Positions 1 through 64,000 of a stretch of 64,000 nt of DNA are shown one piece after another. This stretch comes from Candidatus Heimdallarchaeota archaeon (GTDB lineage: Archaea; Asgardarchaeota; Heimdallarchaeia; Heimdallarchaeales; Heimdallarchaeaceae). The translations under genes were made by a program, and so were the position numbers. Location: positions 1 to 64,000 of the forward strand of contig JAUVXV010000014.1 of NCBI GenBank assembly GCA_030603365.1, given 5' to 3'. Under the pieces are notes generated by a model. The model had not been told where the DNA came from and did no database searches. It worked only from the letters and a program-made list of their open reading frames with translations. How positions within the stretch are numbered: the first letter of the stretch is position 1; the number at the start of each line of letters is the position of its first letter.

Positions 1-1
1 G

Positions 2-765
2 TTAGTCTATCTTAAAACCATTCCAAACGTAAAGAAGAACCCTAAGCGGAAAGGAGCAATCGATTTAGGGATGACCAATCTTGTGACCTTTGTGGATAAC
101 CTCGGGAATCAACCGATTGTTATCAAGGATCACGGGAAAGGAATAAAATCAATAACCCAATATTATCTGAAAAACCAGACCAAACTAAGAGAACAATATG
201 TTCAGCAGCAGAGAAAGCAGTTGAAAAAGAACAACAAGTTGGAGTATGGAGCAGCATATTACATCTTACGTGAAAAGTGGAGGAAGAAACTCAAAGACTC
301 CATCCACAAACTCACCCATTATCTAGTTGAATTATTGATGGAACGAGATATTCATGAGGTGATAATTGGGTACAATAAGAAGTGGAAACAAGGGGTGCAT
401 TTCTGGAAAAAAGTCACCCAGATGTTTGTCACCATCCCCTTTATGCGGATCATTAATGTTCTGAAATATAAAGCAGCTGAAAAGGGATAAATGTTGAACT
501 CATTCCCGAAGAATATACCTCCAAATGTAGTTTCCTTGATAATGAGTTTCCCCAAAATCAAACTAGATATATGGGGAAAAGAGTTAAACGGGGGTTGTTC
601 AAATCTGCTCGAGGATACCTGATTAATGCTGATGTCAATGCAGCTTACAATATCTTAGTAAAAAGCGATCCGAAAGCATTGCCTAGAAGGCGTGCGAACG
701 GGGTAGGAGGATACGTGATGTATCCGCTCAGAGTGAGTATAGAACAGTTACCATGCTCTATATGA
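2..765 (+). pseudogene. tnpB: TnpB (IS200/IS605/IS607-family RNA-guided nuclease), 5'-truncated by the window edge, with a frameshift at ~481-490
   Basis: The frame from nt 2 reads ...KGAIDLGMTNL (RuvC-I), then KLKDSIHKLTHYLV and VIIGYNKKWKQG, and stops at TAA 488-490. The -1 frame continues INVELIPEEYTSKCSFLD...KRVKRGLFKS...INADVNAAYNI (RuvC-III) to the stop at 765. Confidence 0.9.
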
Positions 766-835
766 TGAGCTCTAAGAAAGATATTAACCTATCTTGTTAA
801 TATGACAAGATGACAAAAACACATCATGACACTTT
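700..835 (+). ncRNA. Putative omegaRNA/reRNA scaffold and IS right end overlapping the tnpB 3' end
   Basis: Stems GGATAC/GTATCC (709-725), GCTCA/TGAGC (726-770) enclosing TATAGA/TCTATA, and ATATTAAC/GTTAATAT (781-803). ATGACA is repeated at 802, 810 and 826. This is where TnpB guide RNAs are typically encoded. Boundaries are approximate. Confidence 0.5.
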
Positions 836-846
836 CTGTTTACTTC

Positions 847-1857
847 TCAATACATAGTCCAGTTATATACTGCATCTCGAAGGAATTCTATTGCATTTAA
901 TTCATGTGGTTTAACCTTTCTAAGAAGTTTTGCACCCTTATTTCTCATTTCCGCTGTCATATCTCCTTGGAATGCAAAAGGAAAAATTGAATTAAACTCT
1001 TTTATTAGTTTTAGAGATTGGGTAAATTCTTCAGAAGCCTGTTTTAGGAATTGAGCATGCTTTTTCCCTTCATATTTTTGCATAAATCTAATGAGAAACT
1101 CAACAGCAGTTATCCTACCTTCTAATGCACACTCAGCAACATAACTGGTACCATGATAGAAATGCGGATCATCACTTCCTTCATCTAGAATGCTTGCCCA
1201 CTCAGTGAAAGCTTCAGGACCAGCAACATAATTGTCATGAGTAAGTGAAGGTCCACCTCTTGTAAGTTTAAGCGCTCGTTCAATAGCATCTTTGTCTGTT
1301 TGACTTGTTATCTCTCCAACTTCTTCATTGAATGAAAAGAAATGCAGTGCTCCAGGTGAGTGGAGTTTATCGAATTTGATAGGTTCATCAGGTTGATTAT
1401 TTAATCCTCGAAAAGTACTAACGAGATAACTATCATTTTCATAACCATAAGCGATCCCATATTCTGGTACAGGTATTCCCCAAAGAATTACTGGTTTATC
1501 GGTTTTTTCTAATGCTTGTTTAAATGCTTCAAAGATTTTTTGTGCCCTTTCTTTATCGTTCTCTGATAATTCTCCTTCTCTTGAATGAAAATCACCTGGA
1601 TCATCATAACCTTCTATACTGAATCCAAGAGCTTCAGTTCCCTTGAGGATGTCAGAATAAGCTTTATGTGCAGTAGGACCAGAGGGACAGGTGACACCTT
1701 TTGAGACATTTATCAGGAAAGACCATCCACTATAACCCCCTACATCAACAACATCATGATTCTTGCCTAGAGATTTCAGTATACCAGATGCGGCACCTAA
1801 ATAGGAAATCCAACATGGTTGATAAATTGGTTTTACTTTAACTTCTTTTCTTGCCAT
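847..1857 (-). CDS. Hypothetical protein (336 aa)
   Basis: Long ORF with normal composition. Motifs GYSGWSF, CPSGPT and PVILWG..PEYG; no family recognised with confidence. Confidence 0.75.
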   Translation of the reverse strand: MARKEVKVKPIYQPCWISYLGAASGILKSLGKNHDVVDVGGYSGWSFLINVSKGVTCPSGPTAHKAYSDILKGTEALGFSIEGYDDPGDFHSREGELSENDKERAQKIFEAFKQALEKTDKPVILWGIPVPEYGIAYGYENDSYLVSTFRGLNNQPDEPIKFDKLHSPGALHFFSFNEEVGEITSQTDKDAIERALKLTRGGPSLTHDNYVAGPEAFTEWASILDEGSDDPHFYHGTSYVAECALEGRITAVEFLIRFMQKYEGKKHAQFLKQASEEFTQSLKLIKEFNSIFPFAFQGDMTAEMRNKGAKLLRKVKPHELNAIEFLRDAVYNWTMY

Positions 1858-1987
1858 TGGCTTACCAGCTCAAATTATATCTCTAACATAAAAATGAAGA
1901 TTATATTCAAAAATCTTTGCTGAAATTTGAAAATATAGTCTTAAATAGTTAAACTACTAAATTTCACCAGTGTTTGAGGTTATTAGA

Positions 1988-2482
1988 ATGATTAAAACAT
2001 TAATTGTTTTTGGAACAAGATTTGGTGCAACACATAGATCTTCAGAAGCTATCGCTAAAGTTCTTAAAGAAAAATTCAGCCATAACGTTGAACTTGTAAA
2101 GCTTACAAGTGAAACAGAAAATATTGAGTTATCAAATTTTGACAATATTATTTTAGGAACAAGTATAGCTATGTTCAGTTGGACAAAACGAGCAAAGAAA
2201 TTCTTGAAAAATGACTTCAGTGGGAAGAAATTATTCGTCTTTATCTCCTCAGCTGCATTAACTTACGCAGCTTTAGAAAAAGGTGATATGGAAAAATATG
2301 AAAAACACAAAAAACGTTTTCTTGACAATGTTGTTAAGAAAAATGCTAATGTTGAACCTACCTCAACTGCAGTTTTTGGTGGTTGGATAAAGAAAGGTAA
2401 GACAGAAGAATTTAGCCTATTTAATTGGAAAGAAGAAGATGCAGCAAACTGGGCTGAAGAAGTAGGAAAACTAACTAGCTAA
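1988..2482 (+). CDS. Flavodoxin-domain protein (HemG/Flavodoxin_5-like)
   Basis: N-terminal FMN loop LIVFGTRFGAT, then FDNIILGTSI, FGG and a C-terminal 'WAEEV'. ATG at 1988 preferred over GTG at 1970. Confidence 0.8.
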   Translation: MIKTLIVFGTRFGATHRSSEAIAKVLKEKFSHNVELVKLTSETENIELSNFDNIILGTSIAMFSWTKRAKKFLKNDFSGKKLFVFISSAALTYAALEKGDMEKYEKHKKRFLDNVVKKNANVEPTSTAVFGGWIKKGKTEEFSLFNWKEEDAANWAEEVGKLTS

Positions 2483-2574
2483 TTTGTTTTAGCAATTTTC
2501 TTTTCTTTATATGATGAGTTGTTCCATATTCTCTGAACAAAAATAGATTGATATAACTCCAATCCACATCCTTA

Positions 2575-2865
2575 CTACTCTGTTTCACTATTTAACAGCT
2601 TTGATGAGCTTTGTTTTGAGGAGTAGTATCTTGTTTTCCATTGAATTTTATTTCCACGTAGACCTGAATATATGCCAATAGCTATCATAATAAAATCTAT
2701 TAACATCGTTATGGGGAAGAGTAGGAAGAAATACCATTTCCAATCTCCTTTCTTTCTCCAATACCACTAGACACATATTGCAAATGCTAAGTATAGTGCT
2801 GAATTCACAATAATTCCTATAGAATAATCCCAAACAAACCAGTCAGTTCTTATGAAAGATTTCAA
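2575..2865 (-). pseudogene. Remnant of the C-terminal membrane part of a GT2-family glycosyltransferase, with an internal stop
   Basis: Manual translation gives LKSFIRTDWFVWDYSIGIIVNSALYLAFAICV*WYWRKKGDWKWYFFLLFPITMLIDFIMIAIGIYSGLRGNKIQWKTRYY...*. It has two TM segments, a G..I.WK.R.Y tail and an in-frame TAG at 2767-2769. Confidence 0.55.
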
Positions 2866-2939
2866 GATTTCACCCTATAAACCTGAAAAAAACATGATTG
2901 TTTACTTCAATATTCTAATAAAAGTTAGCTATTATTTGT

Positions 2940-5900
2940 TTATTGGTTAACTCTTCTTTTGATTTGTTCAATATTAGCGTTAATTAAACGTTTCATGTTA
3001 GGAGTAATTGCTGAAGTGTCTACATCAAATACAAGGAAAGGTACCCCGTGCTCCAAATAAATTGGTTTGAGAATTGCTTGAGAGATTTTATAAGGCAGAC
3101 AGTTTATTGGTCCAGTTAGTATAAGTGAGTCAAAATCACTATTCTCTAGAGTTTCCATACCTTTGCCAATTGTTGGGATTGCTTCACCAAAAATCAGAGG
3201 ACTAATTAGTGGCTTGGATTGTTTGTTTATTTCCCTAAGATCATTTCTTCCAGCAAACAACAGACCTGTTTTCTTAAATTTCTTTCTATATCTTTTCTCA
3301 ATTGCATGCATAAGAGGAGGAGCGAGTAAGCTAATAATATAAAGTTGTGAGTATCTAGTCCAAAAAGTAGTAAAAGCTCTGAGAGCAGTTGAAAATTTAT
3401 TTGCTTCTTTTCTCCAATCCTGGGCTACTATTAGTCTTAGATTGATATTACTATACAAAGAAACTTCATATAAATCCGTAGATTTAACTAGAATATTGTG
3501 TTTAGCATAAAGCTCTTTTAATTCATTTAGAAAGAATGGACTATATCTAACAAAGAAATCACCACTTATTAGCACTTTGGGTAAATTTTTGGGAGATTCC
3601 TTTCTTGGAATTGTAGAGATTTTATCTATTAATTTCTCAACATTCTTATGAAACTGCTTCAACTCAGTTGTGCATGATAAGAACTCTGACCAATAATCTT
3701 GGAGAAGTTGCCTACTACCATTACGCCCCACTACTTGTAAAGCACTATCTATCTCAAACATAATATCTCCAACTAGTGCTGTTGCAGGTACATATCTGGC
3801 AATAGTGATTCGGTCAATTCCTAAGAAATCAGTGAGTTGATCAAACCTAAATAGGAACACATTCTTGAATTCATTCTTTTCAATGAAATGTTCTAGATAG
3901 TTAAAGTAACTATAAACAGCACATGGGGACCCACCTCTAATCATGAAAAATCCAACTGCTTCCCCAGGTTTTCTATTTTCTATAACTGATAGCATATGTC
4001 CTATAATTATAGGTAAAGGTATGCATTCTTTTCCTGAACTATATCTCAAACCTTTAACAGGATATTCTATCTTCATCTCTGTTGTTTCTCCAGAGTGGAA
4101 ACCAAAAAGATCGAATATTTTCGACATTGTATCCGTATGAAATTGGGAGAATGGGAAAAAGTGGAGTTTAACTCTTGGGTCTCTAATATCCAGTTTCTTA
4201 TTATCAGAGGTTATCACAACGATTTTTCCACCCCTCTTTTTCACTTTAGTTATTTGGAATGGTTTAACTTCTGTTTTCTTCTTAATTTCTTGGAAATTCT
4301 TGATTATTTCAAGAAAAGCTTCTAGTCTAGTTTGTATTCCAGCATCAGCTGAATGTGCATCCAGTTCTAAGATTAGATAAGGTTTCGATCTCATCTCATT
4401 TCTCATATGATTTTGAACGAATGCATCTATTGTACAACTAAAACTGTTAATGTAAAGTATAAACAGATTATCATATTCTAGAGCTAATTCTAGAGCTTTT
4501 TGTGCGTAATTAGCAAAGAACCAAGGAAAGTCCTCAGCTGAATCTTTATCCAGAAAATCAAAAGGAATAACCGTGACTCCCATACTCGCAAGTTTTTTAG
4601 GAATTAATTGAGATGTCTCTGGCGGAAAGGCATTGTAACTTCTTCCTACCAATAAAATCCCTATTTCACCAGAATTTCTGAGTTTGTCTAAAGTTTCCTT
4701 CCCCATCTGCAAGAATTTGTCTTCAGTTTGCTTTTGAGCAACTATTGCCTTATGATATGCTTTGTTAGCAATATTCTTAGGAACATCAAGCTTTTCTACA
4801 GCCATTTTTACAAGAGCATTATTGTTTTCGTAACCTTGTCTAAAATCTAAAACAGGACTCAGAAATTCTAGTTCTTTGAAAGCTTGTGATATGAAATAAG
4901 GGCTAGCTTGAGTTAGAGGACAAAAAGTTGAATCTCTCCAATCATTTCCTGTTGTCGCCGAATGAACATGAGGTAAAAACACAGTAGAGACTTTATTCTT
5001 AACCAAATCTAGAACTGCTCCATGTAATATTTGTATTGGATAACAAAATGAAGCATTTGTCATCAATTCTTTATCATCGTCTATTCCTGAGAGGATGATT
5101 TCATAGCCCAGTTCTTCAAAAAATGTTGAATATAAAGGATAAAGAGTATGGGTAAGTAATGCTCGTGGAATCCCTATTTTTTCATTACGTGTAGGTTTCT
5201 TCTTTTCAGTTTCAGAATCGATACCGAATAAAAGATCATTTCGGATAAGAACCAAATCCTCTTTTTCTTCTGTTTTATCAGAACCTCTCCATTGATGTTC
5301 ATATCTAGAACATCTTCCTCCAAATGGGAACTTTCTACCACCCACTTCATATCTTTCAATTTGACAATAATTTGTACATGCTTTACAAGTAAAACTTCCT
5401 AAATGTTTCATTTCTTCTTTGATGAGTGATTCAAGAGAGGTCTGCTCAGACATCCCTTTGATTTCGTGTTGTTCGTATTTAGATTTAGTAATCAATGAAA
5501 TACCAAATGCACCTACTAATTCAGGATTTGGAGGGATTATTATTTGCTTTCCAGTGGTTTGAGCAAAAGCATAACCAACCGAATTATTTTTAGCAACTCC
5601 TCCTTGGAAGAATATTTTCTGACCTACTGGTCTTAAACCTTTAACTTTGTTCAGATAATTATCTGCAATAGAATATACTAATCCACCAACGATGTTATCG
5701 CGTTCATATCCTTCCTGAGCAGCTGTTCTTATGTCTGTATTAATAAAAGCTGCACAATCAGCTTTGAATCTCACTGGACTATCGGCTCTCATTGCGACAT
5801 CTGAGATATCAAAAACATGTATTCCAAGGTCTCCTTTTGAACTTTCTTCTAAGAAAGATCCTGTTCCAGCTGAACAACTAGCATTCATTGCATAGTCTAC

Positions 5901-7127
5901 TGGAACGCCATTTTGCAGAAACATATATTTAGAATCTTGACCCCCTATTTCGAAAATTGTATCAACATCCTCATCATAGTAGACTGCACCTCTGGAGTGA
6001 GCAGAAATTTCGTTATAAACAGCTGAAGTACCAAGATAAGCACCAACTATTTGTCTCCCTGACCCTGTAACACCAACTAAATTTACTTGGCAATTTCCTA
6101 CTTGGTCTATTATTTCTTGAATGCACTTTCTAGTTGCTTCTACAGGGTTCCCACTGGTTCTGCCATAATAAGATGCAACAACAGCATTGTCCAAAGGGTC
6201 TACTAAAACTGCTTTAGTAGTTGTGGAACCTACATCTACCCCCAATAACAAAGGAGAGTTTTTATCAAAATCCTTTTTATTTTCTTTAGCTTCAATTATT
6301 GTTACTTGGTCACTAAATTGTTCTAAAGAAGGTAGTTGTGTAAATGTTTTAGTTGTAATTAATTTGTAATTTTCATGGGTTGGGGATTCTTGAACCATCA
6401 AAGCAGTACCATAAGCTTCGAAAACTGAACTTACATCTTTTGTTATTACTTCTACATCTCCTAATTCTTCTCGAAGTAATTTCACAAAAGCATCGTTAAG
6501 AGAGATTCCACCTATTAGGAGAAGTCTCTTTAGTTCAACTCGTGATTGAGTTATTAATCCCATAACTTTACTTACCATACTTGCAAGAACTGATGTTAGA
6601 ATATCTTCAATAGATGCTTCACCACGATTTAGTTTATGTGTAACATCAGATTTACAATGGACAGAACAACGAGAAGCAAGCTCGATTTTCTTCCCCTTTT
6701 TAGCTAATTCTATTGCTTCAGATAATGTTATATCCAATCGATCAATCTGTTGAATGAAGAATTCTCCACTTCCTGCTGCACATTTATCATGAGAGAGTAC
6801 ATTAACAATGTGACCTTCTTCATTTAGAATATATAATACAAATGATTCTCCTCCAAGTGAAACAACAATATCAAAATTTTCATCGTAAGAACTGATACCT
6901 TTCTCTACTGCAACTATTTCTGAAATTTCTCCAGAAGAACCACTCACTTCAAAGAATCTCTTTTCTGAACTTACTTGTTCTTTAATCAATTTTTCTAAAA
7001 CTTCTTCAGGTTTCCCTAGATGAGGTTGTTTAGCGATAGAAGCTTTACCTTTTTCATTAAGAGAGACTAAATTAACCGATACTGAACCGATATTTATCCC
7101 TATATACTCTGTAACTATATTGAACAC
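2940..7127 (-). CDS. Acyl-CoA dehydratase activase fusion (two BadF/BadG/BcrA/BcrD ASKHA ATPase domains + DUF2229/dehydratase-like domains)
   Basis: Motifs GINIGSVS, DKCAAGSGEF, SRCSVH, GVDVGSTTTK, EIGGQDSK, MNASCSAGTGSFLEE, CKACTNYC, IGIPRAL and ELDAHSADAGIQTRLEAF. Confidence 0.93.
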   Translation of the reverse strand: MFNIVTEYIGINIGSVSVNLVSLNEKGKASIAKQPHLGKPEEVLEKLIKEQVSSEKRFFEVSGSSGEISEIVAVEKGISSYDENFDIVVSLGGESFVLYILNEEGHIVNVLSHDKCAAGSGEFFIQQIDRLDITLSEAIELAKKGKKIELASRCSVHCKSDVTHKLNRGEASIEDILTSVLASMVSKVMGLITQSRVELKRLLLIGGISLNDAFVKLLREELGDVEVITKDVSSVFEAYGTALMVQESPTHENYKLITTKTFTQLPSLEQFSDQVTIIEAKENKKDFDKNSPLLLGVDVGSTTTKAVLVDPLDNAVVASYYGRTSGNPVEATRKCIQEIIDQVGNCQVNLVGVTGSGRQIVGAYLGTSAVYNEISAHSRGAVYYDEDVDTIFEIGGQDSKYMFLQNGVPVDYAMNASCSAGTGSFLEESSKGDLGIHVFDISDVAMRADSPVRFKADCAAFINTDIRTAAQEGYERDNIVGGLVYSIADNYLNKVKGLRPVGQKIFFQGGVAKNNSVGYAFAQTTGKQIIIPPNPELVGAFGISLITKSKYEQHEIKGMSEQTSLESLIKEEMKHLGSFTCKACTNYCQIERYEVGGRKFPFGGRCSRYEHQWRGSDKTEEKEDLVLIRNDLLFGIDSETEKKKPTRNEKIGIPRALLTHTLYPLYSTFFEELGYEIILSGIDDDKELMTNASFCYPIQILHGAVLDLVKNKVSTVFLPHVHSATTGNDWRDSTFCPLTQASPYFISQAFKELEFLSPVLDFRQGYENNNALVKMAVEKLDVPKNIANKAYHKAIVAQKQTEDKFLQMGKETLDKLRNSGEIGILLVGRSYNAFPPETSQLIPKKLASMGVTVIPFDFLDKDSAEDFPWFFANYAQKALELALEYDNLFILYINSFSCTIDAFVQNHMRNEMRSKPYLILELDAHSADAGIQTRLEAFLEIIKNFQEIKKKTEVKPFQITKVKKRGGKIVVITSDNKKLDIRDPRVKLHFFPFSQFHTDTMSKIFDLFGFHSGETTEMKIEYPVKGLRYSSGKECIPLPIIIGHMLSVIENRKPGEAVGFFMIRGGSPCAVYSYFNYLEHFIEKNEFKNVFLFRFDQLTDFLGIDRITIARYVPATALVGDIMFEIDSALQVVGRNGSRQLLQDYWSEFLSCTTELKQFHKNVEKLIDKISTIPRKESPKNLPKVLISGDFFVRYSPFFLNELKELYAKHNILVKSTDLYEVSLYSNINLRLIVAQDWRKEANKFSTALRAFTTFWTRYSQLYIISLLAPPLMHAIEKRYRKKFKKTGLLFAGRNDLREINKQSKPLISPLIFGEAIPTIGKGMETLENSDFDSLILTGPINCLPYKISQAILKPIYLEHGVPFLVFDVDTSAITPNMKRLINANIEQIKRRVNQ

Positions 7128-7223
7128 CTTATAGATTTAATAGATATGATATTACCCAAGAAAAACTTACATTTAAAAAAGTTGTCCATACCTAATTACA
7201 AGAAAATGGAAAGGGAGTTTTCC

Positions 7224-9599
7224 TCATACAAGAGGATTAGTGTCAAGAGGATAAGGGTCAACTACACTAGTTACTTCCCAATCTATTGGATAACTGCCAA
7301 CACCAGACCAAGTATCCCAATAATTGCCTTCTAAGGTCAAACTATCATACCATTGACTTCCTCCTTCTTTATCCAATGCTTGAGAAGTTCCTCCTTGATT
7401 ATTACCAATGAAAGCATTATGGTGAATTATATGATCCGTGGAATAAAGGGATATTTCAATAGCATAACCCACATTATTCAAGAAAAGATTATAGGTTACA
7501 TTACATTCTACTTGCACCGCTCCTGAGATTAACAATCCACGATTTGAGTTCTCTGAAAAAGTGTTATTGTGAATAGTAACAAAATCTGAATAAATTACTC
7601 TCATCCCATCTTCATTCTCATAACAAGTATTATTTTCAATAATACAATAATCGGAGAAAGAGATGTAAATTCCTACAGTATTCTGGTAACATATAGACTC
7701 TGATAAATAAGTTCCATCAGATCTATATACATATATTCCGATATTTGAAGCATCATGAACAGTTATATCTGTGAGAGTACAATTTTCAGAATTGAAAATT
7801 CCTATTCCATTATAACAGGAGCTGATAGTTACATTTGTAAGGTTAAGATGTTCAGAGAGATAAACTTCTATCGCTGCACTTGTATTTGAAATGACGATAT
7901 TTCTAATCAGAGCAGAGCTACAATTTATCAGAATTAATTGTCCAAAAGCTATATTGTCAAGAATAAGATCTTGTTGATTTACATAGTAACCTAAAGGTTT
8001 TGAGTTTACCGAGTTATTTGTAATTGTAAATGTGTTATAATCACCTATATTACCATAGAAATTGAATCCACAGAGATCTCCAGATATAGAATTATTTTGG
8101 AAAACAACATAATCTGACCTGCTCAATCTAGGACCATTTCCATAAACATAAGTGAAAATATTGTCATTAGCTGTGATTTTGTCTGAATCAGTAATAGTTA
8201 TTCCATATTCACAAGATTCAAAAGTATTAGTTAGAACTGAAGAGTTATAATTTCTGAATACTTCAACATGACCGTCAAAGAAATGGTTGTTAAAGATATA
8301 CGAGTTAGTACATTCTACTAAAGAAATCTCACTCTGCGTGAAAGTGTTTTCTGTAAATACCAAATTAGCAGCACCTGCACAATAAACATCAGTTTCTAAA
8401 AATGAATTATTCGCAAATGTAACAAAATCGGCATCATCAAGGTTGAAGTGCATGAAACTGTTGTCAGAGATAGTTACATTATTACACTCTTTCAAATTTA
8501 CTGATATCACATATTCATTATTTATGAATTCAATATCAGAGCAGAAAATCAAATCGATTTTGACATCTCCTAATGCTTCATTCAAATTATACAACCAGAT
8601 ATCAGAACAGTTCACAAACAGAATTTGTGTACCTAGACTAAGTGTGTGTGCAAGATTAATGTAATCAGCACTCACTGTAAAAATAAATAAACCATTTCCT
8701 GCAAGGTTTGAATGTACTTGGTAGGATGCATAATCCTCAATAGATACTTCTCTAATTTGATAATCAAAGAAGTTATTGTATTCCAATTTTGATTGAGGAG
8801 ATTGAACAGAAGAGAAATATCTTCCTTCATTGAACGTGATATTAATTCCTATAGAAAAGGTCAGCAAAATGTTAAATTCAATACCAGTATTATTTGAAAT
8901 AAGACTTCGATGAGAGTAAGTAAGGAGAAATGATACATTATCCATATGATTTTTTATTAATAGAGCATCTGAACAATAATCGAGAAGAATAGCACTGTTC
9001 TTCCCATCAAAAACATTTTCTGTTATATTGATATTTTTGGAACCTGAACCAATGATATGAAATAAGAAATTTTCATTGATATTGTAAAAATAATTATTGT
9101 ATATAATGGTCTCATCAGCAGAAGATAAAGATAAAGCATAATGACAGTACTCAAATTTATTTTGAATTATTTGGCTGGAATCTGTATTGGATAAATAGAT
9201 TCCCCAAAAATCACTTCTTATAGTATTATTGAAAATTGTTGCGCTTCCATTAGCAACGTTTTCTAAGCGTATTGAATTTCCATTCTCATGTGTAGATCTT
9301 AGGAGACAGTTTTGGATAACAAAATAATCAGTTGTACCAAAGATATAAATTGCATAAGTAGTAAAAGTTGTAATATTTAGATTGTTGATTAGATGCGGGT
9401 CTTGTTCTGTACCTGTACCTTCAAAATCATAATCTAGAAAATCCTCATTCTTCCATATCATTATTGGATCATGTTCAACCATTTCATCAGGAGGGGTAAT
9501 AATTGGATCATTTTGTAATAATAAAACAGGCACGATAATTGCTACTGTTATTAATAAGCCTACAAGAACACCGACAAGATATTTCCATATTACTTTCAT
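7224..9599 (-). CDS. Membrane-anchored NosD/right-handed parallel beta-helix repeat surface protein
   Basis: N-terminal TM, GTGTEQDPHLI start of the beta-helix, many Asn-rich repeats, C-terminal GNYW...DPYPL. Confidence 0.88.
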   Translation of the reverse strand: MKVIWKYLVGVLVGLLITVAIIVPVLLLQNDPIITPPDEMVEHDPIMIWKNEDFLDYDFEGTGTEQDPHLINNLNITTFTTYAIYIFGTTDYFVIQNCLLRSTHENGNSIRLENVANGSATIFNNTIRSDFWGIYLSNTDSSQIIQNKFEYCHYALSLSSADETIIYNNYFYNINENFLFHIIGSGSKNINITENVFDGKNSAILLDYCSDALLIKNHMDNVSFLLTYSHRSLISNNTGIEFNILLTFSIGINITFNEGRYFSSVQSPQSKLEYNNFFDYQIREVSIEDYASYQVHSNLAGNGLFIFTVSADYINLAHTLSLGTQILFVNCSDIWLYNLNEALGDVKIDLIFCSDIEFINNEYVISVNLKECNNVTISDNSFMHFNLDDADFVTFANNSFLETDVYCAGAANLVFTENTFTQSEISLVECTNSYIFNNHFFDGHVEVFRNYNSSVLTNTFESCEYGITITDSDKITANDNIFTYVYGNGPRLSRSDYVVFQNNSISGDLCGFNFYGNIGDYNTFTITNNSVNSKPLGYYVNQQDLILDNIAFGQLILINCSSALIRNIVISNTSAAIEVYLSEHLNLTNVTISSCYNGIGIFNSENCTLTDITVHDASNIGIYVYRSDGTYLSESICYQNTVGIYISFSDYCIIENNTCYENEDGMRVIYSDFVTIHNNTFSENSNRGLLISGAVQVECNVTYNLFLNNVGYAIEISLYSTDHIIHHNAFIGNNQGGTSQALDKEGGSQWYDSLTLEGNYWDTWSGVGSYPIDWEVTSVVDPYPLDTNPLV

Positions 9600-9630
9600 T
9601 TTTTCACTTATCCAATTTATTGTTTTGAAG

Positions 9631-9686
9631 ATATATGAGATATTTCATAAGCGAATTTCGAGATAATTTCATGACAATTCTGGAAC
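9631..9686 (-). promoter_or_regulatory. Promoter/operator of the NosD gene: 13-mer ATATCTCATATAT plus three phased 11-bp repeats
   Basis: Plus strand ATATATGAGATAT at 9631-9643, identical to 14568-14580. Repeats AATTTCGAGAT, AATTTCATGAC and AATTCTGGAAC at 9654, 9665 and 9676. Confidence 0.65.
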
Positions 9687-9689
9687 GTA

Positions 9690-10718
9690 TCATTCAATCA
9701 CTTTTTCACCTGATTTGCTTAAATACACAATTGCATTTCTCCCCCACTTCTCTTTTCTAATCAAACCTTGTTCTTCTAATAATAGAAGGTTTCTGGATGT
9801 TTTAGCTCTTGTGAAATCAGCTTTTCTTCCCAATTCATTTTGAGCAATTTTTCCTCCAGCTTCATTAATAATTCTTAGAAGTGTTTTTTGAGATTCATTT
9901 AGAAACAAGGTTCCTATATCCTTGATAGATTTATCTTCTTTTCTTCTCATTAGTAAATAAGTAATTACAAAACCAACTGATATACCTAACAATGGCCCAA
10001 CTACAAATGCCCAGATTGGGGGATTTGAAGGTTCAAGAGAAGGAGGGTCATAACGTACAATGAAGAGAGGATTGAATGATGGTAATAGATTCTGAAGTGA
10101 CCACGATATTATCAATCTCTTTCCTGCAAAGCTCTGTGTTTGATTAGTAGGATAAATTGATGTCAAACCCGCTTCTTCATGGATATAGCTGTTCTCTGGA
10201 AGTTTAACTAATAGATAAAGATTCTGAGTATAGTAATTTATCGTTGAAGAATACTCTAGATTGTAGTAATCTGATTCATCTTCGTAAATGGGCATCATAT
10301 CTAGATTATATGAGAGATAAAATGAAGTAGTGTCATTAGTGTCTAAAACTTGATTTAAGTTAAAGAACAGCTGAAGGTAAGAAGAAGTTTGAACAAGAAT
10401 ATCATAATCAATTGTTCCTGTACCATCTTCAACTGTTACGTTGCTGCAAGAGTGGTTTAACCAGAGAGTAAGAGAAGAGACAGAATAGTTCAACCTATTC
10501 TCAATATTATAAATCTCTGTAACATAGATTTCATCAACTTCAGGGATGTCAATTTGAGTTACATGAGATGTCAATACTATCATATCAGAAACTTGCATTT
10601 TTGGACAATACTCTGACCTTTCTAGAACAGTTGCACTACAGTTTGTGTTTGGAAACTGGGATAGCATAACCAATGTAAATACTAATCCTAAGAGAGGGAA
10701 TGTTCTTTTCTGCAACAT
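9690..10718 (-). CDS. Membrane-anchored transcription regulator: signal peptide, extracellular beta-rich domain, single TM, C-terminal winged HTH (COG2512-like)
   Basis: N-terminal hydrophobic signal, TM WAFVVGPLLGISVGFVITYLLMRRK, then LNESQKTLLRII..AGGKIAQNELGRKADFTRAKTSRNLLLLEEQGLIRKEKWGRNAIVYL. Confidence 0.88.
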   Translation of the reverse strand: MLQKRTFPLLGLVFTLVMLSQFPNTNCSATVLERSEYCPKMQVSDMIVLTSHVTQIDIPEVDEIYVTEIYNIENRLNYSVSSLTLWLNHSCSNVTVEDGTGTIDYDILVQTSSYLQLFFNLNQVLDTNDTTSFYLSYNLDMMPIYEDESDYYNLEYSSTINYYTQNLYLLVKLPENSYIHEEAGLTSIYPTNQTQSFAGKRLIISWSLQNLLPSFNPLFIVRYDPPSLEPSNPPIWAFVVGPLLGISVGFVITYLLMRRKEDKSIKDIGTLFLNESQKTLLRIINEAGGKIAQNELGRKADFTRAKTSRNLLLLEEQGLIRKEKWGRNAIVYLSKSGEKVIE

Positions 10719-10862
10719 CTGTATAATTCACATCATGGTTCAAAAGAATTTCTCTTGAAATTCAACATTTTCAACAAATAACACTTCATTATATTAAGAG
10801 TTAGTTGAAACTATAGTGTGACAATTTCGAGACTCAGAACAAAGAATTGAAATGAAATGATA

Positions 10863-10949
10863 TCAGAGAGGATTACTATTGAGAGGGTAAACATCAAAAA
10901 CAGCAGCTATACTATCAATAACATACAATCCAGATACCCATTCATTAAT
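10863..10949 (-). pseudogene. 3' remnant of a NosD-type surface protein gene
   Basis: Translates as INEWVSGLYVIDSIAAVFDVYPLNSNPL*, resembling the C-terminus of 7224-9599 (TWSGVGSYPIDWEVTSVVDPYPLDTNPLV*). Confidence 0.55.
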
Positions 10950-10988
10950 GATAATGTATAGAAATTAGAGGAATTGTTTAGAATTTCC

Positions 10989-12101
10989 TCACATTTTAAA
11001 CATTTTTTTATCCTTTCTCTTTCTTTGAATAGAGATTGTTATGATAAACAAGAAGATTAGAAATCCTGAAAGGTATGAAGCTTCTGTTGGGGTTTCTGTT
11101 GGAGTTTCTGTTGGGGTTTCAGTTGGAGTTATTATCTCGTTTAAATTGAATTCTATTGTATCTTCTACTGTAGTATATTCTAGATTTTCATCATACATCA
11201 AAACTGTAATTGTAAGTTTATCATCTGTAACTGAAACATTACAATAGTGATATTCTGCGAAGTATTTATCTCCTGCAATAGCATATTCAGTTGCAATAGG
11301 GGTATAAAGAGGAGCACCTGCTCCACCAGTGGTAATATGAACAATACCATTTCTTGTGGTTTTATAATAGTAATGATCATGTCCTGAAAAAACTAAATCC
11401 ACTCCATATTCTATTAGAATAGGTTCCAAAACAGCTCTTATCACTCTAGAATTTTGATTTCGAGATTCACTTCTTACTGAATAACTTGGTCGATGATACA
11501 TTGCTATTGTAAATGATTTGTTGTTATTCTCTAGATCATCAATAATCCAGTTTTGTTGTTCTGTTGTAATCTCATATTCATAATCATCCTCATGTGTCCA
11601 ATATTCATCGGTGTTAATTATAATGAAGTGAATTTGATTGAAATCAAAACTATAAAATCGTTCATTACCTGGCATTTCAACATTCGCCATGTATGTTGAA
11701 AAATCCATATCCAGAGGTCCATAAGTTCCATTTGGGAATTTATATGTATACATCTCATGGTTTCCTACAGCATAGTAGAACTGAATATCATTCTGGACAA
11801 GCAAATCTATATCTTCATAATATCTATTCCAATCATCTTGTTCTCCGCCATTATTTGCCATATCACCTGTATGAAGAATGAATTCAAGATTGGGATTACT
11901 TAACATAACATCTTCGAAAATAGATTTTCGGATATCATTTGTTATATTTTCATCCCAGTTTCGCGAATCTCCGAAAGCGATAAAATGCCAAGGATCGTAA
12001 GAATCATCTACTTCAATTTGCACTACATTACTGTGTGTATGTATTAAAGAAGAAACGAGAAAGATAATCAAAAATATCAGAGTGGTTAATTTTTTGTTCA
12101 T
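10989..12101 (-). CDS. Secreted metallophosphoesterase (purple acid phosphatase/calcineurin-like) with TPTE linker and C-terminal TM anchor
   Basis: FGDSR, HTGDM, GNHE, YHRPSY and FSGHDHYY motifs; signal peptide; C-terminal TM plus basic tail. Confidence 0.92.
   Translation of the reverse strand: MNKKLTTLIFLIIFLVSSLIHTHSNVVQIEVDDSYDPWHFIAFGDSRNWDENITNDIRKSIFEDVMLSNPNLEFILHTGDMANNGGEQDDWNRYYEDIDLLVQNDIQFYYAVGNHEMYTYKFPNGTYGPLDMDFSTYMANVEMPGNERFYSFDFNQIHFIIINTDEYWTHEDDYEYEITTEQQNWIIDDLENNNKSFTIAMYHRPSYSVRSESRNQNSRVIRAVLEPILIEYGVDLVFSGHDHYYYKTTRNGIVHITTGGAGAPLYTPIATEYAIAGDKYFAEYHYCNVSVTDDKLTITVLMYDENLEYTTVEDTIEFNLNEIITPTETPTETPTETPTEASYLSGFLIFLFIITISIQRKRKDKKMFKM
11082..11129. repeat. 4 x 12-bp coding tandem repeat (TPTE linker)
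   Basis: TTCTGTTGGGGT, TTCTGTTGGAGT, TTCTGTTGGGGT, TTCAGTTGGAGT. Confidence 0.95.
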
Positions 12102-12244
12102 TGATTTATTACCCAGGAGAGTTATTTCATTACTATTGTAAGAAGTACGATATTTAGAGTTTTACATAAGAATAAAATGAAATTAAGAGAAGCAATCCAG
12201 AATACTTTGGAAAAGGAAAATCAAAGAGATATCTAACATGATTT

Positions 12245-13384
12245 CTATTTCTTTTTAGGTTCTAATCGTTCGTAACCATATTTCTCTCTATATTCATCCC
12301 AGTGTTCATTTACTCTACGAATAACATCATCATTTGTATTGTGGGTATTTGGAACATGTTCTCTTTTTTGAGATTCTGCGTAAGCAATCATATCATTCTT
12401 ATACTCTTCCCAACCGTCAATTCTCAGGTCCTTGTATACTTGTTCCATCATTTTTGATGGATCTTTGATGAATTCTTCATACTTAATATGAAAAACATTT
12501 TCTTTAGGAATGAGATGCAAATCTCTGTTTTGGCATTCATAGAGATGCTTATAGTTCTTCAGAATGTCTTGCTTCATCTTTTCCTTATCCCATTTTTGTA
12601 AGGTGTAAAGAGCAAATACTTCATCAAAGAACTTTACTGTGCTAGAATAAACCTTGTAGGGATTTCTATAGGTATGAATGTATTTTGCATTAGGGAACAT
12701 TTTTACAAGGTCTTTAATTCGATAATTATGAGTTGGGTTTTTCAAGAAAAGTTGTTTTCCACCATGACCTAAAGTCAACATTTGAACCAAGTAATAATAT
12801 TTTTTTCTCCATTTGTTATGATGTTTAGGCATTCCTTCAAATGTTAGAAAATCTGAATAAAGATCGAAATTACGTGGAAAAATGAATCCTGTATAGTACC
12901 CATAAGGTGTGCAAGTTCCTATGCAGTATTCCTCTTCTGTTGGCTCATCAGCGCCCATGATAACATTGTCCATTGGTCTTACATCTGGTAAGGAACTTTC
13001 TATTATCCATCGTGTAAATTTGGGAAAACCTAGATAAAAGAGAGTTGCATATCCTTCAATATTTGAGACATAACCCTTTGATTTATCATAAGCCATGAGA
13101 GTCATAAGATATGTTGTACCTGTTCGATAATGACCAATGATGAAAATTGGGTCCTCTTTTATTTCGGTTTTCTTGATTTTTCTATGAAACCTAATTTTCT
13201 GGTAAAAGCGTAAAGGAGTTAGTACTGTCATTAGTCCAACAGCATACAAGAAACGTAAGAAGTATTTTAGATCTACAGCAAATTTGTTATCCCATAGAAC
13301 TTTTAGAAAAGTTGGTAATGAATAACCTGCAAGAAGTTCTTCTTTTACTATTAACCATGTCTTATCTTTACCCATTAATTTCAC
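12245..13384 (-). CDS. Sulfotransferase (Sulfotransfer_3 family, mycobacterial Stf-like)
   Basis: 5'-PSB motif PIFIIGHYRTGTTYL, RPMDNV, LKNPTH, 3'-PB motif YRNPYKVYSS, and YEEFIKDP. Confidence 0.9.
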   Translation of the reverse strand: MKLMGKDKTWLIVKEELLAGYSLPTFLKVLWDNKFAVDLKYFLRFLYAVGLMTVLTPLRFYQKIRFHRKIKKTEIKEDPIFIIGHYRTGTTYLMTLMAYDKSKGYVSNIEGYATLFYLGFPKFTRWIIESSLPDVRPMDNVIMGADEPTEEEYCIGTCTPYGYYTGFIFPRNFDLYSDFLTFEGMPKHHNKWRKKYYYLVQMLTLGHGGKQLFLKNPTHNYRIKDLVKMFPNAKYIHTYRNPYKVYSSTVKFFDEVFALYTLQKWDKEKMKQDILKNYKHLYECQNRDLHLIPKENVFHIKYEEFIKDPSKMMEQVYKDLRIDGWEEYKNDMIAYAESQKREHVPNTHNTNDDVIRRVNEHWDEYREKYGYERLEPKKK

Positions 13385-13477
13385 CCTTTAAGGCGTCTAG
13401 AAATCCAATTGACGAAAAAAGACTGAAGTTATTTATAATATTTTACTTGAAAAACAAAAAAATAAGAAAAAAAGAGA

Positions 13478-14536
13478 TTAAACTCTCTTTCTTTTAATAA
13501 CCAAAGCAGCTGCAGCTAGAACTGGGATTGCGAAAAGAGCAAACCAAGCAGCACTAACACCAGTTGCATCAGCTACACCTAAAACAGGATCATGTACTAG
13601 TTTTAGACCATCACCATAATTTGGATAAACTAGAAGTAAGTTGATATATTCCATGCCAAAAGCCATCCCTTGACCGAAGTCCATATCATATCCAAAACTT
13701 GCAGCAGTAGCTATAACATTAACAGTTTCTAGATAAGTATCCTCTTGATCAAAGATATCAGCTTGAGGAGCCCAAGCAAAATATGCAATTAGTCTGTCTT
13801 TGTCATCTGTAAAACCAACACCATCTCTAGTGTAGTTTTGTGTTCTATCTGCCATAAATTCTTCTGTATTATTGATTCTAATTGCATCTTCTGGTTGACT
13901 AACTTGGTCACCAGATTGAACTCTATGACGATATTGATTTTCATGAACTTTAACATTGAAAACTAATCCAGCAGCTTGTGGGGAGAAGTTCCAATTATTA
14001 ACAATGATATCAAATTTGATCTCCTTGAGACCTTTTGTAGCATATGTTACTGTGGTTTCATCATCAAGTTCTTGAGTAACAACTATATCTTCAAGATAAA
14101 TATGATAAACAAAGGAAATGGTTGCACCATTGTCTAGAACTGAAGATGTTTGTGTAGCTATAATTTCATTAGTGAAATTTTCACTTGTTACAGTCCAATC
14201 AATTGATGGAGAAGCTAAATTATAGATTTTTCCTCCTAGTAGTTCATCTCGACTATCTACTATTAGATCATCTCCAAAGATTTCAGCTATATGGTAGAAA
14301 CCTATGTGGAACATTGTAGCGTCTCTTCTACCAGGGTCATCATCTGTTAACCAGAAAATTATATCAGGTTTACCTTCATTAAGCTTCACTGTAATATAAG
14401 GAGTTTTTATGAAAACTGAACCTTCTCTTTTCTCAATACTTCCTTCAGCAGGAGGCATAGCAACTGCGTTTGAAATTGAAGAAAATACGAACAATGAGAT
14501 AAATCCAATCATCAGTATTTTGTGTGTTGTTTTCAT
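13478..14536 (-). CDS. Secreted/surface protein with C-terminal TM anchor
   Basis: Signal peptide, beta-rich body (IKFDIIVNNWNF, YPNYG..LVHDPVLGV), then TM and IKRKRV. Confidence 0.82.
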   Translation of the reverse strand: MKTTHKILMIGFISLFVFSSISNAVAMPPAEGSIEKREGSVFIKTPYITVKLNEGKPDIIFWLTDDDPGRRDATMFHIGFYHIAEIFGDDLIVDSRDELLGGKIYNLASPSIDWTVTSENFTNEIIATQTSSVLDNGATISFVYHIYLEDIVVTQELDDETTVTYATKGLKEIKFDIIVNNWNFSPQAAGLVFNVKVHENQYRHRVQSGDQVSQPEDAIRINNTEEFMADRTQNYTRDGVGFTDDKDRLIAYFAWAPQADIFDQEDTYLETVNVIATAASFGYDMDFGQGMAFGMEYINLLLVYPNYGDGLKLVHDPVLGVADATGVSAAWFALFAIPVLAAAALVIKRKRV

Positions 14537-14567
14537 TTTTAATACCTAACATACATTGAAAACGACA

Positions 14568-14623
14568 ATATATGAGATATCGGTTATGTCAGAGTTTCAC
14601 ACGGGTTTGCAACCGTTGGCAAC
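14568..14623 (-). promoter_or_regulatory. Promoter/operator of the 13478-14536 gene: 13-mer ATATCTCATATAT plus three phased 10-11-bp repeats
   Basis: Plus strand ATATATGAGATAT at 14568-14580. Repeats GAGTTTCACAC, GGGTTTGCAAC and CGTTGGCAAC at 14592, 14603 and 14614. Confidence 0.65.
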
Positions 14624-14624
14624 G

Positions 14625-15668
14625 TTATTCAATCACTGTTCTACCATCGTCAGTAAGATAAATAACATAGGTTCTTCCCCATTTTTCTCTCTTGATTAAA
14701 CCTCTTAGTTCTAATGGAACAAGATTTCTAGAAATTTTCGATTTACTGTAGCCTGTTATATCACATAACTCTTTTTGACTCACTTTGCCTCGATTATCAT
14801 AAATGATCTTGATGAGTGACTTTTGATTGTCAGTCAGAAGTGTCATGCCTATTTTCTTCATAGCTTTCTTTTCTCTATATCTTATTAACCACGATATTCC
14901 ACTTATACCTATGAAAACACCAACAAGGATACCTATTAGAAACAATGTTGATCCTTTTTCCCAGAAATTAAGAGGTTCTTCTGAAATAAGGGGTTCATCG
15001 AATCTGATTAAAAAGAATGGATTAGATGCAGATGCTTGGTTTTCAAGAATCCAAGTTGTTTTTATTCTATTTTTCTCCAAAACTTGAGTGGAATTGTTTG
15101 GATAGAGAGATGGTGTACTGTCTGCAAATTCATGCATAAAGCTCTTCTCAGGCAAATAAATAATCATCTTATACGTATTTGTATGATAAGAGATTGTAGA
15201 ATAGAATTCAAACGAATAATATATAGGATCTTCTCCTAAAGGAGTAAGAAAAGTGTTTAGTTCATATTTTACTGTGAAAGAAGCAGTATCGTTCTGTTCA
15301 AGCTCTGTTCTGAAATTCACTCTCACTGTATTACTGCTGTTTGATATAACAAACCAGTTGAAACTTAAGGCTCCTTCTCCATCTTCGACCAACAATGTAT
15401 TTAGAGAAGAATTAAACCATAAATCAATGTATGAGATATTTGCCGTATCAGTGTTCTCCACAACAAAGGATTCTTGAACTGATATTTGATTAGGTGTATA
15501 AATATCAATTGTAGTTACATGAGATCTAACATTTACAGATTCTTGATTGATGACAACATCATCACTTATAGTTGAATTTTTAGCTAATGTCATTGAAAAG
15601 GAAATTAACAACAATAGTGTAGAAATTACGATTATGGATGCTATTTTTTTAGTAGTAGTAGATCTCAA
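14625..15668 (-). CDS. Membrane-anchored wHTH transcription regulator, paralog of 9690-10718
   Basis: Same architecture, with shared SHVT.IDI, LPE.S..HE, S.YP.N, NP.F..R.D and LTDNQK...GKVSQKEL...KSKISRNL..LE..GLI..EKWGR. Both proteins end in VIE*. Confidence 0.88.
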   Translation of the reverse strand: MRSTTTKKIASIIVISTLLLLISFSMTLAKNSTISDDVVINQESVNVRSHVTTIDIYTPNQISVQESFVVENTDTANISYIDLWFNSSLNTLLVEDGEGALSFNWFVISNSSNTVRVNFRTELEQNDTASFTVKYELNTFLTPLGEDPIYYSFEFYSTISYHTNTYKMIIYLPEKSFMHEFADSTPSLYPNNSTQVLEKNRIKTTWILENQASASNPFFLIRFDEPLISEEPLNFWEKGSTLFLIGILVGVFIGISGISWLIRYREKKAMKKIGMTLLTDNQKSLIKIIYDNRGKVSQKELCDITGYSKSKISRNLVPLELRGLIKREKWGRTYVIYLTDDGRTVIE

Positions 15669-15754
15669 GTTAAACTTATGTGGGAAGCATCAGATAAAAA
15701 AATTTCCTTTTGATGCAAGGAATGAAAAAAGTGAAGTGGAATTGGATTTCACAT

Positions 15755-16621
15755 TCATAGAGTGTCTATAAACTCGATTATTTGTTTTGTAAAATCAGCT
15801 GCTCCTGGCAAGTGATGCATGTACAAGAAACTAGGTACTTGAATATAGGTACTAGTAGGTACTAAATCAACACAAATTTGTGTTTCATTATCTACATGAA
15901 GATCTTCATCAATAGCCCCAACCATCAGAGAAGGAGTCTTGATTTTTTTGAAATCCTCTGTTCCATCCCACCAAGTAACCCAACAAGTTTTCTTCCATCT
16001 CATAGCACTTGCAGTTCCTATATATTGTTTATATCGGTCTCTTTGAACTCCTTCCTTCACAACTGTACCTACCCAGATTTTTCCAACGAATTTAAGCAGT
16101 CCATTTATTACGAAACTAGGAATAAAATGAGTTATGAAGATCAATTTTGATGGAAGTTTAGGTGTTCTTACAGGACCGACCATTATTAGTGCTAGAGGGT
16201 CTATCCATTCTTCTGCTAGTGCTCTTGATGTATAGAGAGCTGAAGAGCTTGCACAAAAAATTATTGTCTTTTTGGGATCAAGTTTCAATCCTTCTAATGT
16301 TTCTTTAATATCTAATCCTGATCTATTCATGTTGCCTTTATGCTTCCATTTAACTTTAGAAGTTATCTTGTCTCTTGTTTCTAATACATACAAGTTGTAA
16401 TGTTCATAGAGACAATCCCACAGATCATTCCATGACATTGGAACTGAAGCATAACCTGGTATGAAAAGTATGTTGCAATTTTTAGGACGGTTTCCTTTTT
16501 TTGTGAAATATACAAGTAGTTCTGCTCCATCCGACATAGGAACATAAATTCTTTCTGCTTCATTATAGAAAAGAGCTTCTTGAGTATACTCTTCTTTTGG
16601 TTCTTTGTTCTTAGAATTCAT
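15755..16621 (-). CDS. Alpha/beta hydrolase fold protein (degenerate nucleophile elbow)
   Basis: MSDGAEL, ILFIPGY, KIKTPSLMVG..DEDLH; CASSSA where GxSxG is expected. Confidence 0.72.
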   Translation of the reverse strand: MNSKNKEPKEEYTQEALFYNEAERIYVPMSDGAELLVYFTKKGNRPKNCNILFIPGYASVPMSWNDLWDCLYEHYNLYVLETRDKITSKVKWKHKGNMNRSGLDIKETLEGLKLDPKKTIIFCASSSALYTSRALAEEWIDPLALIMVGPVRTPKLPSKLIFITHFIPSFVINGLLKFVGKIWVGTVVKEGVQRDRYKQYIGTASAMRWKKTCWVTWWDGTEDFKKIKTPSLMVGAIDEDLHVDNETQICVDLVPTSTYIQVPSFLYMHHLPGAADFTKQIIEFIDTL

Positions 16622-16742
16622 GAATGTAAATCACTTCGAAGAAGCTGTATAAAAAATATTGGAATTATGCTAAAATTTCTAGGTTGAAACTCGTTTAAAG
16701 ATTACTTTATTTACTTCTTTATAGTAAGTAAATTAGATTGAA

Positions 16743-17525
16743 TTGGCAATTCCAAATGATCATCCTAGAGCTCAATCATTAAAGATTAGAGAACAAATCA
16801 TTGAAGGTATGCACAACAACATAGTAGCTGAAGCAGGTCTAATTGCTCATGGAAGAGGGGAAGCTTTTGACTATCTTATAGGAGAGGAATCTCCTACTTA
16901 TGCAATTGAGCAACAAGATGCAGCTGTTGCACTTTTACTCACAGCTGAAAAACCAGTTTTTTCTGTTAATGGAAATGTAACTGCTTTATGTGCAGCAGAA
17001 GTAGTTGAGTTTTCTGAGCTTCTTAATGTTCCTATAGAAATCAATCTATTCTATCGAAGAGAAGAGAGAGCTAAAATAGTTGCTGAAAAATTAGTTGAAT
17101 CAGGAGCTAAAAACATTCTAGGTCTTGATCCAGAGTTTCAGACAATCATAACTGAATTATCCCATTCTAGAAGAATTGTTGACAAAAGAGGTATTCATTC
17201 AGCTGATGTTGTTTTTGTTCCTTTAGAGGATGGAGACCGAACCATGGCACTTAGAAAGATGGGTAAACAAGTTATTACTGTGGATTTAAATCCCATCTCA
17301 AGAACGTCTGTTTGGTCAAATATTACTATTGTAAACAATATAATTCGAACTATTCCAGAGATGATTTCAACTGCTAAAGAGCTTCAGAAAATGAATCAAA
17401 AAGAGCTTTTGGAAATTGTTAATTCATTTGATAACAATAAATCTTTAAGAGAAAGTCTGGAACATATTTCAGATAGATTAGACAAACTTGCTAGAGTAGC
17501 ACTGGATGGACTTGAGAAAATTTGA
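16743..17525 (+). CDS. pps: 4-phosphopantoate--beta-alanine ligase (phosphopantothenate synthetase)
   Basis: HPRAQSL..RE, GLIAHGRGEAFDYLIGE, SVNGN, EINLFYR, VPLEDGDR and DLNPISRT; lies in the CoA cluster. Confidence 0.96.
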   Translation: MAIPNDHPRAQSLKIREQIIEGMHNNIVAEAGLIAHGRGEAFDYLIGEESPTYAIEQQDAAVALLLTAEKPVFSVNGNVTALCAAEVVEFSELLNVPIEINLFYRREERAKIVAEKLVESGAKNILGLDPEFQTIITELSHSRRIVDKRGIHSADVVFVPLEDGDRTMALRKMGKQVITVDLNPISRTSVWSNITIVNNIIRTIPEMISTAKELQKMNQKELLEIVNSFDNNKSLRESLEHISDRLDKLARVALDGLEKI

Positions 17526-17538
17526 AGAAGGTGTAAGA

Positions 17539-18351
17539 ATGACAGCATCGAAGAAAATAACAGTAAAGGATTTTCAAACTATGAAAGAAGAGGGAGAGAA
17601 AATAACTATGATCTCTGCCTACACTTATCCAATTGCTAAGATTATAGATGAGATAGGTATTGAATCTATATTAGTTGGAGATTCCTTAGGGATGACGATT
17701 CTTGGATATGAAAATACTCTTGAGGTAACTATGGAGGATTCAATACGTCATAGTCAAGCTGTAGCTAGAGGTACAAACAGAGCACTTGTTATTGGAGATT
17801 TACCCTTTCTTTCTTACGGAATAGATGATCATGAAACTGTCAGAAATGCAGGGAGATTAATCAAGGAAGGTAGATGTGAGGCAGTGAAACTGGAAGGTGG
17901 GAGAGAAAGAAAAGAGGAAATTCAAGAAATTAAAGCAATAGGAATTCCAGTTCTGGGACATATTGGATTAACTCCAACTTACATAAATGAATTAGGTGGA
18001 TACAAAGTACAAGGAAAGAGTACTAAGGCAGAGGAACGATTAGTCGAGGACGCTAAAATTCTAGAAGAAGCAGGAGTCTTTGGGTTGGTAATTGAATCAG
18101 TTCCTTGGAAATTAGCTAAAAAAATATCCGAAAATTTAACTATCCCAACTATTGGAATCGGAGCAGGACAGTACTGTGATGGACAAGTTCTTGTTATAGA
18201 CGATTTAATAGGTCTGACTTCAGATTTGAAACCGAAATTTGTAAAACAATTTGCAAATGTAGGTTCTATAATTGCTGATGCTGTGAAAGAATATCTAGAA
18301 GAAGTAAAATCGAACAAATATCCTTCTGAAGAACACAGGTATGGTAATTAA
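17539..18351 (+). CDS. panB: 3-methyl-2-oxobutanoate hydroxymethyltransferase
   Basis: ILVGDSLGM, AVKLEGG, GHIGLTP, GGYKVQGK and PTIGIGAG.CDGQVLV. ATG at 17539 preferred. Confidence 0.97.
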   Translation: MTASKKITVKDFQTMKEEGEKITMISAYTYPIAKIIDEIGIESILVGDSLGMTILGYENTLEVTMEDSIRHSQAVARGTNRALVIGDLPFLSYGIDDHETVRNAGRLIKEGRCEAVKLEGGRERKEEIQEIKAIGIPVLGHIGLTPTYINELGGYKVQGKSTKAEERLVEDAKILEEAGVFGLVIESVPWKLAKKISENLTIPTIGIGAGQYCDGQVLVIDDLIGLTSDLKPKFVKQFANVGSIIADAVKEYLEEVKSNKYPSEEHRYGN

Positions 18352-19232
18352 CCATATTTTTTTACAGTGTTATAACAGATTTCTTCTTCTATATAATTAT
18401 CAAAATTAGATATCTCTGAACTATTTTTATACACTATAAAAACACCATTTCCTAGCATAATTTGACATACTAAGACTTCCTCATTTTCTGTTTCTTGCAT
18501 GATTTTCATGATATCAGGTGTAGCAAGATATGAGGTGACAGAAAATTGTCTAGAGATAGTAGCAAAACTTCTGATAGAAGGATTTTCATAGAATCCAGAC
18601 ATAAAAAGACGACCTACTTTATTGATTTGTTCTTTCCATTTGTCACTCCTAATAACAGATTTTGTTTCAATAGGTCCAAGGGATAGAGTTGCTACTTTGT
18701 AGGAGTTTTCAAGGATATTTTTTGCTTCACCCAGACTAGGGGAGCCTGCTTTAGTTCTATATTCCCACCCTCCTTGCAATAGACCAATAACATCTCCCAA
18801 ACCGCTTCCATTAACCACCTCTGCCTTGTGAGCTAGATTATATAGTTCTTCTTGTGAGAGATTTAACTCTAAAAATTCATTTAATGCCATAGCACAGCCA
18901 ATTGCACCCGATGCACTAGCTCCAAAACCACATGATAAAGGAACTTCAAATTCATGAAAAATTGAAAGAGGTATATCTAATTCTGAAGTAGTGCTTTTAT
19001 GTGATAGGCATTGTTTAAGAACATAATTTGTTATATTTGCTTGATCAGCTACAACCTCTTTTCCATTGAAATAGAAATGAGTTTTCTTGTCATCAGAGTT
19101 TTCTATCCATGTTGTAGTCCCCCTAGAAATTGAGAATCCAGCTCCCAATGATCCTTGTTGAAGTGGATCTGGATTTTTATCTTCAATTGTAAATATACCT
19201 GTAATGTGTGACGCAACCCAATATTTTGACAT
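18348..19232 (-). CDS. pok: Pantoate kinase (GHMP family)
   Basis: SHITGIF, GSLGAG, PLSCGFGASASG, AHKAEV..GSGLGDV, R..AGSP and IMLGNGVF. Confidence 0.93.
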   Translation of the reverse strand: MSKYWVASHITGIFTIEDKNPDPLQQGSLGAGFSISRGTTTWIENSDDKKTHFYFNGKEVVADQANITNYVLKQCLSHKSTTSELDIPLSIFHEFEVPLSCGFGASASGAIGCAMALNEFLELNLSQEELYNLAHKAEVVNGSGLGDVIGLLQGGWEYRTKAGSPSLGEAKNILENSYKVATLSLGPIETKSVIRSDKWKEQINKVGRLFMSGFYENPSIRSFATISRQFSVTSYLATPDIMKIMQETENEEVLVCQIMLGNGVFIVYKNSSEISNFDNYIEEEICYNTVKKYG

Positions 19233-19242
19233 TTTACCACTT

Positions 19243-20208
19243 CTAAAGAGATCTTAAATCGAGAATTACCTGTTCTTTTGGAACATTTCCCTCAGATATT
19301 TGCTTTACTAATTCGTTTATCTTTTCATTTGCTGGAACTTTTATTCCCTTTTCTTTTGCTATTTCTACTATTTGACCATTAAGTACATCTATTTCTGTTC
19401 TTTTTCCACCTTCTATGTCTTGTAGCATAGAAGCTTTGTGATTGTATGTTTCTTCTACTATTCTCTCAATTATTTGTATTGATTCATCAAATGTAATTGA
19501 TATTTCTTCAGGAATTATTGATAACATCTCAAGAATTACAGTCCTAATTATTCTGTTTAGAAAAGTGTCTTTTAGAACTTCTCCATTTGTTAACTGAGTA
19601 ATAGCAGCAAGAGGACCAATTGTACAATTAACAGTAGTCTTCAACCAGATTTCTTTCTGAATTTCTTTAGCAATATCAACAGATAAACCGATTTGTGTAA
19701 GAATATCTTTCCAATTGTTTATTGTTTCCTTTTCTTTAAAATTAACAGCACCTAAGATAGTATGACCAACATTAGCTTCAAATGTTTCATTCTTTTTTTC
19801 TCTATAAGCTGCAAGAGAAGTTAGAGCTCTACTTATTTTCCATTTCTCATTGGTCTTAAGGAAAGGGTTTTCGATATCTAAACCATTCTGAAATAATAAA
19901 ATCGAAGCTGTTGAGCTCAAATTTCGTTGCAAATCTTCAACAATAAGTTCATTCATCCATGATTTAGTAGTTACAATACATTTATTGAAAATACGATCTT
20001 CTGGAAGCACGTTATATATTTCGCAATTGAGCAATTTAGGACTTACATCTGTTGTTAACTTAACTCTTAAACCTTTTTTCCTAATTAATTTTGAACTTTT
20101 TACAGAAGTTAAACATACAACTTTGTATTTCTTTAAGTTTAATCTTCGATAAAGAACTGAGCCTATAGCTCCTAAACCTACAATAAGAATGGTTTTTTTG
20201 TTCTTCAC
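19243..20208 (-). CDS. panE: 2-dehydropantoate 2-reductase
   Basis: GLGAIG, FQNGL, IWLKTTVN, ASMLQD..GKRTEIDVLNG. Confidence 0.93.
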   Translation of the reverse strand: MKNKKTILIVGLGAIGSVLYRRLNLKKYKVVCLTSVKSSKLIRKKGLRVKLTTDVSPKLLNCEIYNVLPEDRIFNKCIVTTKSWMNELIVEDLQRNLSSTASILLFQNGLDIENPFLKTNEKWKISRALTSLAAYREKKNETFEANVGHTILGAVNFKEKETINNWKDILTQIGLSVDIAKEIQKEIWLKTTVNCTIGPLAAITQLTNGEVLKDTFLNRIIRTVILEMLSIIPEEISITFDESIQIIERIVEETYNHKASMLQDIEGGKRTEIDVLNGQIVEIAKEKGIKVPANEKINELVKQISEGNVPKEQVILDLRSL

Positions 20209-20316
20209 AGAGATGGAAGTGATTCATTCAATAAAAGGTTTTTCAGAGGAATATACACCAAGTGAAATTTATCTACTAGGCATAACTTTATTTTGTTTTT
20301 TTCTAACAAACTAATC

Positions 20317-21540
20317 ATGACACATCCTTCAAAAAGCATTGTAGGTTCTGACGGAAAAGAGCTAGAGGGAAAAGTTATTCTTCATTGTATAACAAGTTCC
20401 ATTTCTTGTTTTCTAGCTCCTCAAATTTCAAGAAGTTTAATGCGTCACGGTGCTAAGGTTATTCCTGTTCTTTCTCCTGAAGCTGCAAAATTCATTCATC
20501 CCATGATTTTTGAATGGGCAACTGGAGAGATACCTATCACAAAAATAGAGGGTAAAATAGAACATGTTATGTTTGCAGGATTATCAGAGAATAAAGTTGA
20601 TCTAATACTAATTGCTCCAATTACTGCTAACTCAATTTCGAAAATAGCTAATGGAATAATGGATACTGTTGTCACATTAATAGCTGGAACAGCTCTAGGA
20701 ACTGCAATTCCTATGCTAATGGTACCTACAATGCATGAAGTGATGATGTGCAATCCAGCTGTCAAAGAGAATATTAGTAAATTGGAAAATAATGGAGTGC
20801 AGATACTGTATCCTAGGGTTGAGGAAGAAAAAGCAAAAATTCCAGAAACTGAAGAGATTATTGATTTCTGTATAAGAATTTTAAGTAAACCTGATCTGAA
20901 AGACAAGAAAATCCTAGTTACAGCAGGACCTACACGAGCATATATAGATGGTATCAGATTTATTAGCAATCCGTCCTCAGGGAAGATGGGTTATGCAATT
21001 GCTCTAGAAGCTTGGAGGAGAGGAGGGGATGTGAAGCTTGTCTATGGAGCTTCAATGCTGAAACCAGCACCAGTTCTAAAAAATAGTGTGAAAACTACTA
21101 CTGCTGATGAAATGGTTTCAGAGGTAGTTAAATCAATCCAAGAAGAAAAATATGATTATGTGATTCTAGCTGCAGCGATGAATGATTTTGCTCCGGAGGA
21201 ATATAAGAACGAAAAACTATCCTCCGCAGAGAAAATCGATTTGTCACTAGTTCCAACAGAGAAACTTGCAGACCAAATCAAGACCCTTTCTCCAACTACA
21301 AAATTAATCCTGTTCAAAGCTGAGTATCAAAAAACATATGACGAATTAATAGATATTGCTGTTAGAAGGTTGCATAAAGCCAATGCTGATTATATTATTG
21401 CAAATGACATCTCTTCAACGGAATATGGTTTTGAGAGCGATATGAACAAAATTACTGTTATTGATTCCAAAGATAAAAGAGATAGCATGGAAGGAACAAA
21501 GAAAGATCTTGCCAAGCGAATATTTGATATCATTATATAA
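20317..21540 (+). CDS. coaBC: Bifunctional phosphopantothenoylcysteine decarboxylase/synthase
   Basis: APITANSISKIANGI.D, PTMHEVM, VTAGPT..YIDGIRFISNPSSGKMG, FKAE and IIANDI. ATG at 20317 preferred. Confidence 0.96.
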   Translation: MTHPSKSIVGSDGKELEGKVILHCITSSISCFLAPQISRSLMRHGAKVIPVLSPEAAKFIHPMIFEWATGEIPITKIEGKIEHVMFAGLSENKVDLILIAPITANSISKIANGIMDTVVTLIAGTALGTAIPMLMVPTMHEVMMCNPAVKENISKLENNGVQILYPRVEEEKAKIPETEEIIDFCIRILSKPDLKDKKILVTAGPTRAYIDGIRFISNPSSGKMGYAIALEAWRRGGDVKLVYGASMLKPAPVLKNSVKTTTADEMVSEVVKSIQEEKYDYVILAAAMNDFAPEEYKNEKLSSAEKIDLSLVPTEKLADQIKTLSPTTKLILFKAEYQKTYDELIDIAVRRLHKANADYIIANDISSTEYGFESDMNKITVIDSKDKRDSMEGTKKDLAKRIFDIII

Positions 21541-21605
21541 ACAGAGTAATGTGAAATTATTGCTTAAAAACTATAAAAATAAAAAAATATGAAAGTAAAG
21601 AGAGA

Positions 21606-22088
21606 TTACTCTGCTCTTTTAACATGATGATCAAAATTAAAATCGTTCTTATATCCCTTATACTTGTCAATAAGAGTACTAGCGTTATCCTCTTCTTCGA
21701 CTTGCTCTTCAATGAACCATTGTAATAGATGGTAAGAACTGTATTCTTTAAGTTCTTGTGCAAGATCATATAATTCTATGATTTTGTCTGTGATATACTT
21801 CTCATGCTCTAGAGTTGTTTCAACAATTTCCATGATATTGTTCCAATCTTGTTTTTGTTCAGCTAAAGCTTGATAATGAACGGTTCCACCTCTTTCAAGT
21901 ATGTGAGCTTTAAACTTCATTGCATGACTGAATTCTTCTTGGGCTTGTTTGTTAAACCACAAAGCTAGATTGTCGAGACTTCTCTCCTCAAACCAAGCAG
22001 CCATTCCTAAATAAATATAACCCGATTCTAATTCTTTTCTAATTTGATTATTGAATGCTTCATTCAATTTTTCACTGATATTTGTCAT
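21606..22088 (-). CDS. ftnA: Ferritin (non-heme)
   Basis: NNQIRKELESGYIY, QAQEEFSHAMK, EHEKYIT and WFIEEQVEEE ferroxidase motifs. Confidence 0.95.
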   Translation of the reverse strand: MTNISEKLNEAFNNQIRKELESGYIYLGMAAWFEERSLDNLALWFNKQAQEEFSHAMKFKAHILERGGTVHYQALAEQKQDWNNIMEIVETTLEHEKYITDKIIELYDLAQELKEYSSYHLLQWFIEEQVEEEDNASTLIDKYKGYKNDFNFDHHVKRAE

Positions 22089-22223
22089 TTTATAATCACT
22101 TGAAATTATTATTTAAATAGATAATCAAGCAATTCTTTTTAAGTTTAATCGTTTGTGCATTTTTTACACACACTATTTTTGCTTAATGAAAATCTTTTTA
22201 CAGTAAATCTTCGGAAGTAACTT

Positions 22224-22445
22224 ATGGTAGTTGTAAAAGAGACCAAAATCAAATGTCCTAATTGTGGAAATGAGGAAACAGTAGAAATGCCAGATTATGT
22301 ATGCGTTAGGATATACAAATGCCCACAATGTGATGAGGTTTTCAAACCAAAAGAAGGAGATTGTTGTGTATACTGCAGCTATGCAGAGGATGATTGTCCA
22401 GCAAAACAATTGAATAAGGATCGTGGCGATCAACTTAAGTTATAA
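22224..22445 (+). CDS. Small Cys-rich GDCCVxC-domain metal-binding protein
   Basis: CPNCG..E...MP..C...YKCPQC...KPKEGDCCVYCSY...CP. Confidence 0.88.
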   Translation: MVVVKETKIKCPNCGNEETVEMPDYVCVRIYKCPQCDEVFKPKEGDCCVYCSYAEDDCPAKQLNKDRGDQLKL

Positions 22446-22890
22446 TCGTGGCTGAAAAATCAAATTTGAATTCTTCAGGCAGATATTCTTTGAGATTTCG
22501 AAGATTTTCAAACATTTGATGAAAATGTTTTAGATCAGGAAGATCTAGAGCTTCTTCTAGGGAAATCCACTTGTATTCTGAATGTTCCCAAGTTAGTTTT
22601 ACTTCACCTTCTAGATATTTGCAATAATAAGCAATGAAAACCATAGGAAATTCTTTTCCACCTCTGTAAAAGAAACCAGTGTCAAGAGGAAGAATTACTT
22701 CAACCTTCAAACCTGTTTCTTCATTAACTTCTCTTAATATTCCATCAATGGGAGATTCATCTTTTTCCAATCTACCAGTTACAGTTTCCCATGCTTCGGG
22801 TTCAAAATCTCTCTCTTTTGTTCTTTTTAAAACTAGAAACTTACCTTTTTTTTCGATAACAGCAGCCATACCTACATAGACTTGTTTCAT
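22435..22890 (-). CDS. NUDIX hydrolase
   Basis: Nudix box GRLEKDESPIDGILREVNEETGL; EHSEYKWI. Confidence 0.92.
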   Translation of the reverse strand: MKQVYVGMAAVIEKKGKFLVLKRTKERDFEPEAWETVTGRLEKDESPIDGILREVNEETGLKVEVILPLDTGFFYRGGKEFPMVFIAYYCKYLEGEVKLTWEHSEYKWISLEEALDLPDLKHFHQMFENLRNLKEYLPEEFKFDFSATIIT

Positions 22891-22971
22891 AGTCTAAAGA
22901 AATACAACTTTTATTTTAAATTAACCCCAAAGACAATATGAAAGAGTTATAAATATAAACTCTTCAAGTGA

Positions 22972-23847
22972 ATGCATCACATGAGTGGAATCGATAAAGA
23001 TTTTGTCATTAAAGATAAACAAACCATTAAGGAGTATTCTTTAAACCAAATAAAGAACAAGGTTCTGTATGGTGATGCTTTAGAGATATTGAAAAAAATA
23101 CCTGCCAACTCAGCTGATTTGGTATTTTTGGATCCACCTTACTTTTTACAGCTTCCAAAAAAACAGCTCAAACGCTGGAATGTAAAAACAGATGTTGAAG
23201 GTGTAGATGATTATTGGGATAAATTTGAATCTTTTGAAGAATATGATGATTTCATAAAAACAATTCTAGAACAGGTAAAACGCATTATGAAAGAAAATGC
23301 AACCGTTTGGATTATCTCAACATATCACAGTATTTTTCGTATTGGAAAGATTATGCAAGATATTGGTTACTGGTTGTTATCGAACGTAATTTGGTTAAAA
23401 TCGAATCCAATGCCTAATTGGTTAGGAGTCAGATTTACTAATGCTACTGAAACCTTAATCTGGGCAGTTAAAAATAAAGATTCTAAAAAGTATACATTCA
23501 AAAAAGACCTAGCAAAAGAATATGGTATCGGAAAGGTAGGAGCTAATGTATGGATTATTCCTCTTTGTACTGGAAAAGAGCGCCTAAAAGATGAGGAAGG
23601 TAAGAAGATACATTCAACTCAAAAACCATTAGAGCTTCTTAAGAGAATAATAGAAATCACAACTAATGAAGGAGATATAGTTTTTGACCCAATGGCTGGA
23701 TTGGGAACAACTGGTTATGCAGCAACAGCTTTGAACAGAGATTTCATCATGATTGAAAAGGAGAAAAAATACATTGGTGAAATAAGAAAAAGATTTAGTC
23801 AAAAACCAGTTTTACAAGAAAAGAAGATAAAGAAAGAAATTGAATGA
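22972..23847 (+). CDS. Orphan beta-class adenine DNA methyltransferase, CcrM/M.HinfI-like
   Basis: DPPY precedes FDPMAGLGTT (beta order). Contains WLKSNPMPNWLGVRFTNATETLIWA and WIIPLCTGKERLKDEEGKKIHSTQKP. Confidence 0.92.
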   Translation: MHHMSGIDKDFVIKDKQTIKEYSLNQIKNKVLYGDALEILKKIPANSADLVFLDPPYFLQLPKKQLKRWNVKTDVEGVDDYWDKFESFEEYDDFIKTILEQVKRIMKENATVWIISTYHSIFRIGKIMQDIGYWLLSNVIWLKSNPMPNWLGVRFTNATETLIWAVKNKDSKKYTFKKDLAKEYGIGKVGANVWIIPLCTGKERLKDEEGKKIHSTQKPLELLKRIIEITTNEGDIVFDPMAGLGTTGYAATALNRDFIMIEKEKKYIGEIRKRFSQKPVLQEKKIKKEIE

Positions 23848-23852
23848 TTCAA

Positions 23853-25862
23853 TCAAGATTTAAACTTATTAAACCACCCAACAATCTTTTCAAGTCTATC
23901 CTTCACGTGTTTGGGTTTACCAGACCTACTTAATTCATGACCTTCTTCAGGATATCTTATTAATTCAGCTTCTATTCCTAGTTTTACTAGGGAAGCAAAA
24001 TACTCTTCACCTTGTGAAATTGGAACTCTGAAATCGCATTCAGAATGAATCACTCTTGTTGGGCATTTGACTTTATTAACATAAGAAATAGGTGATAATT
24101 TCCACATTTGATCCAAATCTTCCCATGGGAAAGCACCAATTTCATCCTTTGTAAATTGAGTGATATCTGTTGTACTCCAGAAACTTACCAAGTTGTATAC
24201 ACCACGTTGAGGAACTGCTGCTTTAAAACGATCATCATTCCCAATAATCCAAGCAGTCATGTAACCACCATATGAACCACCAGTAATAAAGAGATTATCC
24301 TTGTCAATGTAGCCTTTGTCAATTACTTGATCAACACCTTTCAAAATATCTTGTTCAGGTTCAGTACCCCAGTTTTGAACAACATATCTGAAATCATATC
24401 CTCTACCGCTCGAACCTTGAGGATTACAATAGAATATGACATAATCATGTGACGCAAGATGTTGATATTCAAACCACATAGAACGTTCAAAAGGACTCCA
24501 TGTTGTATGCGGTCCACCATGAATTTCAAGAACTAGAGGGTATTTCTTGTTCTCATCAAATCCAGGTGGTTTAACAATCCAACCTTGTATTTCTTTATCA
24601 TTGAATCCTTTGTATCTAATTTCTTCTGTTTCTGCTAAAATTCTCTCCTTGAGAAGATTTTCATTCGATTTCCATAGAGTCTTAAGTTCTTTGTAAATAA
24701 AATCATATACTTGTAAAACACCTATATCATCCTGTGTAGATACATTCATCGAAATAATTCCTTGGGTGCTATCTACATCAAAGGAGTTGATAAGTGAATC
24801 ACCCATATAGATCTTTTCGAGTGTTTCTCTTTCAATATTATATCTATAAACTGCATTTCTATCCCATTCATCTGATATAAAATAGAGGTAAGTGGATTCT
24901 GCATCAAATATTGGTGAAAATGCATGATTATCTATGGTTTCAGTAACCCATTTCTCTAACTTTGTAGAGGTGTTGTATAAAGTCAAATGACTGTTCTCTG
25001 TAGTAGGAACTTCTAGGTTTTGAATAGTACTGTATACAAGCCAAGTTCCATCTGGAGAGAGTTTAATATCAGGACCAAATCCATAAGCAACTTTGAGAAG
25101 CTTTTCTTCTTTGTTTTCTAAATTGATTTCAAGAATTTCATATTCATACAAATCATTTATTGGTCCTTTTTCCTTATACTTCTCTGCATAAATCATTGCA
25201 TTATTTATACCCATAGTAGGTGTTGAATAATTGAGAGAACCACTTGTAATTCTTGTTATTTCCTTAGATTCTAAATCTAGAAGATAAATTTGACTGGTTC
25301 TGTCATCAAGAAAAGATGTTCCTTTTCTATAAACAATTTTTGAGATTACTCTAGGATCAATTTTTTCTTGTTCCTTTTCTTGTTTTTCGAGTTTCTTAAT
25401 CTTAATATCTAATTCTGTAGGCTTATCATTCTTGTTATTTTTCTTTTTATCTTCTTCTTCTTGTTCTTCAGTATTAACTCGGTGTGTGAATACTATTTTG
25501 GTTCCATCCAATGACCAGTTGAAATTACCAACACCGTCAGTTACATCAGTAAATCTGAGAGCTTCTCCACCGTCAACAGGCATTATGAAAATCTGAGGTT
25601 TTGCCTTTTCATCGCCTCTAGAAGAAAGAAATGCAATCCTATCTTTCTGTGGTGATAGCTTCATATTCTTATCTTGTGATAAACCAATTGTAAATTGGAG
25701 AGGTTCATTATCTACAATTTTGTAAATTGCTGAATTGTATTTATTCTCCTTTTGATTCATTTTTTGCTCTTCAAATAGAATAGTTCTATCTGGTAGAATC
25801 TTAGTATTATTTATTTGCTTAAGTAAAAACAAATCATCAATTTGAAATTTCTTTTTTTCCAT
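23853..25862 (-). CDS. S9 family peptidase (acylaminoacyl/dipeptidyl peptidase)
   Basis: Beta-propeller, YPLVLEIHGGP, GGSYGG, D.RVP and YPEEGHELSRSG. Confidence 0.95.
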   Translation of the reverse strand: MEKKKFQIDDLFLLKQINNTKILPDRTILFEEQKMNQKENKYNSAIYKIVDNEPLQFTIGLSQDKNMKLSPQKDRIAFLSSRGDEKAKPQIFIMPVDGGEALRFTDVTDGVGNFNWSLDGTKIVFTHRVNTEEQEEEDKKKNNKNDKPTELDIKIKKLEKQEKEQEKIDPRVISKIVYRKGTSFLDDRTSQIYLLDLESKEITRITSGSLNYSTPTMGINNAMIYAEKYKEKGPINDLYEYEILEINLENKEEKLLKVAYGFGPDIKLSPDGTWLVYSTIQNLEVPTTENSHLTLYNTSTKLEKWVTETIDNHAFSPIFDAESTYLYFISDEWDRNAVYRYNIERETLEKIYMGDSLINSFDVDSTQGIISMNVSTQDDIGVLQVYDFIYKELKTLWKSNENLLKERILAETEEIRYKGFNDKEIQGWIVKPPGFDENKKYPLVLEIHGGPHTTWSPFERSMWFEYQHLASHDYVIFYCNPQGSSGRGYDFRYVVQNWGTEPEQDILKGVDQVIDKGYIDKDNLFITGGSYGGYMTAWIIGNDDRFKAAVPQRGVYNLVSFWSTTDITQFTKDEIGAFPWEDLDQMWKLSPISYVNKVKCPTRVIHSECDFRVPISQGEEYFASLVKLGIEAELIRYPEEGHELSRSGKPKHVKDRLEKIVGWFNKFKS

Positions 25863-26010
25863 TTAGAAGTCACTTCATGATTTTGTAAGAACCAAATTTA
25901 CAATTTAATAATCTTTTCATGAAACTAAGACTGGAATACACGAAAAGTGCTTTAACTTGACAGTGGAAGTTTTATATACTAAAAATAGATTATAGATGGC
26001 TTGAAAACAA

Positions 26011-28386
26011 ATGGTTTTCATTGAGAAATTTCACAAATTCTTAGAAAAATACAAAATTGCTATTATAGTGTTTTGGATTGTGATTCTTGGAGTTGGAGTG
26101 TGGTTAGGACCACGATTTCTAGATGAAACTTCTTCAAATTTTGAAGCACCGGAGGATTCGCCAAGTGCTATTGCTGATAGTATTCTAGCTGAAGAGTTCC
26201 CAAAATATATGAATCAAACAAGTGCAGTTATAATCCTAAGAATGAAGAATGAAAATGAGAGTATTATTAATTCGCAAACTGAAGGTTTTTGTTCTGATAT
26301 AGTTGATGACATATACGATTCAGAGTTTGATGAGTATATTGTTTCAATATTAAATTATTATATTTTAGTAGATGCAAATCTTAGTTCTTATGCATCGGCT
26401 TTGGTTTCAACAGAAGAAAGATCAATGATTGTTAATATCGAATTTGAATATGAGGAAGAAGGAAATACCTTAGGTTCCTTTATTGAATTTCTAAGAAAGG
26501 AAATTGAAGAATTGCACACCTCCGAAGAATTTGTTGTTTATTTAACAGGTTTTTATGTCATGTATATTGACATGCAAGAAGCTACAGCTGAAGATCTAAC
26601 CAAAATGGACATGATAGTATTACCAATTGCTTTAGTAGTCCTTGCCTTCGTACTTAGAAGTTTGAAATTGATGATAATACCTATTGCTTCTATGGGGATT
26701 AGCATTTTAACTTCTTTTCTAATTATGTATCCTCTCGCTTTAGTTTGGGATATCTTCTCTTTCGTTCCGAGTATAATGATGTCACTTGTAATCGCTCTTT
26801 CTATCGACTATTCGCTATTCTTGCTTACTAGATATAGAGAAGAAATTATGAAAAATAAATCAGTTTCAGAATCTGTCTTACTTATGAGTAAGAATGCTGG
26901 ACATACAATAACTGTATCTGGGATCATTCTGATTGTCTGTTACTCAGGGTTAATTTTCTTCCCATTAGAACTACTTTCAACTATTGGTCTTGGAGCAGCA
27001 ATAACTATTACGATAACACTTGCGGTAAATCTTACATTTACTCCTGCTATACTAATGACTTTTAGTAAGTTCTTCAAGAAATTTAGTTTGTATAAGAAAT
27101 TAACAAAGAAAAAACAAGGAGATACATCAGACATAAAAAAAATAGAAATTGAAAGTCAATTGAAAAGTATCTGGTACAAAATAGGTAAATTTTCTACAAA
27201 GTATGCTCCATTTCTAATAGTTGGAATTGTAATTATCGCAATACCTGTTTCAATACAAGTTTTTAAATTTCAACGTTCAATTGATTTCCTACAAATTCTA
27301 CCGAGGGGTTCGGATTCGGATTTAGCTTATACAGCATTCAAAGAGGATTTCAGTCCAGGGCAGATGCTACCATTTCATCTCATAATTAAAACGAATCAGA
27401 CTAACGGAATTCAAAATACAGAATTCTTTAGTAATTCAATAGCAATCTTAGAAAAACTAGCAACGGAAACAGCTGTGGATGCAGAAAGTTTCACGTCAAT
27501 TGTTAGTTTGGCTGGAATCTATATACCATTTGTTTATGCTCGAAAATTCTTAAACAATACATATCCTGAATATTATACTTCAGAAGGAGCAATGTATAGA
27601 GAGATTTTCAATCTTAATACTAACAGTGATAATTCAACAACATCTATTAACATAAATACACCATTCGACCCATGGGGAGACGATGCAGAAGGATGGGTAA
27701 AGGAGACAAGAACTATTCTAGAAGAAGTAAATGAAGAATATGGCTATGAGCTTTATCTTGCAGCTGGTTCAGCGTTTATGATAGATGCAATAGATGCAGT
27801 TTATGAGTTATTCCCAATTATGATTGTCGTAACAATAGCGGTAGTTTATATTGTTATAGCACTAATGTTTCGTTCAGTATTTATACCCCTCAGACTGATA
27901 ATTACGATAGGATTAACACTGTCTTGGATCTATGGATTAAGTATTCTAGTTTTTGAAACAACGGCATTTCATGGAATGTTTCCTGCATTACAAAGAGTGA
28001 CATCGATCTATTGGCTTGTTCCGATAATGGCATTCACAATACTAATTGGTTTAGGATTAGATTATGATATCTTCCTGCTCTCTAGAATTTCTGAATACAG
28101 AGATAAAGGTTTTACGGAAAAAGCATCTATACACAAAGGGCTTTACAAAACGGGTAATGTAATCTCTTTTGCAGGTATTATTATGGCAATAGCTTTTAGT
28201 GGATTACTGCTTTCCAAAGAAATGGTACTGAATCAATTCGGTTTTATGCTTTGTATAGCTGTACTAATTGATACTTTCATTATTCGAACTATTCTTGTTC
28301 CAGCCATTATGGCTCTGGCTGAGAAATGGAATTGGTGGCCGAAGAAGGTTCCTGAACCTACAAAAACGGAAATGGATTTTGAATGA
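26011..28386 (+). CDS. MMPL/RND-family membrane transporter
   Basis: Two MMPL repeats; ALSIDYSLFLLTRYREE, GLGLDYDIFLLSRISE and DTFIIRTILVPA. Confidence 0.93.
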   Translation: MVFIEKFHKFLEKYKIAIIVFWIVILGVGVWLGPRFLDETSSNFEAPEDSPSAIADSILAEEFPKYMNQTSAVIILRMKNENESIINSQTEGFCSDIVDDIYDSEFDEYIVSILNYYILVDANLSSYASALVSTEERSMIVNIEFEYEEEGNTLGSFIEFLRKEIEELHTSEEFVVYLTGFYVMYIDMQEATAEDLTKMDMIVLPIALVVLAFVLRSLKLMIIPIASMGISILTSFLIMYPLALVWDIFSFVPSIMMSLVIALSIDYSLFLLTRYREEIMKNKSVSESVLLMSKNAGHTITVSGIILIVCYSGLIFFPLELLSTIGLGAAITITITLAVNLTFTPAILMTFSKFFKKFSLYKKLTKKKQGDTSDIKKIEIESQLKSIWYKIGKFSTKYAPFLIVGIVIIAIPVSIQVFKFQRSIDFLQILPRGSDSDLAYTAFKEDFSPGQMLPFHLIIKTNQTNGIQNTEFFSNSIAILEKLATETAVDAESFTSIVSLAGIYIPFVYARKFLNNTYPEYYTSEGAMYREIFNLNTNSDNSTTSININTPFDPWGDDAEGWVKETRTILEEVNEEYGYELYLAAGSAFMIDAIDAVYELFPIMIVVTIAVVYIVIALMFRSVFIPLRLIITIGLTLSWIYGLSILVFETTAFHGMFPALQRVTSIYWLVPIMAFTILIGLGLDYDIFLLSRISEYRDKGFTEKASIHKGLYKTGNVISFAGIIMAIAFSGLLLSKEMVLNQFGFMLCIAVLIDTFIIRTILVPAIMALAEKWNWWPKKVPEPTKTEMDFE

Positions 28387-28435
28387 ATACAATAATAATC
28401 TCCGAAACAGATTTAAACCATGGTTGATAGTACAT

Positions 28436-29209
28436 ATGATTAATGTGCTAAACAAAAGAAAACTGATATTTGTTGTGTTTTTTTGTTTCTTAATCACTTT
28501 ACCTTATATAAACTCTAATGGAGAAATTACTGGAACAAAAATTTATTCAGATATCGTCACTATTGGAAATTCCTTTGTATGGTATGTTGATAGATATGAT
28601 GTTCATTCAACAACTCGACCCGAAGCTGAACTTGTACTAGAAAAAGGCGATAAGATAAACGTAACAATTATTAACGAACCAAATCTGAATATATCTACCA
28701 AATATGATTTTTGGTTTGGAATAAATAGTTCATATGTAAACTACACGCTCAATGATGGATATCTAGCAAAAAGTGATTTTCATCTCATACCAAAACCGTT
28801 TTTCTACGGATGGATTTACCCAATAAACATAGTTAATGAAACAAGTACTTATGACTATTTTGAATTATATCACGATTTATATGAAAAAAGTGGAGTAATT
28901 CTAACGAAAAACAAACTTACTGAAGATTATTATGAACTTGAAGGAACGATAGATTCGAGTTTCAACAAGGGCTATATCTATAGGAAGTATGATAGAAAAA
29001 CTGGAATTTTACTAAAGTACCAAGAGGATATAGACTTCTTTAATGGATCAGAAATTTTTCTATCTGGAGATATAATTTTTACTTATGAAGAAGAAAGGGC
29101 AAATACAATTTCATATCCAGTCAATACTGTATTATTTAGTGTTTTAGTGTTGTATATATGTATTATAAAAGATAAAAAAAGAAAAGGAAATAGAAAATAT
29201 CAGAAATAA
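28436..29209 (+). CDS. Hypothetical surface protein (signal peptide, C-terminal TM plus basic tail)
   Basis: ATG at 28436 gives MINVLNKRKLIFVVFFCFLITL. Contains YDRKTGILL and ends in a TM plus KDKKRK. The ORF-track start at 28268 overlaps MMPL. Confidence 0.75.
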   Translation: MINVLNKRKLIFVVFFCFLITLPYINSNGEITGTKIYSDIVTIGNSFVWYVDRYDVHSTTRPEAELVLEKGDKINVTIINEPNLNISTKYDFWFGINSSYVNYTLNDGYLAKSDFHLIPKPFFYGWIYPINIVNETSTYDYFELYHDLYEKSGVILTKNKLTEDYYELEGTIDSSFNKGYIYRKYDRKTGILLKYQEDIDFFNGSEIFLSGDIIFTYEEERANTISYPVNTVLFSVLVLYICIIKDKKRKGNRKYQK

Positions 29210-31050
29210 ACAATTCCGATAGCTTTCCAGAAGAAAGGTAGAACAAAAGCGATTAGAAGTAATCCGAAAACATCTACAAGTGACCCTACTTTTGCCATTT
29301 CTTTAACTTCAAATTTTTCAGTACTATATGCTATCATTGTTGGTGGCGTTCCTTGAGGTAGCATGAAATCGACACTTGAACCTATTGCTGCAACTACAGC
29401 TAGTAGTACTGGATCTATTTTGAAAAGGAGTCCTAAGGGTATAACTAAAGGGACTAGAATTGCTGCCGAACCTGTATTAGAAGCCATAAATGTAAGAACA
29501 ATACTAAAAACAGCTATTAGTGCTATGAATACAATACTGCTAGTTATACCGATACCTGCTATTGAAAATGCTATCAAATCTCCAGCACCAGATTCAGTTA
29601 GTATAACTCCCAAAGTCAATCCTCCTCCGAAGATAAGAATAGCATTCCAATTCAAATCGTTTATATCCTTTCCTCTAAGTACTAAACTCTTCTCAAATAT
29701 TGCAGGGACAAACAATAGGAAGGCTGCAAATATTGCAACAATTGAAGAAGAAAATGTTGGAAAGAGATACTTCTTAATTGTTCCTTCTAAGAACCATAAA
29801 GTCAATGCCAAAACAAACACAGAAAGTACATAGATTTGTTTTTTATTTAGATGACCCATATTATCTAACTCTTTCTTAACTGCAGTTTTAGCATTTTTTA
29901 TACTCTCTTTTGGCACTTCAGGTTTGTAAACAAACCAAAGATAAAGCCAAATCAAAGGTAGCATTAGAAGTACTATAGGTAATCCAAAGATAAACCATTG
30001 ACTGAAACTGATAGTTACACCTGCGTATTGAGATAGTAAAGCAATTGCGATGGGATTAGCTGGAGTTCCGATAGCAGATCCTATTCCTCCGAGAGAGGCA
30101 CTATAAGCTATACCTAATATCAGAGCTTTTCCATATTTTTCGATTTTTTCCTCATCAATTGCTTTGTCTACTTTGAGCTTATCAGTTACAGCAACAGCAA
30201 TAGGAATCATGGTTGCAGCAGTTGCAGTGTTACTCATGAACATGGAAAGGAATGCAGTGATCATCATCATCAGAAGCATAAGTATTCGGGGATTATCAGG
30301 ACTTATCCTTACGATATTGAGTGATATCCATTTATCTAATCCCGTTTTATTCATAGCTTTTGAGATGACAAATCCTCCTAGAAACAGAAAGATAACTGGT
30401 TCTGCAAATGGAGCTAGTAATCCTTTGGCACTCAAATTAAGTGCAATAACACCTAATATTGGTATCATCAGACTAGTAGCAACAAGAGGGATAGCTTCCA
30501 TCACCCATAAAACACCAACAACAAACAATAATGTTAGAACTAAGTTTGATTTGTAAGGTAATCTCAATGAAAAAACAATCCATTCTTGGTCTCTGTAATC
30601 TGCTTGTAAGGAAGAAGCAGGAATAGTAAGATCAAGTCCATCTTCTACATCGCTTGAAATAACAACACTGAAATTACCAATTGTTGGTAAGGGATTAACT
30701 GTGTTATTTTGTAAATCGGTTATGGATGCTCTGAATAACAGCTGTTTGTTGTAACCAATTTGAACTTTAGGGGAATAAGCCAACCATAGTGTTAGGTTAT
30801 CTCCAATATCATAGGACTCTGTGATTTCAGGAAATGTAGTTCCATTGAATAGAACAAATGTGAAATTCACTTGTGTATTATACTGATTGGTACCATTGTC
30901 ATAAAAACTATGAAGTGTAGCTTCGTGCAAAGCTTCTTGTTTTCCACCTGCGACTGTACCTTGAACAGAATTCATGGTAAGTGCAATAGCTGTTACAAGT
31001 AATGCTACTGTAACAATAATCTTAATCTTTTCTTGTTTACTTATTTTCAT
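29200..31050 (-). CDS. DASS/SLC13 sodium:di/tricarboxylate or sulfate symporter with N-terminal extracellular extension
   Basis: WVMEAIPL, FLFLGGF, SMFMSNTAT, IAYSASLGG..IGTPAN, SNTGSA and GTPPT. Confidence 0.93.
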   Translation of the reverse strand: MKISKQEKIKIIVTVALLVTAIALTMNSVQGTVAGGKQEALHEATLHSFYDNGTNQYNTQVNFTFVLFNGTTFPEITESYDIGDNLTLWLAYSPKVQIGYNKQLLFRASITDLQNNTVNPLPTIGNFSVVISSDVEDGLDLTIPASSLQADYRDQEWIVFSLRLPYKSNLVLTLLFVVGVLWVMEAIPLVATSLMIPILGVIALNLSAKGLLAPFAEPVIFLFLGGFVISKAMNKTGLDKWISLNIVRISPDNPRILMLLMMMITAFLSMFMSNTATAATMIPIAVAVTDKLKVDKAIDEEKIEKYGKALILGIAYSASLGGIGSAIGTPANPIAIALLSQYAGVTISFSQWFIFGLPIVLLMLPLIWLYLWFVYKPEVPKESIKNAKTAVKKELDNMGHLNKKQIYVLSVFVLALTLWFLEGTIKKYLFPTFSSSIVAIFAAFLLFVPAIFEKSLVLRGKDINDLNWNAILIFGGGLTLGVILTESGAGDLIAFSIAGIGITSSIVFIALIAVFSIVLTFMASNTGSAAILVPLVIPLGLLFKIDPVLLAVVAAIGSSVDFMLPQGTPPTMIAYSTEKFEVKEMAKVGSLVDVFGLLLIAFVLPFFWKAIGIVYF

Positions 31051-31084
31051 TATTTTCCCTCTAATTCATTTTTGGTGGAAACGA

Positions 31085-31975
31085 TTAGTAGAACTCCTTG
31101 GTTATAGCTTCAATTTGTTCTTTGGTTATATCTAAAGAAGCATGAGCAGGAATTATGCCTTGATTCAGAGTGAAATCTCTCTCTTCATAGGTTGTTTTGT
31201 GTTCAATTTGATAGAAGATACCAATTGGGAGATTATCCTTCATGAATCTCTGGTTGGAAAGATCTAAAGCAGCGTAAAAGTCTTCTTTATCATGTTCAGT
31301 TTCTTCCACTTTGTAAACTTTTTCTCTGAAATAATTGAAAGTTTGATTGCGATTGAAAGTGATACAAGGACTGTAAATATCTACGAAAGCAAATCCTCGA
31401 TGATCGATTGCTTCTTTTATGACATAAGTCAAATGTTTGAGATCTCCTGAAAAACCTCTAGCCACAAAAGTAGCACCAGCTGATAAAGCAACAGCGATTG
31501 GATTTATTGGATTTTCAATTGAACCTCTTGGAGTAGTCCTTGTGGTTGTCCCGACAGGAGTTGTAGGACTTGCTTGTCCTGTCGTCAAACCATAAACAAA
31601 ATTATTGGATACAATAGATATTATGTCCACATTTCTGCGACAAGCGTGAAGGAAGTGATTACCACCTATACCATAGATATCTCCATCTCCCGCATAAACA
31701 AGTACTGTAAGTTCAGGATTAGCAAGCCTTATTCCTGTAGCAACTGGAATACCTCGTCCATGAAGTGTTTGAAGACCATAGACTTTTAGAAAATTTGGCA
31801 TATGTGAAGAACAACCTATACCACTAACAGCAACAACTTCTTCTGGTGGGATTTCTAATTCTATTAAAGCTTGTCTAATAGCTCTCCATTGAGAGAAATT
31901 ACCACAACCTGGACACCATGTAGGTTTGAAATTACTCTCATAATCCTTAATTACAAAATTGAAATCATCACTCAA
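31085..31975 (-). CDS. korB: 2-oxoacid:ferredoxin oxidoreductase beta subunit
   Basis: WCPGCG, SGIGCSS, HGR, GDGD..IGGNH, YGLTTGQASPT and SPCITFN. Confidence 0.96.
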   Translation of the reverse strand: MSDDFNFVIKDYESNFKPTWCPGCGNFSQWRAIRQALIELEIPPEEVVAVSGIGCSSHMPNFLKVYGLQTLHGRGIPVATGIRLANPELTVLVYAGDGDIYGIGGNHFLHACRRNVDIISIVSNNFVYGLTTGQASPTTPVGTTTRTTPRGSIENPINPIAVALSAGATFVARGFSGDLKHLTYVIKEAIDHRGFAFVDIYSPCITFNRNQTFNYFREKVYKVEETEHDKEDFYAALDLSNQRFMKDNLPIGIFYQIEHKTTYEERDFTLNQGIIPAHASLDITKEQIEAITKEFY

Positions 31976-33716
31976 TTTTCAGCACCTCTTTTACTTTGGA
32001 TATAATTTGTGACGGCACAATTGGTTCTCCATCCCACCGTCTAAGATTATGCTCAATATTAAATCCTGTTTTCATTCGGATGAAATCTTTCATCTGACCA
32101 GTATAATTCTGTTCAATACAAAGAACTTCTTTTGCTTGTTCTAGAATTTCACTTATTTCTTTTGTATGGAAGGGATTAATGTGCTTAACATGTAGTTGAT
32201 TTGCAGAAATTCCTTCGATTTTGAGGAGTTTGATGGCCTCTCTTACGATATACTTCGTTGAACCCCAGGAGACGAGGGTAATAGGAGTGTTTTCTTCACC
32301 GAATACTTTAGGTTTCTCAAGTTCTTCAAGAATATAGTCCAGCTTTCTCATTCTCTTTTTCACCATTTCTTCTCTGATAGGTAGGGTTTCAGGTAAACCT
32401 GCTAAAGTAGATGCTAAAGATGTTCCTTGTTCATTTCTTTCGCTTGAACCAGTGAAGAACATTCCATTTTTTGTTCCAGGTAGCGTTCTGGAAGAAACAC
32501 CCTTCTCAGTGATTTTGTATCGAATGTAATTTTCATCTGGATTTTCTAATATTTCATATCTTTTATTTTCTCTTACTAAGTCAAGTTTTCGTATTGTTGC
32601 TATCTGTTCAGACAAATAGAGATCTAGCAATATTATAACTACAACTTGATATTTTTCAGAAATTTCGACTGCATCAATACCAACTTGAAACGCTTCTAAA
32701 ACTGAACTTGGAGCCATAATAACTTTAGGAAATTCTCCTTGACTTACTCCATATGCCTGGAAAAGATCTGCTTGTTCTGTTTTTGTTGCCATCCCAGTTG
32801 ATGGTCCAGCTCTTTGAGAGTTAATGACCACTAACGGAATCTCTTCAATTCCTGCCATTCCAATAAGTTCAGTCATTAAGCTAAAACCTCCACCTGAAGT
32901 TCCAGTAGCGGCTCTAGCTCCACAATAGGCTGCACCTATAGCCATACCTACAGCTGCGATTTCATCTTCAGTTTGCTTAACAATCATTCCGAGTGTAGGA
33001 AGATGTTTTGTTAGATAGTGAACAATTGAAGTGGCTGGAGTCATTGGATATCCTGAATAAAATTTCAAACCAGCTGAAATCATACCCAAAGCTAATGCTT
33101 CATTTCCAGTAATTATCATCTGTTGTGCTTTTTCGTATTTATGTTTCTCCCATTTAACTGGCCAATTGTTTTCTGTAGCAAACTTATCTCCTTTCTCCAA
33201 TGCTTCATAATTTGTGAAAATAATCTCTTCTCCTTTTTGACCAAATTGCTCAAAAATAACTTCTTTAACTAGTGTTTCATCTAATCCTAGAATAATACTT
33301 ATGGCACCAAATCCAACAATATTTTTTAACACTTTTAATTTGGAAATATCTTTTGTAATTGCTGCTAATGGAATAGGTAGTTTCTTTATATTTTCAGGAT
33401 ATTCCAGCTCATCTAAATCGATATAATCATTATCATATATTACCATAGCATTTGAGTTTACACGAGTTCTATGAATCCCAGCTACATGTTTGTTGAGTAA
33501 AACGATGATATCCGCATCTTCACCTACAGAAAGAACTTCATCAGTTGAAGCTCGAATTTGATATTCATTATAACCACCACGAATGACTGATTGATAACTT
33601 CTGAATCCAAGAACGTTAAAATTATGTTTTTTGAGAATCTTGCTGAAAAGGTCACCCAAAGAAACTAGACCGTCACCTGCACTTCCAACAAACCGAATAA
33701 TTACATCCTTTGTCAT
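31968..33716 (-). CDS. korA: 2-oxoacid:ferredoxin oxidoreductase alpha subunit (gamma-alpha fusion)
   Basis: GSAGDG, IRGG, TGNEA, YPMTPAT, EDEIAA, TSGGGFSLM and QRAGPSTG..TKTEQ. Confidence 0.96.
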   Translation of the reverse strand: MTKDVIIRFVGSAGDGLVSLGDLFSKILKKHNFNVLGFRSYQSVIRGGYNEYQIRASTDEVLSVGEDADIIVLLNKHVAGIHRTRVNSNAMVIYDNDYIDLDELEYPENIKKLPIPLAAITKDISKLKVLKNIVGFGAISIILGLDETLVKEVIFEQFGQKGEEIIFTNYEALEKGDKFATENNWPVKWEKHKYEKAQQMIITGNEALALGMISAGLKFYSGYPMTPATSIVHYLTKHLPTLGMIVKQTEDEIAAVGMAIGAAYCGARAATGTSGGGFSLMTELIGMAGIEEIPLVVINSQRAGPSTGMATKTEQADLFQAYGVSQGEFPKVIMAPSSVLEAFQVGIDAVEISEKYQVVVIILLDLYLSEQIATIRKLDLVRENKRYEILENPDENYIRYKITEKGVSSRTLPGTKNGMFFTGSSERNEQGTSLASTLAGLPETLPIREEMVKKRMRKLDYILEELEKPKVFGEENTPITLVSWGSTKYIVREAIKLLKIEGISANQLHVKHINPFHTKEISEILEQAKEVLCIEQNYTGQMKDFIRMKTGFNIEHNLRRWDGEPIVPSQIISKVKEVLKIE

Positions 33717-33793
33717 TGAGCTTTTCCTAGCGAGTTAGAACGCTAACAGCTGAAGAAAAAGGTAACTTATAAAATGAACGGATTGACCACAGT

Positions 33794-34924
33794 TTATGCC
33801 ATCCACCAGACTAATAACGTTATTTCAATTGGTAGAAATACAAGCGCTATTAGAGTCAATAAAGCTATGGAACGACTCGTTACCACTTCATCCAATTTGA
33901 AGTATTTTGAAAAAGCTGTATTTGCAACGGCAGGAGGTGCAAGAGTTTGAATTATCATAGCAACTTTCATCCCTGTTGGAATAGGTAAGAAAAAGAGAAT
34001 CACAACTACTAAAATACCTCCACCAAAACGAGCTGTAACATGTCTTAACAAAGCTACTTCTTTCCATTCTTTTTTCTTAGGTAATTTGAAACTCAATCCA
34101 ACTAAAGCTAGCATTATCACCATCGATACATCTTGAAATACCATTGTAGCTATATGATCTCCAATTGAAACTGGACCCATTGCTACCTTAATCAATAAAT
34201 CTGAATTGTAAATATGACTATAAATAAAATCAGCTATTTGGTGTGGAGTTGTTATTGGACCTAGTGATATTGTATCCACTAATACTGGATTTGAGATATT
34301 ACTGTAAACAAAATCTGCAAAATGGTGTGCGATTGTTACTTGACCAATTGAAAATCTGAGTATTAAACCGAGAACCATACCAATCGTCGGGGGAAACAAA
34401 ACTATACCTTTGATAATTTTCCATACCGATCTTTCTTTGGAAGAACCATAGTGTAAACCAAGATAAACCCCAATTGTATTCCGGTAAAGAGTTTGTACAA
34501 TAAGATAAATTGAAGCCGCTAGCAGACCCTCTGCAAGCATGTCACCAGATAGAATACCAATAATAATAGGAAAAGGATAGAAAAGTGCATTCATGAATCC
34601 AGTTGTATTTATCTCTGCGCCCACAGTTGGGTTTGGAAGATTTTTCTTTCTTATCATAATCCAATCTATAAACATAGAAAAAACCATACCAAGGGTAGCG
34701 ATTAGAAAAATGAACCACCAGTTAAGACTAGTTAATGAACCTGTATCCATATCTAGAAAAACCGTGATAAGTAGAACTGGAGTAAGAATGTTTATTCCTA
34801 CAAATAATAGCCATTTACCAGCTTTTTCAGCTTTAGACCATTTCTGTAGTAGAAAACCTCCTGCTATCCCAGCATAGATTATTACTATACGGATAGCTAG
34901 TTCTCCTAGATAATGGATTGCCAT
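33794..34924 (-). CDS. AEC (auxin efflux carrier/malate permease) family transporter
   Basis: About 10 TMs; FMNALFYPFP, FPPTIG, LVGLS and APPAVAN crossover motifs. Confidence 0.8.
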   Translation of the reverse strand: MAIHYLGELAIRIVIIYAGIAGGFLLQKWSKAEKAGKWLLFVGINILTPVLLITVFLDMDTGSLTSLNWWFIFLIATLGMVFSMFIDWIMIRKKNLPNPTVGAEINTTGFMNALFYPFPIIIGILSGDMLAEGLLAASIYLIVQTLYRNTIGVYLGLHYGSSKERSVWKIIKGIVLFPPTIGMVLGLILRFSIGQVTIAHHFADFVYSNISNPVLVDTISLGPITTPHQIADFIYSHIYNSDLLIKVAMGPVSIGDHIATMVFQDVSMVIMLALVGLSFKLPKKKEWKEVALLRHVTARFGGGILVVVILFFLPIPTGMKVAMIIQTLAPPAVANTAFSKYFKLDEVVTSRSIALLTLIALVFLPIEITLLVWWMA

Positions 34925-34984
34925 TGTTTGAGCAAGCTGAGTGAAGTTAATAAATCTTTTATTTGTACTGAAAAGTAAAAAAAA

Positions 34985-36916
34985 TTAAGAGTAAATGCTC
35001 TTGAGATTCTTGAGCATTTCTGCATAAATTGGATGTTTTTTCTCTTCAGCTGTATCCTTTGCTATAATAAACTCACTTAAGTTTTGAGTTGCTTGAATTA
35101 TCAAGGTAGGAGCTGTGGTTTCAATAAGAGGATATCCCTTAATCAGGAAACCTTGTAAGATAGTATTATATCTAATACAGTATCGTGCAAGATTCTTACT
35201 TTCTTCAGCTGGTTTGATAGCTGTTGGTTCTTCTACTTTAAGCCAGTCAAGCGATCCTTGCTTAGATATGGTTATCATCCACAATAATATTGAAAAACCA
35301 AAAAGAGCGGTGCTATTTCCTATTATTACATAATGGTTAAAATATTCGAAAAGCTTTGCAATTTCGTTCAGTATCCCTACATCTTTTTCAAATAATTGTA
35401 GTGACATGATGAAATCTTTCTGAAATTCAGTCAAATTTTTCTTAAGTTTATTATTAACAAGAAGATATTTATCTCTCTCCTGTTTCATCTCTTCGAATGT
35501 TTTGTTGACTATGCCTAATTCGTCAATTATCAGATTATATTCTTTCTTTTTCACAGGAGCTACTTTTAATTCCTTAATGTACTCCTTAGCTATTTCTTCA
35601 AATTCTTTCAGTTTTTCTGCAACTTCTTCATCAGAAACTTCAGTTGAAACATTCTTGGGATCTTTTCCTTGAAAAGCTAATTGTGACTGTTTAACCCATG
35701 AAAGACCTTCCTTTAACACTTCAGGAGTTAGTAATTTTTGAAGGGTTTTGATCAGAATATACTTCTTATCTTTTAGTTTTTTAGCTTGAGATCCTATTAT
35801 AGATAATAGAAATGAGATTGCATTTGGAATAATGTTATATGGATCCAACTGTTGATTTCCACGCATAGCTTGGAATGTCAAATTCTGCTCTATCCATTCA
35901 ATCAAACCACCAGTAATCATCGAGAAAAGAGGATTGAAATTAGTAAACAATGGCATCGAAGCATAGAAATTTGTCATCGAGATAAAAATATCTTGATATC
36001 CAAAACTTGGTGTTTGTTTGTATTTCTTAAAAGTTAGTTGTTTCTCGTCAAAAGTGTATTGCATTGAGTAATAGTATAATAGATGTTTGTTCAAACTCAC
36101 TTGAGTGAAATCTTCAGCTTCAAAATCTTCTCTTTTTTGAATTGCAGCTAAAACATCTGTATTGCTGAACAATTCTATTCTTTCTGCATCTTCGATTGTT
36201 TCTTTAATGGATTCTTGATCCTCAGGATAGAGATTTTCGAGAATTTGAAAGACCCAGTGAATCATAAAATTGTAAAGATATTCTGATTTTCTAAGAATCT
36301 TTCTCCATTTCAACCATTGTTGGAATTTCACAGCGTATAAAGACTCCATTTTCTCTAAATCTTCTTCAGTAATCTCTCTTGCAGAGTAACGTAGTGGATA
36401 AATTGAAACTGGTTTGGATTCTTTAAACAAGAAACTATCAAAATCCTTTACTAATGTGCCAAAAACAAGCTCTAAATCCATAAGAGCATATCTTGTCATT
36501 ATTTTTGCTTCTTTGAAATAATCAGGAAAAGTAGCTCCTCTTTTATAATAAGCTGCTTTTAGTATTTGGTCGAAAATTGGTTGGAAGAACTTCTTTCCTT
36601 CTTCATCCAATTCTTCTAGAATTATCTCTGTTTTAGCTTTCTTATTAATGTAAAATTCAGTCAATAAACCTCCATAAGTACTAGCAGCTAAATCACGATG
36701 ATTAAGATAAACCTCCAGAGCTTTATCAGTTTCCTTTGTTGTTTTCTTTATTTTTGCTAAGTCTATCTCTTCTGGAAGTTCGATAACTTGGCTATTCTTA
36801 TCTTTAGGTAAAAGATATTTACCTCCCTTTTCGAAGACTAAGGCTTTTTTCTTGGTCAATAAACCAAAAGATATCTCAGCCTTTTGTAATGTTCCTTTAA
36901 ACAGAACTACATCCAT
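34985..36916 (-). CDS. Hypothetical protein (643 aa, largely helical)
   Basis: Long ORF with an upstream GAGG-like SD; no recognisable motif. Confidence 0.75.
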   Translation of the reverse strand: MDVVLFKGTLQKAEISFGLLTKKKALVFEKGGKYLLPKDKNSQVIELPEEIDLAKIKKTTKETDKALEVYLNHRDLAASTYGGLLTEFYINKKAKTEIILEELDEEGKKFFQPIFDQILKAAYYKRGATFPDYFKEAKIMTRYALMDLELVFGTLVKDFDSFLFKESKPVSIYPLRYSAREITEEDLEKMESLYAVKFQQWLKWRKILRKSEYLYNFMIHWVFQILENLYPEDQESIKETIEDAERIELFSNTDVLAAIQKREDFEAEDFTQVSLNKHLLYYYSMQYTFDEKQLTFKKYKQTPSFGYQDIFISMTNFYASMPLFTNFNPLFSMITGGLIEWIEQNLTFQAMRGNQQLDPYNIIPNAISFLLSIIGSQAKKLKDKKYILIKTLQKLLTPEVLKEGLSWVKQSQLAFQGKDPKNVSTEVSDEEVAEKLKEFEEIAKEYIKELKVAPVKKKEYNLIIDELGIVNKTFEEMKQERDKYLLVNNKLKKNLTEFQKDFIMSLQLFEKDVGILNEIAKLFEYFNHYVIIGNSTALFGFSILLWMITISKQGSLDWLKVEEPTAIKPAEESKNLARYCIRYNTILQGFLIKGYPLIETTAPTLIIQATQNLSEFIIAKDTAEEKKHPIYAEMLKNLKSIYS

Positions 36917-37013
36917 GTATATTCCTCACTTAAGACTTCCTAAAAGCAGACGGCTAATAAATCTTTATTTCTTCGATAACAGAAAGGATTAAAGAACTAA
37001 ATAAATAATTCAA

Positions 37014-37520
37014 ATGATGAATCAGCAAGAAGCAGTTGAATTTCTTCAAGAAAATCATGAAAAAATGGAGTTTATAATCAACAGCTTACACAAAGAGGAA
37101 ATTGTTCAGCATCATATTGTAAAAGCCTGGACCATCAAGGATATAATCGCACATTTAGCTTCTTGGAATAAAGAATTAAGAAAATCATTTGATTTAATTC
37201 TTGAGAAGAAAGATGTATGGTTCAGAACAAAGAGAGAACACGAGTTTAATAAAATCCAAGTGACAATTAGAAAATCTAAAAGCCTTGAAGATGTAATAGA
37301 TGAGTGGCAAATCTCCTTTAGTCAGTTAATTGAGAGAATAAAGCAATTATCTGAAGAAGAATGGATTTTTGATTCGGGTTTTAAATGGAAGAGTGGACCC
37401 TCTATCACAATCAAATCATTATTTGGTTATAGATATCTTGGATTCGGTCATGAAGGTGGGCATGCTTGGCAAATTGAAGATTATTTTGAAAGTGACAGAT
37501 GTGCTTGCAGAGTTTATTAG
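37014..37520 (+). CDS. DinB/ClbS/DfsB-like four-helix bundle protein
   Basis: WTIKDIIAHLASW, FN.....RKSKSL and C-terminal HEGGHA. Confidence 0.82.
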   Translation: MMNQQEAVEFLQENHEKMEFIINSLHKEEIVQHHIVKAWTIKDIIAHLASWNKELRKSFDLILEKKDVWFRTKREHEFNKIQVTIRKSKSLEDVIDEWQISFSQLIERIKQLSEEEWIFDSGFKWKSGPSITIKSLFGYRYLGFGHEGGHAWQIEDYFESDRCACRVY

Positions 37521-37570
37521 ATGTAGCTTACTCAATGTTTAAATTATGATTCTATTCGTTGTTTTCACTC

Positions 37571-38872
37571 ATGAATCTTGATAAATACCTTTCTAATACA
37601 GGTCGATATGTAAATGAGAATGTTAACCTTGCATCAGGTACACTTGCATGGGGTATGCGAGCTACAAAACGAATGCAAGAATTTCCAGATTTCATAAATG
37701 CTACAACCGGTTCAGCTACAGAAGATAATGGAGAATTAATGGTTTTTCCCACTCTTGTAGAAGAAACCCAAAAACTTACAGCCACCCAGTTATTTGCCTA
37801 CGCTAATTTAAGAGGGAATTCGTCTTTTGTTCATGCTTGGAAAAAAGATACTTTAGAAACTTATCCTCAAGAATTACAAGATATAACTGATAAATTGTCA
37901 ACACTTCCAGTTACTTCCTGTGGTGGATTAACAAGTGGATTGATGGTTGCAAGTCAATTATTCTTCAATCAAAATGACCCCCTTCTAATCCCAAACACCA
38001 GATGGGGAAATGTCGATAATGTATTTCTCAAAAATCAAAGATTGAGGGAAGAAACATACCAACTAGTTGATAAAGAAGGCAATCTTGCATTATCGAGTCT
38101 AATTGAAAAACTAAAATCACTTCAAGGTGCTGAGGATAAAATTGGTATTTATCTCAATTTTCCAAATAATCCATCAGGAATAAGTCCAACATTTGATCAA
38201 GTTAAGGAGTTACAAGAAGCTCTTGTTGAAGTAATCAAACCAACAGTCATTATTATTGATGATGCATACGAAGGTTATGTTTATGAAAATGAAGTTTTAG
38301 ATCATTCAATTTTCCCATATTTAGTAGGTTTAAATGAGAATGTTCTCCCAGTGAAAGTTGATGGACCTTCCAAAAGATTTTGCGCATATGGAGCACGTTT
38401 AGGGATGATTACTTTAGGAATGGGTGTGGAAACAGAGGATTCAAAGAAAGCTGAAATTAGAGAGATGATTGCGAAAATTGCTCGATCTAATACATCGAGT
38501 TCACCTAGAGGGATTCAAGAAGCTTTAACAAATATACTCACAGAGCCAGTGAAAAAACAGAAGATTCTTCAAGAAAAACAACGTAATTTAGATGTCTTGA
38601 AAAAAAGGTACCAACTTGTTAAAGAGTATGTAGAATCAAACGAAAGCAAATTACTGTATCCGGTAAAATTCAATTCTGGTTTCTTTAGCTACTTCTTGTT
38701 GAAGACACAACAAACTGCAACTGAAATATCAACAAAACTGTTGGAAAAGGGATTAGGTACAATACCTTTTGTCAATGAGAAAAATGGTTTGAATGGAATA
38801 AGGGTTGCTTTCTGTTCCATAAGTACTGAAAAAATAAATGAAGCATTAGACATACTATATTCTGTAGACTAA
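37571..38872 (+). CDS. PLP-dependent aminotransferase class I/II
   Basis: INATTG, LNFPNNPSG, DDAYEG, KVDGPSK (PLP Lys), GARLG, FNSGFF and IRVAF. Confidence 0.93.
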   Translation: MNLDKYLSNTGRYVNENVNLASGTLAWGMRATKRMQEFPDFINATTGSATEDNGELMVFPTLVEETQKLTATQLFAYANLRGNSSFVHAWKKDTLETYPQELQDITDKLSTLPVTSCGGLTSGLMVASQLFFNQNDPLLIPNTRWGNVDNVFLKNQRLREETYQLVDKEGNLALSSLIEKLKSLQGAEDKIGIYLNFPNNPSGISPTFDQVKELQEALVEVIKPTVIIIDDAYEGYVYENEVLDHSIFPYLVGLNENVLPVKVDGPSKRFCAYGARLGMITLGMGVETEDSKKAEIREMIAKIARSNTSSSPRGIQEALTNILTEPVKKQKILQEKQRNLDVLKKRYQLVKEYVESNESKLLYPVKFNSGFFSYFLLKTQQTATEISTKLLEKGLGTIPFVNEKNGLNGIRVAFCSISTEKINEALDILYSVD

Positions 38873-38901
38873 TAAAAAGAAAAAGAAGAAGAAAAGAAAT
38901 T

Positions 38902-39645
38902 TCACTTTAGAGCTTCATCTGTTTTACCAGTAAAGATTTTCCAAAGTTTCATCTTTTTAGCTTCGCCAGTTTTGATCTTTCTGAAGTTTTCACCTTGTCT
39001 AGATAGAACAACAAGAGTTATTGCTATCATTGTTGCAAATGCTACCCAACCGAAGATTTCCACAGTTCCAGTTGCATTTAAGTCGTTAATTGGGTTAGCT
39101 ACAGATATCCATTTCCATATGTCTGTTCCCCAGAAGATGAAGATAACACCCATCACAACAAAACTGACTAGATATGTTATCGCACTATACATGATAGCTG
39201 ATCCCAAGATGAAGTAGAGTACTAGCCACATAGGCAAGAAAATAGGATTGAAGAAAATCATTGCTCCCATGGTTGATGCAACACCTTTTCCTCCTGGTCC
39301 CCAAAGCCATATTGGCCAATTGTGTCCGAGAATTGCAGCAGGACCTGCAAAAGCAATAACCCAAGGGTCATTTTGACTAAATGAGGAGATATAAACTGCT
39401 AACCACATAGCAAAGAAACCCTTCATCATATCTAGTATAGCTTCAATTATTCCAACAGTATAGGCTAACTTCTTGGGTTTTTCATGTGCTTGAAATGCAC
39501 GAATGACATTTCTGCCACCAACATTCTTAGATCCAACAGTACGTATGTCGATTTTCAACCACAATTTAACAACAATCCAAGCGATTGGAATTGAACCTAA
39601 GAGATAGCCAAGAGCAGCAGCCCATAGTACATCAATTGTTATCAT
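38902..39645 (-). CDS. plsY: Glycerol-3-phosphate acyltransferase PlsY (acyl-phosphate dependent)
   Basis: GYLLGSIP, DIRTVGSKNVGGRNVIR, LDMMKG and ILGHNWPIW..GGKGVAS. Confidence 0.92.
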   Translation of the reverse strand: MITIDVLWAAALGYLLGSIPIAWIVVKLWLKIDIRTVGSKNVGGRNVIRAFQAHEKPKKLAYTVGIIEAILDMMKGFFAMWLAVYISSFSQNDPWVIAFAGPAAILGHNWPIWLWGPGGKGVASTMGAMIFFNPIFLPMWLVLYFILGSAIMYSAITYLVSFVVMGVIFIFWGTDIWKWISVANPINDLNATGTVEIFGWVAFATMIAITLVVLSRQGENFRKIKTGEAKKMKLWKIFTGKTDEALK

Positions 39646-39775
39646 GTCAGAATCTCTTCTAAAGCTTCTTTAAAAACTTTATTCGACACTTTAAGGCCTT
39701 ATTCTATTCTTTATGAAGAAGATTGTTATTTCGAAATACTTTTTATTCCAAACATTTTCATCTGATTTGAATATA

Positions 39776-41593
39776 ATGGTAAAAGAAATTACTTTAGAGA
39801 AACTTGCTTCTATTCCATCTTTCAGTTTTATTACACCCAATCATAAAAAAGATAAAATTGGGTTCTACTGGAATAAAACTAAGAGACAGGAACTGTACAT
39901 TTTAGATCCTGAAACAATGGAATATGAGCAAATTACTGATGGTGAATTGCCTAAAGCAATTAGAGCTGGTTTTATTTGGTTAAAAGATGATATTCACATA
40001 ACTTACACCCGCGATATAGATGGTGATGAGCAACACAACATCTACCTCTACAACACTGAAACCAAAGAAATCACTCAATTGACTGACACCCCCAAAGCTC
40101 AAGAATATCCAATGAATGTCAGTCCAGACGGTAAAAAACTGCTATTTTCATCCAATCGTCATGACCAGATGAACTTGTTTATAATGGATCTGGAAACTAA
40201 AGAAGTTCAACAATTAACTGCTCATGATAAACCTGTCTGGGGTTACGCAGAATGGAGTGAAAATGGTTGGATATATTATAATTTTAATGACACTTATAAT
40301 ATCAAAAACACCGATATTTGGGCCATTAAAGAAGATGGTAGTGAAATAAAGAAATTAGTAAGTATTTCTGATAATTCAAATGACTTTTTTGGAGTAATTT
40401 CTCCTGATGAGAAATATCTTTCAATTTCTAGTGATGAAATAGGTATATATCAATCTGGTATTTTTAATCTTGAAACAGAAGAAATAACTTGGCTTGGAGA
40501 AGGTAAATATGAGGAAACTGTTAGTAGGTTTTCAGCTGATAGTAAGAAGATAGTTGTTCATCAAAATCATGAATCTGAAATTGTACCTATAATTTATGAT
40601 ATTGAATCAGGTGATGCTAAAAAGCTCCCATTTAAAGGTTTAACCTATTATACTAGATTCTGCTTAGATGACAAATACATGGTTTACACGAGAATGGAAC
40701 CTAAAACCCCAGATGTTCTAGCTCGTTATGATTTGAAGAAAGATTTAGAAGAAATAATCATTCCCCCACAAACAGATTTGACAACTGATGATTTCTATGA
40801 TCAACAGTATATTAAATACCCAAGTTTTGATGGAAAAGAAATTGCTGCAACGGTATATACACCAAGACTCGAACCAGGAAAGAAATATCCGGCATTAGTA
40901 AATGTACATGGTGGTCCAACAGGACAATATTTCCAGATGTTTGATATGTTTTCCCAAGTATTTGCTAATGAAGGATTTGTCATACTAAATCCTAATATCA
41001 GAGGAAGTACAGGTTATGGAAAAGAATTCATGGAATTGAATCTTAAAGACTGGGGAGGAGGAGATGCTAAAGATGTAGTGTGGGCTAAGAAGTATTTAGA
41101 AAAGCTAGACTACGTTGACCCAAACAGAATAGGAGTCTTCGGAGGTTCCTATGGAGGATATATGACATTTATCCAATTAACTAAATATGCAGATGCTGGA
41201 TGGAATGCTGGTTCAGCATGGATAGGGATATCAGATTTAAAAACAATGTTTGACAAATCTAAACCTCATTTCCAATACTTTCTATTACAACATCTGGGTA
41301 ACTATGAAGAAAATAAAGAAGTCTGGAAAAATGGTTCAGCTATGACTTTTGTAGATAACATCAAAGTTCCTATTCAAATGATACATGGTGTAAATGATCC
41401 TCGATGTCCTGTTGAAGAAAGCAGACAGTTTAGAGATAAACTTCTTGAAATGGATTGGAAAGAAGGAACTGAAGGTGAAAAGACATATGAATATGTCGAA
41501 TTTGCTGATGAAGGTCATGGTGCATATTCTGATATAGGTATGAGAATTAGAACTTTCAAGCTATTTATTGACTTTTTCAAAAGAAGACTTTAG
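39776..41593 (+). CDS. S9 family peptidase
   Basis: Propeller repeats, VHGGP, PNIRGSTGYG, GGSYGG, NDPRCP and DEGHG. ATG at 39776 preferred. Confidence 0.95.
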   Translation: MVKEITLEKLASIPSFSFITPNHKKDKIGFYWNKTKRQELYILDPETMEYEQITDGELPKAIRAGFIWLKDDIHITYTRDIDGDEQHNIYLYNTETKEITQLTDTPKAQEYPMNVSPDGKKLLFSSNRHDQMNLFIMDLETKEVQQLTAHDKPVWGYAEWSENGWIYYNFNDTYNIKNTDIWAIKEDGSEIKKLVSISDNSNDFFGVISPDEKYLSISSDEIGIYQSGIFNLETEEITWLGEGKYEETVSRFSADSKKIVVHQNHESEIVPIIYDIESGDAKKLPFKGLTYYTRFCLDDKYMVYTRMEPKTPDVLARYDLKKDLEEIIIPPQTDLTTDDFYDQQYIKYPSFDGKEIAATVYTPRLEPGKKYPALVNVHGGPTGQYFQMFDMFSQVFANEGFVILNPNIRGSTGYGKEFMELNLKDWGGGDAKDVVWAKKYLEKLDYVDPNRIGVFGGSYGGYMTFIQLTKYADAGWNAGSAWIGISDLKTMFDKSKPHFQYFLLQHLGNYEENKEVWKNGSAMTFVDNIKVPIQMIHGVNDPRCPVEESRQFRDKLLEMDWKEGTEGEKTYEYVEFADEGHGAYSDIGMRIRTFKLFIDFFKRRL

Positions 41594-41615
41594 AGTCTTT
41601 TTTTCCTTTTTCTGT
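41584..41615 (+). terminator. Hairpin plus T-tract at the end of the S9 peptidase gene
   Basis: AAGACT-TTAG-AGTCTT followed by TTTTTCCTTTTTCT. Confidence 0.5.
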
Positions 41616-41665
41616 TTTTAATCATCATATTAAAATACACTTCTGATTAGCTTGCTTGAATTAGA

Positions 41666-42847
41666 ATGATTAGAGAGTTCAAAGATTCCAAGGACTTAGA
41701 ACAAGCTGTAAAGTTAGCCTCGTTGTGCTTCCATGAACCTGCTAAAGAGATGAAAAAATTCTTCTCTGAAACTCAGGAATTAGACATGTTAGGTTCATAT
41801 GAGGAAGAAACACTCCATGCAGCAGCTGGTTCTCATAAATTTCAGATATTTGTAAGAGAGCAGCTATTTGATTGTGCGGGAGTAGCTTATGTTATGACAC
41901 ATCCAATCTATCGAAGAAAAGGTCATGTTAAACAATTAACGGATAAGATTATGTTGGATAGGAAAAAACAAGGTTATCCTCTTGCAGCTCTTTGGCCATT
42001 TGAACATAGTTTTTATCAGAAATTTGGTTTTGAAAGCTGTGAGAAAACAATAACATTCAAATTCAAACCCAGTGATATCAAATCAGATTTTAAGATCGCT
42101 GAAAACATCTCAATCGAAGATGTAACAGAAAAAAATGATTTTCTTCCTCTAATCCAAATAGCAAAAAATGCTCAAAATAAGTATACAAGAGTAATTGGGG
42201 ATGTTGATGCTTGGTTAGTAAGAGGGAAGCTCCAAGGTTTCAAGATCTATTTGATTGAGCGTGATGACAAACCTGTAGCATATATTTCTTTCAAGTTTAA
42301 AAAAGTCAAAGAATGGGTTCATGAGATGAATATAATGGACTTCACTTTTGTTGATACAAAAGCCAAACACACTCTGTTTGCATTTTTACGTAATTTCGAA
42401 GCAGATATTAGCAACATATTCATCAACTTACCTTATCAAGAGGAAGTTGAAAGCTATCTTAATTCTATTAAAGATGAACATAAATTTAACCAATGGCCTG
42501 CGATGCTAAGAATTCTTGATCTAAAGCAATGTTTTGAGCAGCTGAATTATCCCATCAAAATAGATATTCAAGTTTATTTCAAAGTTGAGGACAAAATCAT
42601 ATCTGAAAATACAGGAATTTGGTTGTTAGATATCAAAGATGGAAAATGTAATGCTTCGAAATTGATAGATCAAGAAGTGGAACTAGACAAAATTTTGGAA
42701 TTGACAATAAACCAGTTAGCCCAATTATTCATAGGTCATTCATCTGTAAGAAAACTCTTGGAACACAAGAATCCTGATATCCCAAAAGAATGGTTATTGG
42801 AAGATTTGTTACCAGAAAAACAAACAGCTTTCATGCTCTGGTTCTAA
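41666..42847 (+). CDS. eis: Eis-family GNAT N-acetyltransferase with C-terminal SCP2 domain
   Basis: GVAYVMTHPIYRRKGH, ALWPF..FYQKFGF, MLRILD, VEDKII.ENTG.W and LTINQLAQLFIG; ends in WF. Confidence 0.88.
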   Translation: MIREFKDSKDLEQAVKLASLCFHEPAKEMKKFFSETQELDMLGSYEEETLHAAAGSHKFQIFVREQLFDCAGVAYVMTHPIYRRKGHVKQLTDKIMLDRKKQGYPLAALWPFEHSFYQKFGFESCEKTITFKFKPSDIKSDFKIAENISIEDVTEKNDFLPLIQIAKNAQNKYTRVIGDVDAWLVRGKLQGFKIYLIERDDKPVAYISFKFKKVKEWVHEMNIMDFTFVDTKAKHTLFAFLRNFEADISNIFINLPYQEEVESYLNSIKDEHKFNQWPAMLRILDLKQCFEQLNYPIKIDIQVYFKVEDKIISENTGIWLLDIKDGKCNASKLIDQEVELDKILELTINQLAQLFIGHSSVRKLLEHKNPDIPKEWLLEDLLPEKQTAFMLWF

Positions 42848-42888
42848 ATTAAATAAATATTTAAATAAAGAAATTCTAACAACAAACC

Positions 42889-43326
42889 ATGAGCGATCGA
42901 GAAGCTGAAGAAATAGAGAAAATACTTATTCCATTTGCTCTTCAAAGATTTGATTTTGATAACTATACTTCAAATTTTCCTATGAGTAAAATGGCAATGA
43001 ACATGGCTAAGAAAATGATGGGTAATTGGTTAAATGAATACGTTACCTGGTTAGTTAGAGCTTTCAGTAGATGTTTACTAAATGTCACAGATGAAATATA
43101 TTTGAAAAATTTAGGAGCTGTCGTAGCAGCTGAAGCAAATTATATGTCAGGTATCGGACCTATGGGTCCATTTGAGAGACAGTGGGTACAAGGTGGTGGA
43201 ACCAATAGATCTGGTACTGAAGCTTTAGTCGAATCTGAAATACATGTGTGGATGTTACACTTGCAAGAGCAGAACAAATTACCAGGAATCTATGAGAGAT
43301 TCACAGGAAGATACTTCATCAAGTGA
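42889..43326 (+). CDS. Hypothetical protein (145 aa); its 3' end is the island target site
   Basis: Intact ORF. The last 28 codons plus the stop are duplicated at 47543-47629. Confidence 0.8.
   Translation: MSDREAEEIEKILIPFALQRFDFDNYTSNFPMSKMAMNMAKKMMGNWLNEYVTWLVRAFSRCLLNVTDEIYLKNLGAVVAAEANYMSGIGPMGPFERQWVQGGGTNRSGTEALVESEIHVWMLHLQEQNKLPGIYERFTGRYFIK
43240..43326 (+). repeat. Direct repeat copy 1 (attL-like, 87 bp)
   Basis: 73/87 nt identical to 47543-47629. Confidence 0.92.
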
Positions 43327-43599
43327 TTTATTATTATCGACTTATCTTCCCATTTTTCATTTTTTTATGATCCCATTAAAGATTAAGGTTTTTGAGGAAA
43401 GTACCCCTATAATTTTCTGTATCAAACAAAATTCCTTGGAATTCGGAAATTCTCGAAGAAATAACACAATTCTTTTTAAATCCAATATCAAAATTATATA
43501 CATTATTGGAAGTTTTGGGGAAGGTAAGAGAACTTGGAAAAAGAAAGAGAGTGAAGAGATACAAACGAAACTGACTGATTTTTCAAAAACGTAGAACTT

Positions 43600-44154
43600 T
43601 CAAGAGAGAAGCGAAGAAAACTGAACTACCAGATACAAAATATAAAATATTATTGTTCCAATACATGAAAGAATTGATAAAGCAACTATGATTCGAACAT
43701 ATCTCTTTTTCATGCATTCTTTATCTCTAGCTATCCTGAAAATCAAAAAAAAAGAAGAAATACCGAATAGACACAGATAAAATGACTTGCTTCGCACTGT
43801 AAGATAATACAGTTTAAACCAGAAAACATCCCAGTTAAATGATCCCATGGGTATCTCAATAATAGGTAGTTCTATGCGACCTAAATCGATAAATAGAGCT
43901 ATTAGAAAAGCCAATGGTAAGAGGTAAAAAAACCATCCTCCACCTACTGGGAGACATGAATCAAAATGATGATGGACAGAGTTTTGTTCTTCCAAATCAA
44001 AACCATCCTCCATTAATTCTTGTTGGATTTCAACAATTTCTAACTTATCCCATATCTCTTCTTCTAACTCTAGTTCTTTTTCCCTTTCTAACTCATCCAT
44101 CTGAATATCTTCTATTTCCTCATAAAACAAGTCTGAATAGGACAAACTAATCAC
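43600..44154 (-). CDS. Hypothetical membrane protein (acidic N-terminus, ~3 TM); start uncertain
   Basis: Glu/Asp-rich N-terminus followed by hydrophobic helices. Confidence 0.6.
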   Translation of the reverse strand: MISLSYSDLFYEEIEDIQMDELEREKELELEEEIWDKLEIVEIQQELMEDGFDLEEQNSVHHHFDSCLPVGGGWFFYLLPLAFLIALFIDLGRIELPIIEIPMGSFNWDVFWFKLYYLTVRSKSFYLCLFGISSFFLIFRIARDKECMKKRYVRIIVALSILSCIGTIIFYILYLVVQFSSLLS

Positions 44155-44184
44155 AAAATATACTAAATCTCAATATTAAAACCC

Positions 44185-44214
44185 AAAGAAAAACTCTAGG
44201 ATTTCTCCTAGAGT
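44185..44214 (-). terminator. Perfect 9-bp hairpin followed by a U-tract on the minus strand
   Basis: ACTCTAGGA-TTTC-TCCTAGAGT (44193-44214). The minus strand continues TTTTCTTT. Confidence 0.5.
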
Positions 44215-44632
44215 AACTCGGAAGTGAACAGTACTTATGTCGAAAGAACTGTCACGAATGAACACTCTGAAAGAGATAAATGAGTCTATTGGGAATGTGA
44301 TATTTTTCGGTATTTGCGTAAATTACAAGGATGAATTCGAATTATTCTCCACTTCTCTATAAACTATTTTCTTGATTAGTCTAGAAGTAATGGAGCTAGC
44401 TCAATTCTTTAATCGTTTCATTGAGAGATGATCGAAATGAAGAACATCACTAGCTCCTAACGGTTCTACCAAGTACTTATATTAAAATCTTATTTCTAAT
44501 ATTAAACATCTCATAGCAATTATTTTCAAATATCTTCAAGCTTGGCAATATATATTGTAGTTCTTTTTGTAGTAATTTCTTATTGTATACTTGGCTACAA
44601 TTAGTAGTACAATAATTGAGAGATGTTACGAA

Positions 44633-46204
44633 ATGAAAAGTAAAAAAATATTAAGTCTAATAGTTACAACTATTGTTGTTTTCTCACTAGCAGGGATGAT
44701 TCCCACTATGTTTGTACAGGGAGTTTCAGGCAATGATGTAACGATAAACGATCCAACAGGAACTACAGAAGTTCTGTTCTATAACAAACTAACAGTTAAT
44801 TTCACTGTTACCAAAGGAGATCCTCCATGGATTTATACTGGTACTACCATTTATCTTGATAACTTAGCTGTTGATTCTACATCTGAGGGTCTAGGTTCTC
44901 CCTTTGTAAAGACCTACTATCCAGAAGGATACGCAGGAGCTCACTTTGTTAGAGTTGAAGCTCACTTTGTTAAAGGTTGGCAAGATACCGAAGATAAATC
45001 AGATACTGCAGGTTACATTGTTAAGAATGCCAACGACACAACAGATCTGGAGGATTTGCGAATCGACAAACTTCATGACTATGAAGTTGATAAGGGATAT
45101 TTAGATGGTTCAGGAGTGACAATATGTATTTTAGATGATATTCTAGGATGTCACGAAAATTATAGTGATTTCCATAAATCATTGTATAGATCCTGTTACA
45201 ATGATTTATATCAAGACCCCGACAGAAAATATATTGATATTCAATATCTCAAAGAGTTTGATGGAGATTTTTATGAAGATTGGAATGAAACAACCGATAC
45301 TAACCAAGAGAAATGGGAAGAAATCTTCGAGGAAGGAAAAGATGATTACCAATTTGATACGGATGTACATGGTACTTATTGTTTAGCTACACTTCGACAA
45401 ATAGCTCCTGCAGCTACTTACATATTCTTGGAAACTCTGGGTAGTCAGCAAAAAGCTGAAGATGCGATCATATGGTTACAAGAAGATAGGAATGATTCAT
45501 CTTATGATTACAAAGCCCCTTATGATTTTTTTGAAATTGACATAATATCTATGTCATGGACAAATACATATCCATATATGGATTTCGAAGAGCAATTTGA
45601 AGTTTTATCTGAAGCTGGTGTTGTTTCAGTAGGAGCTGCTGGTCAGTATGGTTTAGAAGGAACAGAAGAAGGTGCTATTTTCTATTATGATTATCTAGCT
45701 AAATTTCCATGTTCCTATGATTCTGTCATTGGAGTAACTGGTGTGACAGATGGGACTACCATTCTTGGATCTGGTGATAGATGGGAAAGAGATACAAGAG
45801 CTAATACAGGTTGGGGTGTTGAAATTGCAGCACTTTTCATGGGAACAATATTGGATTGGTCTCCTGTTCCTGATTATCCTGAATTTGGAGGTACCAGTAA
45901 TTCTTGTCCTCTTGTTGCTGGCATTCTAGCACTTCTTGAACAATATCAGAATAATTACAAAACAAATACTGATTTAAATGTTACATTGATACAAACCCTC
46001 TTTGAAAAAACTGGTGATGAACCAGGAAGTCCCCCAAGCTCCAACACAACAGAAATTGGTGGTTATATTGACTGGATTAATGATAATAATACTTACTATC
46101 TTGATTTTCCATACCATGATAATGCGACTTATGCAATTTATGACTGTGGTTGGGGAATTATAGATGGATATGAGATGTTCAAATACATTAAACTGTATTA
46201 TTAA
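44633..46204 (+). CDS. Secreted S8 (subtilisin-like) serine peptidase
   Basis: Signal peptide; triad motifs GSGVTICILDD, HGTYC and GGTSNSCPLVAG; IISMSW and GWGIID. The oxyanion position reads AAGQ rather than AAGN. Confidence 0.9.
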   Translation: MKSKKILSLIVTTIVVFSLAGMIPTMFVQGVSGNDVTINDPTGTTEVLFYNKLTVNFTVTKGDPPWIYTGTTIYLDNLAVDSTSEGLGSPFVKTYYPEGYAGAHFVRVEAHFVKGWQDTEDKSDTAGYIVKNANDTTDLEDLRIDKLHDYEVDKGYLDGSGVTICILDDILGCHENYSDFHKSLYRSCYNDLYQDPDRKYIDIQYLKEFDGDFYEDWNETTDTNQEKWEEIFEEGKDDYQFDTDVHGTYCLATLRQIAPAATYIFLETLGSQQKAEDAIIWLQEDRNDSSYDYKAPYDFFEIDIISMSWTNTYPYMDFEEQFEVLSEAGVVSVGAAGQYGLEGTEEGAIFYYDYLAKFPCSYDSVIGVTGVTDGTTILGSGDRWERDTRANTGWGVEIAALFMGTILDWSPVPDYPEFGGTSNSCPLVAGILALLEQYQNNYKTNTDLNVTLIQTLFEKTGDEPGSPPSSNTTEIGGYIDWINDNNTYYLDFPYHDNATYAIYDCGWGIIDGYEMFKYIKLYY

Positions 46205-46274
46205 CTATCATCTTCCATTTCTTCTTTTTTTAGATTTAAACCTGAAAAATTCATTTGAGAATAACAGAACTTGG

Positions 46275-46985
46275 TTAGAATTTTCTTCTAATCCTCACTG
46301 TTTTCACATCAATAACTTTTTTTCTATGCTTAAGTTTCCTAATTAAAGCAGAAAATAATAGAAGTGAAATACCAATATAAGTTATTGAAAGATTTGTTTG
46401 ATCAAATGGTGTTGTTAGATCTGATTTTGTTAAGACAACTTCTGATTCATTGTTGAATTCATAGAAATAAGTTACACTGCTCTCTGTTACATAGATAATC
46501 ATCTTTTCAGAAACTACCGGTGAATAAGCGTAGCTACAATTGGTAAAATCATACCATATCTCATATTCTCCAAAAGGCAATTGCTCGCTTTCATAGCTTA
46601 ATACCACCATCGTAAAGTAATGAGTTCTATTCACTATACCAGGTTGAAAAGTATAATTGTGTGGAATTGTTCCCTCAATCATTACTGATAACATAATCTC
46701 CAAACTCTTGTTTTCTAGATTCGTTCTTAAATGAGGATATGGAACAGGACTGCAAACATAGGTAATATTTATACCTGATTGCGTAGGATTCTCAATCTGA
46801 AGATTCATAAGGAATTCGAATGATGTATAAAGTCCCTCATCCGATATCCTAATTGAGGGAGGGTACTCCGTATCCACAATTCTAACAATCAAATACTCTT
46901 CCTCTGAAATAGCTTGGATAGAACGTGATAAGATAAATGAAGTGAATAATAACATTAGCATCAACCATTTCAACTTACGAACCAT
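46275..46985 (-). CDS. Hypothetical surface protein (signal peptide, C-terminal TM plus basic tail)
   Basis: MVRKLKWLMLMLLF signal, Ig-like beta-rich body, then TM and RKLKHRKK. Confidence 0.78.
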   Translation of the reverse strand: MVRKLKWLMLMLLFTSFILSRSIQAISEEEYLIVRIVDTEYPPSIRISDEGLYTSFEFLMNLQIENPTQSGINITYVCSPVPYPHLRTNLENKSLEIMLSVMIEGTIPHNYTFQPGIVNRTHYFTMVVLSYESEQLPFGEYEIWYDFTNCSYAYSPVVSEKMIIYVTESSVTYFYEFNNESEVVLTKSDLTTPFDQTNLSITYIGISLLLFSALIRKLKHRKKVIDVKTVRIRRKF

Positions 46986-47218
46986 TCTTATGTCTAACTC
47001 CTATTCCTAAGATTTTGATAATAAAATGCTCATTCCTATCTACATCTCAATTATATATACTGACTTTACTATATAAAAACAATGACAAAATTTAATGTAA
47101 ATCTTGTTTCTTCAACAATTTCTTTTTTCCTCATTATGTTTATATACTTTCTTTTCCTTAAATTTTCGGAACTACCTCAACAATTGATTGCAGTCTTTCA
47201 GTTGCAGCCTTTCCTCTT

Positions 47219-47629
47219 TTGTTCGATAGTTTCATAGAAATGCGTACATCACTCTACAATAAACTTACACAAACCAAACATTCTCAACAAAAGAAGAAAC
47301 TACCAAAAGAGAAAACAATCCTACCTTCCACTAAAAAACAAGATACTGTAATCAAGGAGCAACGCTTCAAACCTGATGATGTTTGTAAAACCTACTGTTC
47401 TATAAATAATAATGATAAAGAATGTTCAAGGATTAGAAAAGATGCCAGAATTGCGAGTTCTACATTACTAAAGAGATATTTAAATTATGAAATTGAACAA
47501 GATATCTTGGGTGAATTGGGTACTTCTTTAGAAGAATTGTTGATACATGTTTGGATGCTACACTTGCATGAGCAAAATAAGTTGCCAGGAATCTATGAGA
47601 GATTTACAGGAAGATATTTTGTTAAGTAG
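47219..47629 (+). pseudogene. Decayed tyrosine-integrase C-terminal fragment fused in frame to the duplicated host-gene 3' end
   Basis: FKPDDVCKTYCS becomes PHDVRKTYCS with two single-base reversions (GAT to CAT, TGT to CGT). STLLKRY places a Tyr 34 residues after the His position, followed by IHVWMLHLHEQNKLPGIYERFTGRYFVK*. Confidence 0.6.
47543..47629 (+). repeat. Direct repeat copy 2 (attR-like, 87 bp)
   Basis: 73/87 nt identical to 43240-43326. Confidence 0.92.
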
Positions 47630-47651
47630 GCTAGAGAATTAAGCTTTCAGC

Positions 47652-48896
47652 TTAAATCTTCATCTTTTTTCGATTATTTAAATATAGAAAGATTACCCCC
47701 AAGAAAACCATTGTTACATGAAAATGTAGTTTTGTAGTAGTAGGTCTTTCTAGATTTTCATTCAGAGGATAAAGGTCATTGTTTTCTGTTTTTCCATTGA
47801 TATGATAGGTACTATTTTGTTCACAATCAGACCAATAATTTCCTTCTAAAGTATCTTCATCAAACCAAGTGTTGTCTTTTCCTGAATCGTAGGCTTGTGA
47901 TGAACCTTCGATATTGTTATGAACAAAATAATTATGATGAATAGAATTAAGTCTAGAATTCTCATCTAATGCTACACCATATTCTGTGTTGTTTCTAATT
48001 AGATTGTAGGTCATCCTACATCTGTGAGTGTCCCATGATCTAATTCCATACCAACCATTGAACTCAATTGTATTTGAGATAATTTCTGAATCATATACTG
48101 AATATATCATTATTCCATCCCTTTCATTAAAACCGATTACATTGTCATCTATCACTACTTCAGCATATATTATTTCTATGCCTTCGATATTGTTATTAAT
48201 GATATTACCTTTTATGGTAGCAGCTCTAGCACCTACAACCATTATTCCCCAGAAGTTGAATGAGCACACATTATTACAAAAAGTGTTATTTTCACTATCA
48301 ATAGAAAAAATTCCATTCTCACTTTGATTCAAACATGTATTATTCTCAATTAGCGTGTTGTTAGTAGAATACAAAAAAATACCTGAATCTCCATATTCAT
48401 CCAGATGAGTAACTTGCTCGTATTCACAAAAATTATTTGTTATTTCGGCACCGTTTGTTCTACTTACTGCTATACCTCCGCTAGCTGTCTGATGGTTATA
48501 AATTGTATAACAAGTATTATTGGTAATAGTTGCCGTATAATCAGCTACATCACGAATATAGATACAAGTCCATAAGGCTTTAATCGAACAATTTCTAATA
48601 ATAAAGTGTTTTGTAGTATCTTCAACAAGAATTCCTACACCATAATTGAAAGTGTCAAATACATAGTTTTCAATAATGTATGGATCTAAAGCGGTTCCTA
48701 AACCTGAAAAACCATAATCTGTGAAATTTTGATCATTATATATTAAAATCAATCCAAGAGATTCTGATTCTATGGTATCTGATGAACTAGTAACTGTATT
48801 ATTATCTAAACATTCGTCTAATTCACTAAAACATGGTACAGATACTACTACACAAAACAGAATCATTAATGTCAGATATTTACTCAGTCTATCCAT
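47652..48896 (-). CDS. NosD/right-handed beta-helix surface protein with C-terminal TM
   Basis: ATG at 48896 gives a signal peptide. Contains GLGTALDPYIIE, Asn-rich repeats, SQAYD.G..N.W...LEGNYWSD and DLYPL, then TM and RKK. Confidence 0.88.
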   Translation of the reverse strand: MDRLSKYLTLMILFCVVVSVPCFSELDECLDNNTVTSSSDTIESESLGLILIYNDQNFTDYGFSGLGTALDPYIIENYVFDTFNYGVGILVEDTTKHFIIRNCSIKALWTCIYIRDVADYTATITNNTCYTIYNHQTASGGIAVSRTNGAEITNNFCEYEQVTHLDEYGDSGIFLYSTNNTLIENNTCLNQSENGIFSIDSENNTFCNNVCSFNFWGIMVVGARAATIKGNIINNNIEGIEIIYAEVVIDDNVIGFNERDGIMIYSVYDSEIISNTIEFNGWYGIRSWDTHRCRMTYNLIRNNTEYGVALDENSRLNSIHHNYFVHNNIEGSSQAYDSGKDNTWFDEDTLEGNYWSDCEQNSTYHINGKTENNDLYPLNENLERPTTTKLHFHVTMVFLGVIFLYLNNRKKMKI

Positions 48897-49038
48897 CCTT
48901 CCTTCAACTATAACAATATCAATTTTTAAATAATAAATTTTGTGGAAGCAGAAGATTTGTTGTAGGAACAATATGGAAAATCAATACCAATAAATTCCAA
49001 TTTTAATAACTTAAAAATAAGAAAAAAGAGGGAGTTTT

Positions 49039-49797
49039 TTAGCTATAGAAGTCGTCTTCATCACGAAAGTCTATATCCCCTTCTTTAAGAACAGGTTCTA
49101 CTTGATATACTATTCTTCCCTTCCAGTAGTATTCACCAGTACGATAAATTGGATTCTTTCTTAGGTATGCTAAAGTGCTCCTTGGAATATTATATTTGTT
49201 GCTAATAGTTGACATAGTAACATTTTCTTCGAACATTTGGAATATCGCGACAAGTTTAGGTCTCATTTCTTCATCAATAACCAATTTTCCGTCATCGATT
49301 CTATATCCAATAGGTGGTCTAGACATGATCTTATGATCCTGTATCCTACGTTTTATTCCATACATTCTTTTTTGTCTGTATTTTTTAAGCTCTTCTTCTC
49401 CTAATAGATCGTAGATCCTTGTTACAAGCATTTCTTCAGATTCCTCTGTTGCTCTAATCTCTACACCTCTACTTCTAAGGAGAACAGACGCATATCCTAA
49501 CATATCAACTTCTCTTGAAATACGGTCTCGAGTTTGAACCCATACTTCTCTGATTGGGTCTTCAGGTCTTTGAGAATTATAGGTTGAGATGAATTCTAAC
49601 ATTTCTTTAAAAGCTGGCCTCTCTTCAACATGACTATCTCCAGAAACATCCTCATCAACAAATGTATCTAGAACATGTCTGTAACCAACACTTTTTATTT
49701 TCTTGTCTATTACATCATACTGAGTATCTCTACCAGATTCTTGATCAGCTGTACTGACTCTCACATAAGTAACTACATTCACATGCATAGTTTCCAA
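49039..49797 (-). CDS. Serine recombinase (resolvase catalytic domain plus short recombinase DNA-binding domain)
   Basis: YVRVST..Q (catalytic Ser), D.DVSG, RPAF, RDRISR, PPIGY...LVIDEE and NPIY.TG. No zinc ribbon or coiled coil. The start may be ATG 49788. Confidence 0.92.
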   Translation of the reverse strand: METMHVNVVTYVRVSTADQESGRDTQYDVIDKKIKSVGYRHVLDTFVDEDVSGDSHVEERPAFKEMLEFISTYNSQRPEDPIREVWVQTRDRISREVDMLGYASVLLRSRGVEIRATEESEEMLVTRIYDLLGEEELKKYRQKRMYGIKRRIQDHKIMSRPPIGYRIDDGKLVIDEEMRPKLVAIFQMFEENVTMSTISNKYNIPRSTLAYLRKNPIYRTGEYYWKGRIVYQVEPVLKEGDIDFRDEDDFYS

Positions 49798-49946
49798 TAA
49801 GGTGGGTTCTTCTTATAACATAAATAACATCCGTATATTCTTGAGGAATTACAAGAAGTTCTGATTGTTTATGACGGGATAATAGAAAGGAGGGAGGAGT
49901 GTTCTTGAAATGGTGAATAAAATGAAAAGAACACTACTTTGATACC

Positions 49947-51398
49947 TTAATCTTCCTCCAACTCTATAGTTTTCTTATGTAAAATGTGTCTTTCCCAATC
50001 GAAAGTAATTTCACCATCGTCATGTTTTGTAAAAGGTACATCCATCTTACCATACTCGGTGATGACATAGAAGTCCATCACTTCTGGTTTATCATTTTTT
50101 GGTATAAGAGGTGTCGAATGTTTATCAAACCAATTCTCATCTGTGAGAAATAACAGTCCATTTCTGCTTTGTATTTCCATTGTTATTGTTTTCTTATAAG
50201 CTTCATATTTCCCAGAGAGTACTCGATAGTGTTTTCTGCGTTTGTAGAGGGGCATGTCTTCGTCAGGGTCTTTTCCGAGAAGTAATGCAAACGCAGTTAG
50301 TATTAGGTGTTCAGGAGTCCAGTTAACATTCTGGAGCTGTGCATAGGTAAGATTTAACTCGGGTATGAAACCTACCCAACCACCAGAAACACCAGACATT
50401 CCCCCATGAACATATAATCTATGACCGAAGAAATTTTCGTGAATCTTCCAGCCATAGCCGTAAGCAGCATTAGAATTTGGATAATAGTTCAAGTACTGAG
50501 CTTGAATATTATTGTTATGGGATTGCCACATTTCTTTGATTAAAGATTCTTCCAAAATTCTGTTTCCATTAAATTCTCCACCATCAATATGACATTGTAG
50601 AAAATTAGTAATTTCCTTTGCACTGGAGATTAATCCTCCTGAACCAGAGATAAAGGGACCAGATAAGAGGTTTTTAGGAGCTCGTTTGATCTTCTTGTCC
50701 TGCAATCCAAAATTAAATCCTCGAGAAATATCCTCATCTTCTTCAGCGGTCTTTCTAAAGAAAGTGCTTCTATTCATTCCTAAAGGTTGTAGGATTTTCT
50801 CTGTAATATACTCTTCAAATGGTTGTTTAGATAGTTTTTCTATAAGTTGTCCAAGTAAGACAAAACCGGCATTGAAGTAGTAATATTTCTTATTAGGTGA
50901 ACTTAGAATTTCACTCTGAGCATCATTTATGTGAAAGTAGAAATCATCCCAATTCCCCATTGGGAAGATAGGAGCGTTAGCTTGATATAAGTCCTGATTC
51001 ATCTGGGAAAAATAAAATGTCATTAAAGATGGAATACCAGAAGCGTGACTCATCAAGTGTCGAATCTTTATTGGATCAGATTCTAACCCAATTTTAACAG
51101 GTATATATTTTGAAATTGGGTCATCAATATTCAGTAACCCAGCTTCTTGTAATTGCAAAACCCCGAGACATGTGATAGATTTTGTAATAGATGATATTCC
51201 AAATAGAGTATTAGGAGTTGTTGCCTTAACATCACCTTTTTCTCTCACTCCAAAACATCTCTGATATAATGGTTTTTTATCCTGAGTGATTAAGATTGAT
51301 ATTCCAGGAACTTTCAAATTTCGCATAACTTTGACTACTTCTCTATCAAATTTATCCTTGAATTTAGTGAAATCTATGTCTCGTGTGTTCATTATCAT
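49947..51398 (-). CDS. Serine hydrolase, beta-lactamase/AmpC-like family (possible D-aminopeptidase)
   Basis: SITKS (SxxK), LMSHASG, YYYFN (YxN), PLGM, GSGGL and HGG. Confidence 0.92.
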   Translation of the reverse strand: MIMNTRDIDFTKFKDKFDREVVKVMRNLKVPGISILITQDKKPLYQRCFGVREKGDVKATTPNTLFGISSITKSITCLGVLQLQEAGLLNIDDPISKYIPVKIGLESDPIKIRHLMSHASGIPSLMTFYFSQMNQDLYQANAPIFPMGNWDDFYFHINDAQSEILSSPNKKYYYFNAGFVLLGQLIEKLSKQPFEEYITEKILQPLGMNRSTFFRKTAEEDEDISRGFNFGLQDKKIKRAPKNLLSGPFISGSGGLISSAKEITNFLQCHIDGGEFNGNRILEESLIKEMWQSHNNNIQAQYLNYYPNSNAAYGYGWKIHENFFGHRLYVHGGMSGVSGGWVGFIPELNLTYAQLQNVNWTPEHLILTAFALLLGKDPDEDMPLYKRRKHYRVLSGKYEAYKKTITMEIQSRNGLLFLTDENWFDKHSTPLIPKNDKPEVMDFYVITEYGKMDVPFTKHDDGEITFDWERHILHKKTIELEED

Positions 51399-51420
51399 TC
51401 ACGCTCTTATGAATAGTTAT

Positions 51421-51480
51421 TATGTTTAGTTTTTAACGCTTTTGCTAAACATATGTTTTTTTCCCCGAAATACTTATATA
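51421..51480 (+). promoter_or_regulatory. Inverted-repeat operator ATGTTTAG-N15-CTAAACAT plus BRE/TATA upstream of oppA (divergent with the serine hydrolase)
   Basis: TATGTTTAG 51421-51429 and CTAAACATA 51445-51453; CCCGAAA 51464-51470; TTATATA 51474-51480. Confidence 0.75.
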
Positions 51481-51555
51481 TTTCTGAAGAATTGCTATAA
51501 TAGTCTTTGATGAACTAATCAAAGGCAAGGAAAAAAATAAAGGATTGATAAAAAA

Positions 51556-53313
51556 TTGAAAAATAAATTATTAATCGCAACAGCAATTCTATTTGCTGGG
51601 ATTATATTGACATCTTCATCTATGTCTGTCCTTGCTCAAGATGACCCTTTTGTTGGCGGTTCTGTTACCGTTGCTAGTGGAACAGATCCACTTACACTTA
51701 ATCCGTTAACATATGGTTCAATCTATGAAGGATATATCATAGATTTCGTATATGATGCACTTATAAATCTCGACACTGAAAACAATCCAATAGGTGGTTT
51801 GGCTTCATCTTGGGAAAACAGTTTAGATAACACTTTATGGAACTTCACAATTAGAACAGGTGCAGTATGGCACGATGGAATTCCACTTACCTTAGACGAT
51901 ATAGAATACACATGGAATCTAAAACTAAGTGATCCTGGTCTCCCACGTAGAAGTTGGATGTTTGATGACTTAATTGGTATAACTAAGTTTACAGCTGAGA
52001 ATAAAATTCAAGTAGAATTTGATTTTTCACCAAAAGAAGCTGATGTACTCTTAGATTTTGCAACTGGTACTATCTTACCTGAACACATTTGGGAAGATGT
52101 TGTTGATATTTACACTTTCAACAATGAAGCACCAATTGGAAGTGGTCCATTCGTATTTGAACAATGGGAAACAGGACAATTCATCAAATTATCTAGAAAT
52201 CCTAACTACTTCCTTGAAGGTCCATGGATTGAAGAATTAATAATTCAACTAATTCCTTCAACTGAGTCCCAATACTACGCCTTAAGTACTGGTGAAATAG
52301 AAATGATGGGCGGTCCTCCACCAGAATTAGAAGCTTTAGCAAAGGTGGATCCAAACATTGAAGTACACGAATTTTACCAAGATTATATTATGTACTTAAC
52401 CATGAACCAGAGAAGATACCCAAATAATGTTCTAGAATTCAGACAAGCCGTTCTAACAGGAATTAACAGAGATGAAATAGTAGATATTGCTCGTTATGGT
52501 CGTGGGCTAACTTGTCCAGCCTCAATGAGTTTACCATATGGTCCGTACTATAATCCAGATATTCCTACCTATGACTATAATGTTGCAGTAGCTAATGCGC
52601 TCCTAGATAGTATTGGATTTACAGATGACATTGGTAGCGATGGTATTAGAGAGGATGCTAATGACACAGATCTTTCATTTGAGTTGATGGTTTCTGCTGA
52701 AGCTCAAGAATCAGTTGATACAGCTAAACTAATCCAAGACTACATGGCCGATATTGGTGTTGAAGTCACTCTTGTACCAATCTTATTTGACCTACTATGG
52801 ACTTATGTTGGTGGTCCTGGAGGAACTTACCCTGATAAATACGACTATGACTGGGCATTTCTTGGTTGGGTAGGCTTTTGGAGTGATTTCTATCCAAACT
52901 GGGCATATTGGATGTTTAGTGCTGACAGATGGTGGGGATCAGATGAAGTCAACATTCCTGGTTGGTCAGGAACCCCAAAAGATGATGTAACCCAACTTTG
53001 TGACGATATATTGTATACAGTTGATGAAAATGTAATCAAGGAAAAACTTGATGAAATTCAGTTGATTGTAGCAACCGATCTACCTTACATACCAATTAAC
53101 GTACTTGGTGGTGTAGCTCTATATAGAATCGACGAATTCGCTGGTTATATTATGGGTAATACAACTGGTCCAGATAATTGGCAAACTTGGCTTAATCTAC
53201 ATCTGATTGAACCAATAGCTACTGAAGGTGCTCCAGCATTCGCAATAATTACTGCAGTTGTTGCAGTAATGACAACAGTTGGAACTATCAAATTACGAAG
53301 ACGTAAAAAATAA
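51556..53313 (+). CDS. oppA: Peptide ABC transporter substrate-binding protein (family 5) with C-terminal TM anchor
   Basis: DPLTLNP, YDAL, GLASSWE, WHDG.PLT.DD, PIGSGPF and RQAV..GINR. Ends APAF, TM, RRRKK; TTG start. Confidence 0.93.
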   Translation: MKNKLLIATAILFAGIILTSSSMSVLAQDDPFVGGSVTVASGTDPLTLNPLTYGSIYEGYIIDFVYDALINLDTENNPIGGLASSWENSLDNTLWNFTIRTGAVWHDGIPLTLDDIEYTWNLKLSDPGLPRRSWMFDDLIGITKFTAENKIQVEFDFSPKEADVLLDFATGTILPEHIWEDVVDIYTFNNEAPIGSGPFVFEQWETGQFIKLSRNPNYFLEGPWIEELIIQLIPSTESQYYALSTGEIEMMGGPPPELEALAKVDPNIEVHEFYQDYIMYLTMNQRRYPNNVLEFRQAVLTGINRDEIVDIARYGRGLTCPASMSLPYGPYYNPDIPTYDYNVAVANALLDSIGFTDDIGSDGIREDANDTDLSFELMVSAEAQESVDTAKLIQDYMADIGVEVTLVPILFDLLWTYVGGPGGTYPDKYDYDWAFLGWVGFWSDFYPNWAYWMFSADRWWGSDEVNIPGWSGTPKDDVTQLCDDILYTVDENVIKEKLDEIQLIVATDLPYIPINVLGGVALYRIDEFAGYIMGNTTGPDNWQTWLNLHLIEPIATEGAPAFAIITAVVAVMTTVGTIKLRRRKK

Positions 53314-53323
53314 TTTAATGGAA

Positions 53324-53362
53324 CTAAGGTATTGAACCTTAGATTCTTTTTATTTTTCTTTT
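53324..53362 (+). terminator. Hairpin plus T-tract after oppA
   Basis: CTAAGGT-ATTGA-ACCTTAG followed by ATTCTTTTTATTTTTCTTTT. Confidence 0.6.
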
Positions 53363-53377
53363 AAAACTTATCAAAAA

Positions 53378-53436
53378 TAATGTTTAGTTTAATATTGTTT
53401 ATCTAAACATTAAGTATAACCCGAAAAATTTAAAAG
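53378..53436 (+). promoter_or_regulatory. Second ATGTTTAG-N15-CTAAACAT operator plus BRE/TATA upstream of oppB
   Basis: TAATGTTTAG 53378-53387 and CTAAACATTA 53403-53412; CCCGAAA 53420-53426; TTTAAAA 53429-53435. Confidence 0.75.
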
Positions 53437-53476
53437 TATTTCAAATAAAGAAGGTACAACCATTGGAGATTATAAT

Positions 53477-55024
53477 ATGAGTTTGAGAGAAGTTGAAGTA
53501 AAAGAAGGATTCTTCCGTAAAACAAAGAATTTTCCTTATTTCATTGCTGCAGGATCTTTACCTTTAATATTTACAATTAGTGCAATAATTATAGGTGTTA
53601 TTGCTTCTTTGGCAACACCTCAAAACATTGAATCATACTTCAATACCAGAGCTATTTTGTTTAGGGGAAGAACCTTTTTGGAGATGGGAAGAAGATTGAT
53701 TTACAGCCCGTCTATTGTGCTAGGTGGAACTGCATCAATACCCATGTGGATGGCACTTGGCTCTGCTATTTTTACCCTCATTTTTACCTGTGTATTTGTT
53801 TATACTGTGAAAAAAGACATAATGGAAGAACACCGAAGATTATTTAAGGTGTCTTCAGGTGCGTTTTGGTTACTCAATGTCATTTTAATTTTAGGAGAAT
53901 TAATTAAAATAACTATTCCAGATTTTATAACCACTGGACATCCTACTTATCTTGCTAAAACTATTCTTGAAATCATTAGTATATCCACAATTATACTTCT
54001 TATTTGGTCTTATTATGTATGGAAACATATTAACTGGAGGATTGTGAGATATATTGCGAAAAAAGTGTTTTTCGCTCTTGTAGCTTATTACGTTGCCATA
54101 ACTATTGTATTCATTATTTACAGAGTTATGCCTGGTGATCCCACGTTTATTTTTGCTACTCAAAGAGATGTTGATCCAAGTGTAACGCAAGCATTGATTG
54201 AGCGATGGGGATTAGATGAACCTCTTTGGAATCAATATTGGATTTATATTAGAAATGTTCTTTCTGGAAATCTCGGTTATTCATATCTTCACATGAAATA
54301 TGTCAATGTGATAATTGCAGATTATGTTCCTTGGTCACTTCTTCTTTTAGGGACTGCATTCGTTCTTAATTCTGTGATTGGAATAGTTCTAGGTGCTGTT
54401 GTAGCTTGGAGAAGAGGATCAAAACTCGATTCAGCTTTTGTACTAACATATAATGTCTATAATGCAATTCCGCTCTTCTTTGTAGGAATGATATTTATTG
54501 CAGTTTTTGGTTTTATGGCGAGAGATAGAGGTTGGTTAATTTACTTTCCAATCTATGGGTCTTATTCCGCTTCATTTACAGGAGGAGGTTTTATGAAATT
54601 CCTAGATATTCTCTGGCACATGTTTTTACCATTAGTGGTTTTGATGTTATATGGAGTTTTAGGCTGGTCTTGGTTCATGCGAGGGAATTTAATCAATGTA
54701 AAAACAGAAGATTATATTCAAACTGCTAAAGCAAAAGGACTAAATGATAATCAAGTCCTTTTCAAACATGGGTTCAGAAACGCAGCTTTGCCTGTTATAA
54801 CCTCCATTGGAATGAGTTTTGGTGGATTGATTGGAGGAGCAGTGTTAGTGGAAACGGTATTTGCGTACAAAGGAATGGGTACGCTTATTTTTGGTGCAAT
54901 TCAAAATAAAGATTACCAATTACTGATGGGGACTTTCATCATTATAGCAGGAATAACTCTTCTAGGTCTTCTCATAGCTGAGGTCTTGTATGGATTTGTT
55001 GATCCACGAATTAAAGCAGAATAG
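53477..55024 (+). CDS. oppB: Peptide ABC transporter permease with extra N-terminal TM domain
   Basis: MPGDP, GLDEPL..QY, EAA motif EDYIQTAKAKGL and VDPRIK; about 185 extra N-terminal residues with ~4 TMs. Confidence 0.92.
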   Translation: MSLREVEVKEGFFRKTKNFPYFIAAGSLPLIFTISAIIIGVIASLATPQNIESYFNTRAILFRGRTFLEMGRRLIYSPSIVLGGTASIPMWMALGSAIFTLIFTCVFVYTVKKDIMEEHRRLFKVSSGAFWLLNVILILGELIKITIPDFITTGHPTYLAKTILEIISISTIILLIWSYYVWKHINWRIVRYIAKKVFFALVAYYVAITIVFIIYRVMPGDPTFIFATQRDVDPSVTQALIERWGLDEPLWNQYWIYIRNVLSGNLGYSYLHMKYVNVIIADYVPWSLLLLGTAFVLNSVIGIVLGAVVAWRRGSKLDSAFVLTYNVYNAIPLFFVGMIFIAVFGFMARDRGWLIYFPIYGSYSASFTGGGFMKFLDILWHMFLPLVVLMLYGVLGWSWFMRGNLINVKTEDYIQTAKAKGLNDNQVLFKHGFRNAALPVITSIGMSFGGLIGGAVLVETVFAYKGMGTLIFGAIQNKDYQLLMGTFIIIAGITLLGLLIAEVLYGFVDPRIKAE

Positions 55025-55033
55025 GTGTAAAAA

Positions 55034-57073
55034 ATGGAAGAACAAGAATCAAAAAGTGTAAGAAAAATAATGATTTATTGGGTATTATCTTCAATCCTCT
55101 TCATTTTAGATGCAGTTTTAAATGCAATACCTGCTTATAAAAGTCCAACTACAAATAGAATATTACCTCATTTACAACTAGGTATTGAAACACCGATTTT
55201 AATTAATCAAAATTATCTTGTTTGGGGGATTATAAATTTTATCGGTTTAGCTTCAATTATTGGTTTAATGATTGTAATTTTGAGACCCCAGAAAAGTAAA
55301 GACATATACTTTATTGGTTTAATTCCTTTAGCATTATCAATTGTTTCAATGACCTTTGGAGTACCAAAGTTTTGGGGTATACTGTCACTTATCTTTACTC
55401 TGTTAATTGCTTATCATTCATTAAAACTCACAGGAAGAGCTAAGCAAGGGTTCAGTCTTATAAATAGAGTAATCTTTCAAAATGCAAAGATTGTTACAGG
55501 AATAATATGGTCGATAACATCAGTTTCTCTTTTACTTGATGCAGTTCTACGTGCATTTCCTGAAAGTCAAGTAGATGGTATTTCTCATCTATTTCGAGGA
55601 GTGATAGACTGCATAGGTGCTGCATTTATTCTTTTTGCGATTTTAATGTTAAACAAAAACATATCTAAGCGAATCAAGTTTTGGATTGGGATTGGACCAT
55701 TTGCAGCAACGATTATTGGATTCTTAGTTGGGTTCCCATTTTCAATGACTTCAATATGGATGTGGGTTGCGATTGTATTTAGTATTTTAACTTTGGTGAA
55801 TTTCGCTAAACTCTATGGAGAAGTAAAGGATATTCCTCGATTCATTAAAAAGATGAATGCTATGTTTTGGATTTTTGCTGGTATTATGGCACTTGTTAAT
55901 TTGTCAACTGTTTCCTTCCCTCTCTATTTTAAACACCATTATCTAAATTACCTTGCTTGGGGGATATTTGACATTGTTGTAGCAATTTCGATGTTGACTC
56001 CAATTATTTTGGCTATATTCAAATTTACACCAAAAAATTGGATCTATACAGCTTTAGGTTCAAGTCCCTTAATTCTTAGTATTCCAGGTTTAGTGCTTGG
56101 GATTATTACTAAAAAGAGTTCAATATGGATGTGGCTTTCTCTTGTTTTTGGTTTCTTCGCATGCTTATTTGCATTCTTAATATCAGGAAATCCAAATAAT
56201 CAACAAAGAAGAGTGAACAAATGGCAAAAAACTTGGGGTGTTTTCAAGAAAAACTGGATGGGTATCTCAGGACTCATCCTCATATCTGTAATAGTTATTC
56301 TTGCAATAGGGGGGTCAAGATTGACAAAATGGGATCCTGATTCTTATGGAGAAAGTCCTATTCTTGAATCACCAAGTCTTACTCACATTCTTGGAACAAA
56401 TCGCTATGGTCAAGACGTATTCACAGTACTATTAGATAGTTTGAGTATATCATTGTTAATAGGAGTTATTGCAGGTAGTGTAACGGTGATACTCGGAACG
56501 ATGATAGGTGTTGCAAGTGCATATTTAGGAGGATGGGTTGACAATATCATTATGCGTATAACAGATGTTGTATTGGTATTACCTGCACTACCTCTGATGT
56601 TAGTTCTAGCATCTTTGCCATTTCTTTTTGGTAAAGTTCATTGGTCAGTCATAGCGGTAGTTTACATTGTTGTATTTTGGCCCGTATCTGCCAGACTCAT
56701 TAGAGGTCAAGCACTATCCATTAAAGAGAGAGCATTTGTTACAAGTGCGAAATCATCAGGAGCAGGTTCAGGATACATTATTTTCAAACACATATTACCT
56801 AATGTTTTTCCTCTAATGCTTACAATGGTTATAACTTCCATGAGGCAAGCAATTCTATACGAATCATTCTTATCTTATCTTGGCCTGGGAGATCCTCTAA
56901 ACTGGACTCTAGGACAAATGCTCTATATTGCACAGCAGCAAGCAGCTTTGTCATCTGGAGCTTGGTGGATGTTCTTTCCACCTGGTATAGCAATTGGTCT
57001 GATTACTCTGAGTTTTGCTTTCATTGGAATGGCTTTAGATGAAATAGTAAATCCACGATTAAGAAAACGGTGA
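55034..57073 (+). CDS. oppC: Peptide ABC transporter permease with triplicated N-terminal membrane module
   Basis: HILGTNRYGQD, ARLIRGQALS, AKSSGA..IIFKHILPN and NPRLRKR; about 390 extra N-terminal residues. Confidence 0.92.
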   Translation: MEEQESKSVRKIMIYWVLSSILFILDAVLNAIPAYKSPTTNRILPHLQLGIETPILINQNYLVWGIINFIGLASIIGLMIVILRPQKSKDIYFIGLIPLALSIVSMTFGVPKFWGILSLIFTLLIAYHSLKLTGRAKQGFSLINRVIFQNAKIVTGIIWSITSVSLLLDAVLRAFPESQVDGISHLFRGVIDCIGAAFILFAILMLNKNISKRIKFWIGIGPFAATIIGFLVGFPFSMTSIWMWVAIVFSILTLVNFAKLYGEVKDIPRFIKKMNAMFWIFAGIMALVNLSTVSFPLYFKHHYLNYLAWGIFDIVVAISMLTPIILAIFKFTPKNWIYTALGSSPLILSIPGLVLGIITKKSSIWMWLSLVFGFFACLFAFLISGNPNNQQRRVNKWQKTWGVFKKNWMGISGLILISVIVILAIGGSRLTKWDPDSYGESPILESPSLTHILGTNRYGQDVFTVLLDSLSISLLIGVIAGSVTVILGTMIGVASAYLGGWVDNIIMRITDVVLVLPALPLMLVLASLPFLFGKVHWSVIAVVYIVVFWPVSARLIRGQALSIKERAFVTSAKSSGAGSGYIIFKHILPNVFPLMLTMVITSMRQAILYESFLSYLGLGDPLNWTLGQMLYIAQQQAALSSGAWWMFFPPGIAIGLITLSFAFIGMALDEIVNPRLRKR

Positions 57074-57077
57074 TGAT

Positions 57078-58187
57078 ATGGTATTACTTGATGTCAAAAA
57101 TCTTAGAACTTATTTCGATACTAAACTTGGTTCAGTGAAAGCTGTTGACGATGTCAGTTTTCAATTGAAAAGAGGAGAGGTTCTTGGTCTCGCGGGTGAA
57201 TCAGGATGTGGAAAAACAACAACCTGTCTTTCTATTATGCGTATGATTGAATCTCCTGGCAGAATCTTAGGTGGTGAAATTAGTTATGAATTTACACCTT
57301 CAGTTATAAAATCATATGATGGATTTTATGACAGATATTTGTATGATAAAGTAAAACCTGCTAGGGAAAGTAAAAAAGAATCCACCTTATTTGATGAAGC
57401 TGTTATTGATAACATTCTCTTAAAAAGAGGTATAAAAGATAGATCTAACAATTTATTAGATTTAACTGAAGCAGAAATGAGAAGAATCAGAGGTAAACAT
57501 ATTGCTATGATATTTCAAGGAGCTATGAATGCGCTTAATCCTGTTCATAGAGTAGGAAACCAGATAAAAGAAGCAATTATCATTCATAACCCAGATATTG
57601 ACTACAAAGAAGCTTGGAGTAAGGTAATAAATATCTTAGAGACGGTAGGAATAGATTCTTCCAGGGCCAGAGATTACCCTCATCAATTAAGTGGAGGAAT
57701 GAAACAGAGAGCATTGATAGCAATGGCACTTGTTAATAATCCACAGATTGTTATTGCAGACGAACCAGTAACAGCACTGGATGTAATCGTTCAATCTCAG
57801 GTTCTTAAAGCTACGAAGGAATTACAAAGACAATTTGATCTATCCATGATAATGATTACTCATGATCTCTCAGTTATAGCAGAAGTATGTGAAACACTTG
57901 CTATTATGTATGCAGGCAGGATGGTGGAATATGGAAAACTAAGGGACGTTTACAAAGAACCATTACATCCATATACAGAAGCACTAATAAGTGCGTTTCC
58001 AAGCATAACAGGTCCAAAAACAGAACTTTATGATATCGGAGGACTACCTCCAGACTTGAGAAATCCCCCTAGTGGTTGTCGATTTCATCCAAGATGCTCT
58101 AAAGTTATGCCAATCTGCAGTAAAGAAGCACCTAGAACAACAAAAATTAGAGATGGATATGTCTTATGTCATTTATATCAAGATTAG
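57078..58187 (+). CDS. oppD: Peptide ABC transporter ATPase
   Basis: GESGCGKT, LSGGMKQR, IADEP, HPYT and PPSGCRFHPRC. Confidence 0.95.
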   Translation: MVLLDVKNLRTYFDTKLGSVKAVDDVSFQLKRGEVLGLAGESGCGKTTTCLSIMRMIESPGRILGGEISYEFTPSVIKSYDGFYDRYLYDKVKPARESKKESTLFDEAVIDNILLKRGIKDRSNNLLDLTEAEMRRIRGKHIAMIFQGAMNALNPVHRVGNQIKEAIIIHNPDIDYKEAWSKVINILETVGIDSSRARDYPHQLSGGMKQRALIAMALVNNPQIVIADEPVTALDVIVQSQVLKATKELQRQFDLSMIMITHDLSVIAEVCETLAIMYAGRMVEYGKLRDVYKEPLHPYTEALISAFPSITGPKTELYDIGGLPPDLRNPPSGCRFHPRCSKVMPICSKEAPRTTKIRDGYVLCHLYQD

Positions 58188-58199
58188 GAGAGGAAAAAG

Positions 58200-59309
58200 A
58201 TGTCTGAAAGTGAAGTGGTAATTGAAACTATAAATCTGAAAAAACTCTTCCCAATATATGGAACCATATTTAAAACAGTCACTGGTGGACAACAACATGT
58301 TCATGCTGTTGATGGAGTTTCTTTTAAAATATATAAAGGTGAAACTTTTGGTCTTGTAGGAGAAAGTGGGTGCGGAAAATCAACCACAGGTTTACTAATC
58401 CTTCAGCTTTTAGATAGAACAAGTGGAGAGATTTACTTCAAGGGAATTGAAACTTCTGAATATACCAGGAAACAATTGTTGTTAGGTTCGATTGAGAGCT
58501 TTGGTAAATTTCTTATTCGTAAAAGAAAATGGGAAGAAGTAAAAGAAACATATAAACAATATTCTTCACAAGTAAAATTATTTAGAAAGAACATACAAAT
58601 AGTTTTTCAGAATCCGTATGAATCTCTAAGTCCTCGTTTCAATGTTCTAGATACAATTGCAGAACCTTTAAGATTAATGAATATAATTGAAGATGAAGCT
58701 GAACTTGAAAAAGTGGTTATTAGTGAATTGGAGGAAGTGGGGCTTATACCAGCAACAGATTTTCTGGATAGATACCCACATGAACTTAGTGGAGGACAAA
58801 GACAAAGAGTTGGTGTAGCTAGAGCGTTTATTTTAGATCCAGAATTCGTTGTAGCGGATGAACCAGTTTCTATGCTTGATGTTTCTATTCGAGTTGGAGT
58901 TCTAAAGATTATGCGTGAGTTAACTGTAAGAAGAGGAACAGGTTTTCTTTTCATTACACATGATCTCGCTCTTGCACGGCATATGTGTGACAGAATAGCT
59001 GTAATGTATTTAGGTAGAATTGTTGAACAAGGGCCAACTGAGGAGCTCATTAGAAAGCCATTACATCCTTATACAAAAGCTCTCATCAAAGCAGTACCTA
59101 CTGCAGATCCAGATGCAAGACGAACAGAAGATCTTCCAATTACTGGTGAAGTTCCAAGTGGTATAGATATTCCAATGGGATGTAGGTTCCATCCTAGATG
59201 TCCTTATGTAGTAGATGAATGTAAACAAACAGATCCTGCTTTAGAGCAAGCTAAAGGAAATCATCTTGTGGCTTGTATCAGGTTCAAAGAAATAAACGAT
59301 TTGAAATAA
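58200..59309 (+). CDS. oppF: Peptide ABC transporter ATPase
   Basis: AVDGVSF, GESGCGKST, LSGGQRQR, ADEPVSMLD and GCRFHPRCP. Confidence 0.95.
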   Translation: MSESEVVIETINLKKLFPIYGTIFKTVTGGQQHVHAVDGVSFKIYKGETFGLVGESGCGKSTTGLLILQLLDRTSGEIYFKGIETSEYTRKQLLLGSIESFGKFLIRKRKWEEVKETYKQYSSQVKLFRKNIQIVFQNPYESLSPRFNVLDTIAEPLRLMNIIEDEAELEKVVISELEEVGLIPATDFLDRYPHELSGGQRQRVGVARAFILDPEFVVADEPVSMLDVSIRVGVLKIMRELTVRRGTGFLFITHDLALARHMCDRIAVMYLGRIVEQGPTEELIRKPLHPYTKALIKAVPTADPDARRTEDLPITGEVPSGIDIPMGCRFHPRCPYVVDECKQTDPALEQAKGNHLVACIRFKEINDLK

Positions 59310-59325
59310 AGAATGAAGACAAGAA

Positions 59326-61515
59326 GTGATGAAATTGAGCAGTGAATTCATCAAAAAACTAAATGATTACATGTTTAAAGCAGACTACAAGAAAGCATAT
59401 GATGAAATCGAAAAAACTCAAGCAGACAGATCATATTCAGAAGAAGAACTGTTAATATTGGATTATAAAAGATGCCTAATTCTAAGATATCTTGGTGAGT
59501 TTGAAAAAGTAATTCAAATTTCAAAAACTACTCAAGCAAAAGCAATTAATCAAGCAAACGATCTTGTTCAAATCGATTCCTTGATTTTGGAGATATTTTC
59601 CCATTACAGACTTAATAGGATTGAGCTTGTCCAAAACCTATTAGATAAAGCTGAGTGTCTGTTATCAAAAATTAAAGATAAAGAGATTCCTATAAGAAGA
59701 ACTAAATTGTTGACATACAGGGTTTATGCTTGTATCGCAGAAGGTGAGTTTGAAAGAGCTCAAATTCTTGCTCAAGAAAATTTTACTCTAAGTAGGGAAC
59801 AAAATAATCCTGAACTCATAGCATCTGCATATTATGTCAATGGTTGGGTGAGCATGCATAAAGGCGAGTTGTCAGATGCTATATACAATTACCATGAGAG
59901 TTTAACTATTAGAGAAAAACTCAACAATCACCCATATGATTTAGCTCATTCTTTGTTCGGTCTGGGATATGGTTATAAGAACATAGGTGATTTGGATAAA
60001 GCATATTCGTGTCTTAGTCGATGCAAAGAAATCCGTGAAAAAATAGGTAATCAACAAGACATAGCTTGGACTTTGCTAAACCTTGGAGATGTTTTTTACC
60101 AAAAGAACGAAGTTAAAAAAGCTCAAGAATTTTATGATCATTCTTTGATAATCAATCGTATGATGAACTATACCTTCGGTATTATTTTTTCATTAAGACG
60201 TTTAAGTTCCGTTTATGAGAGTATGAAGGAACCTCAACTAGTAATAGACACACTTGAGAAAGCACTTGAATTTGCAAAGCAGCTAGAAGATGTGGACCCA
60301 GAAGTATACACATTGTTCGATTTGATAAAATACGATATTGAAAACAAACTTGATTCAAATAAGCTCAAAAGCTACCTTTCAAGTTTGAAAAACATAAATC
60401 AGAGGTACAATAACAGAATATTTGATCAGATTTATAGACTCGCCCAAGCCTTAATATTTAACTCAGAAGCTGATAAAAGAAGTCAACTGAAAGCTAGAAA
60501 TCTATTTCGAGAGATTACTGAGGAAGAGATTATGAATTTTGATTACACTCGAATTGCAATGCAGAGATACAGTAAACTGCTTGCAGAGGAATTGAATAGA
60601 TATCTAAGTGATGAGAGTTTATCAAGCCAATTAACAGATCTCTCAGAGAGTATTAATCCAGTAGTGCTCTATAGATCATATTCTATGGTTGCAGAAAATT
60701 TTCTTGATTTGAGTCAAATAGCACTCGAGGAGATTGACATTGATAAAGCTAGAGAGTTATTGAAACGAGCTCAATATCTATGTGATTTTCTAAACTTATA
60801 CAATAAAGGTTCTACTCCTTTCAGGATAATTTATTCATTATTTGTTAAAGAGAGAAACTTAAACGAATTAAGCAAATTTCTAAAGATAACTAAAGGTGCT
60901 TTAAGCAGTCAATTAAAACTTCTAATAGATTTAGACATTGTTAAAATTTCTAGAGAAGAGCAAATAAGATCTGCAACTATGCTCAAAAAATATTACTCCT
61001 TAGGTAACAAAGGTTTTGAATTATTACAACCTTTAAACCTAGAGTTATATAATAGTCTGAATCTCAAAGAGACAAATTCCGATCACTTAGTTGATACTCT
61101 GATGAAACCTAGATTATTGACAAAGATAATTAGAGATGCGACAATACTAACTGATAACTTTCAGAATTTCTTTGAAGAACAAGTTCTTATGAAACCTTCG
61201 AAACCAACAGATGAAGGTTTGAGTGATAAAAACCTTGAAGATGTTAAGAAAATCTTTAGTCAATCAATTGATGTTCAGGTTGAACAATTTCTGCTTTCAG
61301 AAAAACAATATCAAACATATAAGAAACTATGGAAGGAATTTTCTGAAAAGATAAAATCAGAGATTATTAAGGAAAACATTGATTCTGCTGAATACCATGC
61401 AACAGAAAAGCCAATTTATGTTGCTAATCTAGTTCTTCCAATCAGTGATTTAATGGAACTTGAAAGATATCAGCTTAAGAAACGAAAGCAAAATGAGAAA
61501 TCTAATGAAGAATAG
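59326..61515 (+). CDS. TPR-repeat protein with C-terminal winged HTH (putative transcription regulator)
   Basis: TPR units (A.SL.GLG..Y...GDLDKA, IAWTLLNLGDVF), then LNELSKFLKITKGALSSQLKLLIDLDIV...KKYYSL (ArsR-like wHTH). Confidence 0.85.
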   Translation: MMKLSSEFIKKLNDYMFKADYKKAYDEIEKTQADRSYSEEELLILDYKRCLILRYLGEFEKVIQISKTTQAKAINQANDLVQIDSLILEIFSHYRLNRIELVQNLLDKAECLLSKIKDKEIPIRRTKLLTYRVYACIAEGEFERAQILAQENFTLSREQNNPELIASAYYVNGWVSMHKGELSDAIYNYHESLTIREKLNNHPYDLAHSLFGLGYGYKNIGDLDKAYSCLSRCKEIREKIGNQQDIAWTLLNLGDVFYQKNEVKKAQEFYDHSLIINRMMNYTFGIIFSLRRLSSVYESMKEPQLVIDTLEKALEFAKQLEDVDPEVYTLFDLIKYDIENKLDSNKLKSYLSSLKNINQRYNNRIFDQIYRLAQALIFNSEADKRSQLKARNLFREITEEEIMNFDYTRIAMQRYSKLLAEELNRYLSDESLSSQLTDLSESINPVVLYRSYSMVAENFLDLSQIALEEIDIDKARELLKRAQYLCDFLNLYNKGSTPFRIIYSLFVKERNLNELSKFLKITKGALSSQLKLLIDLDIVKISREEQIRSATMLKKYYSLGNKGFELLQPLNLELYNSLNLKETNSDHLVDTLMKPRLLTKIIRDATILTDNFQNFFEEQVLMKPSKPTDEGLSDKNLEDVKKIFSQSIDVQVEQFLLSEKQYQTYKKLWKEFSEKIKSEIIKENIDSAEYHATEKPIYVANLVLPISDLMELERYQLKKRKQNEKSNEE

Positions 61516-61527
61516 TTGCTTTCTAGT

Positions 61528-62571
61528 CTACTTCTTTGGCTTTAAAGATCTTCTAAATGCTAGTAATCCTTCTACAACTACAAAGATAAGTGATGAATAA
61601 CTTAAAAACACATTTAGAATAATACGATGATAAAGATCATATGTTCTATCATTTCTCAAATTATAATATATCAAAATATCACCAAGTCTATAGAAAGGTG
61701 AAAAAAAGTCATAGAATTTATTATATTCGAATTCTCCATGTCTTTCAATCCCAAACTGATTTATGATGATTTCTGTTTTGTGAGATCTTAGAGCATTCAT
61801 AACAGCTTCTTCTGAAAAAGAAGAAATATTAAGAGCTGTCCATGCATGTACCCTTCCACCATCTTCTTTTTGAGGAGAATGCATATCTGTTCCAGTAATC
61901 ATTCCAATTGAATCATTGTTCTCTTGAACAAAGTAATATGAATCTTCATCAAAATCAACACCATTTATTACCTCAATGAAATCTACTCCCCAGCTCATTA
62001 GAACATAATTTGGAGGGATATACTCTTCAACAAATCTTCTTGTATATTCTGGGTGGTTAAAAGTTACTGTTCCATTTTGTCTGTGAACTTCATCTATTGC
62101 TTGCTTGATATCTACATTTGTTGGATTTCTTGGTATTTTTAAATTCCATTCTTTAATACCTATGAAATTGAGGTGTACAGTATTAGTTGTCCATTCCATT
62201 CCTTGAATTATGATACACTTATTGGCATATTCAGAAGCTAATATTTGAATTTCATCTGCATTTTTCAGTGTATTATGATCTGTTATAACAACAGCTGTAA
62301 AACCAAGAGCTAAGTGCCATTCTATGTTTTGCTTGAGAGTTAGTTTTCCATCACTATATTTTGAGTGTGAATGTTGATCGAGCAATATATCATAAATTAT
62401 ATCGGTTTGAGGATTGAAAGGAACTGAATTTTCCCAACTATCATCAGAGTAGATATACCTTGGTGCTCCAAAAACTCTAGTTAACACACTAGCACCCAAG
62501 ATAATTCCTACTATAATTACAAATATTAATAGATGAACTGCTATAATTCGGAAATTCTTCAAAAATCCCAT
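61528..62571 (-). CDS. PHP-domain metallohydrolase with N- and C-terminal TMs
   Basis: DQHSHSKYSDG, ITDHN, GMEWT, FNHP, IEVING and GTDMH. Confidence 0.88.
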   Translation of the reverse strand: MGFLKNFRIIAVHLLIFVIIVGIILGASVLTRVFGAPRYIYSDDSWENSVPFNPQTDIIYDILLDQHSHSKYSDGKLTLKQNIEWHLALGFTAVVITDHNTLKNADEIQILASEYANKCIIIQGMEWTTNTVHLNFIGIKEWNLKIPRNPTNVDIKQAIDEVHRQNGTVTFNHPEYTRRFVEEYIPPNYVLMSWGVDFIEVINGVDFDEDSYYFVQENNDSIGMITGTDMHSPQKEDGGRVHAWTALNISSFSEEAVMNALRSHKTEIIINQFGIERHGEFEYNKFYDFFSPFYRLGDILIYYNLRNDRTYDLYHRIILNVFLSYSSLIFVVVEGLLAFRRSLKPKK

Positions 62572-62639
62572 CTAAAAAATAGATTAGATAGGACTTAAAA
62601 AATATTAGTATAAATCAAAAATGTTGGTAAAAGAAAGAA

Positions 62640-63023
62640 TTACTCATGCTTCTTTCTATGTTGTTCGTGAAATTGTTTCAGGACATTAGATACTTCGGCA
62701 ATAAAATCTACCTTCATTGCAGCAGTTTCATAGAACCTAGCTAGTTTGTTTTCTGAAAGAACAATTGAATCTTCTTCATTGATTTTGTATTCAGAAATCT
62801 CAAAATCAACAATGGGTTCTAGAATCATTTCTGTTGTATTTTCACGACGAAGTCGTTTTAGTTTCTTTATTCTCTTTCGAAATTCTGTAATTTTAGTTTC
62901 ATGAGTAATGTCTTCTTCCGCTGTATAGAGATCCAGCACGTTAGATTCCAGTTCAATAGCAAACTTCAGTATTGCTCCAAGTGTTCCTAGGTTCATAATT
63001 TCACCAAATTCTTCTAAAACCAT
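62640..63023 (-). CDS. Ferritin-like/rubrerythrin-like small protein; start uncertain
   Basis: LKFAIELE..V.DLY, RRENTTEMILEPI and E....FY..AA. Overlaps the mmsA stop, suggesting coupling. Confidence 0.65.
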   Translation of the reverse strand: MVLEEFGEIMNLGTLGAILKFAIELESNVLDLYTAEEDITHETKITEFRKRIKKLKRLRRENTTEMILEPIVDFEISEYKINEEDSIVLSENKLARFYETAAMKVDFIAEVSNVLKQFHEQHRKKHE

Positions 63024-64000
63024 CTAGTAATAACTACTTTTTCTTCTGTGAAGAAGTCTACAGCATTTTTACCCTGTCCATGAAGATCTCCTTTGAAACT
63101 ATCCTTCATTCCAGAAAATGGAAAAGAGGATATTGGAGCAGCTACACCTATGTTTATACCAATATTACCTGCTTTAACTCTATACTGATATTCTCTTGCT
63201 GATTTACCACTCGATGTAAATATTGAGGAGGCATTGCCATATGGATTTTTGTGTATAATATCAATAGCTTCATCTAGATTTTGTACTTGTATGATTGGAA
63301 TTACAGGACCAAAAATCTCCTCTTGAGCTATAGTCATTTCAGGAGTAACTTTATCGAAAATTGTGGGCCCTACAAAATATCCATTCTTTAATTTATCTTC
63401 AACTTCAACATCTCTTCCATCTAAGATCAATTCAGCTCCTTCTTCAATTCCTTTTTGGATATATTTCAAGACATTATTCTTACCAACTTCGGAGGCTAAT
63501 GGACCCATCTGGACATCGTCTTCAAGACCATACCCTATCTTTAGTTTCTTAGCTGATTCTAAAATAGCATCTCGTAAAGGCTCATAAATTTCTCCAACCA
63601 CTAATAATACTCCACCAGCAAGGCATCTTTGTCCTGAATTACCATAGAATGTTGTAATAAGATTTGGAACAGTTCTTTCTAGATTTGCATCAGGCATTAC
63701 TGTTATGAAATTCTTTGCTCCACCTTGAACTTGAACTCTTTTTCCTTCCTCTCCACATTTCTTATAGAGAAGTTTACCAACTTTTGTAGAACCAACAAAT
63801 GAAAGACCAACGGTATCTGGACTTTCAATAAGTGTGTTTACAACTTCTGCTCCTCCATGTACCATATTTATCACACCATCTGGCAACCCTAAATCATCAA
63901 GAAGCTCAAACTGCTTAGCCATAGTCATAGGGCATTGTTCAGAAGGTTTCACAATGTAGGTATTTCCAGTAGCAATTGCATAAGGCCAGAACCATGAAGG
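63014..64000 (-). CDS. mmsA: CoA-acylating methylmalonate-semialdehyde dehydrogenase, 5'-truncated by the window edge
   Basis: Frame open to 64000 (PSWFWPYAIATGNTYIVKPSE). Contains SFVGST, KRVQVQGGAKN, GQRCLA, EEIFGPV, YGNASSIFT and FSGMKDSFKGDLH. Confidence 0.93.
   Translation of the reverse strand, partial: PSWFWPYAIATGNTYIVKPSEQCPMTMAKQFELLDDLGLPDGVINMVHGGAEVVNTLIESPDTVGLSFVGSTKVGKLLYKKCGEEGKRVQVQGGAKNFITVMPDANLERTVPNLITTFYGNSGQRCLAGGVLLVVGEIYEPLRDAILESAKKLKIGYGLEDDVQMGPLASEVGKNNVLKYIQKGIEEGAELILDGRDVEVEDKLKNGYFVGPTIFDKVTPEMTIAQEEIFGPVIPIIQVQNLDEAIDIIHKNPYGNASSIFTSSGKSAREYQYRVKAGNIGINIGVAAPISSFPFSGMKDSFKGDLHGQGKNAVDFFTEEKVVITRWF

Follow-up and report, generated by a model that had tools for sequence, protein, structure and literature searches.

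Organisation of the locus

The window, meaning the whole stretch of 64,000 nucleotides that was analysed, belongs to a Heimdall (Asgard) archaeon and contains two copies of a two-gene unit, in which a regulator gene is followed by a gene for a surface protein. The genes of these two modules, A and B, are:

7224..9599, minus strand: target A gene, 791 aa; N-terminally anchored parallel beta-helix surface protein, rich in N-x-S/T sequons
9690..10718, minus strand: regulator A gene, 342 aa; paralog of regulator B with identical layout
13478..14536, minus strand: target B gene, 352 aa; predicted secreted protein with a C-terminal TM anchor and a putative GLMP-like beta-supersandwich ectodomain, no Pfam match
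14625..15668, minus strand: regulator B gene, 347 aa, TTG start; predicted signal peptide, Ost1/ribophorin-like ectodomain, one TM helix and C-terminal DUF7343 winged helix

An earlier note on this DNA had described the two regulators as paralogs, and they share 39% identity (E 5e-68). It had also seen regulator, gap and surface-protein gene as a repeated module, a view that extends well beyond the window. The genome encodes four regulator paralogs, each followed by a secreted-protein gene after 86-90 nt. The pair of regulator and downstream surface-protein gene is a conserved unit, with a match in 29 of 30 genomes of the same family. In Heimdall genomes, 78 related loci show the regulator gene nearly always ahead of a secreted-protein gene, across a gap of about 78-100 nt, and this adjacency has been retained through many duplications. 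In distant Asgard lineages, the genes beside the regulator homologs are unrelated ones for cytoplasmic proteins, with promoters of the ordinary kind and without repeat arrays, so the cis arrangement is lineage-specific.

The nature of the target protein depends on the clade of the regulator. The B clade is paired with the putative GLMP-like fold, and the other clades with a parallel beta-helix ("NosD-like") protein. The name NosD, used earlier for target A, holds only in a generic sense: the protein matches the Pfam models NosD (129 bits) and Beta_helix (125 bits), which are generic repeat models, but scores 68.6 bits against NCBIfam NosD_copper_fam, below the cut-off of 300. With 21 sequons, target A lies at the 98th percentile of the genome's ORFs for sequon density; the regulators lie at the 94th percentile, and target B is only average.

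Structure of the regulators

The AF2 model of the regulator (pLDDT 86.5) consists of an N-terminal hydrophobic helix (residues 5-25), an all-beta domain (45-224), a long helix (239-276) and a winged helix (280-347). The long helix contains a hydrophobic stretch, LFLIGILVGVFIGISGISWLI, followed by RYREKKAMKK, and is the predicted TM region. As modelled, regulators A and B are type-I membrane proteins in which a signal peptide precedes a beta-sandwich ectodomain and one TM helix; a short basic linker then leads to a MarR-like winged helix at the C-terminus. This agrees with the order of signal peptide, ectodomain, single TM segment and wHTH read earlier from the letters.

The C-terminal domain is recognised by PF24034 (DUF7343) above the gathering score in both proteins (A 40.4 bits, B 46.9 bits, cut-off 27.6). 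The MarR_2 model gives 25.8 bits for regulator A, which is below its cut-off of 27, and 32.2 bits for regulator B. When the regulator family profile was compared with PDB chains, Lrs14/MarR matches were confined to the C-terminus. There, the terminal 65-70 residues superpose on MarR, with an rmsd of 0.9 Å over 70 residues and 33% identity for the structure 3bpx. The likeness has its limits, however. The regulators match only the winged-helix core of 50-60 residues, and the AF2 model is devoid of the flanking N- and C-terminal dimerisation helices of MarR. Moreover, unlike in MarR and Lrs14 proteins, the winged helix hangs on a TM helix, and its candidate sites are tandem direct repeats instead of a single palindrome.

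The ectodomain was less readily assigned. It yielded nothing with Pfam or NCBIfam models, including PF04597, which did not match regulator A or B at E up to 0.1, and the PDB profile search matched the winged helix only. A comparison against a protein atlas returned only a sub-threshold ribophorin lead (0.83). Alignment with hhalign to the PF04597 protein of the same genome, on the other hand, gave a probability of 86.5% (E 4.6e-6), and one distant homolog carries precomputed annotations for both PF04597 and PF24034. The best reading is that the ectodomain is ribophorin-I/Ost1-like and descends from the lumenal domain that lies next to the membrane in ribophorin I/Ost1. The earlier note had missed this kinship. 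The fold of that lumenal domain, the TM helix directly after it and the type-I topology are common to both protein families. The regulators differ in having one ectodomain (45-224), the first lumenal domain of Ost1 being absent, and in that a winged helix stands where Ost1 has its ribosome-binding four-helix bundle on the cytoplasmic side. A separate canonical ribophorin I/Ost1 homolog of 707 aa is kept in the genome.

Repeat arrays and the shared box between regulator and target

Both gaps contain a phased array of direct repeats, followed by a short box shared by the two modules:

9644..9686, minus strand: operator-like array of module A; GTTCCAGAATT, GTCATGAAATT, ATCTCGAAATT (9686-9654, spacing 11/11) and a degenerate fourth unit, 11-bp period
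9631..9643, minus strand: shared box ATATCTCATATAT of module A, 31 nt before the ATG of target A (9599)
14583..14623, minus strand: operator-like array of module B; four AAC-ending direct repeats, GTTGCCAAC, GTTGCAAAC, GTGTGAAAC, TGACATAAC, spacing 10/11/11 bp
14568..14580, minus strand: shared box ATATCTCATATAT of module B, 31 nt before the ATG of target B (14536); in phase with the array, candidate weak TATA element

The phased repeats, which had been reported to differ between the two loci, were recovered at the same places, as were both copies of the 13-mer, each ending 31 nt before the target ATG. The module B array begins 1 nt past the stop codon of regulator B, and in both modules the box continues the phase of the repeats. 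Outside the box, the ATG-aligned gaps are 29% identical (22/75), which is the chance level and accords with the earlier remark that the remainder of the gaps differs.

Downstream of the homologs, on whose conservation the earlier note had staked its reading, both the repeats and a degenerate box are conserved. The GTC/ATCTCGAAATT units are kept in the orthologs of A. The module B array is likewise conserved in its orthologs, where an indel measures exactly 11 nt, i.e., one unit. Across species, the B-clade gap is 81% identical, while the corresponding regulators are only 68-80% identical. For 38 non-redundant gaps from related loci, autocorrelation at lag 11 reached z = 12 against dinucleotide shuffles, with z = 5.8 at lag 10 and about 5 at lags 21/22. 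This periodicity exceeds that of 159 co-directional gaps taken from the same genome as controls (Mann-Whitney p = 1.4e-6). Hexamers of the gaps are enriched in a strand-specific manner, CGTTGC 155-fold and GTTGCA 30-fold. A similar GTTGCA-GTTGCA-TTTCATATT site also occurs elsewhere in the genome, apart from any regulator gene.

At the sequence level, the repeat type differs by clade and tracks one residue of the recognition helix. With motif classes that were set after inspecting the data, the helix SK-T-SRNL coincides with STCYC-type repeats at 8 of 9 loci and SK-I/V-SRNL with GTTKCA-type repeats at 22 of 29. This correlation goes back to a single evolutionary switch, as the T-type loci fall into one clade of the regulator tree, which is a quick tree.

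The box proved to be less strict than the 13-mer suggested. The whole 3.65-Mb genome contains two exact copies of ATATCTCATATAT, both in these gaps, and 21 sites with one mismatch compared with 12 for the reversed control. The exact 13-mer was therefore rejected as a genome-wide motif, its one-mismatch copies not being clearly above the control. Its conservation in homologs holds for the degenerate box AYATYTCATAWAY, which is found in the orthologs; the exact 13-mer is not the conserved unit. Across the related loci, a degenerate box TYTCATAWA lies at a fixed distance of about 40 nt before the target start. It is common to both repeat-specificity classes, which argues that the box is not the specific site. 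As a calibration of this distance, TATA-like hexamers were located genome-wide and revealed only a broad, weak enrichment from -54 to -34.

The target start is preceded by a conserved Shine-Dalgarno motif (GGTG, -9 to -6). With the box ending 31 nt before the ATG, the leader would measure only about 7-9 nt, and an mRNA begun about 24 nt past the box would hardly contain this motif. Oligo-T terminators after the regulator stop codon are nearly absent (2 of 38 gaps, compared with 83 of 159 control gaps), so that read-through from the regulator's promoter probably reaches the target as well. Structured RNA in the gaps was considered and discarded: folding is no better than in shuffled sequences (z -0.8 for A, -1.8 for B), and a hairpin in B is not kept in the orthologs.

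Upstream regions of the regulator genes

Three further elements lie before the regulator genes:

15693..15711, minus strand: putative BRE/TATA of regulator B, AAAAGGAAATTTTTTTATC, ending 24 nt before the TTG start
10739..10759, minus strand: imperfect palindrome TTCAAGAGAAATTCTTTTGAA before regulator A, overlapping the family-wide GGAAATTCTTTT element
10789..10833, minus strand: second array, located before the regulator A gene; GTCTCGAAATT GTCACACTATA GTTTCAACTAA, then CTCTTAATATAA

A related element, RRGGAAATTCTTTTTWA, occupies the equivalent place upstream of most regulators of the family, and AAAAGGAAATTTTTTTATC/RRGGAAATTCTTTTTWA is presumably the promoter of the regulator gene. The start of regulator B has no Shine-Dalgarno motif, which, together with the position of AAAAGGAAATTTTTTTATC 24 nt before the TTG, suggests a leaderless mRNA. 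The palindrome TTCAAGAGAAATTCTTTTGAA is a candidate promoter or leader element.

The second array before regulator A may serve autoregulation. By eye, comparable arrays can be seen upstream of the orthologs of A and D and in three other clades. Autocorrelation upstream of the regulators is weak. Family-wide tests for cognate arrays, comparing each gap with the upstream region of its own regulator, gave p = 0.037 for rare 7-mers, p = 0.49 for 7-mers common to both regions, p = 0.2-0.26 for the longest common substring and p = 0.29 for phased exact 5-mers. With arrays visible by eye in several clades and formal tests that are weak (p ~0.04-0.5), autoregulation across the family is not established.

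Proposed mode of action and alternative explanations

The arrangement is best explained by a transmembrane one-component regulator that acts on the promoter of the adjacent surface-protein gene via phased repeats, a reading to which a probability of about 0.65 is assigned. The receptor-like one-component system of the earlier note is borne out in so far as the gene pair is conserved, the phased repeats are clade-specific and a promoter-like box stands at a fixed distance. The winged helix presumably binds DNA and activates, in response to a signal and from the membrane, with transcription starting in the gap; proteolytic release, the other route named in the earlier note, would be a hypothetical step.

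The regulator would expose the beta-sandwich domain from ribophorin I/Ost1 on the outside and hold the MarR-like winged helix inside, about 15 residues past the TM helix. Several copies of the winged helix would bind head-to-tail on 2-5 direct repeats just past the regulator stop codon. Repeats spaced every 11 bp place all sites on one face of the DNA, as needed by a membrane-tethered protein. The array would abut a TATA-like box that is weak and non-consensus and lies about 40 nt ahead of the target start. Archaeal activators such as Ptr2 and EarA usually sit upstream of the core promoter. Since the sites here have this position, the regulator is proposed to recruit TBP/TFB, which would lift transcription of the surface-protein gene over a basal level of read-through. 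Specificity would reside in a repeat type particular to each paralog clade, with the box being shared. What is sensed is most likely the state of a protein or glycan on the cell surface and not a small molecule.

A more far-reaching version is regarded as doubtful. In Heimdallarchaeia, a duplicated OST subunit, ribophorin I, would have become a receptor family that reports on the state of a particular surface protein, in its secretion, folding or N-glycosylation, and feeds back from the membrane to the adjacent gene. Sensing would then possibly involve binding of the surface protein or of the AglB/OST machinery.

The lack of terminators and the conserved Shine-Dalgarno motif of the target mean that co-transcription alone could explain target expression, with no need for an internal promoter. 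The winged helix may bind the repeats as a repressor or autoregulator of one bicistronic operon, in which case the array would block or attenuate read-through and the box would not be a promoter. MarR-family proteins are mostly repressors, and arrays are also visible upstream of several regulator genes. This explanation is nevertheless unlikely: the box is AT-rich, keeps a fixed distance to the start and is common to the specificity classes, like a core promoter element, and the repeats lie upstream of it and not over it, which is the geometry of archaeal activators.

Unlikely, too, is that the proteins are specialised ribophorin/Ost1 paralogs that serve the oligosaccharyltransferase (AglB/Stt3) as partners specific for one substrate, the neighbouring surface glycoprotein. 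The winged helix would then bind RNA, the ribosome or another protein instead of the repeats, and the pair would be a plain operon. The Ost1-like ectodomain, the sequon density of target A and the regulators and the missing terminator between the two genes speak for it, as does the cytoplasmic domain of canonical Asgard OST1, which binds ribosomes (PMC11417166). However, the C-terminal domain is a DNA-binding winged helix of the MarR/Lrs14 type with conserved recognition helix and wing, and the sequon density of target B is only average. This explanation also leaves unaccounted for the strand-specific, 11-bp phased, clade-specific gap repeats, which are under purifying selection with unit-sized indels.

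That another soluble factor binds the repeats and the box, or that they form a structured RNA element, with the neighbouring winged helix having unrelated targets, is very improbable despite the similar GTTGCA-GTTGCA-TTTCATATT site away from regulator genes, as gap folding is not above shuffles (z -0.8, -1.8), direct repeats do not pair, the repeat type shifts together with the recognition helix of the adjacent regulator, and adjacency was preserved through many duplications.

Significance and comparison with known systems

To our knowledge, gene regulation in Asgard archaea is almost unstudied. Literature searches on DUF7343, on archaeal Ost1 combined with a winged helix and on Asgard GLMP, and on Asgard ribophorin with a helix-turn-helix at title and abstract level, found no paper describing the present regulator family. 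As predicted, the module would be a complete testable circuit, comprising a sensor, a DNA-binding domain, operators whose sequence and phase are defined and differ between the paralogs, and an identified target. Ribophorin I/Ost1, a eukaryote-signature domain, would moreover have been put to a second use beyond the glycosylation complex, in the archaeal lineage that is nearest to eukaryotes. The 11-bp phasing beside the regulator's own gene offers a simple physical picture of how a membrane-fixed protein may reach DNA.

Proteins that unite a TM segment and a DNA-binding domain, and that are thought to act on DNA from the membrane, have been grouped as the class of transmembrane transcription regulators, or TTRs (Demey et al. 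2023; PMC10269533). They are reported to be widespread in archaea, with about 4 per genome, but the survey, a census of domains, contains no description of the present regulator family, its ectodomain or its operators (PMC10269533). Regulators A and B resemble this class in having a predicted TM region together with a DNA-binding domain, likewise predicted, in one polypeptide. An archaeal example of a TTR is ArnR/ArnR1 of Sulfolobus acidocaldarius; in ArnR, the HTH is N-terminal and the TM helices are C-terminal.

ToxR, CadC and TcpP of Gammaproteobacteria recognise direct repeats upstream of the promoters that they activate, often those of genes for surface or secreted proteins. Like the regulators described here, they are single-pass membrane proteins whose winged helix lies inside the cell and whose sensor domain lies outside. 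The opposite topology, already pointed out in the earlier note, is evident: ToxR, CadC and TcpP are type II proteins with an N-terminal OmpR-type winged helix (PF00486), whereas regulators A and B are type I proteins with a C-terminal, MarR-like DUF7343 domain and no match to PF00486 (Trans_reg_C) at E up to 0.1. The sensor folds of the bacterial proteins are unrelated to the ectodomain of the regulators.

Domain architecture of the regulators

The regulators share 39% identity and, with their targets, form the following two modules:

7224-9599, minus strand: target A, a beta-helix surface protein
9690-10718, minus strand: regulator A
13478-14536, minus strand: target B, a surface protein of putative GLMP-like fold
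14625-15668, minus strand: regulator B

In both regulators, the last 65 residues match Pfam DUF7343 above the cut-off and, more weakly, MarR-type models. An AF2 model of regulator B, for which 41 family members served as input (pLDDT 86.5), has a hydrophobic helix at the N-terminus, an all-beta domain at residues 45-224, one long helix at residues 239-276, the hydrophobic part of which is followed by RYREKKAMKK, and a winged helix at residues 280-347, on which MarR superposes at 0.9 Å. Based on this layout and superposition, the regulator is modelled as a type-I membrane protein in which about 15 residues separate the predicted DNA-binding domain from the membrane.

The ectodomain resembles ribophorin I/Ost1, a canonical homolog of which is encoded separately from the four regulator paralogs (A-D) of the host genome:

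Contig C14:215908-216654 (locus L108:1009-3132), minus strand: canonical ribophorin I/Ost1 homolog, 707 aa (PF04597, E 3e-17)

In this homolog, the outer part consists of two domains, there is a single TM helix, and the C-terminal tail is long, charged and, by eye, coiled-coil-like. The second lumenal domain and the TM helix of this homolog align with the regulator family profile (probability 86.5%), and one distant regulator homolog carries a precomputed PF04597 match together with DUF7343. In Asgard OST1, ribosomes are bound by a cytoplasmic four-helix bundle (PMC11417166), whereas the regulator family has a winged helix in that position.

A fifth DUF7343 membrane protein of the host genome (443 aa; C16:162564-162722, locus L113:1447-2778, minus strand) has a longer ectodomain and belongs to a different, more distant family than A-D. 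About 157 nt downstream of it lies a cytoplasmic gene, phosphotriesterase-like by eye.

Regulator-target gene pairs

In the host genome, a secreted-protein gene starts 86-90 nt downstream of each of the four regulator paralogs. Among 60 relatives, 29 of the 30 genomes from the host's family have regulator matches, as do 7 of 7 from a second one. In the 78 loci extracted from relatives, the gap from regulator stop to target start mostly measures 78-100 nt, and two kinds of downstream gene can be distinguished. Regulators of the B clade precede orthologs of target B, also in the second family, despite a regulator identity to B of only about 25%. In the other clades, the downstream genes encode parallel beta-helix proteins that carry, close to their N-terminus, a shared HDPIxIWxDxDF motif; in a quick tree, the regulators linked to them form one group nested among the B-type regulators. 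Target A, previously labelled NosD, matches generic beta-helix and NosD repeat models only; its score is under the NCBIfam NosD cut-off.

The stretch between the modules (10989-13384, minus strand) encodes a secreted metallophosphoesterase, which has a PTETPTE linker and is TM-anchored at its C-terminus, as well as a cytoplasmic sulfotransferase. Just upstream of regulator B (15755-16621) lies a gene for a 288-aa protein, hydrolase-like by eye, which had no match in Pfam. In four loci of family f6 (L086, L087, L088, L091), a GLMP-like gene separates two tandem regulator paralogs, the second of which is followed by an alpha/beta-hydrolase-like gene.

Phased repeats in the gaps

The repeat arrays described in the earlier note are present in both gaps. 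Module A has three 11-mers at 9686-9654 plus a degenerate fourth unit; in module B, four units, each with AAC at its end, span 14623-14583 at spacings of 10, 11 and 11 bp. Autocorrelation of 38 non-redundant gaps, using the part upstream of the shared 13-mer (the box), gave z = 12 at lag 11, 5.8 at lag 10 and about 5 at lags 21/22, with depletion at intermediate lags. This periodicity is stronger than in 159 control co-directional gaps of the host genome (p = 1.4e-6). The words CGTTGC (155-fold), GTTGCA (30-fold), GTTTCA and CTCATA are enriched, all strand-specifically. In a comparison of ten B-clade species, identity is 81% for the gap against 68-80% for the regulators at the protein level, and the gap's sole large indel measures exactly 11 nt, one repeat unit.

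The repeat type is associated with one position of the recognition helix: with motif classes defined after inspection, SK-T-SRNL helices, including those of paralogs A, C and D, go with GTCTC, CTCCC or ATCTCGAAA repeats in 8 of 9 loci, and SK-I/V-SRNL helices, including that of B, with GTTGCA or GTTTCA repeats in 22 of 29. Since the T-type loci form a single clade in a quick tree, the association amounts to one evolutionary switch.

Elsewhere in the host genome (C6:19188-19230, plus strand), a pair of TTGTTGCAA units at 11-bp distance precedes TTTCATATT within a divergent gap; this gap is in front of a 94-aa Cys-rich ORF and beside a gene for a 450-aa secreted protein. A GTTGCA-type regulator could act on this site in trans.

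The shared box and transcription of the target

The box ATATCTCATATAT is indeed identical in both gaps (minus strand, 9643-9631 and 14580-14568), with 31 nt from the end of each copy to the target ATG; as had also been noted, the gaps are otherwise unlike (29% identity outside the box when aligned at the ATG). A scan of the whole 3.65-Mb assembly yielded no further exact copy. A one-mismatch copy, ATATCTCATACAT, inside the coding region of regulator B (15427-15439, minus strand) is probably due to chance. Relative to the start codon, the family gaps have CC at positions -47/-46, TTY from -40 to -38, A/T-rich sequence up to -30 and GGTG from -9 to -6. In both modules, the box is in phase with the repeats. 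Because it is common to the GTCTC-type and GTTGCA-type classes, it is more plausibly a general promoter element than a site for the regulators. A putative internal start after the box would leave a leader of only 7-9 nt.

Oligo-T runs act as a termination signal in archaea. They occur within 40 nt downstream of the stop codon in 2 of 38 family gaps versus 83 of 159 control gaps (p = 2.6e-8), a scarcity which argues that the target is probably also transcribed by read-through; its conserved Shine-Dalgarno motif fits this.

Two features concern transcription of the regulators themselves:

15693-15711: RRGGAAATTCTTTTTWA-type element of regulator B
10789-10833: array preceding regulator A, with three GTC-type units spaced 11 bp apart, then CTCTTAATATAA

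A conserved RRGGAAATTCTTTTTWA element ends about 24 nt before the start codon of most regulators, and these regulators lack a Shine-Dalgarno motif, which together suggests a leaderless regulator mRNA. Cognate arrays can likewise be seen ahead of A orthologs, D orthologs and the regulators of three GTTGC-type clades. Family-wide formal tests of such arrays were weak, so autoregulation appears likely for some clades only. An imperfect palindrome, TTCAAGRGAAAYTCTTTTGAA, is located 20-45 nt ahead of the regulator start (here 10739-10759, minus strand), and A and D orthologs have it at the corresponding position. Several clades conserve this palindrome, and it overlaps with the GGAAATTCTTTT element that recurs throughout the family.

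Distribution and relation to known systems

Of 251 genomes taken from across the phylum, 115 contain full-length matches to the family profile; the share is 55 of 59 in one large genome family and 0 of 54 in another. These matches indicate that the protein family is broad in Asgard archaea. Of the families examined, only two, both Heimdall, yielded the module that combines phased repeats with a surface-protein gene. In distant lineages, the downstream gene often encodes a putative cytoplasmic B12-binding protein behind an ordinary GAAAGGCTTTATATC promoter, and no phased arrays occur beside these regulator homologs. In five loci of the distant family f10 (L123, L126, L127, L129, L130), a conserved 133-aa protein reading SSSKKIRVLVAKPGLDGHDRGAK, by eye a methylmalonyl-CoA-mutase-type B12-binding subunit, is encoded 60-78 nt after the regulator homolog; its gene lies behind a canonical GAAAGGCTTTATATC promoter.

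Transmembrane transcription regulators form an established class that is common in archaea (PMC10269533). A literature search found no paper on this regulator family, on DUF7343 or on an Ost1-like sensor on a regulator. The modules are a real, conserved and undescribed variant of the transmembrane-regulator system. The anatomical and comparative evidence for them is strong, and we infer their mechanism, namely binding, activation and the signal sensed. Their closest functional analogues are ToxR and CadC, from which the regulators differ in their opposite topology and a different winged helix.
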